Sequence record: OU343168.1
Length of the DNA stretch: 64,000 bases
Reading direction: 5' to 3' (one strand)
In this document: one piece after another, positions 1 to 64,000 of the stretch
Layout: every line of letters begins with the position of its first letter
Position numbering within the stretch: the first letter of the stretch is position 1
Made by a program: the position numbers and the translations under genes
The notes under the pieces: model-generated
Told to the model about the DNA's origin: nothing
Databases searched by the model: none
What the model saw: only the letters and a program-made list of their open reading frames with translations

Positions 1-1785
1 GCCTCTGTGCATTATGCAGGTATTAGTGACGTCTTCTTCAACATCTCTGACCACTCCAGTCATCTCCTGTTGGAGAATAAGGTGATTGTTGGTATGTCAC
101 GTCTAGGGTTGAGGGTCTCCTTCCCGGGGTTGTTTAGTCGCTTGCAGTTCAACAAAGACCCGAGTGTAACCGACAGTGGGATGTTGAGGGATTACATGCA
201 CGCGGACAATGCGAACTTCTCGGGGGTGGGAAAATGGGAAACTCCCAGTTACCCTATTAAGAACGGGGGGCGAATCAGTGCGGTGGGGTATGAACTTACC
301 GGGGAGTATTTCTGGGCGGACAGCGCTGTGGACCATAACCGGTCGTTCTTCTACCGGAAGGTCAGCGGTGAATACGCTGCGCGTCCTGGGATTACCAACA
401 GTAACTACCCCACCTTATTGACTCGACCGATCAGTGCGGAGGTGTACGAGAACCGGTTAGACCGTAATACTTCCCTGATCAGTGTAACCGGGAGTGCGGC
501 GTTCCTGACCGCTGAAGGGATTGAAATGGGGAACAGTTGTTTCTCTGTAATGGGAATGAACCATTTCGACGACCTGGCCTCAGGGGTTGAATCCGATACC
601 ACATGCCCCCGTGAGTTTACCTTTAAAGCCCCTAAAGGAAATGGGATCGTGTTATCCTGCCCTAGGACCTTCAGTCGGGTAATGGACGCTGGGGATCAAA
701 CCTTTACCCTGAAGGGTGAAAGCCATTGGGGTGTTAAGCGTAACGTCATGGATAAACTGATCCAGTTGATCCCCGCTACCCTCAGGGAGAAATGGGCGGT
801 TGAGTTGATGGTGATCAATCCCGTCAGTGGTAAAGGGTTCAGTCGGATGAACTACGTGCTGGCGTTGGTTCATACCCGGGACATCGAAGTGGGTCGGTAT
901 GTGGTCAAGAGTAAACTGTTGGCCTGTGCACCGGTGATTGGTAATCCAGTCTCGGGGGTCTACCCGATTGATGACCTTACGATTCTTGATCAAACCGCAT
1001 TTATCACTACGGTGAACAACAGTGGGGCTGGGGATGAGTGGAGTGATACGGAAGCGGATGTTGTGGCGTGTCCTCAGGTGTCGCTTTATGTGGATGAAAC
1101 AACGAATACCCTCTCCGGGCGTATTTCGTCGTTATACAACGTCCGAGGCGACGCCTTGGGGTTCAACAAAGCCGTCCTGACCTTCAGTCTCAATAAGTCC
1201 ACCCACAAATTCTCCAGTTTTACACCCTTTAACAACGGGGAAGGGATGTCCACGGCGTGGTGTGTGCAGAACCACACCATTCCTAACGCCGGGTTAATTA
1301 CCCAACAGCAAGGCTATGTCTTTGAGGACACCGGCGGCGCGGGGTATGTAGGGAAGATCGGAACGAACACGTATTTGATTGGTTCCTGTTACCCGGAAGT
1401 GGGTTGGACGATTTTCTTCCAAGAAGAAGTCGAGATGATGATCAACGGTACCGTGTACAAAATGCCAGGTGGGTCTATCGACTTGAGGAATGTGTCCTCG
1501 AATCCTCGTAACAAAACGTTCTACATCTATGCGACGGTTGAAGAGTCGGAAGGACGGTATATTGTCTCCGATGTTAAACTGCGGCGTTCCAGTGAGTTGC
1601 TGCATGTCGCAACCGCCGTGACGAACACCAACCAGATTGCCAGTATTACCCGGCAGAAAGTCTTTACCATCGGTGAGTTCCTATTAAGTTACACACGGAC
1701 GGGAGGGATTATTCCGGTGAGTTCTGGTTTACCGCAGGATGAAGGTACGTTTAGCTTCTTGAAAGCCTCGGAACTTTTACCTTAA
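1..1785 (+). CDS. Virion tail/baseplate-associated protein, 5'-truncated by the window
   Basis: Frame is open from base 1. C-terminus (LLSYTRTGGIIPVSSG) resembles that of the next gene and the large phiKZ-type tail protein family (recalled as gp145/146-like). Confidence 0.6.
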   Translation, partial: ASVHYAGISDVFFNISDHSSHLLLENKVIVGMSRLGLRVSFPGLFSRLQFNKDPSVTDSGMLRDYMHADNANFSGVGKWETPSYPIKNGGRISAVGYELTGEYFWADSAVDHNRSFFYRKVSGEYAARPGITNSNYPTLLTRPISAEVYENRLDRNTSLISVTGSAAFLTAEGIEMGNSCFSVMGMNHFDDLASGVESDTTCPREFTFKAPKGNGIVLSCPRTFSRVMDAGDQTFTLKGESHWGVKRNVMDKLIQLIPATLREKWAVELMVINPVSGKGFSRMNYVLALVHTRDIEVGRYVVKSKLLACAPVIGNPVSGVYPIDDLTILDQTAFITTVNNSGAGDEWSDTEADVVACPQVSLYVDETTNTLSGRISSLYNVRGDALGFNKAVLTFSLNKSTHKFSSFTPFNNGEGMSTAWCVQNHTIPNAGLITQQQGYVFEDTGGAGYVGKIGTNTYLIGSCYPEVGWTIFFQEEVEMMINGTVYKMPGGSIDLRNVSSNPRNKTFYIYATVEESEGRYIVSDVKLRRSSELLHVATAVTNTNQIASITRQKVFTIGEFLLSYTRTGGIIPVSSGLPQDEGTFSFLKASELLP

Positions 1786-1790
1786 GGTAA

Positions 1791-1811
1791 AGGGGGAGTT
1801 AACCTCCCCCT
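1791..1811. terminator. GC-rich hairpin
   Basis: AGGGGGAG/CTCCCCCT stem between genes. Confidence 0.5.
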
Positions 1812-1834
1812 GATCTTTTAAATGGAGTAGCTTT

Positions 1835-4705
1835 ATGATTATCCTTGGCGGGGAACCCCCTTTCATCGAAAACCCTGAACCCAGGTTCGGTGGAGTGATC
1901 TCCAAGCTCAATGAGATGACCTACAAACTGGAAGCGTGTGTTCACAGCTACAATGAGGGGACTAAAGAAAAGATCCGGTTGTTCAACGCAAACCTGAATG
2001 ATTTCATTAACCAAGCCATTGTCCCCATTGACGCCCACATCAATTCCCGTGGGGCGGTCCACGGTGAAACCAAACGGACGATTGGGTTGGGCCTTAAGGA
2101 CAACTACCGGACAGCTACCCTGGAGGAACAACAGTCGCTGGCGCCTGTGTTGGCGTACGTGACCCCTCACGGTGCTCGTGCTGCGGTTGTAACCCACAAT
2201 GTCGGTTATAACGGTGCAGATTATCAACCCAATGACGTGTTCCAATTCTCGTCGTTCTACAACCCGGATGAATACCCGGTGGTTGCTCCAACGGTGATTC
2301 AACCCATTCGTTATTTTGGGTACTCTCTGAATGTCGGGATGATGATCAACAATGACCGTCTGGTGTTGTCTCCGGTTACCGATCCGTCTCGTTACCAACG
2401 GTACACCGCCTTCTTGTCTGGTTCTCTGGCGAACGCAGGGGGAACACAGTTCTCGGAGATTCAGAACCTCAACGCGTATTACACCGGACGGAATTGGAAT
2501 GCGGTAGGAGGGTTTACCAGTTCGGGCAAAGTGGCCTTCTTTAAACCCCTGGCTGAGAAGAAGATCTACGAGTTCAAGAACACCCTCCCATTAACCCCCA
2601 GTAGTGCTAACTTCCTGCTGTATCAAGGGTATAGCACGGCGGTGTATAAAGGGCTGGGGATTAGTTGGGACCGAGTCGGTACGGTTCTGACCCTAAAGCA
2701 CTACTTCTTCAACGTGAACTTCCTGGAAACCGATCCCACTTTGGTGGAACAGGTGACTGCGTCGTACACCGCCCGGTTTACTCAAATCAATAAGACACCG
2801 TATACCGGACCGGCTAACGGGAGTCATTCGTACGACATTAATGACTTTGTGACCCTGAGTGCAGGTCAGACCCTGGAGATGAATGGAGGACTGCAACCCA
2901 CCACAGCCCTCTTCTGGAACATTCAAGACCGGGAAATCTACCTCTTTGTCGTTATTCCGGTGAATGTGGTCCAAGGGGGTATTCGCCGACCGTATAACCT
3001 CTCCTTCGTGGAATCCATTGTCCCGGGTACCTTGGAGAATGGAGGAACGGCAACCTTTACCCAACTGGGTAATTTGGTCAAGGACATTATTCAACCGAAT
3101 ATGCTACCCACTGCTGACGCTAAATGGCTGCGGTACGCGAACACCTGGGATTTCAATAATCCGACCTGGTATCCTGGGGTCGTTCTGAAGTCAGGGGAAG
3201 TGGTTAAAGCGGTCGCCACGAAGAATGGCCTACGGGTTAAGCGATTTACCACCCCCCATAAAGGCTTGAGGGAATGGGTGTTGGGAGAACGGGCTGAAGT
3301 GGGGATGGATGAAGTTCGTACAGAGTTTTATCCTCCGTCACGCCATAGCCCGTTTGGGCCGGTTCCTGATCGCTTATTCCCCATTGAACACACCGCTGGC
3401 ACCACACGGTATCTGGCGTATTCCGTTGACAGTGAAACTGGGTTGTATGAGTGGAGTGAGTTGACCTGGTCGAATACTTCCATTGTGGGTGTAACCACTG
3501 GGAATAAGTTCGGAATGGTTCCACCGGATGTTGGGATTATTAATCGGGAGTTGACCCGTATCCCTAGGGCCATGGCATCGTTCGCTAGCCTGCTGGTGGA
3601 TGGAGTCAGTATCAACGCCCTGTGTTTCACACCGGATAACCAGTATACCGGGTATGCGTCAATCGCCCTGGCGAATGGACGAGTCCAGTTGGGCGCTGAG
3701 GTCAAACTCTCCCCAACCAGCTTGATTACCCTGCAAGCCGCCAGTGGGGGTATTCTGGCTCGTGCAGCCATTGCGAACCCTCAAGTCAACAACGCCCTCA
3801 GGGAAAGTGTAATCAACGTCTTTGCCGTCGCAGATAACTTCGCGTTGGTGGTGATCACCGATGGGATGTGTTACGCAGAGGCTGCTGTGGTTCCGTATAC
3901 GGTGAGTGGTGGGGTCTTTAGGCTGAACTTCCCCTCCGCTACGGGCTTCGTTACTAAACCGGTTACCCCAGCCGGTATGGTCGTACCGGGCACGTACCGT
4001 TATTCCCATTCCGGTGATAACCCATGGATGACCTACGTGGATATCCAAGTGATTGAAACCCAACGGTATGAATGGGCGGTTGTGGTCAGTCGACCCTTTG
4101 GGGACCTCTACGGGGATATCAGTTTCAAAATCACGGATTACCCGTTTACACCCACCTACACTGTAGGACGGGTCAATCCAGCGAAACTGTATACGGCGTC
4201 ATCACCCTTTGATACGGTGAACGAAGTTCACCCACCTGTCTTGATCCCTCGGAAGGGAATCTACCAGTACGACCCTGCTAACACCGGCTACTCCACGAAT
4301 CTGTTGGAAGTCGGCGGAGCGGGGGTGGTGGATCCATACGACGTAAATGAAAGCGGATGGGTGAGTATTCCTGCTCGATCCAGGGTGGTTATAAGGGGAC
4401 GCGCGTATATCCTGGATAAGGAATACCCCATTAAAGTCAATCCTGCCGGAACGACGTACTGTTATTTGGTACGCCAAGGGGATGCGTTGGTAGGGTTGGG
4501 GTCTCCTGTACGCCGAGAGGTCAATAACTCGGAAGTCCTCTTTGGGATTGCAACGAACGGAATTCTTACCATCGATCATTCGTACATCGTGATGGGTGGT
4601 CATGTGGTGAGTTCTACCCGTCGGGGTACAGCTATTCCCACCTTTGTGGATGACGGGAACTTGGGGGCTAACACCTTCTTTACCCGACGTGACATCATTG
4701 ATTAA
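1835..4705 (+). CDS. Large virion tail protein (956 aa), phiKZ-type tail paralogue family
   Basis: SD GGAG then ATG; beta-rich; C-terminal VVSSTRRGTAIP similar to upstream gene; lies next to the spike gene. Confidence 0.6.
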   Translation: MIILGGEPPFIENPEPRFGGVISKLNEMTYKLEACVHSYNEGTKEKIRLFNANLNDFINQAIVPIDAHINSRGAVHGETKRTIGLGLKDNYRTATLEEQQSLAPVLAYVTPHGARAAVVTHNVGYNGADYQPNDVFQFSSFYNPDEYPVVAPTVIQPIRYFGYSLNVGMMINNDRLVLSPVTDPSRYQRYTAFLSGSLANAGGTQFSEIQNLNAYYTGRNWNAVGGFTSSGKVAFFKPLAEKKIYEFKNTLPLTPSSANFLLYQGYSTAVYKGLGISWDRVGTVLTLKHYFFNVNFLETDPTLVEQVTASYTARFTQINKTPYTGPANGSHSYDINDFVTLSAGQTLEMNGGLQPTTALFWNIQDREIYLFVVIPVNVVQGGIRRPYNLSFVESIVPGTLENGGTATFTQLGNLVKDIIQPNMLPTADAKWLRYANTWDFNNPTWYPGVVLKSGEVVKAVATKNGLRVKRFTTPHKGLREWVLGERAEVGMDEVRTEFYPPSRHSPFGPVPDRLFPIEHTAGTTRYLAYSVDSETGLYEWSELTWSNTSIVGVTTGNKFGMVPPDVGIINRELTRIPRAMASFASLLVDGVSINALCFTPDNQYTGYASIALANGRVQLGAEVKLSPTSLITLQAASGGILARAAIANPQVNNALRESVINVFAVADNFALVVITDGMCYAEAAVVPYTVSGGVFRLNFPSATGFVTKPVTPAGMVVPGTYRYSHSGDNPWMTYVDIQVIETQRYEWAVVVSRPFGDLYGDISFKITDYPFTPTYTVGRVNPAKLYTASSPFDTVNEVHPPVLIPRKGIYQYDPANTGYSTNLLEVGGAGVVDPYDVNESGWVSIPARSRVVIRGRAYILDKEYPIKVNPAGTTYCYLVRQGDALVGLGSPVRREVNNSEVLFGIATNGILTIDHSYIVMGGHVVSSTRRGTAIPTFVDDGNLGANTFFTRRDIID

Positions 4706-4715
4706 CCCTTAACGA

Positions 4716-4750
4716 CTCCCCCTACCTCCCCGTTAAGGGAGGTAGGGGAG
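4716..4750. terminator. Bidirectional hairpin between convergent genes
   Basis: CCCCTACCTCCC/GGGAGGTAGGGG stem. Confidence 0.7.
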
Positions 4751-4760
4751 GTCAGGTGGA

Positions 4761-5768
4761 TTACGCCACGGGTGGCGAGGTGGTTCCATTGCCTGGGTCT
4801 ACACCTCCGTGAATATGGAGGTTCAGGGACACTCTCACGGTTCTCACATCGGTTTGTCCAATAACAAGACCCGTACTCACACTGTTACCGGTACGAGTGG
4901 TATTCCCGTTTTGGGTATAATTACCCTCTTGAGTATAATTCCCTTCTTGTTCAGTATTGCCCGTATGGGTAATGTTCCCTTCCCAGTTCGTCTGACCAAT
5001 GGCGATGTTCGCCAAATTGGCTTTCATGTTAATGGTGTCGGACTGAAGGTTAAAGGTCTTCGTTAAGACATTGATTTCCTTCTCCGCATGAAAGCTAATG
5101 CTGTCTTTGGTGTAAAAGGCCATCTTCTCCTTATTGACAGCAATGGTGGACCCTTCCTTGTTGGTATAGGTGAACTGATGTTTGTAATCATCGAAACTGA
5201 AGATACTTCCATCGGTTCCTCGAATATCGATACGGCCTTCTTTGGCATTGACTTGGATATCAAAGCCCGACCGTTCCCCATTGGACTGAGAGGTCCGCAG
5301 TCCCACTAACCCGTCGTGGGTACTGACCCTGGCTGTATAGAAGTTATCCGGATTAAAGGGGACGTCCTGAGCCAATCCAGGGTTAGCCCCCCAGCCCCAC
5401 AAAACCGTCTCTAAGCGGAAACGATCCGTGTTGTCTCCAAAGATGTCCCAGTAATACTGGTTCTGACCTGTGATTTGAAACACCCACACCTTAGCCCCTT
5501 CCCGGACATCCGGTGAGGTAAGTCGGTTCCCATTCCCAATGGATCGCCAGACCGCTGGTACGGTGTTTGAGACCAGGGTTTTACTGGTAATCATCTCCCC
5601 TTCTTTATTCTGGCTGGTTTCTTCCTTTTGTTCTGTCTTAGCCAGGGTTCTCCCATCGGCAGTAGGGGAATGCAATGGAAGGTGGATCATTGCTTCGTGG
5701 GTATTGGTGTCCTTCGTGGCGGCAACCGTCCCTACACCCAACCATTTAACCACGTTCACTAAACTCAT
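4761..5768 (-). CDS. Baseplate central spike protein (gpV/gp138-like; phiKZ gp164-like)
   Basis: N-terminal OB-like region, GN-x4 beta-helix repeats (GNITHT GNTEQE GNYTQE GNYTQN GNTTRT) and C-terminal HxH metal-binding apex (LHIHGGV). Confidence 0.75.
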   Translation of the reverse strand: MSLVNVVKWLGVGTVAATKDTNTHEAMIHLPLHSPTADGRTLAKTEQKEETSQNKEGEMITSKTLVSNTVPAVWRSIGNGNRLTSPDVREGAKVWVFQITGQNQYYWDIFGDNTDRFRLETVLWGWGANPGLAQDVPFNPDNFYTARVSTHDGLVGLRTSQSNGERSGFDIQVNAKEGRIDIRGTDGSIFSFDDYKHQFTYTNKEGSTIAVNKEKMAFYTKDSISFHAEKEINVLTKTFNLQSDTINMKANLANIAIGQTNWEGNITHTGNTEQEGNYTQEGNYTQNGNTTRTGNSVSTGLVIGQTDVRTVRVSLNLHIHGGVDPGNGTTSPPVA

Positions 5769-5818
5769 ACTCGCGTCCTCATTATCTAGAGACTCACTTC
5801 ACTTAAAGAATTCACACC

Positions 5819-8287
5819 ATGTTTATATTAACTAAATTGATCCTAGAGAATTACATTCCTCTGTTAAGCAGTGGAATCAAACGGGTAGAGTTGGATCTGA
5901 ATCATTTGGTTAACCTGTTGATCGCTCAGAACGGTGTCGGGAAAACCAGTATCCTCCGAGAAGCCAATCCCCTGGCTCCTGAAAATGCCAACTACCGCGG
6001 TATTGGACGCAAGTACGTGGAGATTAAACGGGGATTGGACCATTTCGTTTTGGATTCTAAAACAGACTTAGGCAATGGTCACAGTTTCAAGTTTAACGGG
6101 AAAGAGTTAAACAAGAATGGAACCTTTACGGAACAGAAGGACTTGGTATGGATCCATTTCCGGTTAGACAGTACTATCAGCCGTATTCTGTCCGGGCTTA
6201 AACCCAACAGTCTGTTTTCAGCGATGCCAGTGGCTCAACGTAAAGACTTCTTTATGTTCATCTACCCGAATGACACGAGTTACGCCTTAGGGGTCTTTAA
6301 CAAGCTTAAGACAGAACGTCGTGAACTGGCGGCTGCAATTAAGAACCAAGTCATGCGGTATACAGAAGAGAGTGCTAAACTCAAGCAGATCACTGAATGT
6401 GGTCCGGAAGAGCTGGAACGTCGAGTTAAGACGATTGAGACTGAACTGAGGGAGTCCCTGTTGGTACGAGGGGGGTTGGAGCAGGTGAAAGTAGACCCTG
6501 AGCTCCAAAGTAAGATTGATACCTTCAAACGCTTGGCTGAGCAGATGACATTGAACCGAGTCAGCGGGTTCTTTGAGACCGAGGCTGAACTCAGACAGGG
6601 AATCGAAACAGTTCAAGCTATCTTGAGTGTTCACGAAGGCCAAGCCACTGCCATTCAAATGGTTATCAGTGAGCACGTAGGGGTTTTGGAAGGAATGGAG
6701 GAGATCAAAGAAGATCCCTTTGTCTTCCATCATCAAGCGGAACAACTCAAGGTGGAACTCACTGCTCTCCGGGAAGAATACAAACAACATGGGGTGCTAT
6801 TGGGTAATTACCCTTTGTTCAACGATGACGCCTATGACTTTACCGGTTTGGAATTGGTGTACGATGCCTTGGTGGCTCAATTGCGTCGGGTGGTGAATGC
6901 CAGTACTCCTGAGTTAACCGGAGGGCGGTATAAAGAGTATACCGTCAAACTGGAGCAAACCCGTAATCAACTGAGGGCCTCTAAGAATGAGCTGGACACT
7001 CTCACCCACCAGTTGAAACATTATGATGCCATGGAACTGGTGACTTGTCCGGAATGTACCCATGAATTCAAGGTCGGGATTACCGCGAATGAACTGCGCG
7101 CAGCACGGGTTAAAGCGGAAGCCCTTAAGTTGAGTGTGACTAAACTGGAGCGGGATGTTGAAACCCTGGAAAGATTAGTCGAACAGGACAGTGAGTGGTA
7201 CCACAGCATGTTAGCCCTACATCAGTTCTGCCGGATGAATGGTGATGTTAAGTGCCTTCCTGAACTGATTAAAGCATACGACATGGGTAAGTCGGATACC
7301 AACATCCTTTTAAACGCCCTCAGGGCCTTCATGGGGCGTTTTAACTGTAAGAGACGTATCGACGCCCTACTAGAAGAAGAAAAGCTCTTAAACACGCGTA
7401 TAGGGCTTTTACAGAAGGATTCGGTATTAGACATCGCCACCTACTTAAAGAGTCTGGAACACGACCTGGAAGTGGAGAACAGTCGTATTGGTTTCTACCG
7501 CCGGCGTATTGAACAGCTTACAAGGAACCTAAAGACCATCCACACCTACACCCGAGACCTGGAAACCCTCCGCTGTCTTAAAGACGAGATCTTCAATGGG
7601 CTGGAACAACAAGGGTTGGTGGAACTGCGTAAACGGGTTGATGAACGGATTCATTTGCTAACGGATGAGAAGGATGAATACCTCGCCTCCATTATCAAAA
7701 GCCGTTCGTTGAGTGCAGTTGTCACGTCTATTTCGGAAGACATTGATCGTTTAAAACGCCGTCTGAAGATTGTGGATGGGTTAATGAACGGTCTGTGTCC
7801 GAATAAGGGGTTGATCGGTAAGCTGATGACGGATTTCATCAAGACCTATTGTGCCAATATGAATGCGGTGATTCAATCAGTGTGGAACACCACCCTGTTT
7901 GTTAAACCCTGCCATAAGGACAACGGGGATTTGAACTGGAAGTTCCCGGTGGTTACCGGTGATGATGAGCCCACGCCAGATGTCAGTGATTGCAGTTTGG
8001 GTGAAGCAGGTATCATTGACTTTGCGTTCCGTTATGTGGCCATTCGTTACCACGGTAACTTCCCTCTGATGCTGGATGAGGTGGGTACCACCTTCGATGA
8101 AATCAAACGCGGTCGTTTCTTCAATTTCATTCACGAGTTAACCACCCAGAAGGACGCTAAACAACTCTTCATGATTAGCCATTACATTACTCAATACGGA
8201 ATGTTCACCAATCCGAATGTAATTGCAATGTGTTATGAAGGGTTGAGTTTACCGGGTGAAGTCAATCAACACAGTGTTATCAATTAA
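5819..8287 (+). CDS. sbcC: SbcC/Rad50-like SMC ATPase
   Basis: Walker A AQNGVGKT, long coiled coils, central zinc hook CPEC, signature SLGE, Walker B LMLDE, H-loop ISH. Confidence 0.9.
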   Translation: MFILTKLILENYIPLLSSGIKRVELDLNHLVNLLIAQNGVGKTSILREANPLAPENANYRGIGRKYVEIKRGLDHFVLDSKTDLGNGHSFKFNGKELNKNGTFTEQKDLVWIHFRLDSTISRILSGLKPNSLFSAMPVAQRKDFFMFIYPNDTSYALGVFNKLKTERRELAAAIKNQVMRYTEESAKLKQITECGPEELERRVKTIETELRESLLVRGGLEQVKVDPELQSKIDTFKRLAEQMTLNRVSGFFETEAELRQGIETVQAILSVHEGQATAIQMVISEHVGVLEGMEEIKEDPFVFHHQAEQLKVELTALREEYKQHGVLLGNYPLFNDDAYDFTGLELVYDALVAQLRRVVNASTPELTGGRYKEYTVKLEQTRNQLRASKNELDTLTHQLKHYDAMELVTCPECTHEFKVGITANELRAARVKAEALKLSVTKLERDVETLERLVEQDSEWYHSMLALHQFCRMNGDVKCLPELIKAYDMGKSDTNILLNALRAFMGRFNCKRRIDALLEEEKLLNTRIGLLQKDSVLDIATYLKSLEHDLEVENSRIGFYRRRIEQLTRNLKTIHTYTRDLETLRCLKDEIFNGLEQQGLVELRKRVDERIHLLTDEKDEYLASIIKSRSLSAVVTSISEDIDRLKRRLKIVDGLMNGLCPNKGLIGKLMTDFIKTYCANMNAVIQSVWNTTLFVKPCHKDNGDLNWKFPVVTGDDEPTPDVSDCSLGEAGIIDFAFRYVAIRYHGNFPLMLDEVGTTFDEIKRGRFFNFIHELTTQKDAKQLFMISHYITQYGMFTNPNVIAMCYEGLSLPGEVNQHSVIN

Positions 8288-8291
8288 TTTT

Positions 8292-8311
8292 AAACCTACA
8301 TTATTCATTTG
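8292..8311 (+). promoter_or_regulatory. Early promoter motif AAACCTACATTAT-N4-TTG
   Basis: One of ten intergenic copies; resembles phiKZ early TATATTAC. Confidence 0.75.
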
Positions 8312-8326
8312 CAAGGAATACTTCTA

Positions 8327-8620
8327 ATGAACGTTCAACTCCCACGATCGGTTACCCTGGATGCCTATCTTCAACCGGACGGTACACTTATGCTGGGGCC
8401 GGGTCAGGCTAAAGTAACCATTAACTACCATTCGGATCCTCAAGAATCCATTAATGCGTGCATTGTCTTTGGAGGGGCAATGCAAGCGATTGTGACTTTT
8501 GATGAAACCGGTCAGACCCCTGTGAGTTATACGCTGTTGAATCCAGGGGGTGATTACACCGTTGAGCAGTCGGTTCTTAACATCTTGTCCTATTTCGGAG
8601 TCAGCGCTCCGATGAGCTAG
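8327..8620 (+). CDS. Hypothetical protein, first gene behind early promoter 8292
   Basis: SD AAGGA then ATG at 8327 (track start is an upstream TTG). Confidence 0.7.
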   Translation: MNVQLPRSVTLDAYLQPDGTLMLGPGQAKVTINYHSDPQESINACIVFGGAMQAIVTFDETGQTPVSYTLLNPGGDYTVEQSVLNILSYFGVSAPMS

Positions 8621-8632
8621 GAGTCATGAGTC

Positions 8633-9073
8633 ATGAACAAAGCTGAAGTGATAGAACGGTATCGCGAACTGGTCGAAGACCTCGCCCTCCCGCCGCATCA
8701 GGTGATCCTGTCGGCGGGTGCCGCCTTGGTGGTAATGGGCATACGAGAGGAAACAAGTGACCTCGATGTGGATGTCCCTACCAGTGTGTTCAACTGGGCG
8801 AGTAATAAGTTCGGGGTTATCGAGAACGAAACCGTGAATAAACGGGTTCAATACACCCCCCTGGTCGATCTCCATGAATACGACGAGAACACAGGGGTGG
8901 TTTGTATTGAGGGGGTGTGGTTGTACAGCCCTACGGAGTTACTGAAACAGAAACACTGGTTAACGAAACTGGCTGATCGAACGGACGTTAAGACCCAACA
9001 GGATCACCGTGATATCCGCCAACTGGAAATTCTCACTCAGTCTCAACCATTCACTGCACGCGCATTGTTGTAA
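8633..9073 (+). CDS. Minimal Pol-beta-superfamily nucleotidyltransferase (AbiEii/MenT/DUF6036-like)
   Basis: hSAGAAL-x3-G-x-R-x2-T-x-DLD (D43, D45), likely third acid in VDLHE, C-terminal K...QD..DI helix. Confidence 0.65.
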   Translation: MNKAEVIERYRELVEDLALPPHQVILSAGAALVVMGIREETSDLDVDVPTSVFNWASNKFGVIENETVNKRVQYTPLVDLHEYDENTGVVCIEGVWLYSPTELLKQKHWLTKLADRTDVKTQQDHRDIRQLEILTQSQPFTARALL

Positions 9074-9087
9074 GGTTAGGTTACGGT

Positions 9088-9582
9088 ATGTTTTACAGTC
9101 AATTGGAAGTGGTAGAAGCCGTTCAACGGTTCTCTGAGGCTCATAACACCCCATTGGATAAGATCGCTATTGGCGGGGGTGGGGCTATCGTGCTCATGGG
9201 GGGTCGTGAAACCACCTATGATTTGAACATTTGGGTGGAGAGTCCGTTCTTTGAACGCATTGCTGAAACCCAGAACGCTCTCCTCAGTCCTATGAGAGAC
9301 AATGTGTTCCACATTGAAACGACTATTGATTCCATGGATCAAACCGATCACGTCACCACACGCCGCCATTACTGGGTGCGTAAACGTAACCTCTATTTCC
9401 CCACTGTTCCTGTTAAGCTGGATCAATGTCCTGAAGTCTACATCTTCGATGCGATGTCACTGTTGATTCAGAAACGCGGGAGTTACAGTCAACCTGAACG
9501 AGGACTCCGTCGTAAACAGGATTACAGCGACATCTGTTTCTTGAATGCGTTGCTAAAGGAAGAACACAAAGTCAGGGCTTAA
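9088..9582 (+). CDS. Paralogous nucleotidyltransferase-like protein with degenerate active site (D-x-N)
   Basis: GGGGAIVLMGGRETTYDLN aligns with the previous gene but has Asn at the second catalytic Asp; C-terminal KQDYSDI. Confidence 0.55.
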   Translation: MFYSQLEVVEAVQRFSEAHNTPLDKIAIGGGGAIVLMGGRETTYDLNIWVESPFFERIAETQNALLSPMRDNVFHIETTIDSMDQTDHVTTRRHYWVRKRNLYFPTVPVKLDQCPEVYIFDAMSLLIQKRGSYSQPERGLRRKQDYSDICFLNALLKEEHKVRA

Positions 9583-9592
9583 CCTTAGGACA

Positions 9593-9618
9593 GTACCAGG
9601 GGATCACTCCCCTGGTAC
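9593..9618 (+). terminator. Hairpin ending the NTase unit
   Basis: GTACCAGGGGA/TCCCCTGGTAC. Confidence 0.65.
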
Positions 9619-9650
9619 GTCTTCCTCTTTATACGGTTTAGGAGATCACA

Positions 9651-11621
9651 ATGGGTAAACACTCGCCTGTTGAACGGATTAAATACCTCCATGAACAACT
9701 GACGTATCACGCCCATCTCTATTTCGTCGAGAACCGGAACGAGATCTCTGATGAAGCGTATGATGTGTTGGAGCAAGAACTCAATGAGTTGTACGACCGA
9801 TACCCTGAAATAGCGGCTAAGTTCGATTTCTATAATCGACCCGTTCCTATTCATGAACCCTCCGGGGAAGCCATTCAACCAATACGGTTCGAGGAACCCA
9901 TGCTCAGCTTGAAGAAAGCCTTGAGTGTGGAGGAAGCGGACACGTTCCTGTTGAAGTTCCCGGATGGTACGAACTTCTTTTACGAAGAGAAACTGGATGG
10001 GTTGGCCCTGGAGCTGGTGTATGAACAGGGACAACTGGTCAGTATGAGTACCCGGGGGTCTGGATTAGTCGGGGAAGATGTGACGCATTCCATAGTTCTC
10101 TTCGATGAAGCTACACTTCCTCGTACCTTAAGGACACTCCCTGACCGCCATAAACCCCAGGGGGATCGATTGGTTATTCGGGGTGAAGGGTACATCAGTC
10201 TGGAACGCTTCGATTCTCTTAATGAAACAGGGGGTAAACGGTCCAATCCCCGTAATGCCGTGAGTGGGTGGGTGCGGTCCCTCCCTCAGAACCAACGGGA
10301 GGATATCCGAGGAACGCTGTACTTCGCGGCGTATTACGCCAGTGATCGATTGGGGACGAAAGCCTACTCCGAATTGAGACAGGTTCTCTTAGGTTTAGGG
10401 TTTGGTGTTCCTGAATCTAGGGATTGGATTGCAATCTCAGAGAACCGGAGGGGGAACATTCGTCCGGTGGACGGGATTGTGATTAAAGTCGACAAGTTCA
10501 AGGAACAAGACGCCAGTGGAAATGGGAGTAAATTCCCTCACTGGGCAATTGCTTACAAGTTCCCTGCGGAAGAAGCGTTGGCCCAGGTTGAGGGCTGTAT
10601 CTGGAATACCTCTCGGTTTGGTCGGGTAGTACCGGTGGTCCAGTATACCCCTGTAACGATCCAAGGGGTTATCTGTCAGTCTGCGTCGTTAGATAACTAC
10701 GGTTCGTTTATGGACTTAGGGTTATCAATCGGGGATCGGATTGTTATTACCCGGAACAACGATGTGATCCCTCGGTTGAACCGAGTGGAGGAGTGTGGGG
10801 AAGGAGACCTTCTAGAAGCGCCTACAAGCTGTCCTAGCTGCGATTCTCTCCTAGAGGTAGTGGTGGGTAGGGACAGTTCCGAACTCGTCTGTAACAACGT
10901 CGCAGAGTGCCCTGCGCAGATTGTTATGCGGTGCGTAACGACGTTTGATAAGTTTGGACTGGATGTAGACGGTTTAGGACCCGTGAAGGTCAGTGAATTG
11001 GTTGAGAAAGGATGGGTTAAACAACCGGCTGATATACTTACCCTTCTGGAAGACATTAAGGATCAATGCCTCACCCCGACGACTCGAAGAGGTTTGGAGC
11101 GTGTCCTTCAGGAACCCGTTCCTTTACATCGCTTCTTAAAGGCGTTGGGTATCCCGGATATTGGGATCACTTTGGCTAAACGCCTAGCCAACGCCATCCC
11201 TGAAGGGAAGATCGAAGAATCCCTTACCAATCCTAAGTTCCTACAAAGTGTACGAGGGGTTTCAGTGGGGATTGCTTACCGGGTCGTGAACGCGTTCGAC
11301 TCCCCGGTCTTTAAGGACAACTTCCACGCCCTAAAAGGTTTGTTAACTCTCCAGTACACCGGAACGCAGGACGACTGCATTAAAGTCTGTATTACCGGCA
11401 ACATTGGACCTTCCCGAGGAGAACTCTGTAACCTGTTCGCTAAGGAAGGGATTGAACTCAGTGATCGGCTTACCCAGGACTGTGCCTTCGTCATTGTGGG
11501 TGATCGTCCTGGTAAATCGAAACTGTTAATTGCAACCGAATCGGGTATACCTATGCTAATTGCAAAGGATTATTCGAGCATTGGCTCCCTCATTCAGTTC
11601 ATTAAAGGACACCGAGAATGA
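9651..11621 (+). CDS. ligA: NAD-dependent DNA ligase
   Basis: N-terminal Ia domain (YFVEN..ISDEAYD), KLDG adenylation motif, DGIVIK, AIAYKF, OB fold, Zn finger CPSC...CNNVAEC, HhH motifs, BRCT (CITG). Confidence 0.95.
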   Translation: MGKHSPVERIKYLHEQLTYHAHLYFVENRNEISDEAYDVLEQELNELYDRYPEIAAKFDFYNRPVPIHEPSGEAIQPIRFEEPMLSLKKALSVEEADTFLLKFPDGTNFFYEEKLDGLALELVYEQGQLVSMSTRGSGLVGEDVTHSIVLFDEATLPRTLRTLPDRHKPQGDRLVIRGEGYISLERFDSLNETGGKRSNPRNAVSGWVRSLPQNQREDIRGTLYFAAYYASDRLGTKAYSELRQVLLGLGFGVPESRDWIAISENRRGNIRPVDGIVIKVDKFKEQDASGNGSKFPHWAIAYKFPAEEALAQVEGCIWNTSRFGRVVPVVQYTPVTIQGVICQSASLDNYGSFMDLGLSIGDRIVITRNNDVIPRLNRVEECGEGDLLEAPTSCPSCDSLLEVVVGRDSSELVCNNVAECPAQIVMRCVTTFDKFGLDVDGLGPVKVSELVEKGWVKQPADILTLLEDIKDQCLTPTTRRGLERVLQEPVPLHRFLKALGIPDIGITLAKRLANAIPEGKIEESLTNPKFLQSVRGVSVGIAYRVVNAFDSPVFKDNFHALKGLLTLQYTGTQDDCIKVCITGNIGPSRGELCNLFAKEGIELSDRLTQDCAFVIVGDRPGKSKLLIATESGIPMLIAKDYSSIGSLIQFIKGHRE

Positions 11622-12925
11622 CTGTTAAAACTGACACCAACGACCAACAACACACTACCACCGACCCGGTAGTAGCAATGAAACTCAAGAAGGCCGAGAA
11701 GGCTCTGAAACACTCCAAGGAACTGGGTAAGAAGATGAAACACGACAAGGAACAGTTGGATAAGAAATCCATTACCCAACCCACTGAGAATAAAGAGTAC
11801 CGTTCCGCCCCTGAGCCTTCTAAGCCCAAGGTGGTGGTTGACGGTAAGGAACTGGTGGCTCTCGATACCAAGCCGTACGGCGAATGGATCCGTTCCAAAG
11901 AAGGACACGATATTTTTGGGAATACATTCTGGTCAGTAGGTGTAACCGCGGAAATCGCCCTCTTCTCTCATTTCAAGACAACTTTTTGCGGAGTTGAACT
12001 CGATCTCTTGGTCGACTCCTATTCTGAAGTTACGCTGGAAACCCCTACTGACGTTCCTTTCCTTAACGTCAGTAAGCGTAAGGGGAGTGCTGTGGTAGTC
12101 AACTCGGTGGTTAATCGTTGTGAGTTTGAAGGGGAGAATTGTCTTCTGAATGTCGAGATTAACGACTGTGTGGTTAACAAGAGCAAGGTCGTTCGTACAC
12201 GATCGACCGAATTGCGACCAATCGACGAACTGATCGACTTCCCAAAAAGAGCGGATGTATTTAGACGAGGGGTCGATCAACGCGCCCGGTACAACGACTG
12301 CCGTTTCATCGAATCCGAGATTAAAGATTCTCCCATCAATGGCAAGGGCTTAGTGAAAGAGTCGTATGTGGATCGTACCCACATTACCGCTGGGAAGTTT
12401 GCCATCGTTAAATCGCATCTTACCACCACCACCCTCACCGCATCCATGCTGTCTCTCTCGAAAGCTTACCTTCATGGTTGTTACTTGAGCGTTTCTGAAA
12501 CGCTGATCCTTCGCAACTTCACCCTCCGGAATAAGACGCTTTACATGAGGTCACTCTACGCGCCTAATAAACTGGGTCTTACGGAGATCGAACTTCCGTT
12601 CCATCCTCAAAATCTTATTCTGCACCGCACCTCAAAAACACAGTATGTAATCTCCATCCGCTCGGGTGGTTCGTCCGGCCTTGAACTGGGGAGCGACGTA
12701 ACTTGGGAAGAACTCAGTGAAAAACTGGGTGAACTCTTGATAAAAACCCCGATGGTCAATAACGAGATCTCTGAAGACGGACTCCTCTTCAAAAGCATCT
12801 TGAATTATGTCCTGAAGTCGGTGATTTCTCGGATGAAGATCATCAAGTTGATGGACGATGTGATGGCTGTTAACCGTAGTATCACATCAGATTTCGAGGA
12901 TCCTGAGTCCGTCCCGTATTGTTAG
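11618..12925 (+). CDS. Hypothetical protein, Lys-rich N-terminus and probable beta-solenoid
   Basis: ATGA overlap with ligA; periodic short beta-strand patterns (VVNSVVNRCEF, VEINDCVVNKSKV, SHLTTTTLTASMLSL). Confidence 0.6.
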   Translation: MTVKTDTNDQQHTTTDPVVAMKLKKAEKALKHSKELGKKMKHDKEQLDKKSITQPTENKEYRSAPEPSKPKVVVDGKELVALDTKPYGEWIRSKEGHDIFGNTFWSVGVTAEIALFSHFKTTFCGVELDLLVDSYSEVTLETPTDVPFLNVSKRKGSAVVVNSVVNRCEFEGENCLLNVEINDCVVNKSKVVRTRSTELRPIDELIDFPKRADVFRRGVDQRARYNDCRFIESEIKDSPINGKGLVKESYVDRTHITAGKFAIVKSHLTTTTLTASMLSLSKAYLHGCYLSVSETLILRNFTLRNKTLYMRSLYAPNKLGLTEIELPFHPQNLILHRTSKTQYVISIRSGGSSGLELGSDVTWEELSEKLGELLIKTPMVNNEISEDGLLFKSILNYVLKSVISRMKIIKLMDDVMAVNRSITSDFEDPESVPYC

Positions 12926-12934
12926 TACACAACA

Positions 12935-12966
12935 CCTCACTCCCCAGGTAATCCTGGGGAGTGAGG
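12935..12966 (+). terminator. Hairpin
   Basis: 14-bp stem CCTCACTCCCCAGG. Confidence 0.65.
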
Positions 12967-13005
12967 GTTTAATTGCCTACTTACCTGTAAAAGGGAGGTT
13001 AACGA

Positions 13006-13497
13006 ATGTCCAAAACAAAGAGGAATGACCGATATGTCATTTATACCGATGGGAGTGCGTTAGGGAATCCAGGTCCGGGCGGTTACGGTGTTTACGCTAA
13101 ATACAAAGGGGAAGAATTCTCCCTGAGTAAAGGGTATTACAAAACCACTAACAACCGCCAAGAACTCATGAGTGTGATTGCAGCCCTGGAAGAGTTTGGT
13201 CCTAATATCAAAGTGGACATCTTCACTGACTCCCAATACGTCATTAAGTGTGCTACTAAATGGATGAGAGGATGGATACGGAACAACTGGATGGGGTATA
13301 ACTCTGGGCAACCGGTTAAGAACCGCGATCTGTTGGAAGTCCTCAATGAACTCTTGAAGAAGAATAAGGTAAAGTTCCATTGGGTTAAAGGTCACTCTGG
13401 GGATGAAGGGAATGAAAAGGCAGACCAATTAGCCAAGGATGCTGCCAATAATCCGGAAGCCCACGATATGGAATACATGAAAGTCTTAGGGTTCTAA
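13006..13497 (+). CDS. rnhA: Ribonuclease HI
   Basis: YTDGSALGNPGPGG, TTNNRQEL, TDSQYV, WVKGHSG..GNEKADQLA: all catalytic DEDD residues present. Confidence 0.95.
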   Translation: MSKTKRNDRYVIYTDGSALGNPGPGGYGVYAKYKGEEFSLSKGYYKTTNNRQELMSVIAALEEFGPNIKVDIFTDSQYVIKCATKWMRGWIRNNWMGYNSGQPVKNRDLLEVLNELLKKNKVKFHWVKGHSGDEGNEKADQLAKDAANNPEAHDMEYMKVLGF

Positions 13498-13522
13498 TCA
13501 ATCAACCGTGGAGATTCACGCT

Positions 13523-14761
13523 ATGAAAAGCTTTATTGATGTATCAGTAGTAGAAGATGGGGGTAAACAGTTCCTCTTCGGTATTACTGCGAATCAAAAG
13601 ACAGGACGACCCGAAGTCGTAGGATATACCGATCCTGATTATTTCAGAGAGGGTGCTGACCGTGTGTTTGAACAGCTTATCCGGGGAGAACAACGAAAGG
13701 AAGCGAATATTAAGCTCCAGTTGGCCTTTATTAAGGCGGTCAAGGAACATCCCGGTAAACAACTGCAACTCACGCTTTGCTACAGCGCAAATGGACCGTC
13801 AGCTGGAGAATTTTATTGGGTGGAGGATCGGTGTTATACAGTTGACGGAGCGTCCTTCCTATCGAAAGAACCAGTGTGCATCTATCATAAGAACTGTCTG
13901 GATGGTACTGCGGCAGCTTGGGCGGTAAGACGTGCACTCCCCTTGGTTGAATTGGTGGCTATGAGCTATCATGATGATCCGTACGAACTCTTTGGCCCGG
14001 GGTTGGAGTATCTACAAGGGAGAATGGTCTATTGTGTTGATTTCAGTTTTAAGAAAGCAGTTGTAGAAGCGATTGCTAATCTACCGGATACAGTCTTGAT
14101 AATCTTGGATCATCACGAGAGTGCTCAACGGGAACTGGGTGAACTCGTCGTTGTTTATTCCGGGAAATCAACGCTGGGTGATCGGGTTGAGATTATCATC
14201 GATATGACACGTTCAGGCGCTAAGTTGACGTACGACTACTTCCACCCTCAACAACCGACGCCTCCGGGTATTCTGGCAGTACAAGATCGGGATCTGTGGA
14301 AATGGGAGTACGAAGGCAGTAAGGAATGGACCGCAGCCGCCTTTGGGTATCCCCTCACCGTTGAGAGTTTCGATAAACTGATTCATCGGGATTACCAAGA
14401 CGTGGTAGAAGAAGGTCGTACCGTCCTTCGTAAGCAGGAATTGGATGTTGAGAAACTGCTCCCGAGTGCGCGGCCTTACACGTTGGAGGGTTACAACTGC
14501 TTGATTGTTAATGCCAGTTATTTCCACGCCAGTGATGTAGGGGATAAACTGAAGGGTCGAGACGGTATTGACTTTGTAGTCACTTACATGGATGGTAAGG
14601 ATAGCCGTATCTTCTCTCTACGGGGTAAGGATAAAGTGAATCTAGCGGAAGTGGCTGAACGTTTTGGAGGAGGCGGCCACCCTAACGCAGCGGGGTTTTC
14701 ACTCTCCTACGACGATCCCCGTTTCTCCCAGTCACACCTGTTACTGTATTCCGGTACTTAA
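13523..14761 (+). CDS. DHH/DHHA1 phosphoesterase with an extra N-terminal domain of about 110 aa
   Basis: IYHKNCLDG, VYCVDFS, ILDHH, SGA, QDRDLW, SLR, FGGGGHPNAAGF; SD GGAG before ATG 13523. Confidence 0.85.
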   Translation: MKSFIDVSVVEDGGKQFLFGITANQKTGRPEVVGYTDPDYFREGADRVFEQLIRGEQRKEANIKLQLAFIKAVKEHPGKQLQLTLCYSANGPSAGEFYWVEDRCYTVDGASFLSKEPVCIYHKNCLDGTAAAWAVRRALPLVELVAMSYHDDPYELFGPGLEYLQGRMVYCVDFSFKKAVVEAIANLPDTVLIILDHHESAQRELGELVVVYSGKSTLGDRVEIIIDMTRSGAKLTYDYFHPQQPTPPGILAVQDRDLWKWEYEGSKEWTAAAFGYPLTVESFDKLIHRDYQDVVEEGRTVLRKQELDVEKLLPSARPYTLEGYNCLIVNASYFHASDVGDKLKGRDGIDFVVTYMDGKDSRIFSLRGKDKVNLAEVAERFGGGGHPNAAGFSLSYDDPRFSQSHLLLYSGT

Positions 14762-14929
14762 ATGGACACTCACACACTGTTCTTAATCATTGACCTGGTA
14801 GGTAAATCCGTTTTTATTGGTGACTTAGTGACTCGCGTGGACGACCATCGACTTATGAAGTCTATCCGATATTTGGAGAATCGGAAGGTGATTAAAACAG
14901 TTACGGTTACCCAATGTTTACGTAACTAA
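14762..14929 (+). CDS. Small hypothetical protein (55 aa), absent from ORF track
   Basis: ATG directly follows the DHH stop; translates MDTHTLFLIIDLVGKSVFIG...TQCLRN; followed by a terminator. Confidence 0.55.
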   Translation: MDTHTLFLIIDLVGKSVFIGDLVTRVDDHRLMKSIRYLENRKVIKTVTVTQCLRN

Positions 14930-14949
14930 CAGGTATTCCATTTGATGGG

Positions 14950-14997
14950 GGGTGGTTAGTATACAGGCTAACCACCCTGTTCTCTCTATTTTTTTTT
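14950..14997 (+). terminator. Intrinsic terminator with T-tract
   Basis: GGGTGGTTAG/CTAACCACCC then a T run. Confidence 0.7.
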
Positions 14998-15010
14998 CGG
15001 GATAAGTGGA

Positions 15011-15436
15011 ATGAATAATTACGGGTATGTGGATGTGTCCTTGGTAGGACCTGAAGTAGAGGAAATCTTTGGCTTGCTCTTGGAGTGTGGTATTGCACCG
15101 GCTGCGGAGTATAACCTGCATTGTACCCTGATGTACGATGAACAGGCAGAAGAACCGCTGGTGAAACTGAATCCTGATGCGAAATTCACCGCCTACGTGA
15201 CAGGGATTGATGTACTGGGAGATGGATTGGTGTTTAACCTTACCAGCAAAGACCTCGCTGATGAACACCGCAGGTTGAAAGACGGTGGATATACCCATTC
15301 CTTTGATGCCTTCTTACCGCACATGTCTGTCACCTATGACTTCGATGAATACGACATGTTGAAAGTGAAGCAAGCTTTCGCAACCTGGGGTGGTCGACAA
15401 CTCACCTTCAGTAAAGAATCGTTCGGAACCAAATAA
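15011..15436 (+). CDS. acb1: 2H phosphoesterase, Acb1 (T4 gp57B)-like anti-CBASS nuclease candidate
   Basis: Two HxT/S motifs (H37-C-T39, H104-M-S106); GYV start, L-x2-L-x-S-x2-L-x3-H and G-Y-THSFD-x-F-x-PH match my recollection of T4 57B. Confidence 0.75.
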   Translation: MNNYGYVDVSLVGPEVEEIFGLLLECGIAPAAEYNLHCTLMYDEQAEEPLVKLNPDAKFTAYVTGIDVLGDGLVFNLTSKDLADEHRRLKDGGYTHSFDAFLPHMSVTYDFDEYDMLKVKQAFATWGGRQLTFSKESFGTK

Positions 15437-15445
15437 GACCCGATA

Positions 15446-15475
15446 CTACCCCTACCCTTGACCGGGTAGGGGTAG
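15446..15475 (+). terminator. Hairpin after the acb1-like gene
   Basis: CTACCCCTACCC/GGGTAGGGGTAG. Confidence 0.7.
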
Positions 15476-15512
15476 GTTTAAGGGAGTAAAAAATTAAGTT
15501 AAGGAATGAAAC

Positions 15513-15532
15513 AAACCTACATTACCAGGGTG
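15513..15532 (+). promoter_or_regulatory. Early promoter motif AAACCTACATTAC-N4-GTG
   Basis: Intergenic, after a hairpin, before 15599. Confidence 0.75.
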
Positions 15533-15598
15533 AATAGACAACGGGATTGTTTGCAGGTAAGTGACTTTCCCTTCTAAAGACAGAAAAGGGTTATAAAG

Positions 15599-16813
15599 AT
15601 GAGCGTGACTACTGACTTCAATGCCGCCCTGGCGAATGTCTTGAGTGACATCGGTGAAAAGACAGACCGTGAGGAGATCCTGTCGATCATCTACCACCAC
15701 CTCTTCGACGAGACGCGTTTCAATAAATCAAAGCGTCCGTCTGCGCTGAAGAAGATCAACGAGGCGACTCGTTCCCGGTTTACGATGAACGACGTTCGTC
15801 ACGCCGGTAAGAAACCGGAGAAGTTGATCGTAACGGATAAACTGTCCGGTCATGTTGACATTCCCGTCCGTGTGATGGGTGAAGTGAATGAACAGGCCTC
15901 GCAGGCAGAGACTGTTCCGGCAACCCCCACTGAAACTGATGCAATGACCCACCTGGAGAACACCATGAAAGAAGAAAACCAACCGCTCGCCCAACAACTC
16001 CTGGAACGATCCCAAGGTGCCCGCGCCGCCTATGAAGAACAGGCGGGGGCTTCCAGCTGGTCCGACAGCAATGACAGCGACGAGGTCGTCGAGGTACTGG
16101 GGGTGACCTTCAAGGCCGATAACATCCTGTCCTACACCATCGACGCCTGGCTGATCAACGGCGGTCTCCCGACTCACCTGAAGACCGAACTGGAAGAGCT
16201 CGTCAAGAGTCAAGACCACTCGTCCCCGGCGGGTGCGCTCCGTGCCTTCCTGGACGACCACCCCGAACTCAGCCAGGAGTTCATCAATCAGTACAGCAAG
16301 GCGGTAAAAGACATCAACGCCACCGGCGTGGAAGCTGAAAAGGCGCGCCGTGATGCGGCTAAAGCCCAACGGCAAGCGCCGGGTACCTTCAAGGAACGTG
16401 TCGTTTACACCCTCCGGGGCGGTCGTGAAGAAGGCTTCGGTTCCGGCGCGGTGGCGGCCGCTGCGGCGATCATCGGCGGCGGTGTCGAAATGGCGTCGCG
16501 TGGGAATGTGAGCATCGGTTCGGTTGTGGGTACGGGTCTGGGTGCAGCGGCCAGTTACTTCGCGGCTGAGAAGGCTGAAAGCCTCATGAAGAGCGAACCG
16601 GGTCGTTACATCGTGAGTGGTTCGATCGGTCTGATCCTGGGTGGGGCGGGTTCCAACCTCGGACGTACCACTCAAGGCCTTCTGGGCTTCGGTCCTCAGC
16701 AGCCCCAAGGCGAGCCCGTAGCGGCGGTTTCCGTTCGGGAGCAGGTCACGGCGCAACCGGAACCGGTTCCTCAATCCCAGGGTATTCTGGCCACGGTAGC
16801 TGCCCTGTTCTAA
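15599..16813 (+). CDS. Hypothetical early protein with C-terminal glycine-zipper hydrophobic segments
   Basis: Behind promoter 15513; strongly C/G-ending codons; AVAAAAAIIGGG, VVGTGLGAAA, SGSIGLILGGAG segments. Confidence 0.75.
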   Translation: MSVTTDFNAALANVLSDIGEKTDREEILSIIYHHLFDETRFNKSKRPSALKKINEATRSRFTMNDVRHAGKKPEKLIVTDKLSGHVDIPVRVMGEVNEQASQAETVPATPTETDAMTHLENTMKEENQPLAQQLLERSQGARAAYEEQAGASSWSDSNDSDEVVEVLGVTFKADNILSYTIDAWLINGGLPTHLKTELEELVKSQDHSSPAGALRAFLDDHPELSQEFINQYSKAVKDINATGVEAEKARRDAAKAQRQAPGTFKERVVYTLRGGREEGFGSGAVAAAAAIIGGGVEMASRGNVSIGSVVGTGLGAAASYFAAEKAESLMKSEPGRYIVSGSIGLILGGAGSNLGRTTQGLLGFGPQQPQGEPVAAVSVREQVTAQPEPVPQSQGILATVAALF

Positions 16814-16870
16814 GCAATACGGAATAACAGCGAACATGATTAAACTCAGTTAATCGACTGACGGTGCTCG

Positions 16871-16896
16871 ACTACGAGGGGTTATTCCCTCGTAGT
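16871..16896 (+). terminator. Hairpin
   Basis: ACTACGAGGG/CCCTCGTAGT. Confidence 0.65.
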
Positions 16897-16922
16897 TGGG
16901 TATTCGTTCTCTATTTTTTAAT

Positions 16923-16942
16923 ACACCTACATCATTCTTGTG
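16923..16942 (+). promoter_or_regulatory. Early promoter motif ACACCTACATCAT-N4-GTG
   Basis: Intergenic, after a hairpin. Confidence 0.7.
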
Positions 16943-16977
16943 TAATAAGAGTGTTTATTTTTGTTAGAGGTAAGGTT

Positions 16978-17298
16978 GTGAACACATCCTACACACCACA
17001 TAAACCCCTCCAGTTCAGCCATCAGTTCTTCTACACCATGGGGTATAAGGCTGGGTACTACGGAGCTCCACTCGAATTCAAGGATTACTCCTTGTCTTCG
17101 TGCCAATTCAATTGCCTCTACTTGGGGTATATCCACGGGTATTCTGAGAAGAGAAAGAAAGGGATTTGGAATTTCCTTAAGAATGTCTACCTTAAAGTGC
17201 GGTATGAAAGAACCCCTATCGGGGATTCCCAAGTCCAGTTTGAGAAGGACTACGGTCATATCCCCCAGATTCGTTATCACCTTAATCCATCCGAATAA
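16978..17298 (+). CDS. Hypothetical protein
   Basis: GTG after GAGG/AAGG SD, downstream of promoter 16923 (track start extends through the terminator). Confidence 0.6.
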   Translation: MNTSYTPHKPLQFSHQFFYTMGYKAGYYGAPLEFKDYSLSSCQFNCLYLGYIHGYSEKRKKGIWNFLKNVYLKVRYERTPIGDSQVQFEKDYGHIPQIRYHLNPSE

Positions 17299-17313
17299 GC
17301 GAGGTTGATATTA

Positions 17314-17910
17314 ATGGACATGTATGTCAACGATCCGACACTTCCTAACTTCGATCAAGAGATCCGGGCGCTCCAGTACCTTAAAGACCATTTTACCCGT
17401 AATCCCAAGAAGATGAAGAAGGTCTGCATGAGGATGTTGCCTGAACTCCCTGAGTTCATTCGGGACACCTTTATTAGCAACATTGTTCTGGGGAAAGATC
17501 CTATTCACTGGCTGGAACACGCATTCGCTGAAATGGACCAGTATCCTGTCTTAATGAAACAGTTCATTGAGGAAGGGAACCATGGGATGATCTTTGATAA
17601 GGGAACCCTCTATGGTTTCAGCCTGAAGACCAACCCGAAGTGGTTGAGTAACCAAGATGGGGAATGGGACCCTGAGGAAGAGCAGGCGATTATCGATCAG
17701 GCGCTGAATGCATGGATGGTTAAGGAGCGTCGTCGAAGCTTCCGAGGGCGTATTGTGCTCTTCCAAGACTTTGGGTTCTCCGGGATTACGTTCCTGGTCG
17801 ATCACGCTTTTACGGATGAATACTGGGAGGAATGTCAGAAACAATGGGAACTGGAGGATAAACGCCAGTTGGATGAGGAACTCAGGACACTTCTCTCTAA
17901 GGCAGGTTAA
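17314..17910 (+). CDS. Hypothetical protein
   Basis: SD GAGG then ATG; operon-like spacing. Confidence 0.7.
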   Translation: MDMYVNDPTLPNFDQEIRALQYLKDHFTRNPKKMKKVCMRMLPELPEFIRDTFISNIVLGKDPIHWLEHAFAEMDQYPVLMKQFIEEGNHGMIFDKGTLYGFSLKTNPKWLSNQDGEWDPEEEQAIIDQALNAWMVKERRRSFRGRIVLFQDFGFSGITFLVDHAFTDEYWEECQKQWELEDKRQLDEELRTLLSKAG

Positions 17911-17911
17911 G

Positions 17912-18373
17912 ATGGCACACAGTAAAAAGGAATACGGGTTTATCCATCAGTTTCTGAATGAACCGGTTGAGGATCACCGGCCGCTGGAGGCTCACTATTT
18001 CCCTCAGGTGGATGAACCCACCATATTCCATTTGTTCCCAGTCCCTTCTCCCGCACCTCCGAAAACACTAATTTCGAATATATGGTGCTGGTGGCTCATT
18101 GACTCTCACCATCGGAAGATGGGGAAGTGTTTAACACAGCACGACATTTCGGAAATCTCTTTAAAAACGTATTGGGATGTTGTGTCGACAATAGAACGAA
18201 AAGAGCGTTTCTGGGAGATTCCTCCTCAAACAAAAACACCGTTACGATTTCTCAGCCAGGGTTGGGTTATGTATATGTGTATCGAAGAAAACATGACCCC
18301 CAGGGAAGCGATGATTCTTGGTTATTCTCTACTGGATCTGAAGAATAAACGATGGGGATGCCATGAAACCTAA
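17912..18373 (+). CDS. Hypothetical protein
   Basis: ATG 1 nt after previous stop, in the frame of track ORF 17708-18373. Confidence 0.65.
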   Translation: MAHSKKEYGFIHQFLNEPVEDHRPLEAHYFPQVDEPTIFHLFPVPSPAPPKTLISNIWCWWLIDSHHRKMGKCLTQHDISEISLKTYWDVVSTIERKERFWEIPPQTKTPLRFLSQGWVMYMCIEENMTPREAMILGYSLLDLKNKRWGCHET

Positions 18374-18527
18374 AGTTGAACGCTCCAAGGTTCCCTATAA
18401 CCCCTTCTTAACCTTTCCTGAATACCTTATCGCTACCGATGTGAAGTTACAGGTTAAAGTGTTTAAGAAGGAATTGGAACGGATTAAGGATGATCCCACC
18501 CACGAACTGAATACCTTGGTCCTGTAA
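18363..18527 (+). CDS. Small hypothetical protein (54 aa), absent from ORF track
   Basis: MKPKVERSKVPYNPFLTFPE...NTLVL; overlaps previous stop; followed by a hairpin. Confidence 0.5.
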   Translation: MKPKVERSKVPYNPFLTFPEYLIATDVKLQVKVFKKELERIKDDPTHELNTLVL

Positions 18528-18608
18528 GACTCCCCAACCACCCCACCCTGTAAAGGAGTTGGGGTGGTGAGTATTTATTTCTTTTTAGTTTAAAACGTAT
18601 TTATTCTC

Positions 18609-18628
18609 AAACCTACATTATTCATATG
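18609..18628 (+). promoter_or_regulatory. Early promoter motif AAACCTACATTAT-N4-ATG
   Basis: Intergenic, after a hairpin. Confidence 0.75.
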
Positions 18629-18672
18629 AATGAGCAACATGATCATTGTTTAACCCAAAGGAGTAACACCTC

Positions 18673-19077
18673 ATGATAGACCGTTCGTTGAAAACTGACC
18701 GAGACGATGAATGCACCGAGGGGCCGATCTCGCAGTTTGTCGACTACGTTACGAACAAAGACCATATACGGAACCATGAGAAATACTTGATGAGTCGTTG
18801 TGAGCGTGGGACTGAATCGGGACTGGAGGCGTGGATTAAATTCCAGTACGTCTTCGGGAGAGCGTTCGGTGAAGGGTACATCGGGAATCTCAAGTTCAGG
18901 GTCTATTACGATTTCGATACAGGGTTCGAGTTGTTTTACGTTCCCTTTACGTCCGGTCTCCGTCTGGAAAGACGGGGGGAAACACCCATGGTGTTCAGCA
19001 CGGACCCCAATCAACCGGGTAAAGAGAAGGAGTTCATCAAATTCCTGGTTGAACATCAGGCTGATCGTCAGAAATAA
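18673..19077 (+). CDS. Hypothetical early protein
   Basis: SD AAGGAG; behind promoter 18609. Confidence 0.7.
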   Translation: MIDRSLKTDRDDECTEGPISQFVDYVTNKDHIRNHEKYLMSRCERGTESGLEAWIKFQYVFGRAFGEGYIGNLKFRVYYDFDTGFELFYVPFTSGLRLERRGETPMVFSTDPNQPGKEKEFIKFLVEHQADRQK

Positions 19078-19091
19078 GAACGGGTATTACG

Positions 19092-19400
19092 ATGACCAAA
19101 TCCCCTGGGAGTCCTGAGGAAGAAGTCCCTATGATTCTTCCTAACGGAGAGTTCAATCCTAAATGGAGAACGTGGTACGGTAACCAATACGGCCTGAAAC
19201 CTAAGGAGGTCAGTTATCATCAGGTGGAACGGGTTAAGAAGATGCCTGAACCAGATCTGGTGACGAAGTCGGGTAAACTGAATCCTGTTTGGGTCACCTG
19301 GTACCGGATTATCAACAGGGTGACTACGCCCACCGCCCGCAATGCAGGGAAAGCGATTCTTGCCTTACGAGCTAAACAGACTAAGGGGGAAACAGCATGA
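19092..19400 (+). CDS. Hypothetical basic protein with an internal duplicated G-x2-NP-x-W-x-TWY motif
   Basis: NGEFNPKWRTWY and SGKLNPVWVTWY. Confidence 0.65.
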   Translation: MTKSPGSPEEEVPMILPNGEFNPKWRTWYGNQYGLKPKEVSYHQVERVKKMPEPDLVTKSGKLNPVWVTWYRIINRVTTPTARNAGKAILALRAKQTKGETA

Positions 19401-19606
19401 GCATACGACGTTCAATGAACCGTCCACCCGTAAGACCACTGGGTCTCCAGTTTGATCGGGAAGCGTTGTGGATGGCTCGTATCAGCTTCGTGATGACAAT
19501 GGAGATAGGAACATCTCCCGGGGCTGGGTTCCTAGCTGCTGAGCGTCGGTTTGGTAAGGATGCCGTTGAACTCACCACTCGTTTCCTCTCGGGTAATAAG
19601 AACTGA
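19397..19606 (+). CDS. Hypothetical protein
   Basis: ATGA overlap; SD GGGGG. Confidence 0.55.
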   Translation: MSIRRSMNRPPVRPLGLQFDREALWMARISFVMTMEIGTSPGAGFLAAERRFGKDAVELTTRFLSGNKN

Positions 19607-19780
19607 ATGTCAACTCTACGTGAAATAGCTGAATGGGTACGTGAGCAATCCTTAAAGACCCAGGAGAGTCAACAAAATGTCCCTGTTACGCCAATTCAAG
19701 AAATACCCGTTGCCAACGAGCTTCCGTCATACAGAAGTTCCGTGTTTCAATACGAAGATGCACGACTTACCTCAAGTTAA
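19607..19780 (+). CDS. Small hypothetical protein (57 aa), absent from ORF track
   Basis: ATG adjacent to previous stop; MSTLREIAEWVREQ...LTSS. Confidence 0.45.
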   Translation: MSTLREIAEWVREQSLKTQESQQNVPVTPIQEIPVANELPSYRSSVFQYEDARLTSS

Positions 19781-19886
19781 CGCTTCGTATGGGAAATCCC
19801 AAGTTACACAGTTCTTGCTCAGACGGGCACTGTTGAAGAAAACGAAGTAATGTTCTGAACTAAAGAGAATAAGGAGTTCTGCGTTC

Positions 19887-20333
19887 ATGAAACACTTTAT
19901 CTTTGCAATTCTGTTGTTCCCCATGGTAGCGTTCGGTGCGGTTAACCGTGAGAGCGCGCTCAACGGTCCTGAGACCTACACCTGTGAAGGGTACACTGAC
20001 AACGTTGTTGATACCGTTGAGGGGAGTAATGAAATCATAACGGACAATCCCATCCAGTGGGAGAGGACCGTAGTGCTTCGAACGACTCGGGGATATGTAA
20101 TCAAAGCGAATTCACTCTTCAAGGAAGATCAAATCCTGATGGTAGAACCTTTGATTACGAAGAAGGCGGACTATGCCGACAATGATTTCATCATGTTGTT
20201 TAAGAAGTTCAACGATGTAGGAACCCCCTATTTCCTCCTCTTCGTTACTGATGATCCCACCGTCAGCAGTGAAGAGGAAGATGAGAACCCCATTGTCCGG
20301 GTCGTCACCATAGCACCCTGTCGTGTGAATTAA
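19887..20333 (+). CDS. Putative exported/periplasmic protein
   Basis: Sec signal MKHFIFAILLFPMVAFG-A; SD AAGGAG; two Cys. Confidence 0.7.
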   Translation: MKHFIFAILLFPMVAFGAVNRESALNGPETYTCEGYTDNVVDTVEGSNEIITDNPIQWERTVVLRTTRGYVIKANSLFKEDQILMVEPLITKKADYADNDFIMLFKKFNDVGTPYFLLFVTDDPTVSSEEEDENPIVRVVTIAPCRVN

Positions 20334-20344
20334 CTTCCGGTGCA

Positions 20345-20370
20345 GAACAGGAGGGACATCCCTCCTGTTC
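20345..20370 (+). terminator. Hairpin
   Basis: GAACAGGAGGGA/TCCCTCCTGTTC. Confidence 0.6.
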
Positions 20371-20396
20371 ATCCACATTAAGATAGGACACGCCCT

Positions 20397-20879
20397 ATGA
20401 CAATTCGTTTAGACATTCTCCACCGGTTTCATCAGATTGAGGGGATACGGGAGACCATCATCGACTTCTCTACCCGACTGTTCGACTACGAGTTTGCCTT
20501 GTCGGGAATACCCGCCCACCTCAAAGACCAATACGAAGTCCCAAACTCGGCAAACGCTTATGATGAGCTCTTCGCGGATACGGATCTCTGTATTCTGGCC
20601 TTGGATGAGGATACGCCCATCGGGATGCTGCTGTCCGCCTACGAACGCCCCAATGCCATCGAAGTCTTGTTTGTAGAAGAGAAGTACCGGAATAAGCACG
20701 TCGGTAAGGTTCTGGTTGAACAATTCCACCGCATTAAGCTGGGTCATCCGATCTTTGTCACCGTAATGGCGTGGAATCCCTCCGCGCGTCGCTTCTACGA
20801 ACGGAATGGTTTTATCTTTAAGGAAGATAGCCAACATGGAGAACAGGCCTTAAAGGGTGTACGTTCTCTCCTGGATTAA
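20397..20879 (+). CDS. GNAT family acetyltransferase
   Basis: LFVEEKYRNKHVGKVLV acetyl-CoA motif, N-x2-A-x2-FYERNGF. Confidence 0.85.
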   Translation: MTIRLDILHRFHQIEGIRETIIDFSTRLFDYEFALSGIPAHLKDQYEVPNSANAYDELFADTDLCILALDEDTPIGMLLSAYERPNAIEVLFVEEKYRNKHVGKVLVEQFHRIKLGHPIFVTVMAWNPSARRFYERNGFIFKEDSQHGEQALKGVRSLLD

Positions 20880-20925
20880 ACCCTTACTTCCTACTCACTT
20901 CCTAGCAACAATGTTGGAGTCTAAG

Positions 20926-21471
20926 ATGACTACGATTGTGTTCAGTAACCGCGTCCTTCCTCCTGTCTTCCGTTCGGTCCACGGGGTTTATGAATCCACG
21001 GCGATTAAAACCAAGGACGGACGACTCAAGTTGATAACGGGTTTCAGTTTCGGGAAAATGGGTGAAATCATTCGCGTAGGGTACATCGATCCCCAGAAAC
21101 TAACTGATCCCCGGGAACTGAAAGCTTACCACGGCCAGGTCTTGGAAGTCATTGAACTGTTCGAGAACTTACAGTTCTGGGTCAAACAACAGATTCGAGA
21201 GTACGAGAGGGGTGGGTACAAGAGTGTACCTGAATACTGCTCCTTCGTACTCCAACAAGAATACCCCATCCTGATCCACGGTAAGGTTAAGGGCGCGGCG
21301 CTGAAAGTCGAGTTATTTGGTAGAGACATCAATGAAATGGTTTTCTCGACCACGCTGAATAACCCTGATCTCGAACGTATCTTCCTCGATAAGCTGGCGG
21401 TCATCGTTGACGGTTTCCGGAATCATCTTTCTGACGTGGATAAAAATGTCACACTGGAACAATTGTTTTAA
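20926..21471 (+). CDS. Hypothetical protein
   Basis: SD GGAG before ATG 20926 within track ORF 20857-21471. Confidence 0.6.
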   Translation: MTTIVFSNRVLPPVFRSVHGVYESTAIKTKDGRLKLITGFSFGKMGEIIRVGYIDPQKLTDPRELKAYHGQVLEVIELFENLQFWVKQQIREYERGGYKSVPEYCSFVLQQEYPILIHGKVKGAALKVELFGRDINEMVFSTTLNNPDLERIFLDKLAVIVDGFRNHLSDVDKNVTLEQLF

Positions 21472-21481
21472 GGAGAACGGT

Positions 21482-21952
21482 ATGAAATGGATTGTTTTGA
21501 TCACCACACTCCTGGTTAGTCTGGCTGTGAAGGCCAACGAAGACAGCTTTGTCTGTCACCAATACGGGTTTACCCAAGACCCTGAGCGTTTCCATTCCCT
21601 GTCCATGAGTCCCCAGGTTAATACGTTCGACCTCACCGCCGACCGAGTAATCTACCAAGGGCGTTTGTTTATCGGGGTGGAACCCCGAGACTACGACTTT
21701 GATGACACGGTCGTAACCTACCTGAATGCGGAACGCAATGAGATTTTGTACTTCTACTTAGTGGGCGAGCAACCTGAAATAGGGATCAGTCGCTTGGTAG
21801 AAGACTCGGATACGTTTTTCAGCGATAAAGCGCTGTTTACGCACTGTTCATTCATCCCTAAAGGAGGAAGCGACGTTGACGATGCTTCCCAACATTCATC
21901 TCGTGTTAAAACCGGAGGAATTAGCGGACTTATCCCCGTACGACATTTTTAA
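21482..21952 (+). CDS. Putative exported/periplasmic protein
   Basis: Signal peptide MKWIVLITTLLVSLAVKA; SD AAGGAG. Confidence 0.7.
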   Translation: MKWIVLITTLLVSLAVKANEDSFVCHQYGFTQDPERFHSLSMSPQVNTFDLTADRVIYQGRLFIGVEPRDYDFDDTVVTYLNAERNEILYFYLVGEQPEIGISRLVEDSDTFFSDKALFTHCSFIPKGGSDVDDASQHSSRVKTGGISGLIPVRHF

Positions 21953-22103
21953 AGTAAAGGCGGTCAAAGACACGGGTATTGTTATCGCCCACGGCGCCCT
22001 TTGCTTTTTCATTAAAGGTATCCTTCCGGGTATTAAGCCAGGGGACACTTTGTTCTTGTACAAGGACATGCTAATTCCGAAAGAACAACCTCTTTATATT
22101 TAA
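21876..22103 (+). CDS. Hypothetical protein
   Basis: Strong SD AAGGAGG 8 nt before TTG. Confidence 0.55.
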   Translation: MTMLPNIHLVLKPEELADLSPYDIFKVKAVKDTGIVIAHGALCFFIKGILPGIKPGDTLFLYKDMLIPKEQPLYI

Positions 22104-22111
22104 GGTGACGT

Positions 22112-22444
22112 ATGACAGTCGAATTTATTCCCACACCTTTGATGACGCAACACATTACCTCAGGATATAGTGAAATCAACCAACAGGTACGTACGGCTCT
22201 AGAGATCCAAGAGAAATCGAGTGGTGTACTGGAGCTGATACGTTTCAGTATGCAGCGGGTGAGCGATGCCTTGCGGACCTACGGGTACAGGTCCAAAGAC
22301 TACCGAGAGGTCTTGGTCCGAGAAGAACAGTACCAGGCAGGGCTGGAGTTGCTCTATAAGGACCTTCTCCGGGCATTCGAAGCAACAGTCGAAAACACCA
22401 CCTCCACGCTCAAGAGTTTCAAGGACGAAAATGGGCTATGGTAA
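22112..22444 (+). CDS. Hypothetical helical protein
   Basis: SD AAGGT; operon spacing. Confidence 0.65.
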   Translation: MTVEFIPTPLMTQHITSGYSEINQQVRTALEIQEKSSGVLELIRFSMQRVSDALRTYGYRSKDYREVLVREEQYQAGLELLYKDLLRAFEATVENTTSTLKSFKDENGLW

Positions 22445-22716
22445 AGGTTGAGGTTAAACACGGACTCTCAGACTCCCAGCGAGCGGTGTTGAAAACCCAA
22501 TTGCTGGATGTGGGAGTCCGTGTGGTAACCCTGACAAGGGGAGGTGACGAAACCCTAATAGGGTACGTGCATACCTTCAGTGGTAATAACCCTATTGGGG
22601 TTCAGCTTCGTTTACAGGATCCGTCCCTTTCCCTGACGCCACAACAGTTAGCCAGTTTTAAGTTTGCGATACGGAAGGGGCGGTTTGTTCTAGAGACACG
22701 CGGTAAGAAGAGGTGA
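22438..22716 (+). CDS. Hypothetical protein
   Basis: Overlaps previous stop; same strand. Confidence 0.6.
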   Translation: MVKVEVKHGLSDSQRAVLKTQLLDVGVRVVTLTRGGDETLIGYVHTFSGNNPIGVQLRLQDPSLSLTPQQLASFKFAIRKGRFVLETRGKKR

Positions 22717-22719
22717 ATA

Positions 22720-23199
22720 GTGAATGTGTTCACACAGTGGATTAAACGGGTCTTCAAACGTCAACATGAGCCTCTCTTGAGTCAAGAGGAGACCAACGCC
22801 CTCATTAAGGATGTAACCACGGACTACCTCAAAACTGCGGTATCGATCGTGTTGAGAACTGTTCCCCATACCACGTTGGATGGTAAACCGAACCCTCGCT
22901 GGATTATGGGTGTCGCTCCAGGGTTCCCGGATTATGATGTCGAAGCACTGATCGGGGTTATTAACGGACCGCGTAAGGAAGAAGACGACGTCATCGATGA
23001 CTATGTCTTCCACCGGAATGAGTCGGCTAATTACCGGAATCTGGATGAAGAACTTCAACCGTTTATTAAGCCCGCTGTACGGTTCAATGAGAATAACAAA
23101 ATCGAAATCAAGTTACTGGGCGGTTGGAAACCTTTTAACCCCGCTGTGTCGGGCTCTGTACGGAGAAAAATGAATGAAGACAAACACTTCACCGCCTGA
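22720..23199 (+). CDS. Hypothetical protein
   Basis: GTG start after GAGGT. Confidence 0.6.
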   Translation: MNVFTQWIKRVFKRQHEPLLSQEETNALIKDVTTDYLKTAVSIVLRTVPHTTLDGKPNPRWIMGVAPGFPDYDVEALIGVINGPRKEEDDVIDDYVFHRNESANYRNLDEELQPFIKPAVRFNENNKIEIKLLGGWKPFNPAVSGSVRRKMNEDKHFTA

Positions 23200-23722
23200 G
23201 TACATCATCAGTGAGAACGGTGACTGGTTCCATTTCAGTGGGTATTGGAAGAAGTTCTCCCGGTGCTTGTGTCGGATGGGTGGGAAGTTCCATGAGGCTA
23301 TCGATGTCTCGTTAACCCCGATTAATGTCTGGGAGTGGGAAAATCTGAAACAGGTTCGTATTCGTAAACACCGCACCGCTGAGACCAATCCCTTTGCCTT
23401 TTCCCATTCGTTCCCCAAAGTGCATTACAACCACCTGGTAGAAAAAGTGGGGGAGACGATCGCGCACCTGCTGGTTCACGAGGATCTCTTGGCTGAAATA
23501 GACATGTCGCTGTTTCGCCACATGGATCGTGTGTGGGGATGGGGTGGTGGTGTGCCCTTTATCCTGGTGTGTAAAGAGCGAGACCGTTACCCTGAGCTCC
23601 TGGAACATTGGTTCACTGTATTGGATAACGAATCCGCGTACTTGAAAAGCATGGATGAGGACATGATGCAACGTTATCTCATCCATACTGAAAGCTGTCG
23701 GGCTAAAGCCCACTCTCACTAA
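23174..23722 (+). CDS. Hypothetical protein
   Basis: SD GGAG; overlaps previous gene end. Confidence 0.6.
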   Translation: MKTNTSPPEYIISENGDWFHFSGYWKKFSRCLCRMGGKFHEAIDVSLTPINVWEWENLKQVRIRKHRTAETNPFAFSHSFPKVHYNHLVEKVGETIAHLLVHEDLLAEIDMSLFRHMDRVWGWGGGVPFILVCKERDRYPELLEHWFTVLDNESAYLKSMDEDMMQRYLIHTESCRAKAHSH

Positions 23723-23793
23723 TTCCGAACACCCGCTCCTATTCTTTACCTCGGAATGACAACTCAATCGTTAATGATCTATAAGGAACCTGA

Positions 23794-24054
23794 ATGACTA
23801 CCATCAAAGTCCAACAAAAATTGGGTCTGGCTGCTTTTGCTATCCTGTCGGACCAACTGAAAGCAGAAGGTATTCACGTGATTAACCCGGTAGAGGGCGA
23901 GGTGGTTACCGCTGACGATGTTGTCGGTAAAGTCCTGGCCGCCTTCAACCTGGGCAAGACGATTGTTGTGAACGCTGACGTCCCCGCTAGCAATAAAGGG
24001 GTGAATTACCGGTTCGAACGGATTGGGGGAGCGTACTACCTGGTCCGGAAGTAG
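23794..24054 (+). CDS. Hypothetical protein
   Basis: SD AAGGA; followed by a hairpin. Confidence 0.7.
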   Translation: MTTIKVQQKLGLAAFAILSDQLKAEGIHVINPVEGEVVTADDVVGKVLAAFNLGKTIVVNADVPASNKGVNYRFERIGGAYYLVRK

Positions 24055-24120
24055 CTAACGACTCGCCCTCCTGCCTTATTGGCAGGGGGGTGTATGTCCT
24101 TTATTTGTTGCGAGGTGGTT

Positions 24121-24783
24121 ATGTCAAGGCAATCGTTGTTGGAATATGGGAGAGGGTGGTTGTGTGACCAGGGTGGTGAGGGTAAAGAGGAATGGACCGG
24201 GGGTGACGCGGTGTTCTACTCCATGAGTGTCAGTCCTTTAGCTTATCCCACCACCACCTTTTGGACGGGTCGTTTCAATATCCACATGGAGAACATCACT
24301 GTTCGGTTACATTCGCACGATAATGATCCTGAATTGGTGTTGTTCTTCAATAAGCTCAATCTACTGGAACAGGGTATACAGGAGTATTGCAAGGCGTTCA
24401 GGAAGGCCCTCAATAACCCGAAGAAACCCCTAAAGGAAACCGTCTATAAGCGGCAGTGGCTCAACCCTGAGAACATTGAAGCGCCCTTTACGGGGTATTA
24501 TTTCTATTGCATCGATCAGGATAAGGCGGGTCGGTTCTGCGTTGGGGATTGCCACCGGACCATTGTGATGTGGATGGACATTCACCACAATGACGGGAGG
24601 GTCTTTAACAAAGCGCTGTTAGAAGTTCAACTCAACGCCCTGCAATGTCTGGTGACCTATTTGAAGGAGGCTCAGGTTAAGATCAAGAGTCTTCGTAAGC
24701 AATACAAGGTCTTAGGTTGGGATAAACCCCAGGAGCTCCAGAGTGACTCACCCCCTGAGGACGTTCTTCCAGATCCCCAGTAG
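24121..24783 (+). CDS. Hypothetical protein
   Basis: SD GAGGT before ATG 24121 (track start lies in the upstream hairpin). Confidence 0.65.
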   Translation: MSRQSLLEYGRGWLCDQGGEGKEEWTGGDAVFYSMSVSPLAYPTTTFWTGRFNIHMENITVRLHSHDNDPELVLFFNKLNLLEQGIQEYCKAFRKALNNPKKPLKETVYKRQWLNPENIEAPFTGYYFYCIDQDKAGRFCVGDCHRTIVMWMDIHHNDGRVFNKALLEVQLNALQCLVTYLKEAQVKIKSLRKQYKVLGWDKPQELQSDSPPEDVLPDPQ

Positions 24784-24791
24784 AAATTAAT

Positions 24792-24811
24792 AAACCTATA
24801 TTACTCAGGTG
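24792..24811 (+). promoter_or_regulatory. Early promoter AAACCTATATTAC-N4-GTG upstream of groEL
   Basis: Contains exact TATATTAC. Confidence 0.8.
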
Positions 24812-24847
24812 TAATGCAATTAGGTATGGTTTAACAGGAGTACGAAG

Positions 24848-26524
24848 ATGTCTCAAACGCTGCTGGTACATGGTGAAGATGCCCAAGGAATCATTAAACA
24901 GGTCTTGAGTGAGGTGTATGATGCCGTCACTTCGACCATGGGTCCGAATGGTCAGTTGGTGATGATCAAGAATGGGGTCTCCACCAAGACCACCAAGGAT
25001 GGGGTGACGGTAGCCCGTTCCATTCGCTTTGCAGATGAAGCCCATGAATTGGTGAACCGGGTAATTACCGAGCCGGCTACGAAGACCGATGAGGAATGCG
25101 GGGATGGCACTACTACTACCATCATGCTGACCCATGCGCTCTATCACCTGTTCAAGGACTTCCCAGGCTTCCAACACCACCGGAACATTGAAGACCTGGT
25201 AGAGCGGGTTATCCAACGTTTGGAATCCATGGCGATACGAGTGGAAGTGGATGACCCTCGGTTGTATCAAGTGGCCCTGACCTCGTCCAACCAGGATGAA
25301 AAGCTCGCCCGACTGGTCAGTGAGCTCTATGCGAATAACAAAGGGAGTTATCCGGATATTGAACTCAAGGAAGGGGTCAACTTCGAAGACCAGATCGAAC
25401 AAACCACAGGGCGCACCATCCGCATGTTCTACGCGAATCCCTGGTTTGCGAAAGGCCACCAAGGGGGTGTGACAGAATTGACGGGGTTTACGGCGTTCGT
25501 TATCGATCGTCGGATTGACAAGGAAGACACCCAGAAGTTGATTGATGGTGTGAATCACCTTGTGAAAACCCACAAACAACACCTGATCCTTCCCATCCTG
25601 CTGATTGCACGAAGTTTCGAAGAAGCCGCTAACTCGACCCTGATGCAATTGAATGCGGCGCACCCAACCCTGGTAGAAGATGGGCGCCCTTGGTTGATTC
25701 CGTTGAGTACGCCGGTAGGTGGTGCAATTGGGACCTCTGAACTGCAAGACATCGCGGTCATGCTGAACGCCCCTATGCTCAGTGACGTAGGGGATCTGAC
25801 CAAGTTGGATGCCCATTCGATCAATAGCCAACACGGCCAACTGGAACTGGGGGGGAATCGGTCTATCCTGAAGAGTACCACCCCTAAGGATGAAGACCGG
25901 ATCGAACAACATGCTCGGGGTATTGAGGAACTGTTGGAGGGGTTTAGCCTCAGCGATAAGTTCTCTGTACGCGCTCGGTACAACGAACGGCGTATCCGGA
26001 CCCTACGGGGTAAGTTGATTACCATTTCCGTAGGTGGTGAAACCTATTCTGAAGTCAAGGAACGGGTAGATCGGTACGAGGATGTGGTGAAAGCCATTCG
26101 TTCCGCCTTGGAGAACGGTATCCTTCCTGGCGGTGGTGTATCCCTGGTTAAGGCGGTCTTCGGTACGATCAAGGAAGGCCTCGAAGATAAAGACCAGAGC
26201 GCTGAGTTTGCTAAGCGGTATATCAACTCAGGCATTGCCAATGAGTTGATGCGACTGTCCACTATTCAGCATAAGCTGTTGTTCAAGGACACAGCGCTGT
26301 ATAAGGAAAATGGGAGTTTCCATTTTAATGATGATTGGCTCAATACACCGACCGTCATGAATCTGGCAACTGGTGAGATTGGTACCCCGGAGGGATTGGG
26401 TATTTATGACACCGCGTATGCTTCTATCACTGCGCTGAAAGGCGGTCTCCAAACCGCTAAGATCTTGGCCACTACGAAGACACTGATCCTAGGGGAGAAG
26501 TTGTCGGCGGTTAAGGTACGGTAA
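24848..26524 (+). CDS. groEL: Phage chaperonin GroEL (EL gp146-like), no GroES nearby
   Basis: TMGPNG, TKDGVTVARSI, GDGTTT, ILPGGG, YDT motifs; 558 aa; lacks the GGM tail. Confidence 0.97.
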   Translation: MSQTLLVHGEDAQGIIKQVLSEVYDAVTSTMGPNGQLVMIKNGVSTKTTKDGVTVARSIRFADEAHELVNRVITEPATKTDEECGDGTTTTIMLTHALYHLFKDFPGFQHHRNIEDLVERVIQRLESMAIRVEVDDPRLYQVALTSSNQDEKLARLVSELYANNKGSYPDIELKEGVNFEDQIEQTTGRTIRMFYANPWFAKGHQGGVTELTGFTAFVIDRRIDKEDTQKLIDGVNHLVKTHKQHLILPILLIARSFEEAANSTLMQLNAAHPTLVEDGRPWLIPLSTPVGGAIGTSELQDIAVMLNAPMLSDVGDLTKLDAHSINSQHGQLELGGNRSILKSTTPKDEDRIEQHARGIEELLEGFSLSDKFSVRARYNERRIRTLRGKLITISVGGETYSEVKERVDRYEDVVKAIRSALENGILPGGGVSLVKAVFGTIKEGLEDKDQSAEFAKRYINSGIANELMRLSTIQHKLLFKDTALYKENGSFHFNDDWLNTPTVMNLATGEIGTPEGLGIYDTAYASITALKGGLQTAKILATTKTLILGEKLSAVKVR

Positions 26525-26533
26525 GGGGTTTGT

Positions 26534-26573
26534 AAAGGAGTAGGGGGAAGACCCCTACTCCTTTATTTTTTTT
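26534..26573 (+). terminator. groEL terminator with T-tract
   Basis: AAAGGAGTAGGGG/CCCCTACTCCTTT then T run. Confidence 0.8.
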
Positions 26574-26685
26574 TAAGGAAATCGATGGATGACGAAGCAT
26601 TTGAAGGAGGTAGACATCCTATGCAGTGAGTCTTGTAACTTCTTTTGACTTACTCCCATTGGATCACCTTTAAGAGGATAAAGCA

Positions 26686-27315
26686 ATGGCTTCAAACCTT
26701 CCAATCCAAACGATCTTCCTCGACAAGTTCGTCGAGTTCAACAAAGACCGCTACAAAGACCAGGCGGAAATGCTCGCCCTCTTTGACGGCCTGACCCTCG
26801 CGGACATCACGATCTCCGATATCACCGCCGACGGCACCAACCCCGAGCTGCAAAGCGCCACGGTCACCTCTGTGAGCCGCAACTTCAAGGGTGTCGAACA
26901 AAAATGGCTCCCGGCGAACATCAACACTCCGTTCGCCTTCGTGGTGGTGAACAAAGGCGCTCCCCTGACCGGCGAAGACCAACTGGCCGAGCAGACCACC
27001 CCGGGTGCCTACGTTTACCTGGTCGGTGAAGGCGAAGAAGCGGTTCAACGCGTGGGCCTGGTGCTGGCTTCCACCACCACCACTGAAACCCAAGCCGCCG
27101 ACGCCCTGGCGCTGTTCAAGGCCAACTTCGAATACGTCCTGGACGACGCCGATGTCGATACTGCCACCGCCAAGGTGCTCAAGGTAACCACCAACCCGTT
27201 CACCCGCGGCGAGCTCGTGTACGAAATTGGTAAGGCTCCGATCATCGAGATTCCGGAAACCGACTACGGTCGTCTGGAATTCAAAGAAATCGTTCAACCC
27301 GAACCCCAACCGTAA
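26686..27315 (+). CDS. Probable abundant virion protein; paralogue of 39003-39596
   Basis: Extreme C-ending codon bias; N-terminus FLDKFVEFNKDRYKD...LTL matches FLERFIAFNKERYSD...LTL. Confidence 0.65.
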   Translation: MASNLPIQTIFLDKFVEFNKDRYKDQAEMLALFDGLTLADITISDITADGTNPELQSATVTSVSRNFKGVEQKWLPANINTPFAFVVVNKGAPLTGEDQLAEQTTPGAYVYLVGEGEEAVQRVGLVLASTTTTETQAADALALFKANFEYVLDDADVDTATAKVLKVTTNPFTRGELVYEIGKAPIIEIPETDYGRLEFKEIVQPEPQP

Positions 27316-27322
27316 GCTAGAT

Positions 27323-27355
27323 AACTACCAAGTGGGCTAGCCCCACTTGGTAGTT
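27323..27355 (+). terminator. Hairpin
   Basis: AACTACCAAGTGGG/CCCACTTGGTAGTT. Confidence 0.7.
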
Positions 27356-27394
27356 TACCTCTCTTCGTACCTCATTTCAATTCCAGTGAATTTC

Positions 27395-27414
27395 AAATCT
27401 ACATCATCAGTGTG
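27395..27414 (+). promoter_or_regulatory. Early promoter motif AAATCTACATCAT-N4-GTG
   Basis: Intergenic, after a hairpin. Confidence 0.65.
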
Positions 27415-27471
27415 AGCCAGGGGCAATAAAAGTTCACGGATGAATGAATTCTCTTGCAACTGGTGCTTTAA

Positions 27472-28053
27472 ATGTCATTAGGAATATTCACCATGAGTAT
27501 GAGTACTGCTAAAAGGGGTAACTTTTCTACGTCCCCCGGCAAGGAAGACGATGATCTTCCTCTGCACGAGATCCGGGATGCCTTTAATCCCGCGTTTGTG
27601 AAAACGTTTGACAAACTGGGCCTCGACCCACAATTGATTAAAGAGTTTATTTACGCGCTTGATCTGCTCGACAACATCGTTAAGACCCCCAACTTCGTAT
27701 CGGGCAGAATTCTGAATAACCGAGATATTGAAGCATACGGCGAAGAAGCGGTCTTCGCGTTCAACCGGAATAACAACATCCCGTACTACTACGTACGGTT
27801 GGGTATTACCGTGTCGGAAACGGTGTACAAATTGCAGGACGAGTTTCTGGAACGTGATTATCCCAAAACGATCCTGAGTATTCTCCGCCCCATGCGCACA
27901 CCCGGTATTGACGTGACTGTAGACGGTCACCCTTACAACGTAGGGATCACCTTCAAAACACCTCATCCTTTGTTCGGTTTGGTGAATTACCAAGATCTCC
28001 GGACTGGGGTGAACACTTCAGTCCCCTTCCTACTCACTCGGGTGGGACTTTGA
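27472..28053 (+). CDS. Hypothetical early protein
   Basis: Behind promoter 27395; start may be the later ATG at 27493 (SD AGGA). Confidence 0.65.
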   Translation: MSLGIFTMSMSTAKRGNFSTSPGKEDDDLPLHEIRDAFNPAFVKTFDKLGLDPQLIKEFIYALDLLDNIVKTPNFVSGRILNNRDIEAYGEEAVFAFNRNNNIPYYYVRLGITVSETVYKLQDEFLERDYPKTILSILRPMRTPGIDVTVDGHPYNVGITFKTPHPLFGLVNYQDLRTGVNTSVPFLLTRVGL

Positions 28054-28153
28054 TCCTCTACCTGCTCCACTGGGCTTAACGCTCCGGTGGAGCGGGGTAG
28101 GGGTTATTACCGCTTTAAATTTTTCAATACACCAACCCAAAAAGGTAATAACC

Positions 28154-29038
28154 ATGCCGAAGAATGAGAACAATCCTGATAAACAAGGTCTTACGTCTAT
28201 CTCTGATGAAGACTTGAATAAGGCACTCAACGAACTGGACGACGCAGGGGAAGACGTAACTCCGATGTCCAAAGAGACCGCTACGCAGCATCCGGGTACG
28301 TCGGACATCCTCAACCGCTATTCTCACCCCGCCCTTCAGCCGAAGAAGGGAACCCCTGAATACATCGAGTGGAAAGCCGCTCTCAAACAGGAAGAGGACC
28401 GATTAGTGGAATCCTTGAAGACTTCGGTGACCCGGGAACATGAAGAGAATGTCCTGAAAGGAAATACCCTGGGTACTAAACCGAAGACCAAGCAGGTAGA
28501 AGGCCTGTTGGAGATGGTGGTTCGTAAGAAGGCTGAACTCACCCAAGAAGACACCGTAGACGCCGCAGAACGCGCATTGGCAGCGCTGAAGCGAGTACGG
28601 GAATATAACCGTAAGAAACGTATTCGACTGTGGTCCATTGTTGTTGGGCTCTTGGCGGTTGTGGGAAGTGGTCTCTATGGGGGGTGGATGTTCGTCCAGA
28701 AACAAATGCTCACCGGTCACTATACCGTAGTTGCGGAGTGCAAAGTTCCTTACGGGGATTTTGAAATTACCGGCAAGCGGTACTACCGCTACGCGTATCA
28801 ATCGATTCTGGGTTACCACCTCGTGGATGAGAGTACGGTCGAAGAAGTCACCGAAGTCAAACTCCCTGGGGATAAGATCATTATCCTGGGATTCGATGCG
28901 AGTAAAGGGAACTGGTGGCGGATGAACTATGACCGGGGAGAATTCGGTACCGTTAAACTCAAACCTACAGATAAGTACTGGTTCGTCGGCGAGAAAGATC
29001 GTACAACCCTGGTACCTTATCACTCGTTCTGCCATTAA
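28154..29038 (+). CDS. Single-pass membrane protein
   Basis: Basic stop-transfer RKKRIR then LWSIVVGLLAVVGSGLYGGWMFV; C-terminal beta domain predicted periplasmic. Confidence 0.7.
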   Translation: MPKNENNPDKQGLTSISDEDLNKALNELDDAGEDVTPMSKETATQHPGTSDILNRYSHPALQPKKGTPEYIEWKAALKQEEDRLVESLKTSVTREHEENVLKGNTLGTKPKTKQVEGLLEMVVRKKAELTQEDTVDAAERALAALKRVREYNRKKRIRLWSIVVGLLAVVGSGLYGGWMFVQKQMLTGHYTVVAECKVPYGDFEITGKRYYRYAYQSILGYHLVDESTVEEVTEVKLPGDKIIILGFDASKGNWWRMNYDRGEFGTVKLKPTDKYWFVGEKDRTTLVPYHSFCH

Positions 29039-29067
29039 ACGGTAACCTTACCGAGGGAATCAATCCC

Positions 29068-29646
29068 ATGCTGAATACCTCAGACCAACCTGTGGGTCTC
29101 TTGTCCAGTCAACTGTACATCGATCCCAACGATGGTTCTTTCTTCATTGGTCATTTGGAAAAGTCCCACAAGAAACGGTGCCACTTAGTACGCCACAAGC
29201 TCCAATACGCTATCCGGTATTATTCGTCCGTTAAACTGCCTGATGGGTGGTTGGTGGGGATTAGTGATCGGGAGGCAAGCCGGTATTATTTCTTCCCCAC
29301 CCAGGGAAGACGGAGGACTATTCAGGTTCCTTTACCCAGTACAGCGTACCGGGAGATATGGTTTAACCTGTTTAAAGGGCTCTGGATGACCGGTAGCCGG
29401 GAGGTTATCTACCTGCACAGTGTGGCGTATCCCCATCTCATGGAGCTCTTGAACGAATCCTTAGTCCCCAGAGTGATTTCTGTTGAAGGTGAATGGAAAG
29501 GGGAAGGGTATATTGCGTCTCTGGAATGGAAGCCTGAAAAACCCGGTCGGTTGATCGTAACAACGACCTTGGATAATGCTAAAGACCACAGTGTTCCGAT
29601 CCAATGGCATCCCATTGATGCAGTGGTTCGTCTCATCCGAAAGTAA
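29068..29646 (+). CDS. Hypothetical protein
   Basis: SD GAGGG; same-strand operon. Confidence 0.65.
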   Translation: MLNTSDQPVGLLSSQLYIDPNDGSFFIGHLEKSHKKRCHLVRHKLQYAIRYYSSVKLPDGWLVGISDREASRYYFFPTQGRRRTIQVPLPSTAYREIWFNLFKGLWMTGSREVIYLHSVAYPHLMELLNESLVPRVISVEGEWKGEGYIASLEWKPEKPGRLIVTTTLDNAKDHSVPIQWHPIDAVVRLIRK

Positions 29647-29658
29647 GAGGATTACATC

Positions 29659-30522
29659 ATGAAAGAAGAAAACCAGAAGAAGACCAACAGTTTCCAACGT
29701 GGCGATGTTCGGGTAGTGTCTTCTAAGACGCATCCCGGCAAATCTAAACTCCTCCCAGTAAACCTTATGGGACCGGATACGATCGAGAACCCTGACCAAC
29801 TGGTCCTCCGAGTTCATCACCGTCTGACCGAAGGCCAGAAAGCGTTCTACCACACCCTGGAAACCTACGGGCTGTGTAAGGCCTACAGTTCGTCACCCGA
29901 TCCTCGCACGTTGGTGATCAACATCGCTACCGGTCTTCCCCACACCAAGGAAGAGAAAGACGCCCCTCGCCGCAGCATCGAGCTGGACGCCGGCATTATC
30001 CTCTATGCGGTTATCAGCGAACGGGAGGGCGGGGCCTTCAAGATCGTTATCGTGGGGACCGCTACCCATACGTCTTATTTGGTGATCCGTGAAGACGTTG
30101 CCTTCTCGTTTATCATCGATAAGGTGTCGTTGTCGGTTCAGGATGCGGTGGTCGCCCTGTACGCCAGCAACCTCAGCAAAGGCCGGGGTCTCTTCGAGAA
30201 CACCGCTAAACACCTTCCGGACTTCTTCTACAAGCTGTTTAAAGCGGTCTTCCCGGAAATGGTTCGTCTGGAATTCACGATCACCCACATTCATGAAGAC
30301 AGTGTTCGTGTTGCACTGTACTGGGATCCTAGGGGACCTAACAAGAATCTCATTGCCTGCAATGGGTTTGTCTTCCCGTTGGACATTTCCCAGTTCCCGG
30401 GTAAACAAATCTCCCGGGGGTATAACCTCCAGAAGAAAGAAACCCGGCATGTCACCCACAAACAAAAGGGATCTGACCTGTCAGTCAATACCCAGCGTCT
30501 GTTGGAAAAGTTCTCGAAATAG
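29659..30522 (+). CDS. Hypothetical protein
   Basis: SD GAGG; followed by a hairpin. Confidence 0.7.
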   Translation: MKEENQKKTNSFQRGDVRVVSSKTHPGKSKLLPVNLMGPDTIENPDQLVLRVHHRLTEGQKAFYHTLETYGLCKAYSSSPDPRTLVINIATGLPHTKEEKDAPRRSIELDAGIILYAVISEREGGAFKIVIVGTATHTSYLVIREDVAFSFIIDKVSLSVQDAVVALYASNLSKGRGLFENTAKHLPDFFYKLFKAVFPEMVRLEFTITHIHEDSVRVALYWDPRGPNKNLIACNGFVFPLDISQFPGKQISRGYNLQKKETRHVTHKQKGSDLSVNTQRLLEKFSK

Positions 30523-30533
30523 TCTGTGAGTAC

Positions 30534-30559
30534 GAGGCGGGGGGTAACACCCCCGCCTC
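30534..30559 (+). terminator. Hairpin
   Basis: GAGGCGGGGG/CCCCCGCCTC. Confidence 0.6.
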
Positions 30560-30605
30560 TATCTATGCTGTAACGCGCTGTAACACCCTTTAAAGAGTTT
30601 TTAAC

Positions 30606-31106
30606 ATGAAAGGTACCCTACCCCATTACCAGATCAGAATTATCGCTAGAAGTGCCTTTACAGACGATTTAAAGGAGAGACTCAAACCACTGTATGAAAA
30701 CCTCTTCCACCACGAACTCCATCTCGTCATCGGTACTAAAACAACCCGTAAGCTGTTTAAACCCTCCGCGCGTAGACATCCCCATCCCTCCGTTATTGAG
30801 AAACGGTACGAAGACTTCTTCAAAATAACCGACAAGATAGTACTCGTTACTCACTTGGGAGAAGCCGTGGGATATCTGGCGGTGGTTAAGAACAAGATCA
30901 CCTCACTCTTTGTTGAAGAAGACTTCCGGAAGCTAGGCTTAGGGCGGATCATGGTGTCCAAGTTACAACGGGGTGGACATCCTGTGAACCGGTTCCTCTA
31001 CGTTCAATGCTTTACCCAGAATACAGCTGGTATCAACTTCTACCGGAAAGTTGGGTTTAAGGAAATTGACAGAGGAGAGATCTACACGGTTTTGTTAATG
31101 GAATAA
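30606..31106 (+). CDS. GNAT family acetyltransferase (second copy)
   Basis: SLFVEEDFRKLGLGRIMV and N-x2-G-x2-FYRKVGF. Confidence 0.85.
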   Translation: MKGTLPHYQIRIIARSAFTDDLKERLKPLYENLFHHELHLVIGTKTTRKLFKPSARRHPHPSVIEKRYEDFFKITDKIVLVTHLGEAVGYLAVVKNKITSLFVEEDFRKLGLGRIMVSKLQRGGHPVNRFLYVQCFTQNTAGINFYRKVGFKEIDRGEIYTVLLME

Positions 31107-31114
31107 ACACCGTA

Positions 31115-31144
31115 CTAGGAGTAGCCCATAAGGGCTACTCCTAG
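31115..31144. terminator. Bidirectional hairpin between convergent genes
   Basis: CTAGGAGTAGCCC/GGGCTACTCCTAG. Confidence 0.75.
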
Positions 31145-31164
31145 GGGTGTATTTTATTTTTGTT

Positions 31165-32091
31165 TCAAAAGAAGCGGTAGATATCACGGTAGCGTCCTGC
31201 TTGGTAGTAATCTCCTGATCCAATGGTGGAGGAATTAACACCCCCTACCAGGTAAATCCCACTGTCATCCGTGAGCATCTCAAAGGCATACCGTTTTGTT
31301 ACCGTGGTCATTTGCTTGTACCAACGGTCTTTCAGTATGTCGTAAATATGGAACACGATGTAACCGTTTTCAACACCACAGAGAATCAGAAACTGTTTCC
31401 ACGAAGTCCCCCCAGTCCAACTACTGGCAATAGGTGCTTCTGTTACCGTTCTCCAGGTGTTGGTAACGGGATCGTATTCCCTGACCAATCTTGACGTACC
31501 CGCGGGGTCGTTCCATCCCCCGAATACATAGATCTTTCCATTGAACTGTCCGATGTAATGCCCATTGAGCGCCATCGGCATATCCGCTTTACGGGTCCAG
31601 ACGTTGGTGGTGGTGTCATACTGGTGGTTGAGGGCTGTGGGTTTATTGGTACTCCCCATGTAACCCCCCATGCAGAAGATCGTCTTATCATCCAGGGTAA
31701 TACACCGACCTTGTCCTCGGGCTCCATCCGGGAGGTTATTCAAGTTCGTTGAAGACCCTGTTGAAGGATTCAATTTCCACACGTGACTCACATAGTTCCC
31801 ATTATTACCGGTAATACCCCAGAAGGAACTGTTGCAGTAACACCCGCCACTCCAGGCCCATACGGAGATATTCCCGGTAGTGGCCCACGTACGGGTGGTA
31901 AAGTCATAACGGGTATACGTCTGTTGTTGACCCCCACCGGCAAACTGACCTCCGAAGATATGAATCTTCCCTCCACCGATACCCGCACTGAAGTTAGCAA
32001 TACCGTTGAAAGGAACTTGAGTCACCCATTCCATTCGTCCCAGAATGTAGGGGTTATCATCAGAAAGGGTAAATAGTTGACTCTCTAACAT
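31165..32091 (-). CDS. Kelch-repeat beta-propeller protein
   Basis: Repeats with GG...Y-D...W (IHIFGG, FCMGGY, IYVFGGW..YDPVTNTWR, IYLVGG). Confidence 0.85.
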   Translation of the reverse strand: MLESQLFTLSDDNPYILGRMEWVTQVPFNGIANFSAGIGGGKIHIFGGQFAGGGQQQTYTRYDFTTRTWATTGNISVWAWSGGCYCNSSFWGITGNNGNYVSHVWKLNPSTGSSTNLNNLPDGARGQGRCITLDDKTIFCMGGYMGSTNKPTALNHQYDTTTNVWTRKADMPMALNGHYIGQFNGKIYVFGGWNDPAGTSRLVREYDPVTNTWRTVTEAPIASSWTGGTSWKQFLILCGVENGYIVFHIYDILKDRWYKQMTTVTKRYAFEMLTDDSGIYLVGGVNSSTIGSGDYYQAGRYRDIYRFF

Positions 32092-32136
32092 GAAGCCGCT
32101 CCTAAAGAGAGGGAGTTAATCCCTCTCTTACTGATT

Positions 32137-32805
32137 TCAGTTCAACACAAACAAAGGACCCGGAACGGAAGGCAGTTCCTCTGCGTCGGTGGCTGCTTCG
32201 GCTCTATCCATAAGGGACCATATCGTTTCCAGTCCTTCCTGGATACGGGAAGTCACTTCGTTGGACAAGTCAATGGTTTCTTGAGCGGTCAGGGAAAGTG
32301 TTACACCTTCCTTGGTGCGAATAGAAGCGGAGAAGGGTTTCTCCTCACGCAATGCTTCTTTCGCCTGGATACTCAAGGCCGTCAAATGGATTCGGTGGGT
32401 GGATTCGATCAAGAGGGTGTGGACCGTCTCCCCGAATCGCACTTCCATGCCTGTGTAGAAAGCCGCCGCAATCACATTCTGGATTTCATTCTTACGAATG
32501 TCCTTAGCGGATCGGAGGCGTTCTGCGACTTCCTCAGGGGTAAAGTCCCGAGTGGTCCACTGCTGGGTCCAATACCCATCAATCTGTTTAGGGGGGAGTT
32601 CAACCGGTACATCCCCGGCGGGTGGTTGGGTCAATTGAACGACAGCCATCAGGAAGGGTTCTCCTTCCAAGGCACTGGCTTGTAGCTTACTGGGAATGGG
32701 CCAGTCAGGGAACTTCTTCCGAACATCCTCAATGTAAAGAGGATATTCCCCCGTGCGCGTATCAATCAAGGCGGTGCTTTCATATACCACGGTTACCTTA
32801 TCCAT
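32137..32805 (-). CDS. Tail fibre assembly protein (DUF4376-like)
   Basis: P-x3-DG-x-W-x-QQW segment and C-terminal helical DUF4376-type pattern; SD AGGAG before MDKV. Confidence 0.65.
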   Translation of the reverse strand: MDKVTVVYESTALIDTRTGEYPLYIEDVRKKFPDWPIPSKLQASALEGEPFLMAVVQLTQPPAGDVPVELPPKQIDGYWTQQWTTRDFTPEEVAERLRSAKDIRKNEIQNVIAAAFYTGMEVRFGETVHTLLIESTHRIHLTALSIQAKEALREEKPFSASIRTKEGVTLSLTAQETIDLSNEVTSRIQEGLETIWSLMDRAEAATDAEELPSVPGPLFVLN

Positions 32806-32819
32806 ACTCATTCTCCTCA

Positions 32820-34322
32820 TTACGTGATTTTAATTCGATACCCTTGGGAACCGCCAAAGAGGTAGAGGGCTTGGTTGTAGTTCACCCCCCACGCACTCGT
32901 AGCAACACCCGAGCCCAAACTTCCCAATAGCACCCACTTGTTCAACCGAGGTTCAAAATACTGAATTGGTTGATCATTAACACTCCCCGCAATCGCGTAG
33001 AGTTCTCCATTGTTCCCCAGTACAAAGGCTGCACCAACTGGGATACCAGGAAGAGTCACCGTTGTCCAGGTGTTCGTAGCCGGGTTATACTGGTACATCC
33101 CAGGGTTGTTCGCCCCCGCCACTACCCCACCAATAACACTCACCTTCCCTTGGTAAACCATTACCGTAAAGTCAGAACAATCTCCACTCTCAGCGAAGGC
33201 CTTAAGGACAGTGTGGGTATTGGCAATAGGATCGTACTCAATCAAGAAGCCTTTATTCGTGGTGGGGGTTCCTGACTGTACTCCACAGATGTACACCTTC
33301 CCATTGAGATAAACCGCTCCACCTGTCAGCGGAGTCAGGGGCATATTAGGTAAACGGGTAACGATGTTCGTAGTGGGATTGTACCCGTACGCGTCATTCG
33401 CACCGCCCCCTAGGAAGTACAGGGTATCCTTACCGTCAGAAACCAGAATGGAGTTCTTCCGAGAGGGATTGGCGGGCCCTGTTGGACTCAGGGTTTCAAG
33501 CGCTCGTGTTTCGAAGTTAACCCGACGGAACTCCCGGGTAGCGGTCTCTACTCCACCGTAGTAGTAGATATGGTTCCCATGGACACACCCCCGCCCGGTA
33601 TTGAATAGCAATGAACCCGGCCAGTTATCCATCGCCTCACTCTGACCTTCAATAAACGGGTACGACCCCTTGGCATACAGAATAGGACGCCATCCTTGAG
33701 TAGGGACTTCAGAATCACTGGCGGAGTACGTGACATTCTTAATGGTGTACCACCCTCGATACGCTTGAGTGGTACCGGGTTCATTACCCGTAATGTCTTT
33801 ACCCCAGTTGGTATTCCCGTCAGTATTCCCACCACTGGCCGCTTGATTCATCCCCAGTTCTGCATCCGTGAACCGAGTGGGCCAGTTGAATCCATTGGGA
33901 TCTGATACATGGACGTTATACAACAACCGGTCCCATTCAGACGTTGCCGTATTGCCATCACTCCCCATGGTCAAGAGACCCACGGTGTAAATAACCCCTC
34001 GGTACCGGAGCTCATAGCTCCCTGTCCGTAGACCGGCTTGGGTCAACAGAATACGCCGAACATTATTCCGGATCGGCATTTGAGGAATGTAACAGGTTTC
34101 ATTGTGGTTCGAAAACTTCAACCACGGTTTGCCTTCATTGATCACTTTACCAAAGGCAATCCCAGTGAGTTTCGCTAAATCTTCGTAACCAAACAGTTCT
34201 GTCGCAGGAGTAATCCCGTACCATCCTTGCGCAGGACTACCTGCTTTCAGTTTAGAAGGCCCCGGATAAGGATCGTCCGGAAAGGCATTCGCGGTCGATG
34301 TAAAGAGTAACGCTTCTATCAT
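32820..34322 (-). CDS. Virion protein: phiKZ gp131-like N-terminal domain fused to Kelch propeller
   Basis: YPGP..L..G....GWYG...ELF...L...G...G..IN...WLKF.....IP..PI N-terminus; C-terminal YYYGG, YFLGGG, SVIGG, YLFGG Kelch repeats. Confidence 0.7.
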   Translation of the reverse strand: MIEALLFTSTANAFPDDPYPGPSKLKAGSPAQGWYGITPATELFGYEDLAKLTGIAFGKVINEGKPWLKFSNHNETCYIPQMPIRNNVRRILLTQAGLRTGSYELRYRGVIYTVGLLTMGSDGNTATSEWDRLLYNVHVSDPNGFNWPTRFTDAELGMNQAASGGNTDGNTNWGKDITGNEPGTTQAYRGWYTIKNVTYSASDSEVPTQGWRPILYAKGSYPFIEGQSEAMDNWPGSLLFNTGRGCVHGNHIYYYGGVETATREFRRVNFETRALETLSPTGPANPSRKNSILVSDGKDTLYFLGGGANDAYGYNPTTNIVTRLPNMPLTPLTGGAVYLNGKVYICGVQSGTPTTNKGFLIEYDPIANTHTVLKAFAESGDCSDFTVMVYQGKVSVIGGVVAGANNPGMYQYNPATNTWTTVTLPGIPVGAAFVLGNNGELYAIAGSVNDQPIQYFEPRLNKWVLLGSLGSGVATSAWGVNYNQALYLFGGSQGYRIKIT

Positions 34323-34386
34323 GATGACTTATACCCCAAAAAGAATACCAGGGAGACCCCGTAGAGCCCCCCTGGTAGTCATACTG

Positions 34387-37300
34387 TTAAGGAACAACAG
34401 CACCCAACGCACCAATCCACTTGGTTCCATTCCAAGTAAAGACGTAGACCAGTTCAGATCCACTGACGGATGGGGGAGTTCCGTTATGCCACACCAAGGG
34501 TGTTGCATCCTTACCGGAGAAGGTCACAACACCCGCTCCGCCGGTGACATTAACCGTCAGGACCATCCCCCGTACCGGGGCTTTAGGTCCATCAGCAATC
34601 ACCATTTGCTTACCCCCCGCCGCGGTGTTATTGATCTGGATGTACTGATCCACCAACGGATTGATTTCCCCACTGGTCGTAAAGACCTTAATCGGCAAAT
34701 CATAGCGGTCAAAGGTGAGCTCCAGTTCCTTCCATTCAGGAATATCCGTGCCGGCACGGAAGACCCGAACGTACTGTTTACCATCCTTGGCTTGGAGGTC
34801 TTCAATACCCTTCGGAAACTCAATGGCTTTCCATTCGGTACCGTCACCTTCTGCATTGACAGCCTGGGCGTAATACGTCCCCGCAACCGCATTCGGCACG
34901 GGACCAATAGGGAGGGGTACCCAACGGTTACCCAACCGAACAACTCGGCCTTCAGACTCCATGGGGGAATTGACATCACCTGCCACCAAACGTCCCCACA
35001 GGACCCAACCCCGATCAACGGTCTTGTAGAAGACGTTGAAGGTCTCAGAGACTGCCCAGTCACCGACTCGACCACTGAAGGCATCCGATGGTGCGTCTAC
35101 ACCCGGCGGCAACGTAAGCCACCGGCTGCCTTGCTCGCCTTGAATACCGGGTTTCCCTTGAGGGCCGGGAGGACCATCACCCCCGGTCTTACCGGTTTGA
35201 CCGCGCCATTCACCGGTTTCACGCCAGGCGTTAGTCGACGTACTCCAGATGGCTAGGGTGTTGGACTCCGCCAGGTAATACGCATCCCCCGCAACCCCCG
35301 CAGGAATAGCCGCTTGTAAAGCCGCCAGGTTCGCATAATCCCCTTTAATGGGCACCGCAGGGCCTTCGGGGCCTTGTTCACCCCGTTCCCCGTTCTTACC
35401 CGGTTCACCCCGGAAGTCAAACCCAGGACTCCACTCGCGCTCATCATTCACGAAATACGTTAAATGATTCTCCAGAACGAGGATAGCGTCACCTTGCTTA
35501 TAATCACCTGCCGCAGGCAGTTCTGCCAAGGTGGGCACCACATCCACCATGTTCAACCCAGCACCGGGAGCGCCATCACTCCCTGGCATGGACACCGGAC
35601 CCACGTTATCCCAACGAGTTCCGGTATTCACCCAGAGGTCTTTATTCAGGTCAACGTAGGCTTTACCTTGAGTTTCCTCGTTAATCGGAGGAGGATCGGC
35701 ATCCGCAGGTGTCAGGACCTTAATGATGTCCAAGGACTTACCATTCAGGCCATCCTTACCGTTCTCACCATCCTTCCCTTTAAAGACACCCAGATTCGCC
35801 CACGCATTCGAAATGAATCCATAGATCGCGTTTTCATCACGAACCGCATAGACCCATTGATCTTCAGGATCCGCAGGAAGGTCCGCTACTGTGTCAACCA
35901 CACCCCGAAGAACAATGTTGGTGCCGTTACGTCCATGGAGGCTGGCTAGGAACTCCTCTTCACTCCCAGTATTCCCTTTGGAAATCCAGAGTTCATACGT
36001 GGACTGACCATCGATACCGTCTTTCCCTTTAAAGGGACCCAGGTCCAACCAGGTCGAACTCGCTGCACTCCATACGTACAACCGAAGGGTGTCTCGTGTC
36101 ACATACCCGTCTTGGTTAGCCGGAGGGTTGGGTAGGTTGTCCAGATCAGCACGGGTCCCTACAGTCCCCAAGACATTCAGGTTCTCACCAGGTTCGCCTT
36201 TCATGGCCGCCCAGTAATCATCTTCCGTCTTACCTTGGTTCTCGGGTTTATTCAACCAGACCTGAACACTGTTCAGACCACCCGGTCCTACATCACCCTT
36301 ATCCCCTTTAAACCCCCCCAGCTTCCGCCACGCGCTGTTCAGGTAGATGTACAGGGTATTCTCATCCTGAACCGAATAAACATCCTGTTCTACACCGGGG
36401 TTGGGGAGGTCATCTATGGTCGCTACGGTGTCTTTAACGATCAAATTACGACCGTCAACACCGTTTCTACCATCTTCTCCCTTGAATTTACCCAGAATTA
36501 CCCAGTTATTCTCAATCCACATACGGACTGTATTGTCCGCGCGAACCGACCAGGCATCCTGTTCAGCCGCGTTACTCGGGAGTTCACTGGCCAGGTCTAC
36601 CGCCCCTTTCACCACGATACTCTTACCGTCGGTACCGTCCTTACCGTCCTTGCCCTTATACTGACCGACATCAACCCAATCCGTACGGTCTGCAATGTAG
36701 ATCCACAGGTGGCCCGTATCCAACGTCACCCAGCCATGTTGATCAACCGGGTCTTTAGCATTCAGCGCATTACGGTCAGCCACCGTTCCCTGTACCTGAA
36801 GGTTAGCCCCGCGTTCACCCCGAATGGCTTCCTGCCACTCTGTAATGGTTTTGTTCTCGTTACCGGGAATCTTCTTCCAGGTTTCGAACGCATCATCTCC
36901 CTGAGCACCTTTATCTCCTCGTTGGGAAGCCAGGAATTCCTGAAGGGTCTTTTCTTCATTCCCAGGAATCTCTTTCCACAGCTCGAAGGTACTCTTGCCG
37001 TCAGGACCTCGAATGTTCAAACTTTCCCAGACAAACTCACCTGCTGTTTTACCCGGAACCAGAACATGGATATCATTCCGCCACAGGTAGGCATCTCCGG
37101 GTTTATTCCCTTCAGGCAGTGGGAGATCGAGGTTGTCAGGCCAAACGCCCAACAGGTTAATCCCCCGTTCCCCTTGCAAGGAACCCGAAGACGCCCATTC
37201 GTTACCGTTCCATACCCGTAGGGCAAAGTTAACGAAGTACGCGGTACCGATCGGAAGCTCTTGGGTATCAATAGCTTCCAGTTCAGCTTCCGAATTGAGT

Positions 37301-37527
37301 TTACCTTTAAGAACAACCCCTTGAGTTGAGAGGGATTCTAGACTCTCCTTCAACCACCGGGTACGCGCATCCAACACCCGAGCTTGGAAGTTAGCCGCAC
37401 CCTCGCCGTTGTCTCCCCCGCGAACCCGTACGTCAGTCACCAGAGCCGGGAGGTGTTCTTCCCATCGAGACTCCTCGACAATCGCCGGTAGTTCACCCGG
37501 TGTTACTGTTTCATCGCCAATAGCCAT
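34387..37527 (-). CDS. Collagen-like tail fibre with repeated globular modules
   Basis: Gly-X-Y tracts (GKDGKDGTDG, GEPGKNGERGEQGPEG) alternating with about nine hhhG.V....LP...W..LG.FKG modules and four S-x-E-x-W...GN...EFL.S..G modules; N-terminal ANFQARVLDARTRWLKE anchor. Confidence 0.85.
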   Translation of the reverse strand: MAIGDETVTPGELPAIVEESRWEEHLPALVTDVRVRGGDNGEGAANFQARVLDARTRWLKESLESLSTQGVVLKGKLNSEAELEAIDTQELPIGTAYFVNFALRVWNGNEWASSGSLQGERGINLLGVWPDNLDLPLPEGNKPGDAYLWRNDIHVLVPGKTAGEFVWESLNIRGPDGKSTFELWKEIPGNEEKTLQEFLASQRGDKGAQGDDAFETWKKIPGNENKTITEWQEAIRGERGANLQVQGTVADRNALNAKDPVDQHGWVTLDTGHLWIYIADRTDWVDVGQYKGKDGKDGTDGKSIVVKGAVDLASELPSNAAEQDAWSVRADNTVRMWIENNWVILGKFKGEDGRNGVDGRNLIVKDTVATIDDLPNPGVEQDVYSVQDENTLYIYLNSAWRKLGGFKGDKGDVGPGGLNSVQVWLNKPENQGKTEDDYWAAMKGEPGENLNVLGTVGTRADLDNLPNPPANQDGYVTRDTLRLYVWSAASSTWLDLGPFKGKDGIDGQSTYELWISKGNTGSEEEFLASLHGRNGTNIVLRGVVDTVADLPADPEDQWVYAVRDENAIYGFISNAWANLGVFKGKDGENGKDGLNGKSLDIIKVLTPADADPPPINEETQGKAYVDLNKDLWVNTGTRWDNVGPVSMPGSDGAPGAGLNMVDVVPTLAELPAAGDYKQGDAILVLENHLTYFVNDEREWSPGFDFRGEPGKNGERGEQGPEGPAVPIKGDYANLAALQAAIPAGVAGDAYYLAESNTLAIWSTSTNAWRETGEWRGQTGKTGGDGPPGPQGKPGIQGEQGSRWLTLPPGVDAPSDAFSGRVGDWAVSETFNVFYKTVDRGWVLWGRLVAGDVNSPMESEGRVVRLGNRWVPLPIGPVPNAVAGTYYAQAVNAEGDGTEWKAIEFPKGIEDLQAKDGKQYVRVFRAGTDIPEWKELELTFDRYDLPIKVFTTSGEINPLVDQYIQINNTAAGGKQMVIADGPKAPVRGMVLTVNVTGGAGVVTFSGKDATPLVWHNGTPPSVSGSELVYVFTWNGTKWIGALGAVVP

Positions 37528-37544
37528 TTAAGAAATTCCTCTGA

Positions 37545-38987
37545 TTAAGGGGTAAAAACAAGATGGGTGTTCAATTGACCCACCCGCACGGTGGTCGTTT
37601 GGGCGACCCCTTTCTTCAACACAATCACGACCCGGAGTTTCAAGGCCTTAGGGGCTCTGGCCAATTCAAGGATTTGGGTATCGAAGATCCCCGAGAGATC
37701 CCCTTGACGCAGGGGGTAATTCAGTTCAACGTTCTGACCCGAGCGTACAGTTTGGACTTGATCGTCCTGGTAGGTTACTTCCAGTTCCAGTCCTACTTGC
37801 AAGACCGCTTCCGCATCGGTTTGAATCGCCCAACGACCCTGAGCTACCAATTTCATCCCTACGGTCAGGTTTGTAATAGGGAGATCCTGTTCCATTCCCA
37901 AGGTCGGTTGATTACCGGTAGGCGTGCCCGTAAAGGACATCACCTGGTATTCGCCCCCTGAAGGGTTGGTTTCCTTGGTAATAGCAACGGTCAAACCGGT
38001 CAGTTGACTACCCCCAATACCGGTATTCGAGGCGATCTCTACCGTAGTAATAGTAGCACCTCCCGAATCCCCCGCTCCACCATCATTACCGATCAACAAA
38101 GGGTTGGGGTTAATGCTCCCGAAGAAGTGGGCGGTCTCTGGCGGTGTCGTGCTGAACGGGATGTAACTGGTTGGCAAGGTAATGGTATTCTTGAACAGCT
38201 TGCTCACCGCAGCAGCGACATGGTTACCAATGACCTCGGCTCCTTTGGGACTCGGGTGTGCACCGTCCCCCAGCATGCCCGCCAGCGGCTTATTGACATT
38301 ACCCGGCTCTACCATGTCATCCCAGGGGTTAACCACCACAATGCCCCGTTTAGGCAGCTCAGAGAGCATCCACTGGTGCACTTGGTAATGAATAGCCAAT
38401 TGTTCATCACTGAGCCCAATAGCGGCTTGTTCTACCGGGGTTTCAGCGATCACAATGACGGTTTTGCCATTGGCCAGCAATGTGGCGTAAATCTCGGAGA
38501 GGTTATTGATCGTTTCATTGAACGTCTGGTTGCGCAGACGGTCGTTCCCCGAACCCAAATGGATAATGACATCGAACTTATCCAGGGAAGCCAGGAGTTG
38601 GGGAAGGCGTTGGGCTTGTTGGGAGGTAGTATTCCCATCGACACCGGCGTTCATGGCATCCGGGAAGGCTACGGCTCCCTCGGTCTTCGCACTGGTCCAG
38701 AAGGCCAGACCGACGTTACCTTTCACGCACTGGTAAGCCCGGCTATCACCGTATACCACGATATTGCGGTTAAACGGCAACCGGTCATTACTTACCGCAT
38801 TGACTTTGGTGGTCAGGGTATTCACTTCTTCTTTCAAATAACGGGTACGAGCGTCCAGCACACGCGCTTGCTTGTTCGCATTGCCGGTGCCTTCTTCGGT
38901 GGCTTCAACCTTGTCATCCGGCATCAGAGCCAGTAAAGGTTCAACCCATTCCGGTTGTTCATTAATCACTACGGGATTGTCAGCCAT
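37545..38987 (-). CDS. Tail spike with SGNH/GDSL esterase domain
   Basis: Blocks VYGDS, GVDGNTT, LGSGND, DGAHP (S-D-H triad); N-terminal ANKQARVLDARTRYLKE anchor shared with the fibre. Confidence 0.85.
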   Translation of the reverse strand: MADNPVVINEQPEWVEPLLALMPDDKVEATEEGTGNANKQARVLDARTRYLKEEVNTLTTKVNAVSNDRLPFNRNIVVYGDSRAYQCVKGNVGLAFWTSAKTEGAVAFPDAMNAGVDGNTTSQQAQRLPQLLASLDKFDVIIHLGSGNDRLRNQTFNETINNLSEIYATLLANGKTVIVIAETPVEQAAIGLSDEQLAIHYQVHQWMLSELPKRGIVVVNPWDDMVEPGNVNKPLAGMLGDGAHPSPKGAEVIGNHVAAAVSKLFKNTITLPTSYIPFSTTPPETAHFFGSINPNPLLIGNDGGAGDSGGATITTVEIASNTGIGGSQLTGLTVAITKETNPSGGEYQVMSFTGTPTGNQPTLGMEQDLPITNLTVGMKLVAQGRWAIQTDAEAVLQVGLELEVTYQDDQVQTVRSGQNVELNYPLRQGDLSGIFDTQILELARAPKALKLRVVIVLKKGVAQTTTVRVGQLNTHLVFTP

Positions 38988-39002
38988 GAGAATAGGCCCT
39001 GT

Positions 39003-39596
39003 TTAATACGTGAGGGTGCCGTCGTAACGGAATTGTCCGTTAAAACGAGGAATGGCGTCGTATTGGCTTTCTACGACAGCCAGGGTACCGGTAACGGTGT
39101 TGGAATCAATGGTGGCCTGAGTGAACTCCCCGTCGAGGGTAATTTCATCATCCGTCAAGTCGTAGTAGCATTTGGCTTTGATCAGCGCTTTAATGTGTTC
39201 AGGGTTACGACTCCCTTTGAACACCAATACCGCTCCTTCAATGATATCTTCGTCTCGTTTGACTTGGTAAATACCTTCCACCCCCTGGGTTTGTAAAACG
39301 TCCCAATCAACCGGATCAGGGGTTTCCAGCATGGAGACCTTATTCTTCACATAATCCGCTGGGAGGTACCGTTGGTTCTTACCGGTCAGTTTACCTTCGG
39401 AATCGATATTGACCACCCGGGCAAATTCACCGCCTTCTACCTCAACTTTCCTGAGGTCAGAGAGGGTAGTATTATCCAGGGTGAGTTGCTCTAATACACT
39501 AACAATGTTCGGTTCATCGGAATAACGTTCTTTATTAAAAGCGATGAACCGTTCCAGAAACAGTAGATCGTTTGGAAAGGCCATGGGCGTGTCCAC
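39003..39596 (-). CDS. Tail-associated protein; paralogue of 26686-27315
   Basis: Shared N-terminus; C-terminal FNGQFRYDGTLTY motif typical of tail proteins; start may be ATG 39584. Confidence 0.65.
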   Translation of the reverse strand: MDTPMAFPNDLLFLERFIAFNKERYSDEPNIVSVLEQLTLDNTTLSDLRKVEVEGGEFARVVNIDSEGKLTGKNQRYLPADYVKNKVSMLETPDPVDWDVLQTQGVEGIYQVKRDEDIIEGAVLVFKGSRNPEHIKALIKAKCYYDLTDDEITLDGEFTQATIDSNTVTGTLAVVESQYDAIPRFNGQFRYDGTLTY

Positions 39597-39702
39597 AGAA
39601 GTAGATAGAGGGTTCGGTCATTAGACCATAAAATTGGTAAATAAAATAGTACCCAAACCCATATTCTTCACTTACCTGGTTATTTAACTTGAGGTTCTTT
39701 TC

Positions 39703-39722
39703 AAACCTACATAATCAGGGTG
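39703..39722 (+). promoter_or_regulatory. Early promoter motif AAACCTACATAAT-N4-GTG
   Basis: Start of the plus-strand early island. Confidence 0.7.
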
Positions 39723-39764
39723 AAGCACAGACAGAGACCGTTTAACGGTCAAGGAGCCTTGTCA

Positions 39765-39923
39765 ATGAATACCCTTCAGGCTAAAATTGAAAGCCTGCGC
39801 CAAAAAGCTCGTCGTTATGCCCGTCAGGCGATGTGTTCCCTAGAACCGTCTTACCGGCAACATTACCGTCAACTGAGCTACGAAGCCAGCCGTATGGCAG
39901 ATCGCCTTCAACGTCAACTGTGA
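39765..39923 (+). CDS. Small basic early protein
   Basis: SD AAGGAG; behind promoter 39703. Confidence 0.65.
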   Translation: MNTLQAKIESLRQKARRYARQAMCSLEPSYRQHYRQLSYEASRMADRLQRQL

Positions 39924-39961
39924 TTGGTGTTTACCCCCCTTCCCCCGCACACAGGTGTAAG

Positions 39962-40192
39962 ATGAGCAACGTTATCGATATGTTCAGCTGGCGGGACTCG
40001 AAGAATAAGCGTTCGAGTCAGTTCTCAGTGCTTCATCGTGAAATCGAAGCACTGTACGTCATTCAGAACCGCGCGCTTCAGGAGATCGCTTCAGCGGATA
40101 CAGTCTTGGCGTATGAACAAGCTAAACTCTTCCTGTTGGATGTCAGGATTGAAATTTACACCAAGACCATTGCGTTGAGTCAGTGTATCTAA
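39962..40192 (+). CDS. Small early protein
   Basis: SD AGGT before ATG 39962. Confidence 0.6.
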   Translation: MSNVIDMFSWRDSKNKRSSQFSVLHREIEALYVIQNRALQEIASADTVLAYEQAKLFLLDVRIEIYTKTIALSQCI

Positions 40193-40207
40193 GGACATTT
40201 AACGTCC

Positions 40208-40237
40208 AGTTGTAATCAGGTCTATATTACTTGGGTG
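40208..40237 (+). promoter_or_regulatory. Early promoter within 23-bp repeat AGTTGTAATCAGGTCTATATTAC (copy 1)
   Basis: Exact TATATTAC; 23 bp identical to 41497-41519. Confidence 0.8.
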
Positions 40238-40278
40238 TTTAAGTACGCAACATTCATTCCTTTTTGGAGGTGTACACC

Positions 40279-40758
40279 ATGGCTAAACAATCGAACTTCA
40301 CCATCGCCAACTACAACGCCGTCCTGGAAGCTGTTAAAGCCAACAACGGTTACGTGATCGACACCCACGGTGGTAGCCGTGGACCTTATCGTGCTGCTGG
40401 TATCGCCGCACTGGTGAAGGGCGAAAGGGTTACCCCGGTGCTGCTGTGCCATGGTTCCTACTTCTGCCTGAACTCGCTGCACAAGGAAGCCGATGGTTCG
40501 GTGACCCTCTCCAGCTGGTCGGTAGGTGGTACCATCTTCACCCACCAGCACGGTGGGCTGGAAGAAGCGATCCAAGCCTACAACAAGGAGCAATCCGAGT
40601 GGGCGCTGTCGGGCGGTCAACTGATGCATGTACGCATCTTCGACTACACCGACGAAACCGCACCTGTGTTCGGCGAGCCAGTTGATCTGGCAGGCGAAGT
40701 CGTGGGTGCGCTGGCAGCACAAGAGCCGATCGCCAAGGTCGACATCCCTGCTCAATAA
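40279..40758 (+). CDS. Hypothetical early protein, host-like codon usage
   Basis: SD GGAGGT; behind promoter 40218. Confidence 0.75.
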   Translation: MAKQSNFTIANYNAVLEAVKANNGYVIDTHGGSRGPYRAAGIAALVKGERVTPVLLCHGSYFCLNSLHKEADGSVTLSSWSVGGTIFTHQHGGLEEAIQAYNKEQSEWALSGGQLMHVRIFDYTDETAPVFGEPVDLAGEVVGALAAQEPIAKVDIPAQ

Positions 40759-40803
40759 CGAGCAGTTTTCTGTACGTAATCTGACTTCATTAGGAGCAAT
40801 GCC

Positions 40804-41211
40804 ATGAGTAATGTAATGCACGTTAGCACCATCGCCGGTCGTACCGCCCTGACGGTGATCACACCCGACGACCTGCCGGTTACCAACTGGATGGAAAATG
40901 TGCTTGCTGCACAGATCCAGAAAGTGGTTGACGAAGGTAAGGGTTGGCCCAACGACGCCGAGTTCAAGGTGGAGGTTACCTACCACACTTGGCCACAGGG
41001 TTGGGACCGGGAAGTGTACACGCACTTCTTTACCAACCGCGCCGAGCTGGACTCCTACATCAAGGACCAGCACGAGTGGGCCCGTTGTGAGGACAACATG
41101 GTGAAGATCAAGATCTACAACTGGGACCTCGGTCCGAACTTCATGGAAACTCGTGAGTTCGGTGGTCCTGAGTTGTGGAACAGCCCTCTGAGCCGTCCTT
41201 ACTTGACGTAA
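40804..41211 (+). CDS. Hypothetical early protein, host-like codon usage
   Basis: SD AGGAG; followed by a terminator. Confidence 0.75.
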   Translation: MSNVMHVSTIAGRTALTVITPDDLPVTNWMENVLAAQIQKVVDEGKGWPNDAEFKVEVTYHTWPQGWDREVYTHFFTNRAELDSYIKDQHEWARCEDNMVKIKIYNWDLGPNFMETREFGGPELWNSPLSRPYLT

Positions 41212-41219
41212 GGCTAGCG

Positions 41220-41248
41220 CTACCTCCCTGCCAGTGGCAGGGAGGTAG
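41220..41248 (+). terminator. Hairpin with T-rich tail
   Basis: CTACCTCCCTGCC/GGCAGGGAGGTAG. Confidence 0.75.
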
Positions 41249-41311
41249 TACTCCTTTTATTTTTTGCTTCATTTCCATTTTTATAGTTCACTCAACACAA
41301 CGAGCAAAGTA

Positions 41312-41452
41312 ATGCCTGACACTAACAACGGTCCTGTGGAAATAAAGATGGAACGTGTGCAGTTCAAAAGAATAAAAGTAAGGGGTCTTCGTAAATTCTG
41401 GTTACTCATCAAACGCTTACTGAGTAAGGACACCGATTATAAGAACACTTGA
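41312..41452 (+). CDS. Small basic hypothetical protein
   Basis: ATG in track ORF 41264-41452; weak SD. Confidence 0.4.
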   Translation: MPDTNNGPVEIKMERVQFKRIKVRGLRKFWLLIKRLLSKDTDYKNT

Positions 41453-41496
41453 CGAACGCATGGCTAAGTCAATGGAACTAAGGGTAATTAACTTCT

Positions 41497-41526
41497 AGTT
41501 GTAATCAGGTCTATATTACCTTTGTG
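41497..41526 (+). promoter_or_regulatory. Early promoter within 23-bp repeat (copy 2), upstream of the AmrZ-like gene
   Basis: Exact TATATTAC; 23 bp identical to 40208-40230. Confidence 0.8.
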
Positions 41527-41578
41527 TATATTAAGGCGTGGTTGCCTTCCTATTTTTAAGACTGAATAAACACAAAGG

Positions 41579-41935
41579 ATGTTATCTATGAGTCGAGTCA
41601 AGAAGGTGATGAAAGGTGTTCTGAAAGGTAACAGTCGAACGGCCGATAAGTTTGTATTACGGATGCCAGTCGGGCTACGTGATAAGGTTAGCAGACGCGC
41701 AACGACCAACGGGCGGAGTATGAATGCTGAATTCATCATGCTCATACAGGCTGCTATGAGCGGTGGGAACACAGGTGTAACCCAAATAAGGACTATTCCA
41801 TCAGTAGGTGGACCTGTTCGGGTTGAAGGACTTCCAGGCGTGGTAACTGAATTGATACCAACACCGACTGGATTTAAGATCCGGGCAAAAACCTGTGAGG
41901 GAGAGGATATTTATTCGTTATGGGAGATTGTTTGA
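41579..41935 (+). CDS. Arc/AmrZ-family ribbon-helix-helix DNA-binding protein
   Basis: SRTADKFVLRMPVGLRDKV....GRSMNAE versus recalled P. aeruginosa AmrZ SRTADKFVVRLPEGMREQI....HRSMNSE. Confidence 0.85.
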   Translation: MLSMSRVKKVMKGVLKGNSRTADKFVLRMPVGLRDKVSRRATTNGRSMNAEFIMLIQAAMSGGNTGVTQIRTIPSVGGPVRVEGLPGVVTELIPTPTGFKIRAKTCEGEDIYSLWEIV

Positions 41936-41936
41936 T

Positions 41937-42137
41937 ATGACTCGTTTCGAGAACTCGGATAAGGAAAAGAAACCCAGTGTTCCTTTGCAGAACAAAATCG
42001 GGTTTGCGGGGATAGGGCCCGACGATGAGCCCATGTTGTGGACACTCACCCTCCCCGGTGAAAACTCGGTGGGTTACGCAGAACCCTTTCGACCTGAGAA
42101 AGAAGACCTGATCCCTCAACCGGTCTTCTTCGATTAA
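41937..42137 (+). CDS. Small hypothetical protein
   Basis: ATG 1 nt after the RHH gene stop. Confidence 0.55.
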   Translation: MTRFENSDKEKKPSVPLQNKIGFAGIGPDDEPMLWTLTLPGENSVGYAEPFRPEKEDLIPQPVFFD

Positions 42138-42148
42138 AAGCGTCATAT

Positions 42149-42182
42149 ACCCTTACCCAGCCGAAAAGGGCTGGGTAAGGGT
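42149..42182. terminator. Bidirectional hairpin between convergent genes
   Basis: ACCCTTACCCAGCC/GGCTGGGTAAGGGT. Confidence 0.75.
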
Positions 42183-42201
42183 TAATCTCTTTATTTTTTG
42201 T

Positions 42202-42870
42202 TTACTTCACTTTGGTAACACACGACGATCTGACCAGTTCGGTGATACCGATCATCGTAGCTGCCACCGTCTCGGTGATCTTATCCACCTCGACCACCCC
42301 ACTCAGCAGTCCTTTCAGCTCATCGAGTCGCTTATTGAGGGCTTCCTTATCGGTGTCGTTACTGTAGTGGTTGATTTGACCTTCCACCTTGGCAATCTTG
42401 CTCTCCAGTACTCGGCGGGTCTCAAAGATGCTCATCCAACTGTTGGACATTGCTTCTTCACAACGACCGATTTTTCGGACAAATTCCTTAGCGGAATTGA
42501 GGTCTTTGATCGTTGTCACTTTAGGCAAGCCGATAAGTCCATTCACGTATTGCTGGATACCAATAACCATGCCATCCGCTACGCCAGAATCCTCACCTTC
42601 ATCTGCCAGTTTCTGGTACTTCGCTTTACGCTCATTCAAACGAGCCACCGCGGCTTCCAGTTTGGCGACCTGATTGCGCATTAGACTGCTGTGAATGATT
42701 CTGGACTCAAAGACTTCCTCGATCACCTTCTTGGCCTGTTCGGGTTGGTGTTCCACCGGAAGGGCTTTAATGTCGTCAAGTTTCTTAACCACGGTCTCCT
42801 TGGCGCTTTGGTCCTCGATCTTGTTGGCGACTACGGTGCTGCAGAGTATTACCTCGGTATTCCCCCACAA
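42202..42870 (-). CDS. N-terminally shortened paralogue of the upstream head protein
   Basis: Shares NGLIGLP and RC-x-EAMSNSWMSIF with 42931-43968; TTG start with AGGA 10 nt upstream; in-frame stop just upstream. Confidence 0.6.
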   Translation of the reverse strand: MWGNTEVILCSTVVANKIEDQSAKETVVKKLDDIKALPVEHQPEQAKKVIEEVFESRIIHSSLMRNQVAKLEAAVARLNERKAKYQKLADEGEDSGVADGMVIGIQQYVNGLIGLPKVTTIKDLNSAKEFVRKIGRCEEAMSNSWMSIFETRRVLESKIAKVEGQINHYSNDTDKEALNKRLDELKGLLSGVVEVDKITETVAATMIGITELVRSSCVTKVK

Positions 42871-42885
42871 TCGGAATAAGTCCTA

Positions 42886-42917
42886 CCTACCCTCCAGCCC
42901 TAGGGCTGGAGGGTAGG
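42886..42917 (-). terminator. Hairpin between the two head paralogues
   Basis: CCTACCCTCCAGCCC/GGGCTGGAGGGTAGG. Confidence 0.65.
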
Positions 42918-42930
42918 AGACCACCTTTCT

Positions 42931-43968
42931 TTATTCAACGGTTACAATGCATTTACGCAACACAACCGCAATATCCGACATGGCCAGTGTCACTTTGGTG
43001 GTGTTCTCGCCCACCCGGTTGATACCCTGGAGATGCTGCTTCAGTTCCTTGATCTGTGCATCCAGTTCTTTGTTCACTTTATCATCACCCGTCCAGTGGT
43101 TGATTTTCTCCGACACCTCACTGATCTTCTTCTGGACCGCCTGTTGGCTGTTGAAGATGCTCATCCAGCTGTTGGACATGGCTTCCTGGCAGCGCCTCAG
43201 CTTGGCCAAGAACGCCTTGGCGGTTTCCAAGTTGGTGATGCTGGTAATACCAGGCAGGCCGATCAGACCGTTCAGGTAGGTCTGAATACTACCTGCCATA
43301 TCACTGTCATCATCAGTTTTGGCATACTCTTCCTTGAGCGCTGTCAAGTTTTCGGCAGCTTGTTTCAGTTGAGCGGCATGCTGCTTCAGCTTGGCATTGT
43401 CTTCCAGCGAGGCTTCGAAAACTTCGCTGACCAGTTTCTTCACCGCCGCCGGTTGGCTGCTCTCTGGCATGGTCTTGATCTTTTCCGCTTCCGCCTTCAA
43501 CTTGGCTTTCTCGGCATCGGCCTGTTTGATCTGATCGATCCGTGCCCACAAGGCCTTCATGATCTTTTCGTTGGCCGCTTTATCAGCCGGTGTTTGTTCA
43601 GCTTTCTTGATCACTTCCTCGGTCTTCTGGATCTCGACCTTGACTTCTTCCTGGCGGTCCTTCACCTTCTTCTTGAAGAACCCACCGAAGATCGATTTGA
43701 ACAGGTTCTTGATGTATTCCCAGGCTTTCTTAATCCCTTCACCAATCGACGACAGGAAACCCTCATTCCCCGCCACTTCATTACGGGTCAGGTAACCCGC
43801 GGTATGGAGAACGGACTGAAGGTAACGCTGATTCGCGGTCAGGTCCATTCCTTCAGTTCCCATGACCGTATCCGAGAGACCGTCGAGCACTTGCTCAATG
43901 TGTTCCATTTCTGGAACACCGTCCATCAGTTCGTCTTCGTATTCAACCGTATTGGCTTGCTGATTCAT
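42931..43968 (-). CDS. Internal head protein with acidic propeptide (phiKZ-type head paralogue family)
   Basis: Acidic N-terminus with G-x-E sites (GTE-G, GNE-GF) matching the (S/A/G)-X-E prohead-protease consensus; strong codon bias. Confidence 0.7.
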   Translation of the reverse strand: MNQQANTVEYEDELMDGVPEMEHIEQVLDGLSDTVMGTEGMDLTANQRYLQSVLHTAGYLTRNEVAGNEGFLSSIGEGIKKAWEYIKNLFKSIFGGFFKKKVKDRQEEVKVEIQKTEEVIKKAEQTPADKAANEKIMKALWARIDQIKQADAEKAKLKAEAEKIKTMPESSQPAAVKKLVSEVFEASLEDNAKLKQHAAQLKQAAENLTALKEEYAKTDDDSDMAGSIQTYLNGLIGLPGITSITNLETAKAFLAKLRRCQEAMSNSWMSIFNSQQAVQKKISEVSEKINHWTGDDKVNKELDAQIKELKQHLQGINRVGENTTKVTLAMSDIAVVLRKCIVTVE

Positions 43969-43985
43969 TATCTGTTCCTTAAGGG

Positions 43986-46808
43986 TTAAAAGAGTGAAAG
44001 AACACTCCGGGAGGTATACAGAGAATGGGTTTCAGGTTCATCCCCCATATCAAACATTTCTTGGCCGGTGATATTACCCAACAACTCATGACCCTGTTCT
44101 TTACTCATGAGAATGTCCACTTGTTCCTTAGACCATTCCATGATGTTAATACTGCGGGTCATAATGTTGAGTTTATCCCCGGTGTCCATATCCAAGAGTT
44201 TAAAGTAACAGGGAGCATCCTGACCGGTACGCCAGGTACGGGCTTGGACCTGTTTCACTTCATACTCTCGGAAAGGGGCATTCAACAGAATGGTCAGGTT
44301 CGCCATAATCAAGGGATACCCTTCCTTCAGGGAATCAAAGATCGCAATCAACGCACGGAGAGTGGGGTCTTTCTCAAAGCGTTTGATATTGGTGTCTCGT
44401 TCGTTGCTGTTTTCACCGTATACTGTCACATTCGGATACCCGGCCTTCGTGAGGTATTCCTCGCAGAGTTTAAGGGCATCCACGTAGGAGGTAAAGATCA
44501 GAGTCTTCTTCTCCACGTTATCGATGAGCTCAGGGAGTCCTGCGTGCGCAATGGTGTCCTTAATAGCGTTAATACGGGCTCGTCCTAAAACGTTCCCTAA
44601 GGCCTCTCCACGCAGTTTTAGACCCAGGTACTTAACCGCGGACTTAATGTTCCTGAAATCCTTCAGGGCGGTCCCTTTAAGGCCCTTCTCGATGTCTTCT
44701 TCCACCCGCTTACAGAACTGACTGTCTTGGTTATCCGTAAAACTGTTATACCCCCGGGTTCTGAACCGGTGAACAATCTGTTTGTACTTCACCAGATTCT
44801 CAACCGCTTTAGCATTCCCCTGGATGGACAGTTCATACGACGTCAGAACATCGTTGTAGAATTCCAAGAAGCTCGGCATATGTTTCGTATAGAACGCAAT
44901 CCGTTCTCCAATGTAGATCTGCATTTGGAGGCGAATAGCATCCAAGGTGTATTGATCCGAATTCGGGATCTTCACCTTAACCAGTTCCATAGGAGGAGGA
45001 TCGCCCAATCCCACCAGTTCAGGGATCGTAAACTTCATACGTCCAATACGCCGGCTCAGCAAATCCATTAACGAGGGACGGTTACGTCCATAGGACGCCA
45101 TAAAGAACTCCCGAGCCTTCTTATCGAAGTAGGGATCGATCATACAGGTCGTTGGGAAGATCTCACTCCCCTGGGCCTTTAGCGGCGTCCCTGACATCGG
45201 AAGGTGATGCCCGAACAGTTCCATGTCGCACCATTCGATCAACTTCCGTGTACGGGCTGCTTTAGGGTCATTGAAGTTCTGGGATTCATCCAGAATCATC
45301 TTCAAAGCGCCTTTATGCTTCTTACTCAGCGTAATGAGGAAGTTCTCCAAGTATTTCCCCATAACACTGGTCATGTAATCGTAATGGACGATGTAGAAGT
45401 CATACCCTTCTTCTAAGACCTTACCGCTGATACTGGTCCAGATACGGGGTGGAACCTTAAAGTGCTGGAGGGGTTGTTCTACCCAGACTTTATCCACAAT
45501 GTTCATAGGGCAAAAGACAACCGTCGGAGCCGTATTAATCAATTGAGACCACACCAAGGACGTAAAGGTATTGTGGGTCACGATGTAGTCATCTACCACA
45601 TACAGCTTCTCGTCATTGTCCAAGGCAATGCAGCAAGTCTCTTGATCCTCCACTTTCTCCCAGTGCGTCAGCTTCAGTTGCAGGTCTTTATACTGGGAGA
45701 AGCCATACATTCCCTGAACACAGGGGTTGTCTCCAATTAACCCAGTCATCATCTTGTCGACGTCTCGGTGCTTAAAGTCAACCTTATACAAACCGTTAAC
45801 CAACACTGGCTCCGTAGCTGTTCCTCCAATGGACCACATCAACCGACGGAAGTTCTCCATCCCAATCCGGTTCTCGTGATACGCGGATAAGACGGATTCA
45901 CTGATTAAACACCCCACGTGTTCAATCACCGATGTGACTATATTAAAGCGATCCCGATACGGGAGCTCCAATACACCGCCCCCTATTACAACGTCGGTAT
46001 TAACCAGCTCCCTTGCGGCGGCTTCAGACGAAGTATTACAAGGGACGTTGTATCCATTGATCTCACCCACTAAAGGGAAGTACACATCCTCTTTACGGGC
46101 TTTATGGAGTACTTCCAACGTGGTTAAGATTTCATCGACCCCATTCACCGTGGTTTTCCACAAATGATACGGATGAGAGTCAGCCGTTCTACCGTCTTCG
46201 AAATAGAAGCGATAAACTTCCGTGATCCCCTGAGGGTAAATACTCTCCACACACGCGGTATCACCTCCAGGGGTCACTACGATATCCTTGACCTTTAGGT
46301 CACCCAAGGCTTTCCACCCATTTGGGACTTTAACCCGGGTTGAGAGAGGCATGGCTTTCCCTGAACCTGGTTTAGCATCCAGCAGCATCCCTTTCAAGTG
46401 ATAACTGTTCACAATGATAGGGTATTGCTGAAGAAAGTCCAACTGCTGAGGAAAGGGAACCGTATTGAACTGATTCAGTTTCTTAAGATCAAAAGGTTTA
46501 CCTCCCGGATTAACCGTATCTTTAATCCAGGTCTCGGTTTCAATGAGTTCCTTCAATTCACTCAACGCTCGTCTGCGGGTACGGAGGTTCCGTATTTTGA
46601 GGAGTTCCCCCACAATGTGGTGCAATTCTACCAGGAAGAAGTTATGCACCTTAATGGTGTCCCAGGATTCGCGTCGAATCTGATGTTTCGTTAAGAGAGA
46701 AGTGCTGTAGAACTTCTCAATGTCTTTGGCTAAATCGTAATAGGACACACCCGTAATGTGTACGTAGTCTCCCGTTTGTTTGATCTTAACTGAAAACAGT
46801 CCTAACAT
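43986..46808 (-). CDS. SNF2/SF2 helicase containing an intein
   Basis: Walker A KPGSGK-[intein]-T, DESQ, MSGTP, IFTSYV, SLKEG-x-L, Q-x2-ARTWRTGQ. Confidence 0.9.
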   Translation of the reverse strand: MLGLFSVKIKQTGDYVHITGVSYYDLAKDIEKFYSTSLLTKHQIRRESWDTIKVHNFFLVELHHIVGELLKIRNLRTRRRALSELKELIETETWIKDTVNPGGKPFDLKKLNQFNTVPFPQQLDFLQQYPIIVNSYHLKGMLLDAKPGSGKAMPLSTRVKVPNGWKALGDLKVKDIVVTPGGDTACVESIYPQGITEVYRFYFEDGRTADSHPYHLWKTTVNGVDEILTTLEVLHKARKEDVYFPLVGEINGYNVPCNTSSEAAARELVNTDVVIGGGVLELPYRDRFNIVTSVIEHVGCLISESVLSAYHENRIGMENFRRLMWSIGGTATEPVLVNGLYKVDFKHRDVDKMMTGLIGDNPCVQGMYGFSQYKDLQLKLTHWEKVEDQETCCIALDNDEKLYVVDDYIVTHNTFTSLVWSQLINTAPTVVFCPMNIVDKVWVEQPLQHFKVPPRIWTSISGKVLEEGYDFYIVHYDYMTSVMGKYLENFLITLSKKHKGALKMILDESQNFNDPKAARTRKLIEWCDMELFGHHLPMSGTPLKAQGSEIFPTTCMIDPYFDKKAREFFMASYGRNRPSLMDLLSRRIGRMKFTIPELVGLGDPPPMELVKVKIPNSDQYTLDAIRLQMQIYIGERIAFYTKHMPSFLEFYNDVLTSYELSIQGNAKAVENLVKYKQIVHRFRTRGYNSFTDNQDSQFCKRVEEDIEKGLKGTALKDFRNIKSAVKYLGLKLRGEALGNVLGRARINAIKDTIAHAGLPELIDNVEKKTLIFTSYVDALKLCEEYLTKAGYPNVTVYGENSNERDTNIKRFEKDPTLRALIAIFDSLKEGYPLIMANLTILLNAPFREYEVKQVQARTWRTGQDAPCYFKLLDMDTGDKLNIMTRSINIMEWSKEQVDILMSKEQGHELLGNITGQEMFDMGDEPETHSLYTSRSVLSLF
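45570..46355 (-). mobile_element. Class 3 intein (262 aa, residues 152-413) with a degenerate LAGLIDADG remnant
   Basis: Starts Ala (AMPLS), block B SHPYHLW, block F ETCCIAL, block G YIVTHN followed by Thr; W-C-T triplet; inserted in the P-loop. Confidence 0.9.
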
Positions 46809-46837
46809 TGAAGTCGTCCTTAAAGAAGGGGTTTAAA

Positions 46838-48004
46838 ATGCGTCAAGTAGAAGTAGGATCCGTGGGCTATAACAACCTGGCTCGTCTATACGACCACCTG
46901 TGGGGTGGAGAATTGGTTGAGGTAGGCCAACGGGTAGAAGGGGAAACGGAATATCGAGATGTGCTGACCCTCGGAGATGTCGAGATCCATCACTTCTTCA
47001 CCCTCAATAAAGAAGGCAAAGAAGAAGCCTACGTGCGGTATACCCGTGACAACGGTACCCTCACGTTCCGACTGAACGAGAAGTGGACCCAATACCTCTT
47101 CAATGACGAAATCTTCACCATTCCAGAAGAGATCGTAGAGGGTATGGGGAGGGTCTCTATAGAGTTCCCCAGCAGTTGGTTACAGGTCGCGGCTAAACAC
47201 CCCGCTGATGATGTGCTTCAAGATGACCTGAAAACCACGGATAAACTGGTGATTAAGCTCTCCAATAAACTCCGTCATGCCGTGGATGTTATCACCAAGA
47301 AAAGCAATCATTTGGTTGAATGGGTAGGTAAACGTGACCACGACCTCTACCTCACGTTCAAAACCAAGAAAGACGACCTTTCTTACTTTACGGTTCGGTT
47401 TGATAAAGTCTACCCTGAAGTCCCTAAAGAAGGGATTACCCTCGGGGAAGGGGAAACGTTGGAGATCGATAACCCCGATGACCGTCAGGAAGTTAAGGAC
47501 CTTATTAAGACTATCGGTGAACTGGAACACCAAGTGAACCGACAGATTCAATATTACCGCAAGCATGCAGACCTGACTAACGCGGGTAAAGCACTCTTCG
47601 AGCAGGAAGTCCGTACCCTTCTATTTGCTGCCAGTCACTTCAGTAGACGCATCTATCCTTTCAACAGTGTACATGGTAAGGAATGGTTGGATAAGGCGGC
47701 TAACGAGATCCTGGAGCGCTTGTACGCCTATAAAGCCACCACAGACGTTCCCTTCGGGTTGGATGTGAACAGTTGGTTCGTGTGGAGTTATCCACTGGAT
47801 GGGAGTGAGCCGGTTAAGGTCACGGATGAATCGGTTGACTTCATTGAACGCGTACTTAATCGGTACACGGAGAGTTTTGTTGATATCCTGACGGGTTTCC
47901 TGATGGATTTGAACCACACGGAAGTCATCCGCCCGTATCACTACGTAGTTCCTGCTGACCTCAGTGACGGATACTCGATCGGCTCGATTCGTCGGGTAAA
48001 ATAA
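46838..48004 (+). CDS. Hypothetical protein
   Basis: SD AAGGGG before ATG 46838; divergent from helicase by 29 bp. Confidence 0.7.
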   Translation: MRQVEVGSVGYNNLARLYDHLWGGELVEVGQRVEGETEYRDVLTLGDVEIHHFFTLNKEGKEEAYVRYTRDNGTLTFRLNEKWTQYLFNDEIFTIPEEIVEGMGRVSIEFPSSWLQVAAKHPADDVLQDDLKTTDKLVIKLSNKLRHAVDVITKKSNHLVEWVGKRDHDLYLTFKTKKDDLSYFTVRFDKVYPEVPKEGITLGEGETLEIDNPDDRQEVKDLIKTIGELEHQVNRQIQYYRKHADLTNAGKALFEQEVRTLLFAASHFSRRIYPFNSVHGKEWLDKAANEILERLYAYKATTDVPFGLDVNSWFVWSYPLDGSEPVKVTDESVDFIERVLNRYTESFVDILTGFLMDLNHTEVIRPYHYVVPADLSDGYSIGSIRRVK

Positions 48005-48016
48005 CGAAAACGACTA

Positions 48017-48050
48017 TACTCCAGGAGAGCCCAACGGCTCTCCTGGAGTA
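48017..48050. terminator. Bidirectional hairpin
   Basis: TACTCCAGGAGAGCC/GGCTCTCCTGGAGTA. Confidence 0.75.
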
Positions 48051-48057
48051 GTCGGTA

Positions 48058-48690
48058 TTACGGTACACCCAATCGAGACTCTAGATCCTTAATGTATTCA
48101 TCCCTGGCCACTAAGGCTGCTTCCAGATCCCGGATACGAGACAAATCATTACTGTCATCCGTAATCGTGTTCTTGCGGGTGGTTTCAAACACATCATGCT
48201 CATTCTTCGAGACATACCCAATGACCGGTACAGTTCCCAAAGTGGATTTCCCTTCCACTCCGAAATGGGCTTTGATGTAGGTATCAAAATGTTGCATCGC
48301 CAAGACGAGGTTATCCTTCATCTCGGGGGGTAATGCACCGCAGTCGGTGACAATACACATGCGTTCGTACGAATACCCGTCTACCAAAGGGAAACTCTTT
48401 AGGTAGGTGGTCAGCACGTAGACCGGTGGACCACTCCGCGGTATTAACGACACCACCACGGCGTTTTCACTGATCGCCTTTTCCAGTACCGCAGGGTAAT
48501 CTGCTTCGCTGAGTCCAATGGGTTTAAAGACCCGCTCGTAGATCTTAATCTTCAATCCCTGCATTTCAGGGATCGTTCGAGTGGCCTCTACGGTGTAGAA
48601 CGTATTGGGATTCACCACGGTTGAGAAGGGTGCGATAGCTTCAAACCGTCCGGCTGCACCAATGGCTGGAATGATGTTTTGCTCAGCCAT
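48058..48690 (-). CDS. Probable virion structural protein (phiKZ core)
   Basis: Coupled to upstream gene; syntenic with helicase as recalled for phiKZ-like phages. Confidence 0.55.
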   Translation of the reverse strand: MAEQNIIPAIGAAGRFEAIAPFSTVVNPNTFYTVEATRTIPEMQGLKIKIYERVFKPIGLSEADYPAVLEKAISENAVVVSLIPRSGPPVYVLTTYLKSFPLVDGYSYERMCIVTDCGALPPEMKDNLVLAMQHFDTYIKAHFGVEGKSTLGTVPVIGYVSKNEHDVFETTRKNTITDDSNDLSRIRDLEAALVARDEYIKDLESRLGVP

Positions 48691-48693
48691 TCA

Positions 48694-50040
48694 TTAATCC
48701 TCCTCTACAATCCCGTCTTGAATCATTTGCCACCGGGTGAACATCACGTATTTCACTTTACCAATACGCTTGGCCACACAGACCTTATCCAAGCGAGTCA
48801 GACGGCTGACCCCGGGAGGCAGCAAAGAGAACGGCGTAACCACTTCAGCGGCTGCTACCAGGTCCTCCATTCCACGGATAAACGCCATGGTGGCCTCACC
48901 CATGGATCCAAAATCAGGATCCAGGGAGGGAATCAATTGGTACTGGGGAACAATTGAACGAATCTTCTGCATCCCTTGACGGTTGTTCTTTTTAGCTACA
49001 AACCCAATCTGAATCGATTTATACAGCATGGGTAGGGTTTGGAAGGATTTTATGATGAAGTCTTCTGGTATTGTTGGGACCAAGTACCGCTTGGCAATAT
49101 CGATTTCAGTCTCACGATCGACAATGGGGGAGAACGAGCTAGCACCGGTGGTGCGGTCTACAATCCCAATCATGTCGAAACGGGGGATGGCATAGAACTC
49201 CAGCGGGTTGAAGAGATCGGGGATCTTTTCTTCCCAATCTTCACGGGGATACTTCGAATCTTTCAAGATCTCATCTTGAATCTGTTCGTAGAGCTGATCT
49301 TCCGCCTCGGTACCATTACCCCAGGACAGGATAGACCAGTACCCCATGTTGAACTTGCCGGTGTTAATCAGGTCAAGTATCTGGAATTCTTCGACGTTGC
49401 GCTCTGTATAGGGCCAGCCTGCATTCCGAGTCGCTTCATGTTCACGTTGCGCGATGACCGTCGGGGTTTCCCGTGCGAACCGTTCAGCAATCTGCTGATA
49501 GTTCATGGTCATCAGGTTGTCCATCTCGTTTAACGGGATGGGGTGGATAATCGTAAACTGAACACGGGGATATTGGATCAGGAAGTACGCGTCAGCCATC
49601 CACAAGTAGAACGGTTGGTTATCACCACCCACGACATGATAGCCACGAACAAAGCTCGGTAGCCAGATCGTGTTATTGGTGACCATTTCACCAACGTCTT
49701 CAATCACAACATTGGTGGTGAATTGGGCTTTGAGTAGCGCAAGGGTGTTAGGACGACTGTCAGTGATTTTCCCGCTTAGAGCTTGTTCATACAACCAGTT
49801 GGACACACCGATTTGAGCTTCAGCAATCGCTTGCGGCATAACAATCTCTGTTCCATCGGTTTCGGAATAGAAATTGACCAATACGGTTGCACTGGGAATG
49901 TTCGCAGCCAGGGTAAACTTACCCGGGTCTTTGGCGTAACTGTTGGACTTGTTCGACAGTTCGCCAATAGGGGAGGTTGTGAGTAGACTGTTGTCGTGAA
50001 GCTTTGCTATACTTGCGAAAGAAAGGAACGTGGTACTCAT
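48694..50040 (-). CDS. Probable virion structural protein (phiKZ core)
   Basis: 448-aa ORF; synteny-based call. Confidence 0.55.
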   Translation of the reverse strand: MSTTFLSFASIAKLHDNSLLTTSPIGELSNKSNSYAKDPGKFTLAANIPSATVLVNFYSETDGTEIVMPQAIAEAQIGVSNWLYEQALSGKITDSRPNTLALLKAQFTTNVVIEDVGEMVTNNTIWLPSFVRGYHVVGGDNQPFYLWMADAYFLIQYPRVQFTIIHPIPLNEMDNLMTMNYQQIAERFARETPTVIAQREHEATRNAGWPYTERNVEEFQILDLINTGKFNMGYWSILSWGNGTEAEDQLYEQIQDEILKDSKYPREDWEEKIPDLFNPLEFYAIPRFDMIGIVDRTTGASSFSPIVDRETEIDIAKRYLVPTIPEDFIIKSFQTLPMLYKSIQIGFVAKKNNRQGMQKIRSIVPQYQLIPSLDPDFGSMGEATMAFIRGMEDLVAAAEVVTPFSLLPPGVSRLTRLDKVCVAKRIGKVKYVMFTRWQMIQDGIVEED

Positions 50041-50073
50041 GATTGGCTCACCGTTGATGTAAGGAATACGCCC

Positions 50074-50529
50074 ATGGTTTTAGGTATTGCAAAGGAGATG
50101 GCGGATAGATTCATAGAATTCGTTCTTAAATTCTTCAAAGGGGAGTCTGCTGAAGACCAACTGAGCAAAGCCCTTAAAGTTTCAGTACTTACTATTGCCC
50201 TGCTACTGTTTGGTTTGTTTGCATTGTTGAGTAACAACCTCAACCTGCGCATGGATCTGGCGGATGCTGAAATTGGTCTGGCTAAGATTAATATGCTCTT
50301 CGACCCTACTGTGGGGGAAGGGGGACCTTTAAAAGAGTTCGTTCGTATCAATGATGCGTTGAGTCGACAACTAGACAGTGTTAAGAATCAAAATATCATC
50401 TTGTCGAAACGAACCATTACTGCGACGGCTGAAAACAAGGTACTTAAGGAACATCTACTTAAGGTCCTTGAAGAGAACAAGATTCTACAAAATAATAACC
50501 AAATGCTGTTGAGAAAATGCACACAATAG
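50074..50529 (+). CDS. Membrane-anchored coiled-coil protein
   Basis: SD AAGGA before ATG 50074; TM VSVLTIALLLFGLFALLS then a heptad-rich C-terminus. Confidence 0.65.
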   Translation: MVLGIAKEMADRFIEFVLKFFKGESAEDQLSKALKVSVLTIALLLFGLFALLSNNLNLRMDLADAEIGLAKINMLFDPTVGEGGPLKEFVRINDALSRQLDSVKNQNIILSKRTITATAENKVLKEHLLKVLEENKILQNNNQMLLRKCTQ

Positions 50530-50595
50530 GGACCGGTTAAATTCCACAAGGATGTGTATCCCATGTACATGCACCTATTAGAATGAGTTAACGTA

Positions 50596-52107
50596 ATGGA
50601 AGCCATCACACCGTCTGTCAACTGGGTTATGTACCTCCTGGTGGGGCATAACAGCAAGTTAAAGAAAAACGGCTACTTCCTGGGTGGTCATGGGTATTCT
50701 TACGATATCCAACAAGAAGGTAAGCGTAAGCTAACCAAGGATGTCCCGACGTCGGCGGGGTATTATACCGGTAATCCTCAGAAGACCAATACGGCTGTAA
50801 CGATTCGGGATATTGTGTCGTTGACCGTAGTGAATGCGGAGAGTGAGCTGGAAGCCCTCTTGAAGGGATATTGGGAAGTCCTGAATGCCCTTACCACCGA
50901 TCCCATCCTGAAGAACCTGTGTGTCATTACCGAACACAAAGTCTTGGAAGCCTTGAGTAAGGTAGATAAGAAGAACGTCGAAGACACTGAAGAGTTCAAA
51001 CTCGGAAGACTGGTTTTAAGTGCAACAGAGCGAGCGGTGTTGTTAGACATCCTCACCTGCTTGGAAATAGCCAGTCAAACAGACCGTCGGGTGGTCTTCG
51101 ATTTTCCAGGTGTTGCAGAAGGGGGTCAAGGGAATAAGGAAGCCGCCAAACAAAGGGACCTTGCTGAAACAATCAGTCTGTTTGGGTTTAAGAAGGAAAC
51201 CAACCTGGAAGTGGTTTCCCGTAAGGAGTATGAAAACCCAGAGGTGGAATTCAACAAGATCGTCAGTGCCTCTCGGTGGTATTTCAATACCTTGGATCCT
51301 GAAGCGTTCTATAAAGAACAACACGGGTATCGGGTGTACGGGTTTGGTAAAGTCGAACGGGATAAAACGTACTACGGTAAGCTCACCCCGGATGTGACCT
51401 ATTCCAAACTCTACACCAAACGACCCCTTCGTTTACTGGATAAGTTGTTTGACTTTACGGTACAACGGATTGCCAATCCCGAGGGGTATTTGTCAGCAGG
51501 TGATCTGAACCACATTGTCACCAAGGATGTGGCGCGGTTAGTGGATCATTTCCCAGGGGTTCCTAAGGAAAAGGAACTGATTTCCCCTTTCACCAAACAG
51601 AATACGAAACCGGTTCTGATTGAACTGATCTCACCAGTATTGATGTCGTATCGGATCAGGGATTTCTTAATTGGGATGGACATTCTGTTTGAAGGGTTTA
51701 TGAACAAGGATACCGAGAACCGGTATGGATATCTGACGTTCTACATTATCACGGATTTGATTTACCAGAAGGAAGTCAATGGAAAAGGGGTGGAGAAGCT
51801 TAAGCTGGATCCAGCCTTTACCCAGACTCGGGAAACGATCAGTTTAAAGGTCACTCATCCCAGCGCAATTAAGCCGGTAACCATTAAGCTGTCCATCGGG
51901 TACGACACCCCGGATCGCAACGCTTTTAATTCGATTACGGACCCTAAAGTTAAGGTCTGGTGCGTGACAGACACCCGGAACAAGGAAGGTTTGCGGTACG
52001 CGACGATTGTGGAGACGGATGAGTTTATCTATATCCATACGTCGGCGATTGCTAACCTTCGGGTGTTAACCTTGGCGGAGTTAGGACGAAGTACTGATAA
52101 AGCGTGA
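50596..52107 (+). CDS. phiKZ-type RNase H-like protein (degenerate fold)
   Basis: GNKEAAKQRDLA resembles the RNase H GNE-x-AD-x-LA helix; position just before UvsX as recalled for phiKZ gp155. Confidence 0.45.
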   Translation: MEAITPSVNWVMYLLVGHNSKLKKNGYFLGGHGYSYDIQQEGKRKLTKDVPTSAGYYTGNPQKTNTAVTIRDIVSLTVVNAESELEALLKGYWEVLNALTTDPILKNLCVITEHKVLEALSKVDKKNVEDTEEFKLGRLVLSATERAVLLDILTCLEIASQTDRRVVFDFPGVAEGGQGNKEAAKQRDLAETISLFGFKKETNLEVVSRKEYENPEVEFNKIVSASRWYFNTLDPEAFYKEQHGYRVYGFGKVERDKTYYGKLTPDVTYSKLYTKRPLRLLDKLFDFTVQRIANPEGYLSAGDLNHIVTKDVARLVDHFPGVPKEKELISPFTKQNTKPVLIELISPVLMSYRIRDFLIGMDILFEGFMNKDTENRYGYLTFYIITDLIYQKEVNGKGVEKLKLDPAFTQTRETISLKVTHPSAIKPVTIKLSIGYDTPDRNAFNSITDPKVKVWCVTDTRNKEGLRYATIVETDEFIYIHTSAIANLRVLTLAELGRSTDKA

Positions 52108-52111
52108 ACAT

Positions 52112-52149
52112 TATACCTACTGGGAGGTGTGAACCTCCCAGTAGGTATA
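52112..52149. terminator. Bidirectional hairpin
   Basis: 17-bp stem TATACCTACTGGGAGGT. Confidence 0.75.
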
Positions 52150-52158
52150 CGTATGTTA

Positions 52159-53001
52159 CTATTTTGCTTTGGTTACAATCGTCTCGGTCTGATCACGGAA
52201 GACGGCCGCCAGTTCGTTCAGGAGGGTCATCATCGCTCCGCAGATGTCCGTAAACTCCACAAAACGATTAACCACCAACTCCACTTCGGTCAGAATCTTC
52301 TCATCCACTACGAGATCATTGGTTTTGATCTTCTCAACCAGGAGTTGTCCCAGTTCATAGACCCGAGACAATTCCCGACTGGCCATTTCAACATCCCGAG
52401 CGCCCAGTAGCTTGGCCGACACGTTGTAGGTTTCCAGTACGCTGTACAGTTCTTCGAAATTGACGTAAACTTCACCCAGGGTACACGTCTTGCGGTGGGG
52501 GTTGGAAGGGAGGCCTTTAAGGAACTGTTCGGAACGGTCCAGTACCGTATCGAAGTTGGTAATGGTCCAACGGAAACGGGTTTCGGGACGACCAGTCTTA
52601 ATCAGTTGCTTAAGCCAATCGTATAGTCGAATTGCTTCAGTTTTCATACTACTAACCAGATAGACCCCATCCGTGGCTACGAATTGAGTATAGGCCATCA
52701 TATTACCGAGGCCGGGTGTGTAGGTCTCCGGGACAATGACTGGCAACCCAGCGTTCTTAACAAAGAGAATCTCTTTCCGCTGGATCGTTTTACGGAACTT
52801 TTCAACGTCCAGAGTGATAACCGACTTTTCGAAGGCGGCCAGACGGCGGTCTATAGAGGCACCGAACTCAGAGAAGAAAAGACCCACACTTTCCCCTACA
52901 CTGAGTTTTTCAGCCCCCAGGACTGAGAGAAGCTGGGGATTCTTGATCCGTTCGATGAAGTCTTTCGATGTAAAGGAATGTTCCATAACTGAAAATCTCA
53001 T
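52159..53001 (-). CDS. Probable virion protein (phiKZ core)
   Basis: Helical ORF between the RNase H-like gene and uvsX; synteny-based. Confidence 0.5.
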   Translation of the reverse strand: MRFSVMEHSFTSKDFIERIKNPQLLSVLGAEKLSVGESVGLFFSEFGASIDRRLAAFEKSVITLDVEKFRKTIQRKEILFVKNAGLPVIVPETYTPGLGNMMAYTQFVATDGVYLVSSMKTEAIRLYDWLKQLIKTGRPETRFRWTITNFDTVLDRSEQFLKGLPSNPHRKTCTLGEVYVNFEELYSVLETYNVSAKLLGARDVEMASRELSRVYELGQLLVEKIKTNDLVVDEKILTEVELVVNRFVEFTDICGAMMTLLNELAAVFRDQTETIVTKAK

Positions 53002-53098
53002 GAGTATAGTTTGGGGAATGGGTTTTTACGCAGACCCATCTAAAGCAGGGCGTTGCCCTTTCAGCTAAAGTTCATAAAATACGAGGAATAAGAGGAAC

Positions 53099-54568
53099 AT
53101 GAGTACGCCTCTTCTGTTTACCCAAGAGTTGGAATCGTCGGATACGTTGATTGTAAATCTTCCGTTTTCCCCTATTTTCGATATGTTAAACACCGAGATC
53201 TTGATGAGTGCATCAGGGGTGGCGTATAACAACGGGGGTCTTTGTCGTAACAATGCGATCGTCGGTGGGAACAACACCCAGAAGACCGGGATGACCGTAC
53301 TGGGTATGGCACGGGTCTTGATTCGGTTTAAAGGGTCTGTTGTCTTCTTCTTTGATATTGAGGCCACCTTCTCCGTAGACCGTCTGGCGGAAATGATAGA
53401 CCGAGAGATCGGTATTCACGGGTACTTCAACGAACAGATACTCGGCAAGCGCTTCTTCTACTTCTCTCGGAATGATTTGGTAAATCCCTGTGATGGCACC
53501 TTTGTTCATGATAAGTTCAAATGGTTGAAGGGGAAGATCGCTGAACAGATTAAGGCCAAAGCCGATATCTTCATGAAGACCCCGTTTACGGACAGCAAAG
53601 GCAACCCCGTTAAAATCATTACCCCTATTCTGTGCGTGGTCGACTCTATCTCTGAAATGCCCTTCCATCGGGTATCGGAACATTTCCAAGAAGGGGATGT
53701 TGATCAAGGCGGAGAGAAGAAGACACGAGACCTGGTGATTGGGAACCTCCGTCGTATCGTCTATGAAGACGCCGATATCTTGGGTGGGGTATCGGGTTGT
53801 TACCAGATTTGGGTTGCTCAGGTTGTTGATAAGATCAACATGACTGGGCGTCCTGAGGAGAAGGAATCTATTTTCATCCGTCCGGGTAAGAAGCTGAAAG
53901 GTCCTAAGGCCATGATGCGTATTCCGCAGATCGGTCACGAGATCCTTAAAGGTTCAGTACTTAAAGGCGGAAGTAATGGTCAAGAGTGGTTGTACCCGAA
54001 TCCCTTTGGTAAAGATGTTATTGTGACTCCTGATGCCAAAGAAATGCCTGACTTGATGATTTATAATAATCAACCCTATCGGAATAAGGCGGGGATGTCA
54101 GGTATTAACGCGTTCTTCATTGGTTCCCAGTCCATGGGAATTCAAGAAGGTCTGACCATGTACCATGTACTGAAGACAGCTAAGTACTTCGGCCTGGAAG
54201 GGAGTGACCGCAGTCATCACTGCATCCCGTATCCTGATCTGAAGGTGGGTCGAACCACTGTATGGGAAAATACCATTGAAGACCGTAAATTCCTGCGAGC
54301 ACTGACCATTATTTACCACTTGTGGTTCATGCAAACCTTCTGGCTGACACTTCCCCACAAATACCGTCTGACTCCTCAGGCATTGTACGACGGTATTATT
54401 GCTCAAGGACTGGACTGGAACGATATTCTGGAGAACACAGTAGACTACTGGTACACGAATCCAGATATTGACAAGTACACTGTTACAACGTATGAACTCA
54501 TTCGCATTGCACTGGGTGAACGTAAACCTTACTGGAAAGAGAAAGGTGCACCTAAGGCTATTATTTAA
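53099..54568 (+). CDS. uvsX: RecA/UvsX-like recombinase
   Basis: Walker A variant GGNNTQKT, FFDIEAT, Walker B VVDSI, VAQV; phiKZ-type size. Confidence 0.8.
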   Translation: MSTPLLFTQELESSDTLIVNLPFSPIFDMLNTEILMSASGVAYNNGGLCRNNAIVGGNNTQKTGMTVLGMARVLIRFKGSVVFFFDIEATFSVDRLAEMIDREIGIHGYFNEQILGKRFFYFSRNDLVNPCDGTFVHDKFKWLKGKIAEQIKAKADIFMKTPFTDSKGNPVKIITPILCVVDSISEMPFHRVSEHFQEGDVDQGGEKKTRDLVIGNLRRIVYEDADILGGVSGCYQIWVAQVVDKINMTGRPEEKESIFIRPGKKLKGPKAMMRIPQIGHEILKGSVLKGGSNGQEWLYPNPFGKDVIVTPDAKEMPDLMIYNNQPYRNKAGMSGINAFFIGSQSMGIQEGLTMYHVLKTAKYFGLEGSDRSHHCIPYPDLKVGRTTVWENTIEDRKFLRALTIIYHLWFMQTFWLTLPHKYRLTPQALYDGIIAQGLDWNDILENTVDYWYTNPDIDKYTVTTYELIRIALGERKPYWKEKGAPKAII

Positions 54569-54626
54569 ATAAAGGGTGGGAGGGTAGCCTGAGTCCTCCC
54601 ACCCCGACTTTGTAAAGGACCCCCTC

Positions 54627-55001
54627 ATGGAAACAGCACCGTGCCCTACCACCATTCTCATTATGGCGGACAGTAACTTTATTAATCTTTGCCTGGATCC
54701 GTTCGACTACATCAGGCGGTTGAAAGAACGGGTGTCTGCCGTGCGGGAGGATAACCCGTTGTTGTATACCGTCAGTGGTCGCTATGGTGTGAGCGCGATT
54801 GACAGTGAAATCCCGGTGATTGAAGTGAATGACCGGAATAAGACCCTCTTCAGTCAAACCTTGGAGAACTGCTCCATGTTGTTTGACGAACTCCTGGCGA
54901 TCAGTACGGTCGAAAGTGATCCCTTTATTAACTCCGCCAAAGAAGTGATTACATTGGCCAACAAGACGTTTACACATTACAAATACCCGAGGAAAGTGTA
55001 A
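54627..55001 (+). CDS. Hypothetical protein
   Basis: SD AAGGA; TAATG coupling to next gene. Confidence 0.65.
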   Translation: METAPCPTTILIMADSNFINLCLDPFDYIRRLKERVSAVREDNPLLYTVSGRYGVSAIDSEIPVIEVNDRNKTLFSQTLENCSMLFDELLAISTVESDPFINSAKEVITLANKTFTHYKYPRKV

Positions 55002-55678
55002 TGGCTGGTAACCGGAAGGCATTTGAAGAACATGTGTATAAAGCCTTTGGCCCTCTGACCAAAGGGGGTGGCAATAAGAAGATTTATGAGAAACTCTTTG
55101 CCACTATGGACGATGACGCTTTTGAAGACTTCGTCCAGTGGTTGGAAAAAGGAAATCCGCTAGCGATTTGGGCCAGTAACTTTGTCCCTGAAGAGAAACT
55201 GAATTTTGATAACCTGATGAGACTCTGTAAACAGTTCGGTATTGAAGTTGAACACCAACTGGTTATTTACGACGAAGACACCGGGATCAAGTCACTGACC
55301 GCTTATAAGGCGATTGTAGGACGTGCTGAAGTCCGTAAACAACGTCAGATGTTGTCCAAGAAGTTCAGTGCGGCTAAGAACGATTACGAAATCGATGACC
55401 TCACCGGTCAACCCATGGGGGACAGCCGGAGTGCGGGGATCAGCGGTCCTGAGGTTACCGTACTGCGTAACCTGGGTTTGAACATCATGGCGAATGAACT
55501 GTACAACGTTAAAGGCGGCGACCAAGAGGCCTTTAAGGCGTACAAGAACGATTTGTTGACCACCGGTAAGACTACCACCAATGGGAGCCTGCGTAAAGGC
55601 TCGGGTACCAAGGTGCTGAGCACGGTCCACCACCTCATGCGTGGTCGTCATATCGACACTAACTTTAACCAGAAGTGA
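55001..55678 (+). CDS. Split RNA polymerase beta subunit, C-terminal fragment (virion RNAP, phiKZ gp149-like)
   Basis: RKQRQMLSKKFS...DDLTGQPMGDSRSAGISGPEVTVL corresponds to beta region I (H...K...R...T.QP..G......GEME..AL). Confidence 0.8.
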   Translation: MAGNRKAFEEHVYKAFGPLTKGGGNKKIYEKLFATMDDDAFEDFVQWLEKGNPLAIWASNFVPEEKLNFDNLMRLCKQFGIEVEHQLVIYDEDTGIKSLTAYKAIVGRAEVRKQRQMLSKKFSAAKNDYEIDDLTGQPMGDSRSAGISGPEVTVLRNLGLNIMANELYNVKGGDQEAFKAYKNDLLTTGKTTTNGSLRKGSGTKVLSTVHHLMRGRHIDTNFNQK

Positions 55679-55687
55679 TCTCTCCCC

Positions 55688-56101
55688 ATGGATAAACTCA
55701 TTCATTTGTCGAATACCATTCAAGAAGTATGGTTAGACCTGTCAACCGGAGAAGCTCCTCCTCCCATTCTTCAGAACTTCTCGTCGCTTATCAACCGTCC
55801 TTTGATCTGTTTTAATGAAGCCTATTCAGTCTTCATGAACCAAGTGGGAAGTAGTAGTGATCTCTTCGACAGTTGGGTCAGTATTCAAATGATGGTTATC
55901 ACCCGCTTGGGCGAGCATCAGGTGGCATTCAGTCAGTTCAGTCAAATGTTCAAGGAAGTCTTTAAGACCATTGAAGGGGGTAATGGACTGGATATTTCCG
56001 ATGAGAATGAATATAAACGCTGGAGTTTCTTGATTGCTTTAGCGTTTAGGGTGTATACCACTCATTTCATTGTACCCCCATCTAAAGGACGTAAGGCATG
56101 A
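55688..56101 (+). CDS. Hypothetical core protein
   Basis: Operon with RNAP fragment. Confidence 0.6.
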   Translation: MDKLIHLSNTIQEVWLDLSTGEAPPPILQNFSSLINRPLICFNEAYSVFMNQVGSSSDLFDSWVSIQMMVITRLGEHQVAFSQFSQMFKEVFKTIEGGNGLDISDENEYKRWSFLIALAFRVYTTHFIVPPSKGRKA

Positions 56102-56880
56102 ATCGGGTATTAACCGCCTACGCGGATGTGGACAGTCTCTTCGATTATCGGAGGGGATTGATTCAGAAGTGGTTAACACGAGACATGGCTGTTAGTGATG
56201 AAAACAGCTTGAGTGATGAAGCCTTTGCAGCGTATCAAGAGAAACGCCGGCTTCAAGGGGACACCCTGTGGGAACTTCATATTGAGAAGAACTACAGGGA
56301 AAGAAGGATGGATACGTTTAGTTATCCGTTCTTTGGGTTCACCCGACAGATATTCAGGGAACTCTATCAGAAACGGAGCTTACGGGATTGGGGGTATGGG
56401 TATTACCCTACCGGGTTCCTGTCTAATTTCGTTAAGGTGATTATCGAGCATGAACAACTGACCGATAAACCTATCGAGATCAAAGGGGTGACCCTCACGA
56501 TCAACTGTTTCCCTTATGTCATGGATACGGCCCTTAAGGAGGAGTTGATCGAGCACGTTAAGACTCGGTTAGGCTACCGGGTAGAGGTGAAGACCGTTGA
56601 TGACGACATTATCAATGCGACACCCTCCTACTATCGACAGTTCGATTATGTCTTCAAATACGACTTCCTGTTGAATGAAGACTATAAGTCCTTCTTTGAG
56701 AACGTCGGTAAACCGCCTATTCCTGATACGGCGTTTTTGGTTCCAGATCTCCTGGTTCAAGAAACCGAGTATTTGGAAGGGAGTATTTATGACCGTATCT
56801 TCGCCCAATCCATTGCGTTAGCTCCTGTATTGAAATTGATTCCGATCAATAAAGGTTTCTATGATTACTTGACGGAATAA
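56098..56880 (+). CDS. Hypothetical core protein
   Basis: ATGA overlap; ends at a convergent hairpin. Confidence 0.65.
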   Translation: MNRVLTAYADVDSLFDYRRGLIQKWLTRDMAVSDENSLSDEAFAAYQEKRRLQGDTLWELHIEKNYRERRMDTFSYPFFGFTRQIFRELYQKRSLRDWGYGYYPTGFLSNFVKVIIEHEQLTDKPIEIKGVTLTINCFPYVMDTALKEELIEHVKTRLGYRVEVKTVDDDIINATPSYYRQFDYVFKYDFLLNEDYKSFFENVGKPPIPDTAFLVPDLLVQETEYLEGSIYDRIFAQSIALAPVLKLIPINKGFYDYLTE

Positions 56881-56889
56881 CCCCTTTAT

Positions 56890-56919
56890 TAACTGGGTGG
56901 GGAAATCCCCACCCAGTTA
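56890..56919. terminator. Bidirectional hairpin
   Basis: TAACTGGGTGGGG/CCCCACCCAGTTA. Confidence 0.75.
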
Positions 56920-56930
56920 TGTTCGCTTGG

Positions 56931-57443
56931 TCAAATTTCCTCACCATCGATACCCACCAGTTGATTCCCCTGGACCAGCTCTTCTTCCGTAATGGGACTC
57001 AAGGTAGGATCCAGAGGCAGGGGTTTAGAGGGATCCAGTACGAAATGGGAGAACTCAAAGGTGGGGAGTTTAATCCCTCCACTTTGAATACGCTCCATAG
57101 CCTCCAGCATTTGGTTAAAGGCCAGTCGGTTGCCTTCATTCTCTTTCTTCTTAGCCCGCTCTTTACGGTCATCCCGTACGGTCTTCTCAATCTGCGCAAT
57201 AATCTGTGTGACCCCTTCCAGCAGATGCGCGTTCTTCGGATTATCCAAATACGCAGACATAGCGTATTCTAGAATGAAAGCCCGGTTACGTTGTACTACC
57301 TTAACCAGTTCTTCCTGTTCGATATCCTCCAGATTACCAGTCATTGCCTTACGGAGTTCTTCCAGAACCGTTTGCATTTTATCCGTATCCAAAGGACTGG
57401 CTTTCTTCTTTTCCTTTTCGGGTGTGTCGTCAGGCGTTTCCAT
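56931..57443 (-). CDS. Hypothetical helical protein
   Basis: 170-aa ORF between a hairpin and the divergent promoter. Confidence 0.65.
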   Translation of the reverse strand: METPDDTPEKEKKKASPLDTDKMQTVLEELRKAMTGNLEDIEQEELVKVVQRNRAFILEYAMSAYLDNPKNAHLLEGVTQIIAQIEKTVRDDRKERAKKKENEGNRLAFNQMLEAMERIQSGGIKLPTFEFSHFVLDPSKPLPLDPTLSPITEEELVQGNQLVGIDGEEI

Positions 57444-57451
57444 GATTTTTC

Positions 57452-57471
57452 AGACCTACATTATTCGTTTG
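57452..57471 (+). promoter_or_regulatory. Early promoter motif AGACCTACATTAT-N4-TTG
   Basis: In the 49-bp divergent gap. Confidence 0.7.
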
Positions 57472-57492
57472 AGTGGTTAGGAGTATGTGTAA

Positions 57493-58071
57493 ATGGCACT
57501 AACTAAACGGGCTCTATTCAGGTGGTTAAGCTGGATACCTGGTATAGGTAACCTGTTTAACCGAAAACTGGATTCCCTCACGATCGAGCGGCTGACTGAG
57601 ATTAATCAACGGTTCTCTAAGGCTTCAGTACGGTTCGCAGCTCAGATCCAGGATCTATACGATTGCTTAAAGCCCCTAAATACGTCCTTTGACATCGATC
57701 CGAGGGTCTACCTACCCTTACCTATTGAACTGTCAACAAAGTCCTCTAAGGACGCTCACAGGCTGGTAGAGAGGGTACTGTCAGGTTACTCGTGGAACCC
57801 TGACGAACACTTCGTGAGTAACATGATCGAACACTACCCCAGTTTCCTAGACTGGTACAGTAACGGTTACAGTCTCGACGGGTATTACCAGGGAATGGTG
57901 AAACTCATGGAACTGTATTGTGCCTTATTCCCCGTTATACCGAATGAGGACGATCCTGTTGAATGTCATCCTGTCGTAGAGAACTTCTTAACCAGCCGGT
58001 GGTTTAGGCTGATGGTTATTGACCTGATCAAAATACTGACTCTGGTACTTATCCAACGTCGGGGAGGTTAA
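57493..58071 (+). CDS. Hypothetical protein behind early promoter 57452
   Basis: SD AGGAG. Confidence 0.65.
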   Translation: MALTKRALFRWLSWIPGIGNLFNRKLDSLTIERLTEINQRFSKASVRFAAQIQDLYDCLKPLNTSFDIDPRVYLPLPIELSTKSSKDAHRLVERVLSGYSWNPDEHFVSNMIEHYPSFLDWYSNGYSLDGYYQGMVKLMELYCALFPVIPNEDDPVECHPVVENFLTSRWFRLMVIDLIKILTLVLIQRRGG

Positions 58072-58506
58072 ATGGAAGAAAACAGAAAGAGACCCAAAGC
58101 CAGCCGGTTGGAGAGTATCTCCCACAAGTTTGTACGGGATGAAGAACTCAGAGATCCCCCCGCCCGGTTATTCCGGGCAATTCTGAACAAAGTGGTTCCT
58201 ACCCCTCACAAGTGGAAGAACTACTTACGGGATTATCTGGAGTATGTGGTGACCACCCGAGATCCCCAACGGGCTAAGACCGAACGCATTACCCGGCAAG
58301 GTAACATTAAGGCAACCTATTTCCAAAGCTATACGTTAACCTTCCAGAAACTCTTGGAAGGGTTGTCTATCCTACGGATGAAATCTTGCAGAATCATCAT
58401 CGAGGTTGTTGATGAACACGGTGAAATACTCACAGTGGAAGAAACCATTCGCATCGTAGAGAAGAAGCGTTTGGAGAAACCCATTGTAGATGAACCGGAA
58501 GAGTGA
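58072..58506 (+). CDS. Hypothetical basic protein
   Basis: Adjacent ATG after TAA; SD GGGGAGG. Confidence 0.7.
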   Translation: MEENRKRPKASRLESISHKFVRDEELRDPPARLFRAILNKVVPTPHKWKNYLRDYLEYVVTTRDPQRAKTERITRQGNIKATYFQSYTLTFQKLLEGLSILRMKSCRIIIEVVDEHGEILTVEETIRIVEKKRLEKPIVDEPEE

Positions 58507-58511
58507 ATGCA

Positions 58512-58539
58512 GGAGTAGGTGCGCTAGCGCACCTACTCC
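58512..58539 (+). terminator. Hairpin with T-rich tail
   Basis: GGAGTAGGTGCGC/GCGCACCTACTCC. Confidence 0.7.
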
Positions 58540-58575
58540 CCTTCCCCTTTATTCTTTATTTTTTGGAGTGCCGCT

Positions 58576-59685
58576 ATGGGTATCCTTGACGGGTTCAATC
58601 TGTCGTCGGGTATTAATGCCTTTAAGAAAGAAACCGAAACCGCAATGCGGGGGGTTAAAAGTGAAACCCTAACCCCTATTGATGTCACCGCCAGTCGCCT
58701 TAAAGAAGGGGTGGCTCTTACTAACCCGAATGACACCACACTCAAGTCAACCATCACCGCGTACCGGAGTTCGGTTGTAGAAGCCCTAGACGGTGTTATT
58801 GGAGCCCTGTCAGGCGGTTTACTCAATACGAAGGACATTACCCGAGCCATTCGTATTGATAGCAATGGGGTCAGTTTCAGTGATGATGACTTGATTACCG
58901 CGGCAGGGAGTCAAATGGGCGTTAACGTCTGGGGTAAGAACGGCGTTAAGCAACTCATCGCAGACACTCTCACCGCAGAATTCAATCGGCTCACTGGATT
59001 GAATGTGGGTCAAATTATCCAGGTCGGTTATGGTGACAAAGGTTCACCCTTCCGTATCAATGACAGTTGGAGAACTCAGCTCGGTAGTGCCACCCTCGAT
59101 ATGCTCAGGGATTATACCGGTATTGATGAGTTTGTAGACGTCAGTGTTCAATCGGCGTTTTACAACGCCATCCTGTACAACTCAGCGATGTACGGGATGA
59201 GTGACAGTTATAAAACCCAATGGGATAACTACCCGTATCTCTCTCTGAGACAAGATGCCTTTATTGAAGCCATTCAGTACATGATTACGAATGGGGATGT
59301 TGAGAGTATCAGTAAGGTCTTTGAACTCATTAATACCGAAGGGAAGAATACCTTACTGAGTAAATACCCGGATTTCATTGAAACCCTCTTTACGAAGTTC
59401 TCTTTCGACAGTCAAGTCCACAGTGAAGAGCACCCCGCCATTCGTACGAAACTCTTAAACGTTTTAGAAACGGTAGCGGGTAAAGAGTGGTATTACCGGG
59501 AGACCCAATTCGGTAAAGCGTACAACCTGGGGTTGGTATCGAACATCAGTGACGACATGGTAACCCTGTTAACGCCTGTTGAAGAGTTGATTCCCCTCTT
59601 AACCACTCGGGGGATCTTTCAGACTGAACGGGCAACGGATGTATTGAATCAATCCTTCCCGAATGCCCCTATTCGCATTAAATAA
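58576..59685 (+). CDS. Probable virion structural protein
   Basis: SD GGAG; core-gene neighbourhood. Confidence 0.55.
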   Translation: MGILDGFNLSSGINAFKKETETAMRGVKSETLTPIDVTASRLKEGVALTNPNDTTLKSTITAYRSSVVEALDGVIGALSGGLLNTKDITRAIRIDSNGVSFSDDDLITAAGSQMGVNVWGKNGVKQLIADTLTAEFNRLTGLNVGQIIQVGYGDKGSPFRINDSWRTQLGSATLDMLRDYTGIDEFVDVSVQSAFYNAILYNSAMYGMSDSYKTQWDNYPYLSLRQDAFIEAIQYMITNGDVESISKVFELINTEGKNTLLSKYPDFIETLFTKFSFDSQVHSEEHPAIRTKLLNVLETVAGKEWYYRETQFGKAYNLGLVSNISDDMVTLLTPVEELIPLLTTRGIFQTERATDVLNQSFPNAPIRIK

Positions 59686-59696
59686 CCCTAACGAAG

Positions 59697-59812
59697 ACTC
59701 CCCTACCCCTTAATTGGGGTAGGGGAGTTATTACTGAATAAGTTCTTTTTGTATTGATTAATAGAGGGTGTGATTTCCGCTTAGTAGACTCGGGGGCGTG
59801 AAACCCCCGAGT
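59697..59812. terminator. Two hairpins between convergent genes (59697-59728 and 59788-59812)
   Basis: ACTCCCCTACCCC/GGGGTAGGGGAGT and ACTCGGGGG/CCCCCGAGT. Confidence 0.7.
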
Positions 59813-59823
59813 TTACTGGCTTT

Positions 59824-62016
59824 CTATCTTGCAAGAGGGCGTGTTGCGAGTCTGAGCAGATCTGCCGCTATCGAGTCATTTATCTTAGCCGCGATGTTGT
59901 CAGAACGAATACTGGTCTTAATATCCGTGACCACACCCGTCAGTTGACGGTTCAAACGCGACCACCGCAGAATGGTATCCAGGTAGTCCATCCCTGTGAT
60001 ACGACTGGCAAAGTTGTTGAACGCACTGTCATCCGACAGAATACGACTGACCACCGCATTCGGATTAGTAAGATCCAGGATACTAATGGACCGATCAATG
60101 GGAAGGGTGACCAGGGGTTCCAGATCGGTAATCTGTAAACTGGCCGTCATATTCAACGGTTTACGATCACGAGTCCACCCCGCATCTCCTTCCCCCAGGG
60201 TCAGATCCAATTGAGTCACCAGACCGGTACGGATGATTCCACGAGACTTACAGAAAGCTTTCACGTAGAAGGGGGAGGTATGGGTTCCACCGCCTGAGGT
60301 ATTACCGGCCACTAAGGGCAGTAGGAGGGAAATCAATACCCAGATCTTAACAATCTGTTCATACGGGTGTGCGTAGTTACACACTGACTTAATGGTGTAG
60401 GTCTCCGTATGGAGATTGCAGGTGGATTCAGTCCAGTGGTCAGGGATCTTGACGTAACTGTTATTGGCAACAGCCAGGGGGATATTTCCAATAACAGACC
60501 CTGAAAGGGCTCCCATAGCCGCGTCTTTAACAATGTTAATCAGTCCATCGACAATGGCTAAGCCAGTTTGACCTTTAGCCACATCGAAGGTGAAGTCATT
60601 GGTAGTGCGAACAATGGAATTGAACTTCTCCGCCATAGGCGATTGCCCAGTGCTATTAGAGAAGGAATCCCGAGTAGCTCCCCCGTTCCCCTCTACGCGG
60701 AAGGTGATCCCATCCATACCGCCAGATACAGCGGTTTTAACGAGGTCGTAAATATCTCCCATCCAGGTACGATCGTTAGGGTTGTCTTCGTAGTAGAACT
60801 GATCCCCATTGTTAATAGCGGGATTAGCGGTTACTGAGGGGGTAGCGGGAGAGGGGCGTTGAGGCCGTTCGTTGGGGTTTACAGGAGGAGCTGAAGTACC
60901 ATAAGACTCACCCGTTCCCATAGGCTGCATGGTGGAGGTGGGTTGTCCGTCAGGTCCGGTTGGGGGTTGTTCCAGTTCAAGGTTGGCAATTCCATATTGC
61001 TTATTACGTGCAGGGTCGATGTCTTGATAAGCGCCTCGGTTGAGGTAGGCACTGTCTTCTTCAACGTAGTTGGGTTCGTTATCACCCCGGTATTTACCGA
61101 CTGTGCTCATTTCCTTTTCAATATACTCTTGAGAAGGTCTGCCAGCGGTTACTGAACGATCGAAGGTGACTTCTTGAAGGATTTGTTTGGCTCGTTCCAA
61201 TTTCTGTTGGGGGGAGTTAATTGAAGTGTCGTTGTCCATAGAGGCCAGACGCTCCAACATTACCCGGTGTTTACGCACCCCTTTATTGACCAACCGCATG
61301 AGGTCAATAGTCCCATCCTGGTTGACGCAATCAGGAAAGAGGGTAGACAAACTGGAAACGACTTTACTGTTGTCGTAATCGGGTTTAAGACCGTACAGGG
61401 GATCGGTCTGTTGCTGGTTCATCTTAGGTAGGATGGGATCGATGTACCCCAGTTTCACCATGAAGTCATTCAGTACACCGGTAGCCACCATGGTGTACGC
61501 CCCAACCGCAGGCTTAACAGTCCAGAACTGATGCTTGGGGGAATCTGCTAAGAATGCCAGGAATTGGGTGCTGATACTCAACAGCTGCATAGGCCAAAAG
61601 GCAATAGAACCGATGGCTTGTCCCATGTAGAACGACAGACTGGGCGCCCGCCCTTTGTTCGCAATGATAGCCGCTGTGGGAGAGAACATGTTTGTAATGA
61701 ATGACAGCAGACCAGCAAACTGAGCCACGCCTGGGGTAATGGTTAAGAGAGTGGCGTTGTTGTCGTAGATCTCTTTATACATGGAGCCGAATCCCCCTTC
61801 TGGGGTGACCATTAACCGTCCGTACCGGGGATCGGTCGCAGGGCTCCATTGAGGCACAGGGTTCACAAAGCGGTTATCCCCTGTTGCACTACTGAAAACG
61901 TTGAAATATTTGTCCCAATCGAGGATGTCTAATACTTCACTCGGTGGGATACCGCGGGTTAACAGACGGAACGATTTCGTGATAATGTCCCGGTCGCGTG
62001 TCGTCACCTGAGCCAT
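59824..62016 (-). CDS. Virion/baseplate protein downstream of the tape measure gene (phiKZ gp182-like)
   Basis: 730 aa, directly follows the TMP/lysin; synteny-based. Confidence 0.6.
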   Translation of the reverse strand: MAQVTTRDRDIITKSFRLLTRGIPPSEVLDILDWDKYFNVFSSATGDNRFVNPVPQWSPATDPRYGRLMVTPEGGFGSMYKEIYDNNATLLTITPGVAQFAGLLSFITNMFSPTAAIIANKGRAPSLSFYMGQAIGSIAFWPMQLLSISTQFLAFLADSPKHQFWTVKPAVGAYTMVATGVLNDFMVKLGYIDPILPKMNQQQTDPLYGLKPDYDNSKVVSSLSTLFPDCVNQDGTIDLMRLVNKGVRKHRVMLERLASMDNDTSINSPQQKLERAKQILQEVTFDRSVTAGRPSQEYIEKEMSTVGKYRGDNEPNYVEEDSAYLNRGAYQDIDPARNKQYGIANLELEQPPTGPDGQPTSTMQPMGTGESYGTSAPPVNPNERPQRPSPATPSVTANPAINNGDQFYYEDNPNDRTWMGDIYDLVKTAVSGGMDGITFRVEGNGGATRDSFSNSTGQSPMAEKFNSIVRTTNDFTFDVAKGQTGLAIVDGLINIVKDAAMGALSGSVIGNIPLAVANNSYVKIPDHWTESTCNLHTETYTIKSVCNYAHPYEQIVKIWVLISLLLPLVAGNTSGGGTHTSPFYVKAFCKSRGIIRTGLVTQLDLTLGEGDAGWTRDRKPLNMTASLQITDLEPLVTLPIDRSISILDLTNPNAVVSRILSDDSAFNNFASRITGMDYLDTILRWSRLNRQLTGVVTDIKTSIRSDNIAAKINDSIAADLLRLATRPLAR

Positions 62017-62049
62017 CGTGAATAAATTCCTAAGGTTAACTAAAGAGGC

Positions 62050-62071
62050 GGGGAGTACTGATGTACTCCCC
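62050..62071 (-). terminator. Hairpin after the TMP/lysin gene
   Basis: GGGGAGTAC/GTACTCCCC. Confidence 0.55.
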
Positions 62072-62083
62072 TATTAAGATGGA

Positions 62084-64000
62084 TCAATTCAAACGGACGG
62101 TTTTATCGGTTCCCTGATTCACCTGTTTGTCTTGCATCTCCGCCATCCGACCCAGTACCTTGTAGATCTCAGCCAGAATACTGTTCGTATCCGAACTGTT
62201 ATCACCCAGTTTACCCAACGAGGCCTTAAGCTCAGCCACCAACGCAGAGTCATCGCTACGTGCGGTCGTGAGCGCCTCGGTACCCCGAGGGGACTGAGGA
62301 ACAGGTTCAAATGGTGCAGACGGAACCGGTTGAGGTGCAGAGGGCGGTGGAGAACCCTCATTAGACCTCGGAGTCGAGATCGGAACATCCGTAGCCGGGT
62401 TACCAAAGGTGGGAGTAGGTGTAGGTGGAACGTTCCGTTGCATCGGTCCTACCACACCACCGCCCAGTCCGGTGGTATCCTGCCCGTTCGCGGACTGTCC
62501 GCCTCGTACAGCGTTAAGGAACTTGTTCGCTGCTTCAGGGGACTTAAAGGCCGCGTGGATATGCCCGCCCGTACCGAGTGCCGTTCGACTGCGGTATTCA
62601 TTGATGACTTGGAATTCCTGAGGGCTTAATCCTGCCCGACGAAGAATATCCGTTACAATGGCAACCGCTTGGTCACTTCCTTGTGCGCCATTCACCAGGG
62701 TGAAGTCTAAGGCCAGGCCTTTAGGATGAGCGCCTTTAGACCCCTTATTGACGTGGTAGGCGTCATTCAGTGCAGAGAAGTACCGGAAACCCGGAACTGT
62801 CTGTTGAATGATTTTACCCAGTTCTTCCACAGCAGGGTGGTGTTCACCCCCCGCAATGGCTTCAGGGGATTTCAGGCGCAATCCACTGCTACCCGGTGTA
62901 TTGGTGTTAACGATCATCCCACCGTTATCACCTGACCCGTATTGTCCCCCTCCGCCTCCCATGGTTCCATTCAGGGACGGCAGACTACCACCCACAACGC
63001 CCGGAGCCGGTCTACTGACTTGAGGACGCTGGGGTTCGCTGGGGGCTTCTTGACCGTACAGGTCGGACCCGGTTTGGCTCCCTAACCCACTCCCAGCCGT
63101 TTTATCAGCTGTGGTCAGTTCACCACTTTGTAGTTTCTTCAGGTAATTCAGATAGAGCGCATAGCGCTGAGGCATTTCAGGTAACGGATTACCCCCATTC
63201 AGCCCTGTGGCTGCTCTACCGAAGTCACCGGTTTGGCTAATACTCCTCAAGAGCTTAGAGTTCCTGAAGAAGTTCACCGCAATGGCTGCCATGACATTCG
63301 GATCGTTACTGGCCAGCTCTGGTCTGTTCTCCAGATCAATACCCAGCTCTTGCCCAACCCTCCGGTAATTAGCCCGACCCGTCAGCTGAATAAACCCACG
63401 CCCTCGGTAACGGTACCCATCACCGGCTTCCCTGTTCCCTAAGGAGGCGCCTTTACCCCCACCGTACACGGTATTGGCGATGGCCACTTCGCCGGCTTGT
63501 ACGAGGGCTCTCGCCTGTTCCATGCTCTTCACTTCCCTGAAGAGTTGAACCAAGCGTTCCGGACTGCTGTACTTCATGTTCTCAGTGGTCCGGGAATAGC
63601 CTGAAGACTCGTAGTTGGTAAGGGCGAGCATTTCAGCGATTTCACGGGGATCCGTAAAGCCTTGTTTCAGCATCTCACGGATGATCAACTGCTCCGCCAA
63701 CGGCTTAGGAACACTCACCCCTCGATCCGTTCCTTGGTTCGTACGCACACCGGTCATATCCAGATGACTGGTGTCCGAATCACCCGTAATAGGCGTGAAG
63801 CCAAAGGCATTCTCAGGGGTTCTGAACCGACCGTCGCTGCTGTACGTATTCCCAGCGTCTCCGCCAAAGGTACCGTACATCCCTCCTAGAGCAGAATCTC
63901 TCCGAGACCGGAACTGTTCCGGGGTAGAAACATTCGCCTGTTGGTCGGTGAACCCACCCCCTACCCGGTGAGGACTGATCTTCTCAGCCCAGGTTTGGGC
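62084..64000 (-). CDS. C-terminal part of tape-measure/structural lysin: GH19 domain plus M15-like peptidase; 5'-truncated by the window
   Basis: Frame is open to base 64000. YES..G, YRYRGRGFIQLTGRANY, LNGG (GH19); HPKGLALD and HIH (M15 H-x6-D...H). Confidence 0.85.
   Translation of the reverse strand, partial: AQTWAEKISPHRVGGGFTDQQANVSTPEQFRSRRDSALGGMYGTFGGDAGNTYSSDGRFRTPENAFGFTPITGDSDTSHLDMTGVRTNQGTDRGVSVPKPLAEQLIIREMLKQGFTDPREIAEMLALTNYESSGYSRTTENMKYSSPERLVQLFREVKSMEQARALVQAGEVAIANTVYGGGKGASLGNREAGDGYRYRGRGFIQLTGRANYRRVGQELGIDLENRPELASNDPNVMAAIAVNFFRNSKLLRSISQTGDFGRAATGLNGGNPLPEMPQRYALYLNYLKKLQSGELTTADKTAGSGLGSQTGSDLYGQEAPSEPQRPQVSRPAPGVVGGSLPSLNGTMGGGGGQYGSGDNGGMIVNTNTPGSSGLRLKSPEAIAGGEHHPAVEELGKIIQQTVPGFRYFSALNDAYHVNKGSKGAHPKGLALDFTLVNGAQGSDQAVAIVTDILRRAGLSPQEFQVINEYRSRTALGTGGHIHAAFKSPEAANKFLNAVRGGQSANGQDTTGLGGGVVGPMQRNVPPTPTPTFGNPATDVPISTPRSNEGSPPPSAPQPVPSAPFEPVPQSPRGTEALTTARSDDSALVAELKASLGKLGDNSSDTNSILAEIYKVLGRMAEMQDKQVNQGTDKTVRLN

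What the first reader, a model, noticed from the sequence alone, without database searches (positions are those of the whole stretch)
8327..9618. Early three-gene unit: small ORF, intact nucleotidyltransferase and degenerate paralogue
Seen: an early promoter, a 97-aa ORF, two adjacent paralogues and a terminator. Gene 8633 has G-A-A-L-x3-G-x-R-x2-T-x-D43-L-D45 and a later VDLHE. Gene 9088 keeps the scaffold but has D45-L-N47 and no acid at the matching later strand. Both end in K...QD..DI. Established: this pattern fits minimal Pol-beta NTases of the AbiEii/MenT/DUF6036 type, several of which modify tRNA ends. Inference: an enzyme plus pseudo-enzyme pair (heteromer or regulated toxin/antitoxin-like) acting early, e.g. 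on tRNA, protein or signalling nucleotides for host takeover or counter-defence. I know of no characterised lytic-phage system with this layout.
Basis: partly seen in the sequence, partly recalled or inferred. Interest (0 to 1): 0.75.

Follow-up and report, generated by a model that had tools for sequence, protein, structure and literature searches.

The report
Jumbo-phage nucleotidyltransferase with conserved inactive-looking twin
A giant Pseudomonas phage of the EL group carries, in one small operon, an apparently active minimal nucleotide-transferring enzyme next to an old, well-conserved copy that has lost key catalytic residues. The two belong to an uncharacterised protein family seen so far only in giant phages, and its target is unknown.

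Summary
The window is Pseudomonas phage phiRU (Elvirus), and the three ORFs are EL ORF119, ORF120 and ORF121.

**The two NTase genes**
- gp120 (8633-9073) and gp121 (9088-9582) are true paralogues. Both match PHROG 12854, and the profile-profile probability is 99.6%.
- Both give confident AlphaFold models (pLDDT 95). Their only meaningful structural neighbours are Pol-beta-type nucleotidyltransferases: TM1012, MenT1, ANT(2'')-Ia, JHP933 and viral poly(A) polymerases.
- gp120 keeps the family's conserved residues: G29, R38, T41-x-D43-x-D45, H81, K107 and D124-x-x-D127.
- gp121 carries a coordinated replacement set (N, W, W/Y, R), a beta-hairpin insertion and conserved motifs of its own.

**Conservation of the pair**
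- The pair is syntenic in 15 distinct EL-like jumbo-phage lineages.
- All three genes have dN/dS between 0.04 and 0.27, so gp121 is a maintained protein and not decay.

**Unit boundaries**
- A recurrent promoter-like motif lies upstream and a positionally conserved hairpin lies downstream.
- "Early" timing is unproven.

**What is not shown**
- Heteromer formation, toxin/antitoxin behaviour and the substrate were not tested.
- Three EL-like lineages carry a gp120 orthologue without the catalytic aspartates.
- Other jumbo phages carry single copies, and some of those are fused to GNAT or NUDIX domains.

Verdict: a new, uncharacterised variant of a known enzyme kind, of moderate interest.

The parts
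8288..8305 (+). Promoter-like motif (core ACCTACAT[T/A]AT), 22 nt upstream of the gp119 ATG
   Evidence: Annotated 'putative phage promoter' in the EL record. There are 4 intergenic + strand copies in the window against 0.03-0.1 expected, and alignment of the four sites shows a conserved block. A related motif lies upstream of the gp119 homologue in 15 of 18 EL-like loci. The temporal class is not established.
8327..8620 (+). gp119 homologue: 97 aa, acidic (pI 4.05), function unknown (phrog_16812)
   Evidence: ORF. PHROG hit at 2.6e-7. No hit in Pfam, NCBIfam, PADLOC or PDB. A homologue follows the SbcC-like gene in every EL-like locus examined. dN/dS is 0.15-0.31. It is absent next to family members outside the EL-like clade.
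8633..9073 (+). gp120 homologue: 146-aa minimal Pol-beta-fold nucleotidyltransferase with the complete family active-site set (G29, G36, R38, T41, D43, D45, D47, D79, H81, K107, D124, D127)
   Evidence: phrog_12854 at 1.6e-47. AF2 pLDDT 95, pTM 0.87. The top Foldseek PDB hits are all NTases. Column conservation in 144 relatives is. dN/dS is 0.07-0.24.
9088..9582 (+). gp121 homologue: 164-aa paralogue with the NTase fold. The second metal-ligand Asp is replaced by Asn47, the next Asp by Trp49, and the third-acid and His columns by Trp and Arg. It has a long beta-hairpin insertion and keeps the C-terminal K...D-x-x-D.
   Evidence: phrog_12854 at 3.8e-46. AF2 pLDDT 94.6. Foldseek PDB hits are NTases. 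The replacement set is conserved in the clade. dN/dS is 0.04-0.27.
9587..9623 (+). Stem-loop directly after the gp121 stop codon, followed by a T-rich stretch: likely intrinsic terminator closing the unit
   Evidence: dG -30.8 kcal/mol, z -3.7. A strong hairpin (dG -17 to -31) sits at the same position after the last NTase gene in all 18 EL-like loci, although the sequences have diverged.

Best explanation
The three genes form one transcription unit, from a phage promoter-like motif to a hairpin terminator. The unit sits in a variable slot between the SbcC-like and NAD-ligase genes of EL-like jumbo phages.

**gp120.** It is most likely an active, metal-dependent minimal nucleotidyltransferase of a jumbo-phage-specific branch of the DUF6036 / AbiEii-MenT-like Pol-beta NTases. 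It would bind an NTP through the D43/D45 metal site and the C-terminal K107 and D124-x-x-D127 helices, and transfer the NMP to a hydroxyl acceptor. By structural analogy with MenT1, the acceptor I rank first is an RNA 3' end.

**gp121.** It is an ancient duplicate that has lost canonical catalysis but is kept under purifying selection, with a remodelled pocket and a basic beta-hairpin insertion. I infer that it binds the same nucleotide or acceptor, and that it acts as a non-catalytic partner or modulator of gp120.

**Shown:** the fold, the paralogy, the residue states, conservation of the pair, purifying selection and the unit boundaries.

**Inferred:** catalytic activity of gp120, any physical or functional coupling of the two proteins, the substrate, and the timing of expression.
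For: - **Fold.** AF2 models have pLDDT 95 and 94.6. The top PDB neighbours are exclusively Pol-beta NTases: TM1012 (TMq 0.58-0.60), MenT1 (0.55-0.57), ANT(2'')-Ia, JHP933 and mimivirus/vaccinia poly(A) polymerases.
- **Family size.** 481 cluster representatives at E<=1e-3.
- **Residue conservation.** G29 94%, R38 97%, T41 84%, D43 92%, D45 90%, H81 80%, K107 88%, D124 98%, D127 80%.
- **Match to MenT1.** These positions parallel MenT1's T39, D41, D43, K137 and D152; D41A, K137A and D152A each abolished MenT1 toxicity (PMC10435456).
- **DUF6036.** 4 of 144 relatives hit it, best E 3.8e-7.
- **The pair.** It is tandem in 15 distinct EL-like lineages, with D-x-D in gene 1 and D-x-N-x-W in gene 2.
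- **gp121-type signature.** In 21 sequences there are 7 invariant and 16 near-invariant columns, including D45, N47, W49, D71, R98, N101, Y103, K129, R130, D145 and D148.
- **Selection.** dN/dS is 0.04-0.27.
- **Dependence.** No EL-like locus has an intact D-x-D gene without a gp121-type gene. The two loci that lack gp121 have a degenerate gp120 orthologue.
- **Charge.** gp120 is acidic (pI 4.9), while gp121-type proteins are more basic (pI 6.2-9.4). This fits a division of labour between them.
- **Coupling and boundaries.** Gene gaps are 12 and 14 nt.
Against: - No activity, complex or substrate has been shown.
- gp120 and gp121 themselves hit no Pfam, NCBIfam, PADLOC or PDB sequence model.
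- Foldseek E-values against the PDB are marginal (about 1e-3), with TM scores of 0.5-0.6.
- The putative third acid, D79, is Asp in only 56% of relatives and Ser in 22%.
- gp120 orthologues in L027, L031 and L032 lack D43 and D45 but remain intact genes.
- gp121-type genes recombine independently of gp120-type genes: 80% against 37% identity in L018/L023. This argues against a tightly co-adapted interface.
- Outside the EL-like clade the enzyme occurs alone.
- gp120's net charge of -8 is not what one expects of an RNA-binding enzyme acting by itself.
Confidence: 0.5

Rival explanations
1. Small-molecule nucleotidyltransferase. gp120 would adenylylate or otherwise nucleotidylate a small cationic metabolite or antibiotic-like compound, as ANT(2'')-Ia does. 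gp121 would be a binding paralogue for the same ligand.
For: - ANT(2'')-Ia is among the best structural matches for both models.
- gp120 and most of the family are acidic: gp120 has pI 4.9, the family median is 5.8, and 75% are below pI 7.
- Family members are fused to GNAT acetyltransferase domains (P0079, P0148), and to GNAT plus NUDIX (P0134). These domains commonly act on small molecules or nucleotide derivatives.
- The P0079 fusion lies in a phiKZ-like phage contig.
Against: - TM scores to ANT(2'')-Ia (0.45-0.50) are lower than those to TM1012 and MenT1.
- There is no sequence-family link to ANT enzymes.
- GNAT domains also act on aminoacyl-tRNA and on proteins, so the fusions do not discriminate.
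- No neighbouring biosynthetic or transport genes were seen.
Confidence: 0.15
2. Independent, largely non-catalytic binders. In EL-like phages the family would work mainly by binding (sequestering or sensing) a nucleotide or other ligand. gp121, and in some lineages gp120 as well, would act as a 'sponge' or decoy, with no need for a gp120-gp121 complex.
For: - The catalytic aspartates are lost in gp121-type proteins, and in the gp120 orthologues of L027, L031 and L032. K107, R116, D124 and D127 (gp120 numbering) remain in nearly all of them.
- These degenerate genes are intact and conserved.
- gp121 swaps partners by recombination.
- An Acb1-like anti-CBASS phosphodiesterase and a DHH/DHHA1 phosphoesterase lie 4-6 kb downstream. 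Nucleotide-signal interference is therefore a theme of this genome region.
Against: - 15 of 18 EL-like lineages, and about 90% of the wider family, keep the full D-x-D site. This is hard to explain without catalysis.
- No sponge-like oligomer or known sponge fold was detected.
- The Acb1-like gene is in a different transcription unit.
Confidence: 0.15
3. Toxin-antitoxin-like regulated toxin. gp120 would be a MenT-like growth-arresting NTase. It would be held in check by the small upstream protein gp119 (as the small MenA1 protein neutralises MenT1) and/or by gp121.
For: - The order of a small acidic ORF followed by the NTase mirrors MenA1 (68 aa), which is encoded upstream of MenT1.
- Structural similarity to MenT1.
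- In EL-like loci an intact D-x-D gene never occurs without gp119 and gp121 homologues.
Against: - Single active-looking copies in Ralstonia, Pseudomonas and metagenomic jumbo phages have no gp119 or gp121 homologue and no conserved neighbour at all.
- In many EL-like loci another ORF is inserted between gp119 and gp120.
- gp119 has no detectable similarity to any PDB chain, MenA1 included.
- gp119 persists in L031 and L032, where the NTase is catalytically degenerate.
- There is no PADLOC or AbiEii Pfam hit.
Confidence: 0.1
4. DNA-end processing enzyme. The NTase would add nucleotides to DNA 3' ends, or cap them, in concert with the flanking SbcC-like nuclease subunit, NAD-dependent ligase and RNase HI during phage replication or repair.
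For: - The unit sits between the SbcC-like gene and the NAD ligase in every EL-like locus.
- In RP12-like phages the single copy lies about 2 kb from DnaB. In D6 and RVTF4 it lies next to DHFR and near ribonucleotide reductase.
- DNA polymerases beta and mu appear among the weak structural hits of gp121.
Against: - The slot between SbcC and the ligase is variable and also holds unrelated small ORFs, so adjacency may be only positional.
- The unit has its own promoter motif and terminator.
- No DNA-binding domains (HhH, 8-kDa, BRCT) are present in 146 aa.
- No neighbour is conserved across phage groups.
Confidence: 0.1

Closest known systems
MenT1 (Rv0078A) and the AbiEii/MenT (DUF1814) tRNA nucleotidyltransferase toxins
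   Same: - Pol-beta NTase core; Foldseek TMq 0.55-0.57 to 8an4/8an5.
- gp120 has T41-x-D43-x-D45, K107 and D124, which parallel MenT1's T39, D41, D43, K137 and D152.
- A small ORF lies upstream, as MenA1 does.
   Different: - No Pfam AbiEii/DUF1814 hit.
- gp120 is about 40-50 residues shorter. It has only two C-terminal helices, where MenT1 is described as having a four-helix bundle.
- It is phage-encoded and acidic.
- It is paired with a degenerate paralogue rather than with an unrelated antitoxin.
- No toxicity or tRNA activity is known.
Pfam DUF6036 (PF19502), 'nucleotidyltransferase of unknown function'
   Same: This is the only curated sequence family touched: 4 of 144 relatives hit it, best E 3.8e-7, and the P0079 fusion hits it at 18.4 bits. 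It has the same size class and the same NTase motifs.
   Different: gp120 and gp121 themselves do not reach it even at E<=1. The phage family (PHROG 12854) is a distant, separate branch. DUF6036 is itself uncharacterised.
TM1012 putative nucleotidyltransferase of Thermotoga maritima (PDB 2ewr, 2fcl)
   Same: Best overall structural match in size and topology: TMq 0.58-0.60 and TMt 0.55-0.57 for gp120, and 0.51-0.54 for gp121.
   Different: Sequence identity is 8-11%. Its function is also unknown, so the match says nothing about the substrate.
ANT(2'')-Ia aminoglycoside nucleotidyltransferase
   Same: A minimal NTase of similar length and acidic character. It is a recurrent top structural hit for both proteins.
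   Different: TM scores are only 0.45-0.50, there is no sequence-family link, and nothing in the context points to resistance.
Enzyme plus inactive-paralogue pairs (for example the vaccinia poly(A) polymerase heterodimer, or trypanosomatid deoxyhypusine synthase activated by a dead paralogue, PMC3663545)
   Same: The concept is shared: a catalytic subunit sits beside a conserved non-catalytic partner. VP55 is also a weak structural hit.
   Different: The vaccinia partner is not a paralogue. No complex has been shown here. The comparison is an analogy only.

Membership tests
Pol-beta-type nucleotidyltransferase fold superfamily | Alpha-beta-alpha-beta-alpha-beta core, with a Gly-rich turn opening helix 2 | tested here: met
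   The AF2 secondary structure of gp120 is H3-17, E25-27, H28-34 (G29 at its start), E44-48, H50-60, then strands 71-98. gp121 is equivalent. All significant Foldseek PDB neighbours are NTases.
Pol-beta-type nucleotidyltransferase fold superfamily | Two acidic metal ligands one residue apart on strand 2, plus a third acid on a neighbouring strand | tested here: inconclusive
   gp120 has D43 and D45 (92% and 90% conserved in the family), with D79 on strand 78-82. D79 is Asp in only 56% of relatives. gp121 has D45 but N47, and Trp at the third-acid column, so the feature is not met for gp121.
AbiEii / MenT (DUF1814) toxins | Match to the curated AbiEii/DUF1814 sequence model | tested here: not met
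   No Pfam, NCBIfam or PADLOC hit for gp120 or gp121 at E<=1. No AbiEii hit among the 144 relatives.
AbiEii / MenT (DUF1814) toxins | Four signature motifs: N-terminal metal-binding motifs I and II, a C-terminal Lys (III) and a C-terminal Asp (IV) | tested here: inconclusive
   Positional equivalents exist and are highly conserved: T41/D43/D45, K107 at 88% and D124 at 98%.
AbiEii / MenT (DUF1814) toxins | Cognate antitoxin encoded next to the toxin across the family; growth inhibition; tRNA 3'-end extension | not testable with these tools
   Only synteny could be examined. gp119 and gp121 accompany the enzyme only in EL-like phages, not in other carriers.
Pfam DUF6036 (PF19502) | Score above the gathering threshold (23.6 bits) against the family model | tested here: not met
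   gp120 and gp121 give no hit. A few relatives do hit (4 of 144, best E 3.8e-7). The phage family is therefore a distant relative and not a member by the curated criterion.
PHROG 12854 (phage protein family, unknown function) | Full-length match to the family profile | tested here: met
   gp120 scores 1.6e-47 over profile positions 1-136 of 137, and gp121 scores 3.8e-46 over 1-136 of 137. The fused and single-copy relatives also match.
ANT(2'')-type aminoglycoside nucleotidyltransferases | Sequence-family membership and close structural match | tested here: not met
   TMq is 0.45-0.50 with 12-14% identity. There is no sequence hit by profile search of the PDB.
Enzyme/pseudo-enzyme heteromer | Physical complex between the active and inactive paralogues | not testable with these tools
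The indirect evidence is mixed. Co-occurrence is strict in EL-like phages, but the partners recombine independently.

The most novel reading that the evidence does not exclude
EL-like jumbo phages would deploy a MenT-like nucleotidyltransferase that rewrites RNA (tRNA) 3' ends during infection, guided or restrained by a dedicated pseudo-enzyme paralogue. This would be a phage-borne counterpart of a bacterial toxin family, used either to arrest host translation or to neutralise tRNA-directed defence. It would define the function of a jumbo-phage-specific family of several hundred sequence clusters.
Probability: 0.15. Interest if true: 0.8.

Novelty: new variant of a known kind. Interest (0 to 1): 0.55.

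Why it matters
Nucleus-forming jumbo phages are models for phage cell biology and candidates for therapy, yet most of their genes have no assigned function. This work moves two 'hypothetical' EL genes, and a family of about 480 sequence clusters (PHROG 12854), into the minimal Pol-beta nucleotidyltransferases. The family has been seen only in jumbo-phage genomes and metagenomic contigs.

EL-like phages maintain an enzyme-like copy and a remodelled copy side by side. If the pair acts on RNA ends or on signalling or antibiotic-like small molecules, it would be a new phage takeover or counter-defence tool. It would also be a natural case study of how pseudo-enzymes arise and persist in viruses. 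If it is only a housekeeping accessory of replication, the finding is a useful annotation and little more.

Tried and rejected
- **Direct sequence annotation.** Pfam, NCBIfam, PADLOC and PDB phmmer/hmmsearch gave nothing for any of the three proteins.
- **Word-indexed protein searches.** They found only close EL-like relatives. The exhaustive profile search was needed to see the family.
- **The search for related loci with the broad alignment.** It failed for lack of a conserved stretch.
- **Scan of 185,579 bacterial and archaeal species genomes with a narrower alignment.** It found no relative. This rests on one peptide pattern, so it is weak evidence of absence.
- **Rosetta-stone idea.**
  - The window encodes a stand-alone GNAT (20397-20879) in another unit with the same promoter motif, and the family is fused to GNAT elsewhere.
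  - The EL GNAT shows no specific similarity to the fused GNAT domains (E 16 and 0.007). I rejected the link.
- **Conserved-neighbour search around single-copy members.** No neighbour is shared across phage groups.
- **C-terminal extensions of the longer members.** Those other than GNAT/NUDIX match no Pfam or PHROG family.
- **Literature.**
  - No paper was found on these genes, on DUF6036, or on an EL transcriptome.
  - The phiKZ transcription paper that defines the early consensus is not held.
- **gp121 as a decaying pseudogene.** Rejected: it is intact in all lineages, its dN/dS is 0.04-0.27, and it has invariant residues of its own.
- **Antisense ORFs** at 8624-8875 and 9076-9426. I treat them as spurious, because the + frames are the ones conserved and under selection.
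  - The 8-mer I searched is a substring of my script's output.
  - The search gave nothing relevant. Neither recollection is used as evidence here.
Full report
**Identity of the region**

The stretch 8300-9620 is 100% identical to Pseudomonas phage vB_PaeM_phiRU. It is 97-98.5% identical to phage EL and eight other Elvirus isolates. In the EL record the three ORFs are ORF119, ORF120 and ORF121, all 'hypothetical protein'. A 'putative phage promoter' is annotated just upstream of ORF119. The flanking genes are an SbcC-like ATPase (5819-8287) and an NAD-dependent DNA ligase (9651-11621).

**Observation check**

- The three ORFs lie exactly as described. They are separated by 12 and 14 nt, each behind a purine-rich ribosome-binding stretch.
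- All quoted residues are present.
- The pair is paralogous far beyond chance:
  - BLASTP gives E 1e-7.
  - Both match PHROG 12854 over its full length, at about 1e-47 and 1e-46.
  - A profile-profile comparison of D-x-D-type relatives from other phages against the gp121-type clade gives 99.6% probability, E 6.8e-24.

**Fold and family**

- No curated sequence library names either protein.
- An exhaustive profile search of 1.84 billion cluster representatives found 481 relatives at E<=1e-3 and 216 at E<=1e-10. Most are stand-alone proteins of 130-150 aa.
- With these as alignment, AlphaFold2 gave confident models: gp120 has pLDDT 95.0 and pTM 0.87, and gp121 has pLDDT 94.6 and pTM 0.88.
- Foldseek against the PDB returned only Pol-beta-type nucleotidyltransferases at the top for both. 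These are TM1012 (TMq up to 0.60), MenT1 (0.55-0.57), ANT(2'')-Ia, JHP933, a fungal NTase-like antigen and mimivirus/vaccinia poly(A) polymerases.
- The E-values are marginal (about 1e-3). The hit list is uniform, however, and the secondary-structure order is that of the minimal NTase fold.
- Four of 144 relatives reach Pfam DUF6036, best E 3.8e-7. I therefore read the family as a distant, phage-specific branch near DUF6036 and the AbiEii/MenT-like NTases. It is not a member of either by the curated criteria.

**Active-site conservation**

Conservation over 144 relatives, in gp120 numbering:

| Residue | Share conserved |
|---|---|
| G29 | 94% |
| G36 | 92% |
| R38 | 97% |
| T41 | 84% |
| D43 | 92% |
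| D45 | 90% |
| D47 | 65% |
| D79 | 56% Asp, 22% Ser |
| H81 | 80% |
| K107 | 88% |
| D124 | 98% |
| D127 | 80% Asp, 10% Glu |

- The set T-x-D-x-D ... K ... D parallels the MenT1 catalytic residues T39, D41, D43, K137 and D152. D41A, K137A and D152A each abolish MenT1 toxicity (PMC10435456).
- gp120 has every one of these residues.
- gp121 keeps the first Asp, the Lys and the D-x-x-D. It has Asn for the second Asp, Trp for D47, Trp for D79 and Arg for H81.

**The pair in relatives**

- IMG/VR and metagenome contigs of 184-238 kb give 15 distinct EL-like lineages. Their gp120-type proteins average about 50% identity (range 30-100%) and their gp121-type proteins about 42%.
- Every one of these lineages has the tandem pair. 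Gene 1 carries D-x-D-x-D. Gene 2, directly downstream, carries D-x-N-x-W. Two loci of one lineage (L007 and L019) have A/V-L-S-V-W instead, and one lineage has A-I-N.
- The gp121-type clade has its own conserved signature: 7 invariant and 16 near-invariant columns in 21 sequences. It includes new motifs around D71 and around R98, N101 and Y103 that the D-x-D type lacks.
- Pairwise dN/dS at informative divergence is 0.07-0.24 for gp120, 0.04-0.27 for gp121 and 0.15-0.31 for gp119.
- gp121 is therefore a maintained, neofunctionalised protein and not a decaying copy.

Two findings temper the 'obligate pair' idea.

1. **Independent recombination.** Recombination separates the two genes.
   - L018 and L023 share 80%-identical gp121-type proteins but only 37%-identical gp120-type proteins.
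   - L007 and L019 have identical gp119 and gp120 genes but diverged gp121 genes.
2. **Loss of the catalytic aspartates.** Three further EL-like lineages have a gp120 orthologue that has lost D43 and D45. They are closer to the gp120 type (33-41% mean identity) than to the gp121 type (20-22%).
   - L027 has K-x-T. It also keeps a gp121-type gene and a truncated third copy.
   - L031 (M-x-V) and L032 (M-x-N) have no gp121-type gene.

No EL-like locus combines an intact D-x-D gene with absence of gp121. With so few independent events, this is only suggestive.

**gp119 and the unit boundaries**

- gp119 is acidic (pI 4.05) and matches PHROG 16812. A homologue follows the SbcC-like gene in every EL-like locus.
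- In many loci another ORF of 126-157 aa, with no family match, is inserted between gp119 and the first NTase gene.
- gp119 is absent next to family members outside the clade. Its link to the NTases therefore rests on clade-specific synteny alone.
- The upstream motif at 8288-8305 recurs at four intergenic + strand sites in the window, against 0.03 expected. A close variant lies upstream of the gp119 homologue in 15 of 18 loci.
- The hairpin at 9587-9623 has dG -30.8 and z -3.7. It has a positional counterpart (dG -17 to -31) right after the last NTase gene in all 18 loci. This is good comparative support for a terminator.

**Timing of expression**

- phiKZ early promoters are described as an extended, well-conserved element with a T-rich part and an extended -10-like box. 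Middle promoters are described as an AAanTTACc-type motif near -24 (PMC8244752; PMC4666361).
- The EL motif has features reminiscent of both descriptions.
- I found no EL transcriptome, so 'early' stays unverified.

**Distribution and context**

- In cultured phages the family was found only in jumbo phages of 184-307 kb. These are Elvirus, Ralstonia RP12, RP31, FLC1-1B, FLC4-3B and RSF1, Pseudomonas D6 and RVTF4, Erwinia PhiEaH1 and Burkholderia SURPRISE13.
- BFVD structural neighbours add 201phi2-1, Noxifer and Phabio.
- Sampled metagenomic clusters carry no organism names.
- One pattern-based scan of 185,579 prokaryotic species genomes found none.
- Outside the EL-like clade the gene is single, keeps D-x-D, and has no neighbour conserved across phage groups.
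- Fourteen of the 150 best relatives are longer than 175 aa. Three of these carry GNAT, or GNAT plus NUDIX, domains, and one such fusion sits in a phiKZ-like contig.

**Mechanism**

*Best-supported reading (confidence about 0.5):*
- gp120 is an active metal-dependent NTase that transfers an NMP to a hydroxyl acceptor.
- gp121 is a non-catalytic paralogue that still binds a nucleotide or the acceptor and modulates or targets gp120.
- The charge contrast fits such a division of labour but does not prove it. gp120 has pI 4.9 and net charge -8. gp121-type proteins have pI 6.2-9.4, and gp121 has an Arg/Lys-rich hairpin.
- I rank an RNA 3' end as the most likely acceptor, because of the MenT1-like residue set.

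*Rivals:*

| Rival | Main support | Confidence |
|---|---|---|
| Small-molecule NTase | ANT-like hits, acidic proteins, GNAT/NUDIX fusions | 0.15 |
| Independent ligand binders or decoys | Degenerate orthologues, partner swapping | 0.15 |
| TA-like regulated toxin with gp119 as inhibitor | Gene order resembles MenA1-MenT1, but partners are missing outside the clade | 0.10 |
| DNA-end processing with SbcC and ligase | Adjacency only | 0.10 |

**Novelty and limits**

- The fold and chemistry are of a known kind.
- The family is uncharacterised, apparently jumbo-phage-specific, and unnamed in curated resources.
- The long-conserved enzyme plus remodelled-paralogue arrangement was not found described in the literature searched.
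I could not inspect model coordinates.
- I could not test activity, interaction or timing.
- One slip is declared under 'tried and rejected'. Short motifs recalled from memory during reasoning were not used as evidence.

Noticed in passing
window 15011-15436 (+): This 141-aa protein (EL ORF126) matches Pfam Acb1, the anti-CBASS 2H phosphodiesterase, above the gathering threshold (E 3.5e-11, 43.5 bits against a cut-off of 27). It is a likely counter-defence gene, and the EL record lists it as hypothetical.
   Followed up: partly
window 13508-14761 (+) and 13006-13497 (+): A DHH/DHHA1 phosphoesterase (417 aa) lies directly after RNase HI. Together with the Acb1-like gene, it forms a cluster of nucleotide- and oligonucleotide-degrading enzymes downstream of the ligase.
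   Followed up: no
L027 5001-5459, L031 4001-4447, L032 4001-4441: In three EL-like metagenomic phages the gp120 orthologue is intact but has lost both catalytic aspartates. L031 and L032 also lack any gp121-type gene. L027 carries an extra truncated third family copy.
   Followed up: partly
L018 and L023; L007 and L019: There is a recombination breakpoint between the two NTase genes. In L018/L023 the gp121-type proteins are 80% identical while the gp120-type proteins are 37% identical. In L007/L019 the gp119 and gp120 genes are identical but the gp121 genes have diverged.
   Followed up: partly
P0079 (L028 6001-6849), P0148, P0134: Family members are fused C-terminally to a GNAT acetyltransferase domain, and in P0134 also to a NUDIX hydrolase. 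P0079 lies in a phiKZ-like contig beside inner-body and tail-tube genes.
   Followed up: partly
window 18605-18622, 39699-39716, 57448-57465 (+): Three further copies of the promoter-like motif, each a short distance upstream of small + strand ORFs of mostly unknown function. The unit starting at 18673 includes a stand-alone GNAT acetyltransferase at 20397-20879.
   Followed up: partly
L008 4574-5047 and 5986-6276 (and equivalents in L010, L014-L017, L027, L031): Variable small ORFs occupy the slot between SbcC and the ligase. One of about 126-157 aa lies between gp119 and gp120. A Cys-rich ORF of 96 aa lies between gp121 and the ligase. Neither matches any Pfam family.
   Followed up: no
L002 (Pseudomonas phage vB_PQ1, PQ516283): In this 184-kb record the SbcC-like gene is annotated in five pieces, gp119 in two and gp121 in three, while gp120 is whole. 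Breaks this frequent across neighbouring genes suggest sequencing or assembly errors rather than biology.
   Followed up: no
L005 2509-3261 (phage D6), L006 3998-4735 (phage RVTF4): In these jumbo phages of about 300 kb the NTase domain carries a C-terminal extension of about 100 aa with no family match. It has Tyr in place of K107. The gene sits between dihydrofolate reductase and the large terminase.
   Followed up: no

Follow-up and report, generated by a model that had tools for sequence, protein, structure and literature searches.

The window analysed here, a stretch of 64,000 nucleotides from sequence record OU343168.1, carries a small plus-strand gene encoding a 141-amino-acid (aa) protein of the Acb1 family of 2H phosphoesterases (Table 1). 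In-frame stop codons within the 14 codons upstream of the ATG make a longer N-terminus impossible, and the antisense open reading frames (ORFs) overlapping positions 15011 to 15436 gave no significant match in a family search. A preliminary description of the locus had singled out the motifs H-C-T (residues 37–39) and H-M-S (residues 104–106), the tripeptide GYV (residues 5–7), and two longer segments of 14 residues (73–86) and 12 residues (93–104), all of which are found at these positions in the translation. The family match is beyond chance, as indicated by E values of 3.5e-11 for the Pfam model of Acb1 (PF23474) and 1.1e-27 for PHROG 755.

Table 1. Features of the Acb1-like gene and its surroundings (positions in the window).
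Feature	Position	Strand	Basis or remark
19-nt motif, "putative phage promoter" in the EL record	8287..8305	+	nearest upstream copy
RNase H	13006-13497	+ (block)	PF00075, E 1.2e-45
DHH/DHHA1 phosphoesterase	13508-14761	+ (block)	
Intrinsic-terminator-like element: 12-bp G+C-rich hairpin and T-rich run	14949..15000 (hairpin 14949-14978)	+	terminator scan; fold -26.8 kcal/mol, z = -3.4
Acb1-family 2H phosphoesterase gene	15011..15436	+	ATG start, TAA stop, 141 aa; ORF, Pfam, AlphaFold2 (AF2), Foldseek, hhalign
Tyr6 codon	15026..15028	+	counterpart of nucleobase-stacking Y12 of T4 Acb1
First catalytic motif, H37-C38-T39	15119..15127	+	aligned to H44-x-T46 of T4 Acb1
Phe98 codon	15302..15304	+	counterpart of nucleobase-stacking F107 of T4 Acb1
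Second catalytic motif, H104-M105-S106	15320..15328	+	aligned to H113-x-T115 of T4 Acb1
C-terminal end of the gene	15425..15436	+	G139 at the position of T4 E141; stop at the equivalent of T4 L143
12-bp hairpin with weak T tract	15446..15475	+	10 nt past the stop; -30.4 kcal/mol, z = -4.3
19-nt putative promoter motif, next copy	18604-18622		window scan

Gene neighbourhood and phage relatives

The gene is part of a plus-strand block that lies between the copies of the 19-nt motif at 8287 and 18604; these copies were located by comparing the nine sites annotated in phage EL and then scanning the window. Upstream in the block are genes for an NAD-dependent DNA ligase, an RNase H, and a DHH/DHHA1 protein, while the downstream genes encode proteins without a family match. 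The terminator-like element upstream of the gene stops about 10 nt 5' of the ATG, and no sigma-70-like promoter was found between its hairpin and the ATG. The neighbours of the EL-like gene are nucleic-acid enzymes and not known anti-defence genes, an observation that was counted against a counter-defence reading.

The order RNase H, DHHA1, small ORFs, Acb1-like gene, and a gene for a protein of 400–520 aa recurs in two metagenomic contigs of 236–241 kb from jumbo phages, whose Acb1-like proteins are 59–68% identical to the 141-aa protein and occupy the same position. The EL-like gene order, including the DHH adjacency, is absent in the phages RisingSun and Miami and in Serratia phage BF. A two-step pathway involving the upstream DHH/DHHA1 protein was considered and dropped, as the adjacency is confined to the EL-like lineage. 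In phage BF, the homologue is situated between a nicotinamide phosphoribosyltransferase (NAMPT) gene and Sir2 and Nudix genes, a neighbourhood that looks like an NAD-related counter-defence cluster.

Positions 13000–17000 of the window are 100% identical to Pseudomonas phage vB_PaeM_phiRU (211,869 bp) and 97–98.5% identical to phage EL (98.5%) and eight other EL-like P. aeruginosa phages. The 141-aa protein itself is 100% identical to EL ORF126 (PPEV_gp126), whose product is labelled "hypothetical protein" in GenBank and "RNA ligase" in RefSeq. The genus Elvirus is placed in the Chimalliviridae, and a nuclear shell protein and a PhuZ tubulin are among the products annotated in the RefSeq record of EL; one comparative study did not detect chmA in the EL cluster (PMC11448039). 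Taxonomy and annotation therefore support phiRU as a jumbo phage of the nucleus-forming family, in agreement with the jumbo-phage setting assumed in the preliminary description.

The gene is conserved in related jumbo phages. Eighteen protein clusters of 141–147 aa with 50–100% identity were recovered, all with PF23474 and several of them on contigs of 210–241 kb. A tblastn search against phage genomes returned 108 records, and 55 of the 60 matches listed belong to records of at least 200 kb. Jumbo phages are therefore the main carriers of this branch of the family.

Family assignment and predicted fold

A PF23474 domain is already precomputed for exactly this protein in a public protein collection. 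In the Pfam scan, the model scored 43.5 bits (cut-off 27), with the match restricted to model positions 29–122 of 144; the T4 protein 57B scored 202.7 bits over model positions 1–144. The LigT-like model PF13563 remained at 20.8 bits, under its cut-off of 27, and PF02834 gave no match to the 141-aa protein. NCBIfam holds no model for either this protein or T4 57B. The label of PHROG 755 is "RNA ligase", which accounts for the RefSeq name and is also borne by relatives of T4 57B.

A single-sequence phmmer search against the PDB returned nothing significant (9q2g at E 0.4), so profiles were needed. The profile of the close family recovered the Acb1 of Erwinia phage FBB1 (7t26, E 2.4e-4) and the phosphodiesterase PDE-9 of Burkholderia phage BCSR5 (9q2g, E 3.8e-4), and with the profile of the broad family these values fell to 3.1e-22 and 5.2e-20, respectively. 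Searching 1.84 billion representatives with a profile gave 681 relatives at E <= 1e-3. PF23474 is present in all 126 aligned single-domain representatives, and hhalign matched the profile of these 126 members to T4 57B with a probability of 99.5% (E 3.9e-22, 142 columns). At the level of homology, the earlier designation of the protein as a divergent Acb1 is thus borne out by the Acb1 model above its cut-off with the LigT model below, by the fold comparison described below, and by the alignment with T4 gp57B.

The catalytic tetrad is conserved throughout. In an alignment of 18 relatives with 50–100% identity, H37, T39, H104, M105, and S106 are invariant. Across the 126 representatives, H37 and H104 are found in 100% and T39 in 99%, and position 106 is Ser or Thr in 99% (74% Ser, 25% Thr). 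Position 6 is Tyr or Phe in 96%, position 98 is aromatic in 96%, and position 136 is Glu in 69%. The corresponding H-x-T pair had also been attributed to T4 Acb1, where it consists of H44/T46 and H113/T115 (Hobbs 2022, PMC9117128), and these residues were confirmed on the 57B sequence of phage T4T.

The AlphaFold2 model, calculated from the 18-sequence alignment, reached a pLDDT of 91.2 and a pTM of 0.82. Its elements follow the order beta-alpha-beta-beta-beta-alpha-beta-alpha-beta, with the final strand reaching residue 140. In a Foldseek search against the PDB, the BCSR5 phosphodiesterase ranked first (9q2y/9q2g, E 2e-7 to 9e-7, TM 0.71–0.73), and FBB1 Acb1 was also recovered (7t26/7t27, E 7e-6 to 4e-5, TM 0.55–0.64). 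Plant cyclic phosphodiesterase (CPDase) and Usb1 matched with E values of about 1e-3 to 1e-4. The top five matches all belong to PDE-9 and FBB1 Acb1, and E. coli LigT (5ldi and 5ldm, E about 2e-2, TM 0.43–0.48) is about 1e5-fold weaker, ranking 40th or lower. The closest solved folds are therefore of the Acb1 type (9q2y/9q2g, 7t26) and not of the LigT type, which agrees with the structural relationship to Acb1 that the preliminary description had expected. It had named LigT-type RNA-repair enzymes as the contrary case; the similarity to these proved the weaker one in sequence and in fold.

In the viral structure library BFVD, the best matches are jumbo-phage proteins named "Anti-CBASS protein Acb1" in UniProt, among them those of RisingSun (44% identity, TM 0.84), fHe-Yen9-04, Miami, and PaBG. 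Because proteins of this kind are already recognised as Acb1 by family models and in UniProt names, the basic identification is no discovery. Anti-defence finders routinely pick up Acb1 homologues in jumbo phages (PMC13573597, PMC11780129), and a study of P. aeruginosa found acb1 homologues by PSI-BLAST (PMC10889362). A literature search found no paper connecting Acb1 with phage EL, and neither EL nor RisingSun nor any Pseudomonas phage is named in the text supplements of Hobbs 2022 and Doherty 2025.

Substrate contacts and lids compared with characterised relatives

T4 Acb1 (gp57B) is the founding anti-CBASS nuclease. Besides its H44/T46/H113/T115 tetrad, the enzyme uses Y12, W74, F107, and W147 for stacking and E141 for contacting the N6 of adenine (PMC9117128), and its residues 145–152 form a C-terminal lid (Hobbs 2022, PMC9117128). 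The 141-aa protein shares with it PF23474, the H-x-T/S tetrad, two stacking aromatics, small size, and phage origin; direct similarity in BLASTP is limited to 41 residues with 37% identity. For the comparison, gene 57B of T4T was taken from HM137666.1 (L005:1381-1836), in which all nine published residues occupy the expected positions. The residue correspondence was taken from hhalign, as mafft --add misplaced the middle of the protein; the two methods place Y12, the tetrad, F107, and E141 identically.

According to this mapping, Y12, H44, T46, F107, and H113 of T4 are kept as Y6, H37, T39, F98, and H104, and E138 is kept as E136. T115 is conservatively changed to S106, so that the second motif carries Ser where T4 Acb1 has Thr. 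W74 is lost, with L69 in its place on a hairpin that is 4 residues shorter, and E141 is replaced by G139 in both alignments. The chain ends with K141, the equivalent of L143, and the C-terminal lid together with W147 is consequently absent. Two of the four nucleobase-stacking aromatics of T4 Acb1 are thus kept (Y6 and F98), and three of its five published substrate-recognition determinants (W74, E141, and W147) are missing. Within the wider family, the W74 column is most commonly Leu (64% of the 126 representatives) and the E141 column is Glu in 46%; in the 18-member subfamily, Gly is nearly invariant at the latter position. W126 and G139 vary little or not at all among the subfamily members, a conservation that does not extend to the whole family.

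The second characterised relative, FBB1 Acb1 (PDB 7T26, 7T27), likewise has a compact 2H fold and a U-shaped pocket (TM 0.62–0.64), and its N-terminal G-x-Y and both catalytic motifs align with the 141-aa protein. Sequence identity is about 15%, and the sequence alignment ends past the second motif, at chain residue 113 of 144. The C-terminal lid of FBB1 Acb1 has no counterpart in the 141-aa protein. Bridging to its C-terminus through intermediate family members gave no match with P0098 and an alignment of the core only with P0136. In tblastn searches, T4 was reached from P0136 but not from P0109.

PDE-9 of Burkholderia phage BCSR5 (9Q2G, 9Q2Y) is the best structural match. Like T4 Acb1, it is placed in structural group 3, and it degrades 3'3'-cGAMP (Doherty et al., bioRxiv 10.1101/2025.08.21.671373). 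In place of a C-terminal lid, it carries an N-terminal one of 15 residues. Only five residues precede Y6, the equivalent of Y19 in PDE-9, and the 141-aa protein therefore lacks this lid as well. It also lacks the hairpin Trp that PDE-9 retains. BCSR5 is a non-jumbo phage of roughly 70 kb, unlike the EL-like phage that carries the gene.

More distant 2H enzymes differ further. LigT/ThpR proteins (PF13563, PF02834; e.g., 5LDI) have the superfamily fold and two H-x-T/S motifs in common with the 141-aa protein, but are larger, with about 170–190 aa. The cGAMP phosphodiesterase of avian poxvirus (9BKQ, 9CIW) is also a 2H enzyme and degrades an immune cyclic dinucleotide. It is a weak structural match (E about 3e-3 to 1e-2), comprises about 200 aa, and possesses an N-terminal lid.

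Short termini are not peculiar to the EL protein. It has 5 residues before Y6 and 5 after E136, compared with medians of 10 and 7 among the 126 representatives, of which 48 have no more than 8 residues at both ends. With no more than 5 residues at both ends, it is the sole case among the 126, and the short two-ended form is common to all 18 close relatives. As 48 of the 126 representatives are similarly short, the minimal form is the extreme of a common architecture and not a truncation artefact.

Lids matter for activity. T4 Acb1 showed none in a cell assay when residues 145–152 were missing, whereas the lid-less form of PDE-9 continued to degrade 3'3'-cGAMP over an hour (bioRxiv 10.1101/2025.08.21.671373). 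In the same study, the specificity of viral 2H phosphodiesterases (PDEs) was found to be set by the core and not by the lid; some groups act on one or few messengers, and two were inactive on 18 messengers (bioRxiv 10.1101/2025.08.21.671373). T4 Acb1 and nine further homologues cleave 3'3'-cGAMP and cAAA (PMC9117128), and cleavage of 3'3'-cGAMP, cUA, or cAAA is known solely for T4 Acb1, FBB1-type homologues, and PDE-9. As recognition determinants and both lid types are missing, the substrate set of T4 Acb1 cannot be presumed for the 141-aa protein. From its sequence, its substrate range is expected to differ from that of T4 Acb1, and it is probably, or at least possibly, narrower. What this comparison adds to the existing family assignment is modest, namely a minimal lineage that has neither of the known lids nor the adenine-reading Glu.

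Proposed function and its alternatives

By analogy with T4 and FBB1 Acb1 and with BCSR5 PDE-9, we infer catalysis, substrates, and a counter-defence role for the 141-aa protein. It would act as a small, metal-independent enzyme of the Acb1 family in the cytoplasm. The H37/T39 and H104/S106 motifs would serve as general acid and base, and the nucleophile would be the 2'-OH of the cyclic oligonucleotide, directed at the neighbouring 3'-5' phosphodiester of this second messenger. The ring would thereby be opened via a 2',3'-cyclic phosphate intermediate, and CBASS effectors, possibly along with those of cA3-dependent type III CRISPR systems, would stay unactivated. Because these signals are produced and detected in the host cytoplasm and not within the phage nucleus, an enzyme in solution that degrades them would add to the protection given by the shell. 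It is reasonable to assume that the nucleus shell is no barrier to signalling defences, as had been supposed in the preliminary description, and the literature supports this: immunity by cA3-activated NucC is effective against a nucleus-forming phage (review PMC13282480). Overall, the protein is considered rather likely to be a 2H phosphodiesterase that needs no metal, opens the cyclic oligonucleotides of immune signalling in the cytoplasm of the host, and complements the phage nucleus.

The same chemistry could be directed at a signal outside the classical CBASS set, in which case "anti-CBASS" would be the wrong label. Candidates are a single messenger such as the cA3 of type III CRISPR/NucC, a 2'-5'-linked species, or a still unknown messenger, with the minimal core dictating specificity. 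Even where the active site is conserved, viral 2H PDEs vary sharply in their substrates (bioRxiv 10.1101/2025.08.21.671373), and the 141-aa protein lacks the adenine-reading Glu and the two stacking Trp residues of T4 Acb1. The conservation of G139 and W126 in the subfamily and not in the whole family also suggests recognition specific to the subfamily. This alternative is nevertheless held to be unlikely, since PDE-9, the best structural match, and the sequence family degrade CBASS signals, and the sequence does not indicate any particular alternative substrate.

A role as LigT/ThpR-type RNA-end-healing enzyme or 2',3'-cyclic phosphodiesterase, operating alongside the RNase H, DNA ligase, and DHH/DHHA1 proteins, is quite improbable. 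It would be in keeping with the "RNA ligase" label in RefSeq and PHROG 755, with the location of the gene behind RNase H and DHH/DHHA1 in a block that is conserved, and with the weak match to PF13563, a model that 47 of the 126 family representatives also touch. However, this match is sub-threshold where that to Acb1 is above its cut-off, the Foldseek E values are about 2e-2 as opposed to 2e-7, and the label is one of the family carried over by annotation, T4 57B relatives included. In RisingSun, Miami, and BF, the DHH gene is no longer adjacent. The annotation of EL, which contains no ATP-dependent RNA ligase or polynucleotide kinase, weakens the reading as well, although most EL genes are labelled "hypothetical".

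Very little probability is assigned to a protein that keeps the 2H fold but hardly acts, or does not act, on small messengers, and that is possibly virion-associated or binding. In favour of this reading, both known lids are missing, T4 Acb1 needed its lid in cells, two structural groups among the viral 2H PDEs cleaved none of 18 messengers, several homologues bear the annotation "structural protein", and fusions of Acb1-like domains to portal proteins occur. Against it, lid-less PDE-9 still degraded 3'3'-cGAMP, and the catalytic His and Thr/Ser residues and the two stacking aromatics are invariant down to 20–30% identity, which argues for selection on catalysis. The paper on RisingSun and Joad contains no evidence for the homologue in virions.

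It is conceivable, though somewhat doubtful, that the EL-type proteins of 141–147 aa and the approximately 38% of representatives that are equally short form a natural, lid-less "core-only" class of Acb1 in which recognition has been rebuilt. Recognition would then be organised around subfamily residues, such as the invariant W126-G-G loop and G139. A narrow choice of substrate would be possible in such a class, and nucleus-forming jumbo phages could remove one activating signal while leaving undepleted other host cyclic nucleotides that are monitored by decoy-type defences.

The assignment to Acb1 corrects the misleading public labels "RNA ligase" and "hypothetical protein". The lid-less form bears on how the cores of 2H phosphodiesterases choose their signals, which is a tractable question. 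Nucleus-forming phages are shielded from DNA-targeting defences and still exposed to cytoplasmic signalling systems. According to a 2026 review, Tad1 is the sole anti-defence protein that has been experimentally described in jumbo phages (PMC13282480). An Acb1-family enzyme that is conserved in EL-like phages and in many further jumbo phages fits this gap in jumbo-phage anti-defence.

Genomic neighbourhood of the Acb1-like gene

In phage phiRU, the second gene 5' of the Acb1-like gene codes for a DHH/DHHA1 phosphoesterase. For the N-terminal extension of its product, comprising approximately 105 residues, no family match was found. The linkage of the two genes is retained in the EL-like metagenomic jumbo-phage contigs L006 and L007, and is lost in jumbo phages that are more remotely related. 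NanoRNases and cyclic-dinucleotide phosphodiesterases both belong to the DHH/DHHA1 enzymes, and therefore a part of this protein in clearing nucleotide signals or products is conceivable, albeit unsupported.

In L006 and L007, the place of the 55-aa ORF is taken by an ORF of 56 to 67 aa, which shares 11 to 20 nt with the beginning of the Acb1-like gene. This overlap in the sequence suggests translational coupling of the two genes in these contigs. In the phiRU window, the 55-aa ORF and the Acb1-like gene are separated by an 81-nt spacer containing a hairpin. The Acb1-like gene is bracketed by two strong 12-bp hairpins. Judged by its sequence, the upstream hairpin looks like an intrinsic terminator, and it ends only ~10 nt 5' of the Acb1-like start codon. 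The + strand blocks of the window are delimited by copies of a 19-nt motif, which match 15 to 16 of the 16 strongly conserved positions. In the record of the close relative EL, this conserved motif is annotated as 'putative phage promoter'.

Features of the phiRU window and of the Serratia phage BF record
Feature	Location	Strand	Basis or remark
19-nt motif copies	8287-8305, 18604-18622, 39698-39716, 57447-57465	+	motif scan
DHH/DHHA1 phosphoesterase, 417 aa	13508-14761	+	PHROG 4771, E 2e-99
55-aa ORF, directly upstream of Acb1-like gene	14762-14929	+	no family match
12-bp hairpin upstream of Acb1-like gene	14949-15000	+	z = -3.4 vs shuffles
W126-G127-G128	15386-15394	+	loop preceding last strand of Acb1-like protein
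12-bp hairpin downstream of Acb1-like gene	15446-15475	+	z = -4.3 vs shuffles
Acb1-family homologue cluster	L004 (Serratia phage BF, NC_041917.1) 532-6391		possible NAD-related counter-defence island

The W126-G127-G128 loop

Within the EL-type subfamily, W126 and G128 do not vary. Across the wider family, tryptophan at position 126 is rare (7%), and glycine is the commonest residue at position 128, at only 37%. The loop is a candidate substitute for the missing lid aromatic, the counterpart of W147 in T4 Acb1.

Acb1-like domains in other proteins

Matches to the Acb1-family profile were obtained in the C-terminal part of the portal protein of cyanophage Pam3 (PDB 8hds_A, residues 482-596, E 3.3e-8), as well as in a region of Vibrio phage vB_VpM-PP270 annotated 'portal protein' (PV883422.1, 37446-37874). 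For several homologues from jumbo phages, the annotation reads 'structural protein'. It is therefore possible that virions carry some Acb1-like domains. Among the representative profile-search matches, seven proteins of 272-912 aa (P0040, P0049, P0053, P0071, P0077, P0108, and P0120) contain the domain as part of a much longer chain, in fusion with other domains.

In the 357-kb Serratia phage BF, the homologue clusters with genes for a cytidyltransferase, a nicotinamide phosphoribosyltransferase, Sir2, and a Nudix hydrolase, a grouping that may represent an NAD-related counter-defence island.

What the first reader, a model, noticed from the sequence alone, without database searches (positions are those of the whole stretch)
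41579..41935. Phage-encoded AmrZ mimic expressed early
Seen: SRTADKFVLR...RSMNAE, which keeps residues equivalent to AmrZ R14, K18, V20 and R22 of the DNA-reading beta-sheet, but has a different C-terminus (GPVRVEGLPGVV...). Established: P. aeruginosa AmrZ controls alginate, pili, flagella and c-di-GMP genes, and phage AmrZ homologues were reported to repress CRISPR-Cas expression. Inference: a lytic jumbo phage rewires host surface or immunity genes, or acts dominant-negatively by heterodimerising with AmrZ.
Basis: partly seen in the sequence, partly recalled or inferred. Interest (0 to 1): 0.75.

Follow-up and report, generated by a model that had tools for sequence, protein, structure and literature searches.

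The report
AmrZ-like DNA-binding protein of jumbo phage

Summary
Window 41579-41935 (+) is an intact ORF, with the likely start at 41588 (115 aa). It is the orthologue of Pseudomonas phage EL gp163, and the window is phage phiRU (Elvirus, nucleus-forming jumbo phage).

- **DNA-binding domain:** residues 19-61 are an Arc-type ribbon-helix-helix domain (Pfam 55 bits). AmrZ is the best solved match, and the equivalents of AmrZ S13, R14, K18, V20, R22, R28 and R40-N43 are all kept.
- **"AmrZ mimic" is too specific:** 57 of the 150 best relatives carry the same K-V-R head. The domain is only 44% identical to AmrZ and ranks 118 of 185 for AmrZ-likeness among its own relatives.
- **C-terminus:** it is a small beta domain with no Pfam model. 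It is probably shared with phage regulators already tested: PaBG gp184 (represses CRISPR-Cas) and PhiPA1019 Gp53 (early; binds the fleQ, pslA, amrZ and ftsZ promoters).
- **Variation:** the domain-coding part is a divergence hot-spot (9% against 0-2% in the flanks). Three of 14 full-length public alleles, EL's included, carry Trp instead of the key Arg, linked to Gly-to-Glu.
- **Untested:** early expression, host targets and pairing with AmrZ.

Verdict: new member of a known kind.

The parts
41588..41935 (+). Gene for the 115-aa AmrZ-like RHH protein, the orthologue of EL gp163. An alternative upstream ATG at 41579 would give 118 aa.
   Evidence: ORF list and sequence; EL annotation starts at the equivalent of 41588; Pfam Arc 55.2 bits.
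41633..41761 (+). [quoted passage not shown] It holds S19, R20, K24, V26, R28, R34 and R46-N49, the equivalents of AmrZ S13, R14, K18, V20, R22, R28 and R40-N43.
   Evidence: (Foldseek top hit 3qoq_D, TM 0.74 on the target).
41660..41662 (+). Codon CGG for the Arg equivalent to AmrZ R22. It is TGG (Trp) in EL-type alleles, always together with Gly-to-Glu four residues later.
   Evidence: AmrZ R22 makes a bidentate contact to guanine; the equivalent R15A abolishes DNA binding in Gp53.
41792..41932 (+). C-terminal small beta domain. Four strands are predicted and the fold is SH3/KOW/Tudor-like. No Pfam model covers it. It is nearly invariant among Elvirus alleles.
   Evidence: AlphaFold model, pLDDT 76-80 in this part; weak barrel matches; no Pfam hit in 10 family members; C-terminus-only profile test 12.0-17.5 bits with at most 1 of 20000 shuffles as good; Nd 1 against Sd 5.
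41488..41519 (+). Promoter-like element TTAACT-N18-TATATTAC. Its 23-nt core AGTTGTAATCAGGTCTATATTAC is repeated exactly at 40208-40230, upstream of the gp161 orthologue, and occurs nowhere else in the window or in EL. It is related to the canonical Elvirus motif in about 13 of 22 positions.
41534..41547 (+). Palindrome AGGC-N6-GCCT in the leader between the promoter-like element and the Shine-Dalgarno sequence. It is a candidate self-operator, because AmrZ-type heads read GGC half-sites.
   Evidence: Unique in the window, but not significant by count: 34 of 100 shuffles have at least one. AmrZ half-site GGC with a 5-bp linker. Its role is inference only.
41937..42137 (+). Overlapping, probably co-transcribed 66-aa ORF (EL gp164 orthologue; the stop and start form TGATATG). 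It is an Elvirus-only orphan.
   Evidence: no Pfam, PHROG or PADLOC hit; only EL-type relatives found.
41219..41249 (+). Strong intrinsic-terminator-like hairpin (14 pairs) that closes the upstream gp161-gp162 unit.
   Evidence: GXNNE2 has a different sequence here that still forms a hairpin.
42149..42182 (+). Terminator-like hairpin (14 pairs) that closes the gp163-gp164 unit.
39699..39716 (+). Canonical Elvirus promoter motif (TTTCAAACCTACATAATC) at the head of the + strand cluster of small genes gp159-gp164.
   Evidence: 5 sites in the window against 0.36 expected; annotated as 'putative phage promoter' in EL.

Best explanation
The gene encodes a sequence-specific DNA-binding regulator. It belongs to a phage family of 'AmrZ-type RHH head plus C-terminal small beta domain' proteins, the same architecture as PaBG gp184 and PhiPA1019 Gp53 / SM1 gp115.

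Shown here: the RHH fold, full retention of the AmrZ DNA-contact set in the phiRU allele, probable homology of the C-terminal domain to that family, and a self-contained two-gene unit with its own promoter-like element and terminator.

Inferred: two monomers pair their beta strands and read GGC-type half-sites in the major groove. The beta domain takes the place of AmrZ's C-terminal tetramerisation domain and joins dimers or binds a partner. Because the phage DNA sits inside a protein shell, the protein most likely acts in the cytoplasm on host promoters that overlap the AmrZ regulon (motility, exopolysaccharide, c-di-GMP, perhaps cell division), as Gp53 does. It may also repress its own leader at the AGGC-N6-GCCT palindrome.

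Confidence is about 0.9 that it is an AmrZ-subfamily RHH DNA binder of this phage family. It is about 0.45 that its main targets are host promoters. The figure below is for the whole statement.
For: - Pfam Arc 55.2 bits. AmrZ is the best match among solved structures by sequence and by fold.
- All AmrZ base and backbone contacts are kept.
- The alignment with PaBG gp184, SM1 gp115, Noxifer gp106 and P0092 extends through the C-terminal domain. The C-terminus-only profile scores 12.0-17.5 bits, and at most 1 of 20000 shuffles does as well.
- SM1 gp115 has R15, R21, M35 and N36 exactly where the Gp53 paper mutated them. Gp53 is early and binds the fleQ, pslA, amrZ and ftsZ promoters.
- 5 of 6 mobile AmrZ homologues complemented a delta-amrZ strain, and the PaBG homologue lowered Csy levels.
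- The C-terminal domain is under purifying selection (Nd 1, Sd 5).
- The unit is bounded by terminators and has its own promoter-like element.
- EL encodes a nuclear shell protein and its own RNA polymerases.
Against: - There is no experimental datum for any Elvirus protein.
- The RHH is the least AmrZ-like of the phage examples compared: 44% identity to AmrZ, against 56% for the Gp53 type and 81% for PaBG.
- AmrZ's dimer-dimer contact residues are not kept, so half-site spacing and targets may differ.
- C-terminal homology is statistically weak without the bridging sequences (12 bits).
- EL-type alleles replace the key Arg with Trp and a near-invariant Gly with Glu. DNA reading is therefore dispensable or altered in part of the lineage.
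- Whether the protein stays in the cytoplasm or enters the phage nucleus is unknown.
- AmrZ-type GGC-N5-GCC sites are not enriched in the window (6 found, 8.4 expected). This fits non-phage targets but proves nothing.
Confidence: 0.5

Rival explanations
1. It is a phage-directed regulator. Like Arc and Mnt in P22, it represses its own promoter and perhaps the neighbouring gp161-gp162 unit, which has the same 23-nt promoter core, to time a small gene cluster. Host genes are not its target.
For: RHH proteins commonly autoregulate; AmrZ itself does so at amrZ1. The unique AGGC-N6-GCCT palindrome lies between the promoter-like element and the Shine-Dalgarno sequence. An exact 23-nt element is shared only by the two adjacent units. 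The upstream spacer is almost invariant in six phages.
Against: The palindrome is not statistically unusual and is absent from the gp161 copy. The shared 23-mer holds no GGC half-site pair. To act on phage DNA the protein would have to enter the phage nucleus. No DNA-binding regulator of the phage RNA polymerases turned up in the papers read here. The spacer invariance may only reflect a recent common origin, since gp162 is also identical.
Confidence: 0.25
2. Its main role does not depend on DNA binding. The conserved C-terminal beta domain binds a host or phage protein, for example RNA polymerase, AmrZ or its protease adaptor. The RHH serves mainly for dimerisation, which would explain why Trp alleles persist.
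For: The C-terminal domain is nearly invariant, while the RHH part is a divergence hot-spot (9.0% against 0-2% in the flanks). Linked R-to-W and G-to-E alleles occur in isolates from several countries. Weak fold resemblance to Tudor/KOW-type protein- and nucleic-acid-binding barrels.
Against: 11 of the 14 distinct full-length alleles keep the complete DNA-contact set. Family members that have been tested act through DNA binding: Gp53 point mutants lose both binding and phenotype. The fold matches are not significant (E 0.5-1). No partner is known.
Confidence: 0.12
3. It acts as a dominant-negative by forming mixed dimers or tetramers with host AmrZ.
For: The hydrophobic core positions of the RHH are conservatively kept. 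RHH dimers are intertwined, so mixed dimers of related chains are conceivable (inference).
Against: Only 44% identity to the AmrZ RHH. The AmrZ dimer-dimer contacts H39 and E51 and the loop residues Y11 and E25 are changed. AmrZ tetramerises through a C-terminal domain that this protein lacks (ref. 28).
Confidence: 0.05
4. It is the antitoxin-like or regulator half of a two-gene module with the overlapping downstream ORF gp164, either a toxin-antitoxin pair or a regulator-plus-effector pair.
For: An RHH gene lies first, with a small overlapping ORF second (TGATATG), and the two share a promoter and a terminator. Weak sub-threshold FitA-like RHH similarity (17.9 bits against a cut-off of 27).
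Against: gp164 matches no toxin, defence or phage family and is an Elvirus-only orphan. Relatives in SM1, PaBG and Noxifer have unrelated downstream genes. The C-terminal part is a folded beta domain rather than the usual toxin-wrapping tail.
Confidence: 0.05

Closest known systems
PhiPA1019 Gp53 (Commun Biol 2026, PMC13650114), the orthologue of Samunavirus SM1 gp115
   Same: Phage-encoded. AmrZ-type RHH with the K-V-R head and the R-S-M-N helix cap. Followed by a C-terminal beta domain of the 'W-x-P-x-x-G-x-x-V' type. Gp53 is early, binds the fleQ, pslA, amrZ and ftsZ promoters, and loses binding with R15A, the equivalent of the Arg that is Trp in EL.
   Different: About 34% identity over 97 aligned residues. 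Gp53 comes from a 94-kb phage, not a nucleus-forming jumbo phage (siphovirus as I recall it; the records give only genus Samunavirus). The Elvirus beta domain is shorter: it lacks the last 'L-x-P' segment and has T/I in place of the Trp. Nothing has been tested for the Elvirus protein.
PaBG gp184, the 'AmrZ_PaBG' of Borges et al. (bioRxiv 10.1101/673095)
   Same: A lytic Pseudomonas jumbo phage with the same two-domain architecture. The C-terminal ends align (QDIYPME against EDIYSLWE). It was reported to lower Csy complex levels.
   Different: The PaBG RHH is 81% identical to AmrZ against 44% here, and it keeps Y11 and H39. PaBG belongs to the genus Baikalvirus. As I recall it is not a nucleus-forming phage; this was not checked here.
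P. aeruginosa AmrZ (PA3385; PDB 3QOQ)
   Same: Best solved match by sequence and by fold. S13, R14, K18, V20, R22, R28 and R40-N43 are all conserved.
   Different: 44% identity in the RHH. Y11, E25, H39 and E51 are not kept. The C-terminal oligomerisation domain is replaced by an unrelated beta domain. Hundreds of other Arc-family proteins are closer to this protein than AmrZ is.
P22 Arc and Mnt repressors
   Same: Same Pfam family. These are phage RHH repressors that bind operators as tetramers.
   Different: They read different bases: Arc uses Q-N-R and Mnt uses H-N-R instead of K-V-R (alignments). Mnt tetramerises through its C-terminal domain, a coiled coil as I recall it, and Arc has no C-terminal domain.

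Membership tests
Arc-like RHH DNA-binding domain (Pfam PF03869) | Profile score above the curated gathering cut-off | tested here: met
   55.2 bits against a cut-off of 20.4, E 6.4e-15, residues 19-61.
Arc-like RHH DNA-binding domain (Pfam PF03869) | Strand-helix-helix fold with the helix-2 N-cap motif (R-S-M-N) | tested here: met
   The model shows helices 30-41 and 45-58. The strand is not formed in a monomer model. Foldseek top hit is AmrZ 3qoq_D, TM 0.74 on the target, rmsd 1.3 Å. RSMN is present.
AmrZ orthologue (Pseudomonas PA3385 type) | Base-reading residues K18, V20 and R22, plus S13 and R14 of the N-terminal arm | tested here: met
   All are kept in phiRU. EL-type alleles have W at the R22 position.
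AmrZ orthologue (Pseudomonas PA3385 type) | AmrZ C-terminal tetramerisation domain (residues 67-108) | tested here: not met
   The C-terminal part is a predicted four-strand beta domain with no similarity to AmrZ beyond residue 59.
AmrZ orthologue (Pseudomonas PA3385 type) | AmrZ is among the closest relatives | tested here: not met
   AmrZ scores 35 bits, while the best non-Elvirus relatives score 57-65 bits and 1012 proteins pass E 0.001. The protein ranks 118 of 185 for similarity to the AmrZ RHH.
AmrZ orthologue (Pseudomonas PA3385 type) | Residues that shape the N-terminal loop and the dimer-dimer contact (Y11, E25, H39, E51) | tested here: not met
   These are G, V, G and Q in phiRU.
AmrZ orthologue (Pseudomonas PA3385 type) | Binds amrZ1 and algD operators and complements delta-amrZ | not testable with these tools
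   Needs EMSA and genetics.
Phage AmrZ-like RHH plus beta-domain family (Gp53 / SM1 gp115, PaBG gp184, Noxifer gp106) | N-terminal RHH with the K-V-R head | tested here: met
Phage AmrZ-like RHH plus beta-domain family (Gp53 / SM1 gp115, PaBG gp184, Noxifer gp106) | Homologous C-terminal beta domain ('W-x-P-x-x-G-x-x-V ... G-x-I') | tested here: inconclusive
   The C-terminus-only profile scores 12.0 bits (1 of 20000 shuffles as good) without bridging sequences, and 17.5 bits (0 of 20000) with them. It aligns through to the C-terminal end with PaBG. The Trp is replaced and the last segment is missing. Homology is probable but not proven.
Phage AmrZ-like RHH plus beta-domain family (Gp53 / SM1 gp115, PaBG gp184, Noxifer gp106) | Early expression and binding to host promoters | not testable with these tools
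   No Elvirus transcriptome or binding data were found.
Type II toxin-antitoxin RHH antitoxin | Adjacent gene of a known toxin family, and an antitoxin-type RHH profile above its cut-off | tested here: not met
   gp164 has no hit in Pfam, PHROGs or PADLOC. FitA-like RHH scores 17.9 bits, below its cut-off of 27.
Partition protein (the RefSeq label 'partition protein ATPase'; ParG-like) | An ATPase domain, or an adjacent ParA/ParF ATPase gene | tested here: not met
   The protein is 115 aa and holds only an RHH and a beta domain. The neighbours have no such family. The label comes from the names of phrog_2685 and phrog_795.

The most novel reading that the evidence does not exclude
A nucleus-forming jumbo phage transcribes its own genome behind a protein shell with its own polymerases. 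It nevertheless makes a cytoplasmic AmrZ-type transcription factor whose only accessible substrate is the host chromosome. That would be the first host-directed DNA-binding regulator of a chimallivirus. Its sharply bounded divergence hot-spot and the linked Arg-to-Trp / Gly-to-Glu alleles would then reflect ongoing selection on what it reads or on what recognises it. The unannotated C-terminal beta domain, shared with PaBG gp184 and Gp53, would define a phage-specific replacement for AmrZ's tetramerisation domain.
Probability: 0.25. Interest if true: 0.6.

Novelty: new member of a known kind. Interest (0 to 1): 0.4.

Why it matters
Phage copies of the host regulator AmrZ are already known to repress CRISPR-Cas (Borges et al.) and to reprogram motility, biofilm and cell division (Gp53, 2026). 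This gene extends that family to the EL-like nucleus-forming jumbo phages, where no paper in the searched library links such a gene to AmrZ. In those phages a DNA-binding protein raises a clean question: does it act on the exposed host chromosome or does it enter the phage nucleus?

The comparison also shows that the tested phage 'AmrZ homologues' share a C-terminal beta domain that AmrZ lacks and that no Pfam model covers. Natural Elvirus alleles differ at the key DNA-reading arginine, so matched Arg and Trp variants are available for experiments. The gene is not needed to explain any known Elvirus phenotype, and the general idea is not new, so the interest is moderate.

Tried and rejected
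- **Generic early promoter:** TATATTAC occurs only 3 times in the window, which is not significant. The 23-nt core occurs only twice in the window and in EL. The canonical Elvirus motif is different (TTTnAAACCTACATTATY). The upstream element is a variant of it, so 'early' cannot be read from it.
- **Leader stem hiding the Shine-Dalgarno sequence:** a stem between 41519-35 and 41562-78 is predicted, but z is -1.5 and 19 of 200 shuffles fold as well. The likely transcript start would also cut off its left arm. Rejected.
- **Rfam scan of 39500-42300:** no match.
- **BFVD fold search:** no match below E 0.001. The PDB fold search gave AmrZ and Arc for the RHH and only weak barrel matches for the C-terminus.
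- **Word-indexed protein search:** only 7 hits. The exhaustive search was needed.
- **gp164 and neighbouring genes:** no family matched.
- **IMG/VR scan for more Elvirus alleles:** only EL itself. Alleles came instead from the 90% identity clusters.
- **Borges et al. supplementary list of 14 elements:** not held as text, so I could not tell whether EL is on it.
- **Ceyssens 2014 (phiKZ promoters):** not held.
- **Enrichment of AmrZ-type GGC-N5-GCC sites in the window:** none, 6 found against 8.4 expected.
- **Excess amino-acid change in the RHH part over the C-terminal part:** suggestive only, Fisher p 0.06-0.08.
- **Dimer or heterodimer modelling:** not possible, because the structure tool takes one chain.

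Full report
**What is there.** The window is positions 124001-188000 of Pseudomonas phage vB_PaeM_phiRU (OU343168.1, 100% identity). This is an EL-like phage of 211.9 kb, and eight other Elvirus records match at 96-98%. EL encodes a nuclear shell protein, PhuZ tubulin and split multisubunit RNA polymerases, so 'lytic jumbo phage' is correct, and more precisely it is of the nucleus-forming type. The ORF 41579..41935 (+) is real. A Shine-Dalgarno AAGGA at 41575-79 overlaps the first ATG and lies 8 nt before the second one at 41588, which is where EL gp163 is annotated. The product is therefore probably 115 aa.

**The DNA-binding domain.**
- Residues 19-61 (118-aa numbering) match Pfam Arc PF03869 at 55.2 bits, against a cut-off of 20.4. 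PHROG families of Arc-like regulators match at about 1e-15.
- Among solved structures AmrZ (3QOQ) is best by sequence (E 8.5e-8), ahead of Mnt and Arc. It is also best by fold (3qoq_D, TM 0.74 on the target, rmsd 1.3 Å).
- Against the AmrZ-DNA structure paper (PMC3325190), every base or backbone contact is kept in phiRU: S13, R14, K18, V20, R22, R28 and R40-N43.
- Not kept are Y11 and E25, which hold AmrZ's N-terminal loop, and H39 and E51, which form the dimer-dimer contact. These are G, V, G and Q here.

**How specific is the resemblance to AmrZ?** Not very.
- An exhaustive HMMER search of 1.84 billion representatives found 1012 proteins at E <= 0.001. Of the best 150, 57 have the same K-V-R head and many carry SRTADKFV itself.
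- The domain is 44% identical to AmrZ residues 11-53, against 56% for SM1 gp115, 79% for Noxifer gp106, 81% for PaBG gp184 and 86% for P0092.
- It ranks 118 of 185 for similarity to AmrZ among its own relatives.
- It is a diverged member of the AmrZ-like branch of the Arc family, not a close copy.

**The C-terminus.**
- An AlphaFold model built on 18 sequences (mean pLDDT 71) gives the two RHH helices, a low-confidence linker, and four strands at residues 76-108 with pLDDT 76-80.
- Fold matches to SH3/KOW/Tudor-type barrels (eIF5A, EF-P, the UvrD Tudor domain) are weak, E 0.5-1.2.
- A set of relatives carries a similar tail after the RHH, 'W-I/T-P-x-x-G-x-L-V ... G-x-I ... L-x-P'. They include PaBG gp184, SM1 gp115, Noxifer gp106 and P0092, which sits on a 221-kb phage-like contig.
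- A profile built from the tails alone scores the phiRU tail at 12.0 bits without the three bridging sequences (1 of 20000 shuffles as good) and 17.5 bits with them (0 of 20000). Homology is probable but not proven.
- No Pfam model covers this domain in any of 10 members.
- AmrZ's own C-terminal domain mediates tetramerisation, so a role in joining dimers is the natural inference.

**Known relatives with data.**
- Borges et al. (10.1101/673095) found 14 Pseudomonas mobile elements with AmrZ homologues. Five of six tested complemented delta-amrZ, and the PaBG, phi3 and JBD68 proteins lowered Csy levels. Their list is an image, so I could not see whether EL is on it.
- A 2026 paper (PMC13650114) shows that Gp53 of the 94-kb phage PhiPA1019 is early. 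It binds the fleQ, pslA, amrZ and ftsZ promoters, and it loses binding and phenotype with R15A, R21A, M35A or N36A.
- SM1 gp115 has exactly R15, R21, M35 and N36, so Gp53 is that Samunavirus protein. These were the best full-length non-Elvirus phage matches to the query.
- The phiRU protein thus belongs, probably, to a family with two tested members that act on AmrZ-regulon promoters.
- No paper in the searched library links Elvirus with AmrZ.

**Variation.**
- Between phiRU and EL the RHH-coding part differs at 21 of 234 nt (9.0%) and the C-terminal part at 6 of 123 (4.9%). gp162 is identical (0 of 408), the 367-nt spacer has 1 change, and gp161 and gp164 differ by about 2%.
- Changes in the RHH part are mostly amino-acid changing (Nd 13.5, Sd 7.5). 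The C-terminal part is conserved (Nd 1, Sd 5). The contrast is suggestive only (Fisher p 0.06-0.08).
- EL, GXNNE2 and IR-QUMS have Trp (TGG for CGG) at the AmrZ-R22 position and Glu for the near-invariant Gly of 'P-x-G-L-R'.
- Among the 14 distinct full-length sequences in public assemblies, 11 keep Arg and 3 carry the linked Trp/Glu pair. The remaining distinct sequence (P0160) is a fragment that does not cover this position. One of the 14 is an 86-aa frameshift form that also keeps Arg.
- AmrZ R22 makes the bidentate contact to guanine, and the equivalent Gp53 R15A abolishes binding. EL-type proteins therefore probably bind DNA poorly or differently (inference).

**Transcription context.**
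- The + strand cluster gp159-gp164 is headed by a canonical Elvirus promoter motif at 39699. There are five such sites in the window against 0.36 expected. A review says the motif that can be found bioinformatically in such phages marks early promoters (PMC7598289).
- gp163 lies behind a 14-pair terminator hairpin at 41219-41249. It has its own element, TTAACT-N18-TATATTAC, whose 23-nt core recurs exactly only upstream of gp161. That core matches the canonical motif at about 13 of 22 positions.
- A second hairpin at 42149-42182 closes a two-gene unit with the overlapping orphan gp164.
- 'Early' is therefore plausible but not shown. No EL transcriptome was found.
- A palindrome AGGC-N6-GCCT at 41534-47 sits where a self-operator would be. 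It is unique in the window but not statistically unusual.

**Mechanism and rivals.**
- **Best explanation (0.5 overall):** an RHH dimer-of-dimers reading GGC-type half-sites. It acts mainly on host promoters, because the phage DNA is enclosed, and it possibly also represses its own leader.
- **Phage-directed autoregulator (0.25).**
- **DNA-independent role of the conserved beta domain (0.12).**
- **Dominant-negative pairing with AmrZ (0.05).**
- **Toxin-antitoxin-like pair with gp164 (0.05).**
- CRISPR repression is a weak rationale here, because nucleus-forming phages already shield their DNA from DNA-targeting CRISPR-Cas. That point rests on general knowledge and was not tested.
- phiKZ infection induces many AlgU-type host promoters, and amrZ expression depends on AlgU. 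This makes interference with the host AlgU-AmrZ response a reasonable lead, and no more than that.

**Verdict.** This is a new, diverged member of a known kind of phage AmrZ-like regulator, with an unannotated shared C-terminal domain and a natural Arg/Trp polymorphism as the most useful new points. Interest 0.4.

Noticed in passing
window 42202-42870 (-): phiRU has an extra ORF of 221-222 aa. It is 39% identical to the C-terminal two-thirds of its neighbour at 42931-43968 (-), the EL gp165 type (phrog_21850). It is absent from EL and the other Elvirus genomes, which explains their 79% coverage of this 4-kb stretch.
   Followed up: partly
window 41312-41452 (+): A 46-aa ORF lies in the gp162-gp163 spacer, which is almost invariant in six phages. 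It is annotated in MIZ-Pa99, HHBS47_1, GXNNE2 and IR-QUMS but not in EL. It has no family match.
   Followed up: partly
window 41200-41260; L004 1122-1180: GXNNE2 carries a completely different sequence at the terminator after gp162, and it still forms a GC-rich hairpin followed by a T run. The terminator was replaced along with a variant gp161-gp162 segment.
   Followed up: no
EL NC_007623.1 165916-166263; MIZ-Pa99 PV472050.1 164391-165049: Annotation errors. RefSeq calls EL gp163 'partition protein ATPase', a label inherited from PHROG names, although the protein is a 115-aa RHH. The MIZ-Pa99 record misses the gene and calls two antisense ORFs, and it files the phage under Straboviridae.
   Followed up: yes
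proteins P0158-P0170 (clusters of P0001 and P0002): Many alleles of this phage protein are deposited as 'Arc family DNA-binding protein [Pseudomonas aeruginosa]' on contigs of 206-214 kb. Whole EL-like phage genomes therefore sit inside bacterial isolate assemblies. One 86-aa frameshift form is seen on 10 contigs.
   Followed up: partly
window 8288, 18605, 27391, 39699, 57448 (+): Five copies of the canonical Elvirus promoter motif TTTnAAACCTACATTATY, all on the + strand ahead of clusters of small genes. They match the nine 'putative phage promoter' features of the EL record.
   Followed up: partly
L012 6001-6369 and L017 6001-6399: The closest non-Elvirus relative, P0009, lies on phage-like metagenome contigs next to an antisense SNF2-type helicase. 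This echoes the gp163 ... helicase gp166 arrangement in EL. P0092, whose RHH is 86% identical to AmrZ and which also has the beta domain, lies on a 221.7-kb contig of small unknown genes that is probably another jumbo phage.
   Followed up: no
window 41509-41533: The promoter core is duplicated in tandem: GTCTATATTA at 41509-18 and GTGTATATTA at 41524-33, 15 nt apart. These could be two overlapping promoter cores.
   Followed up: no
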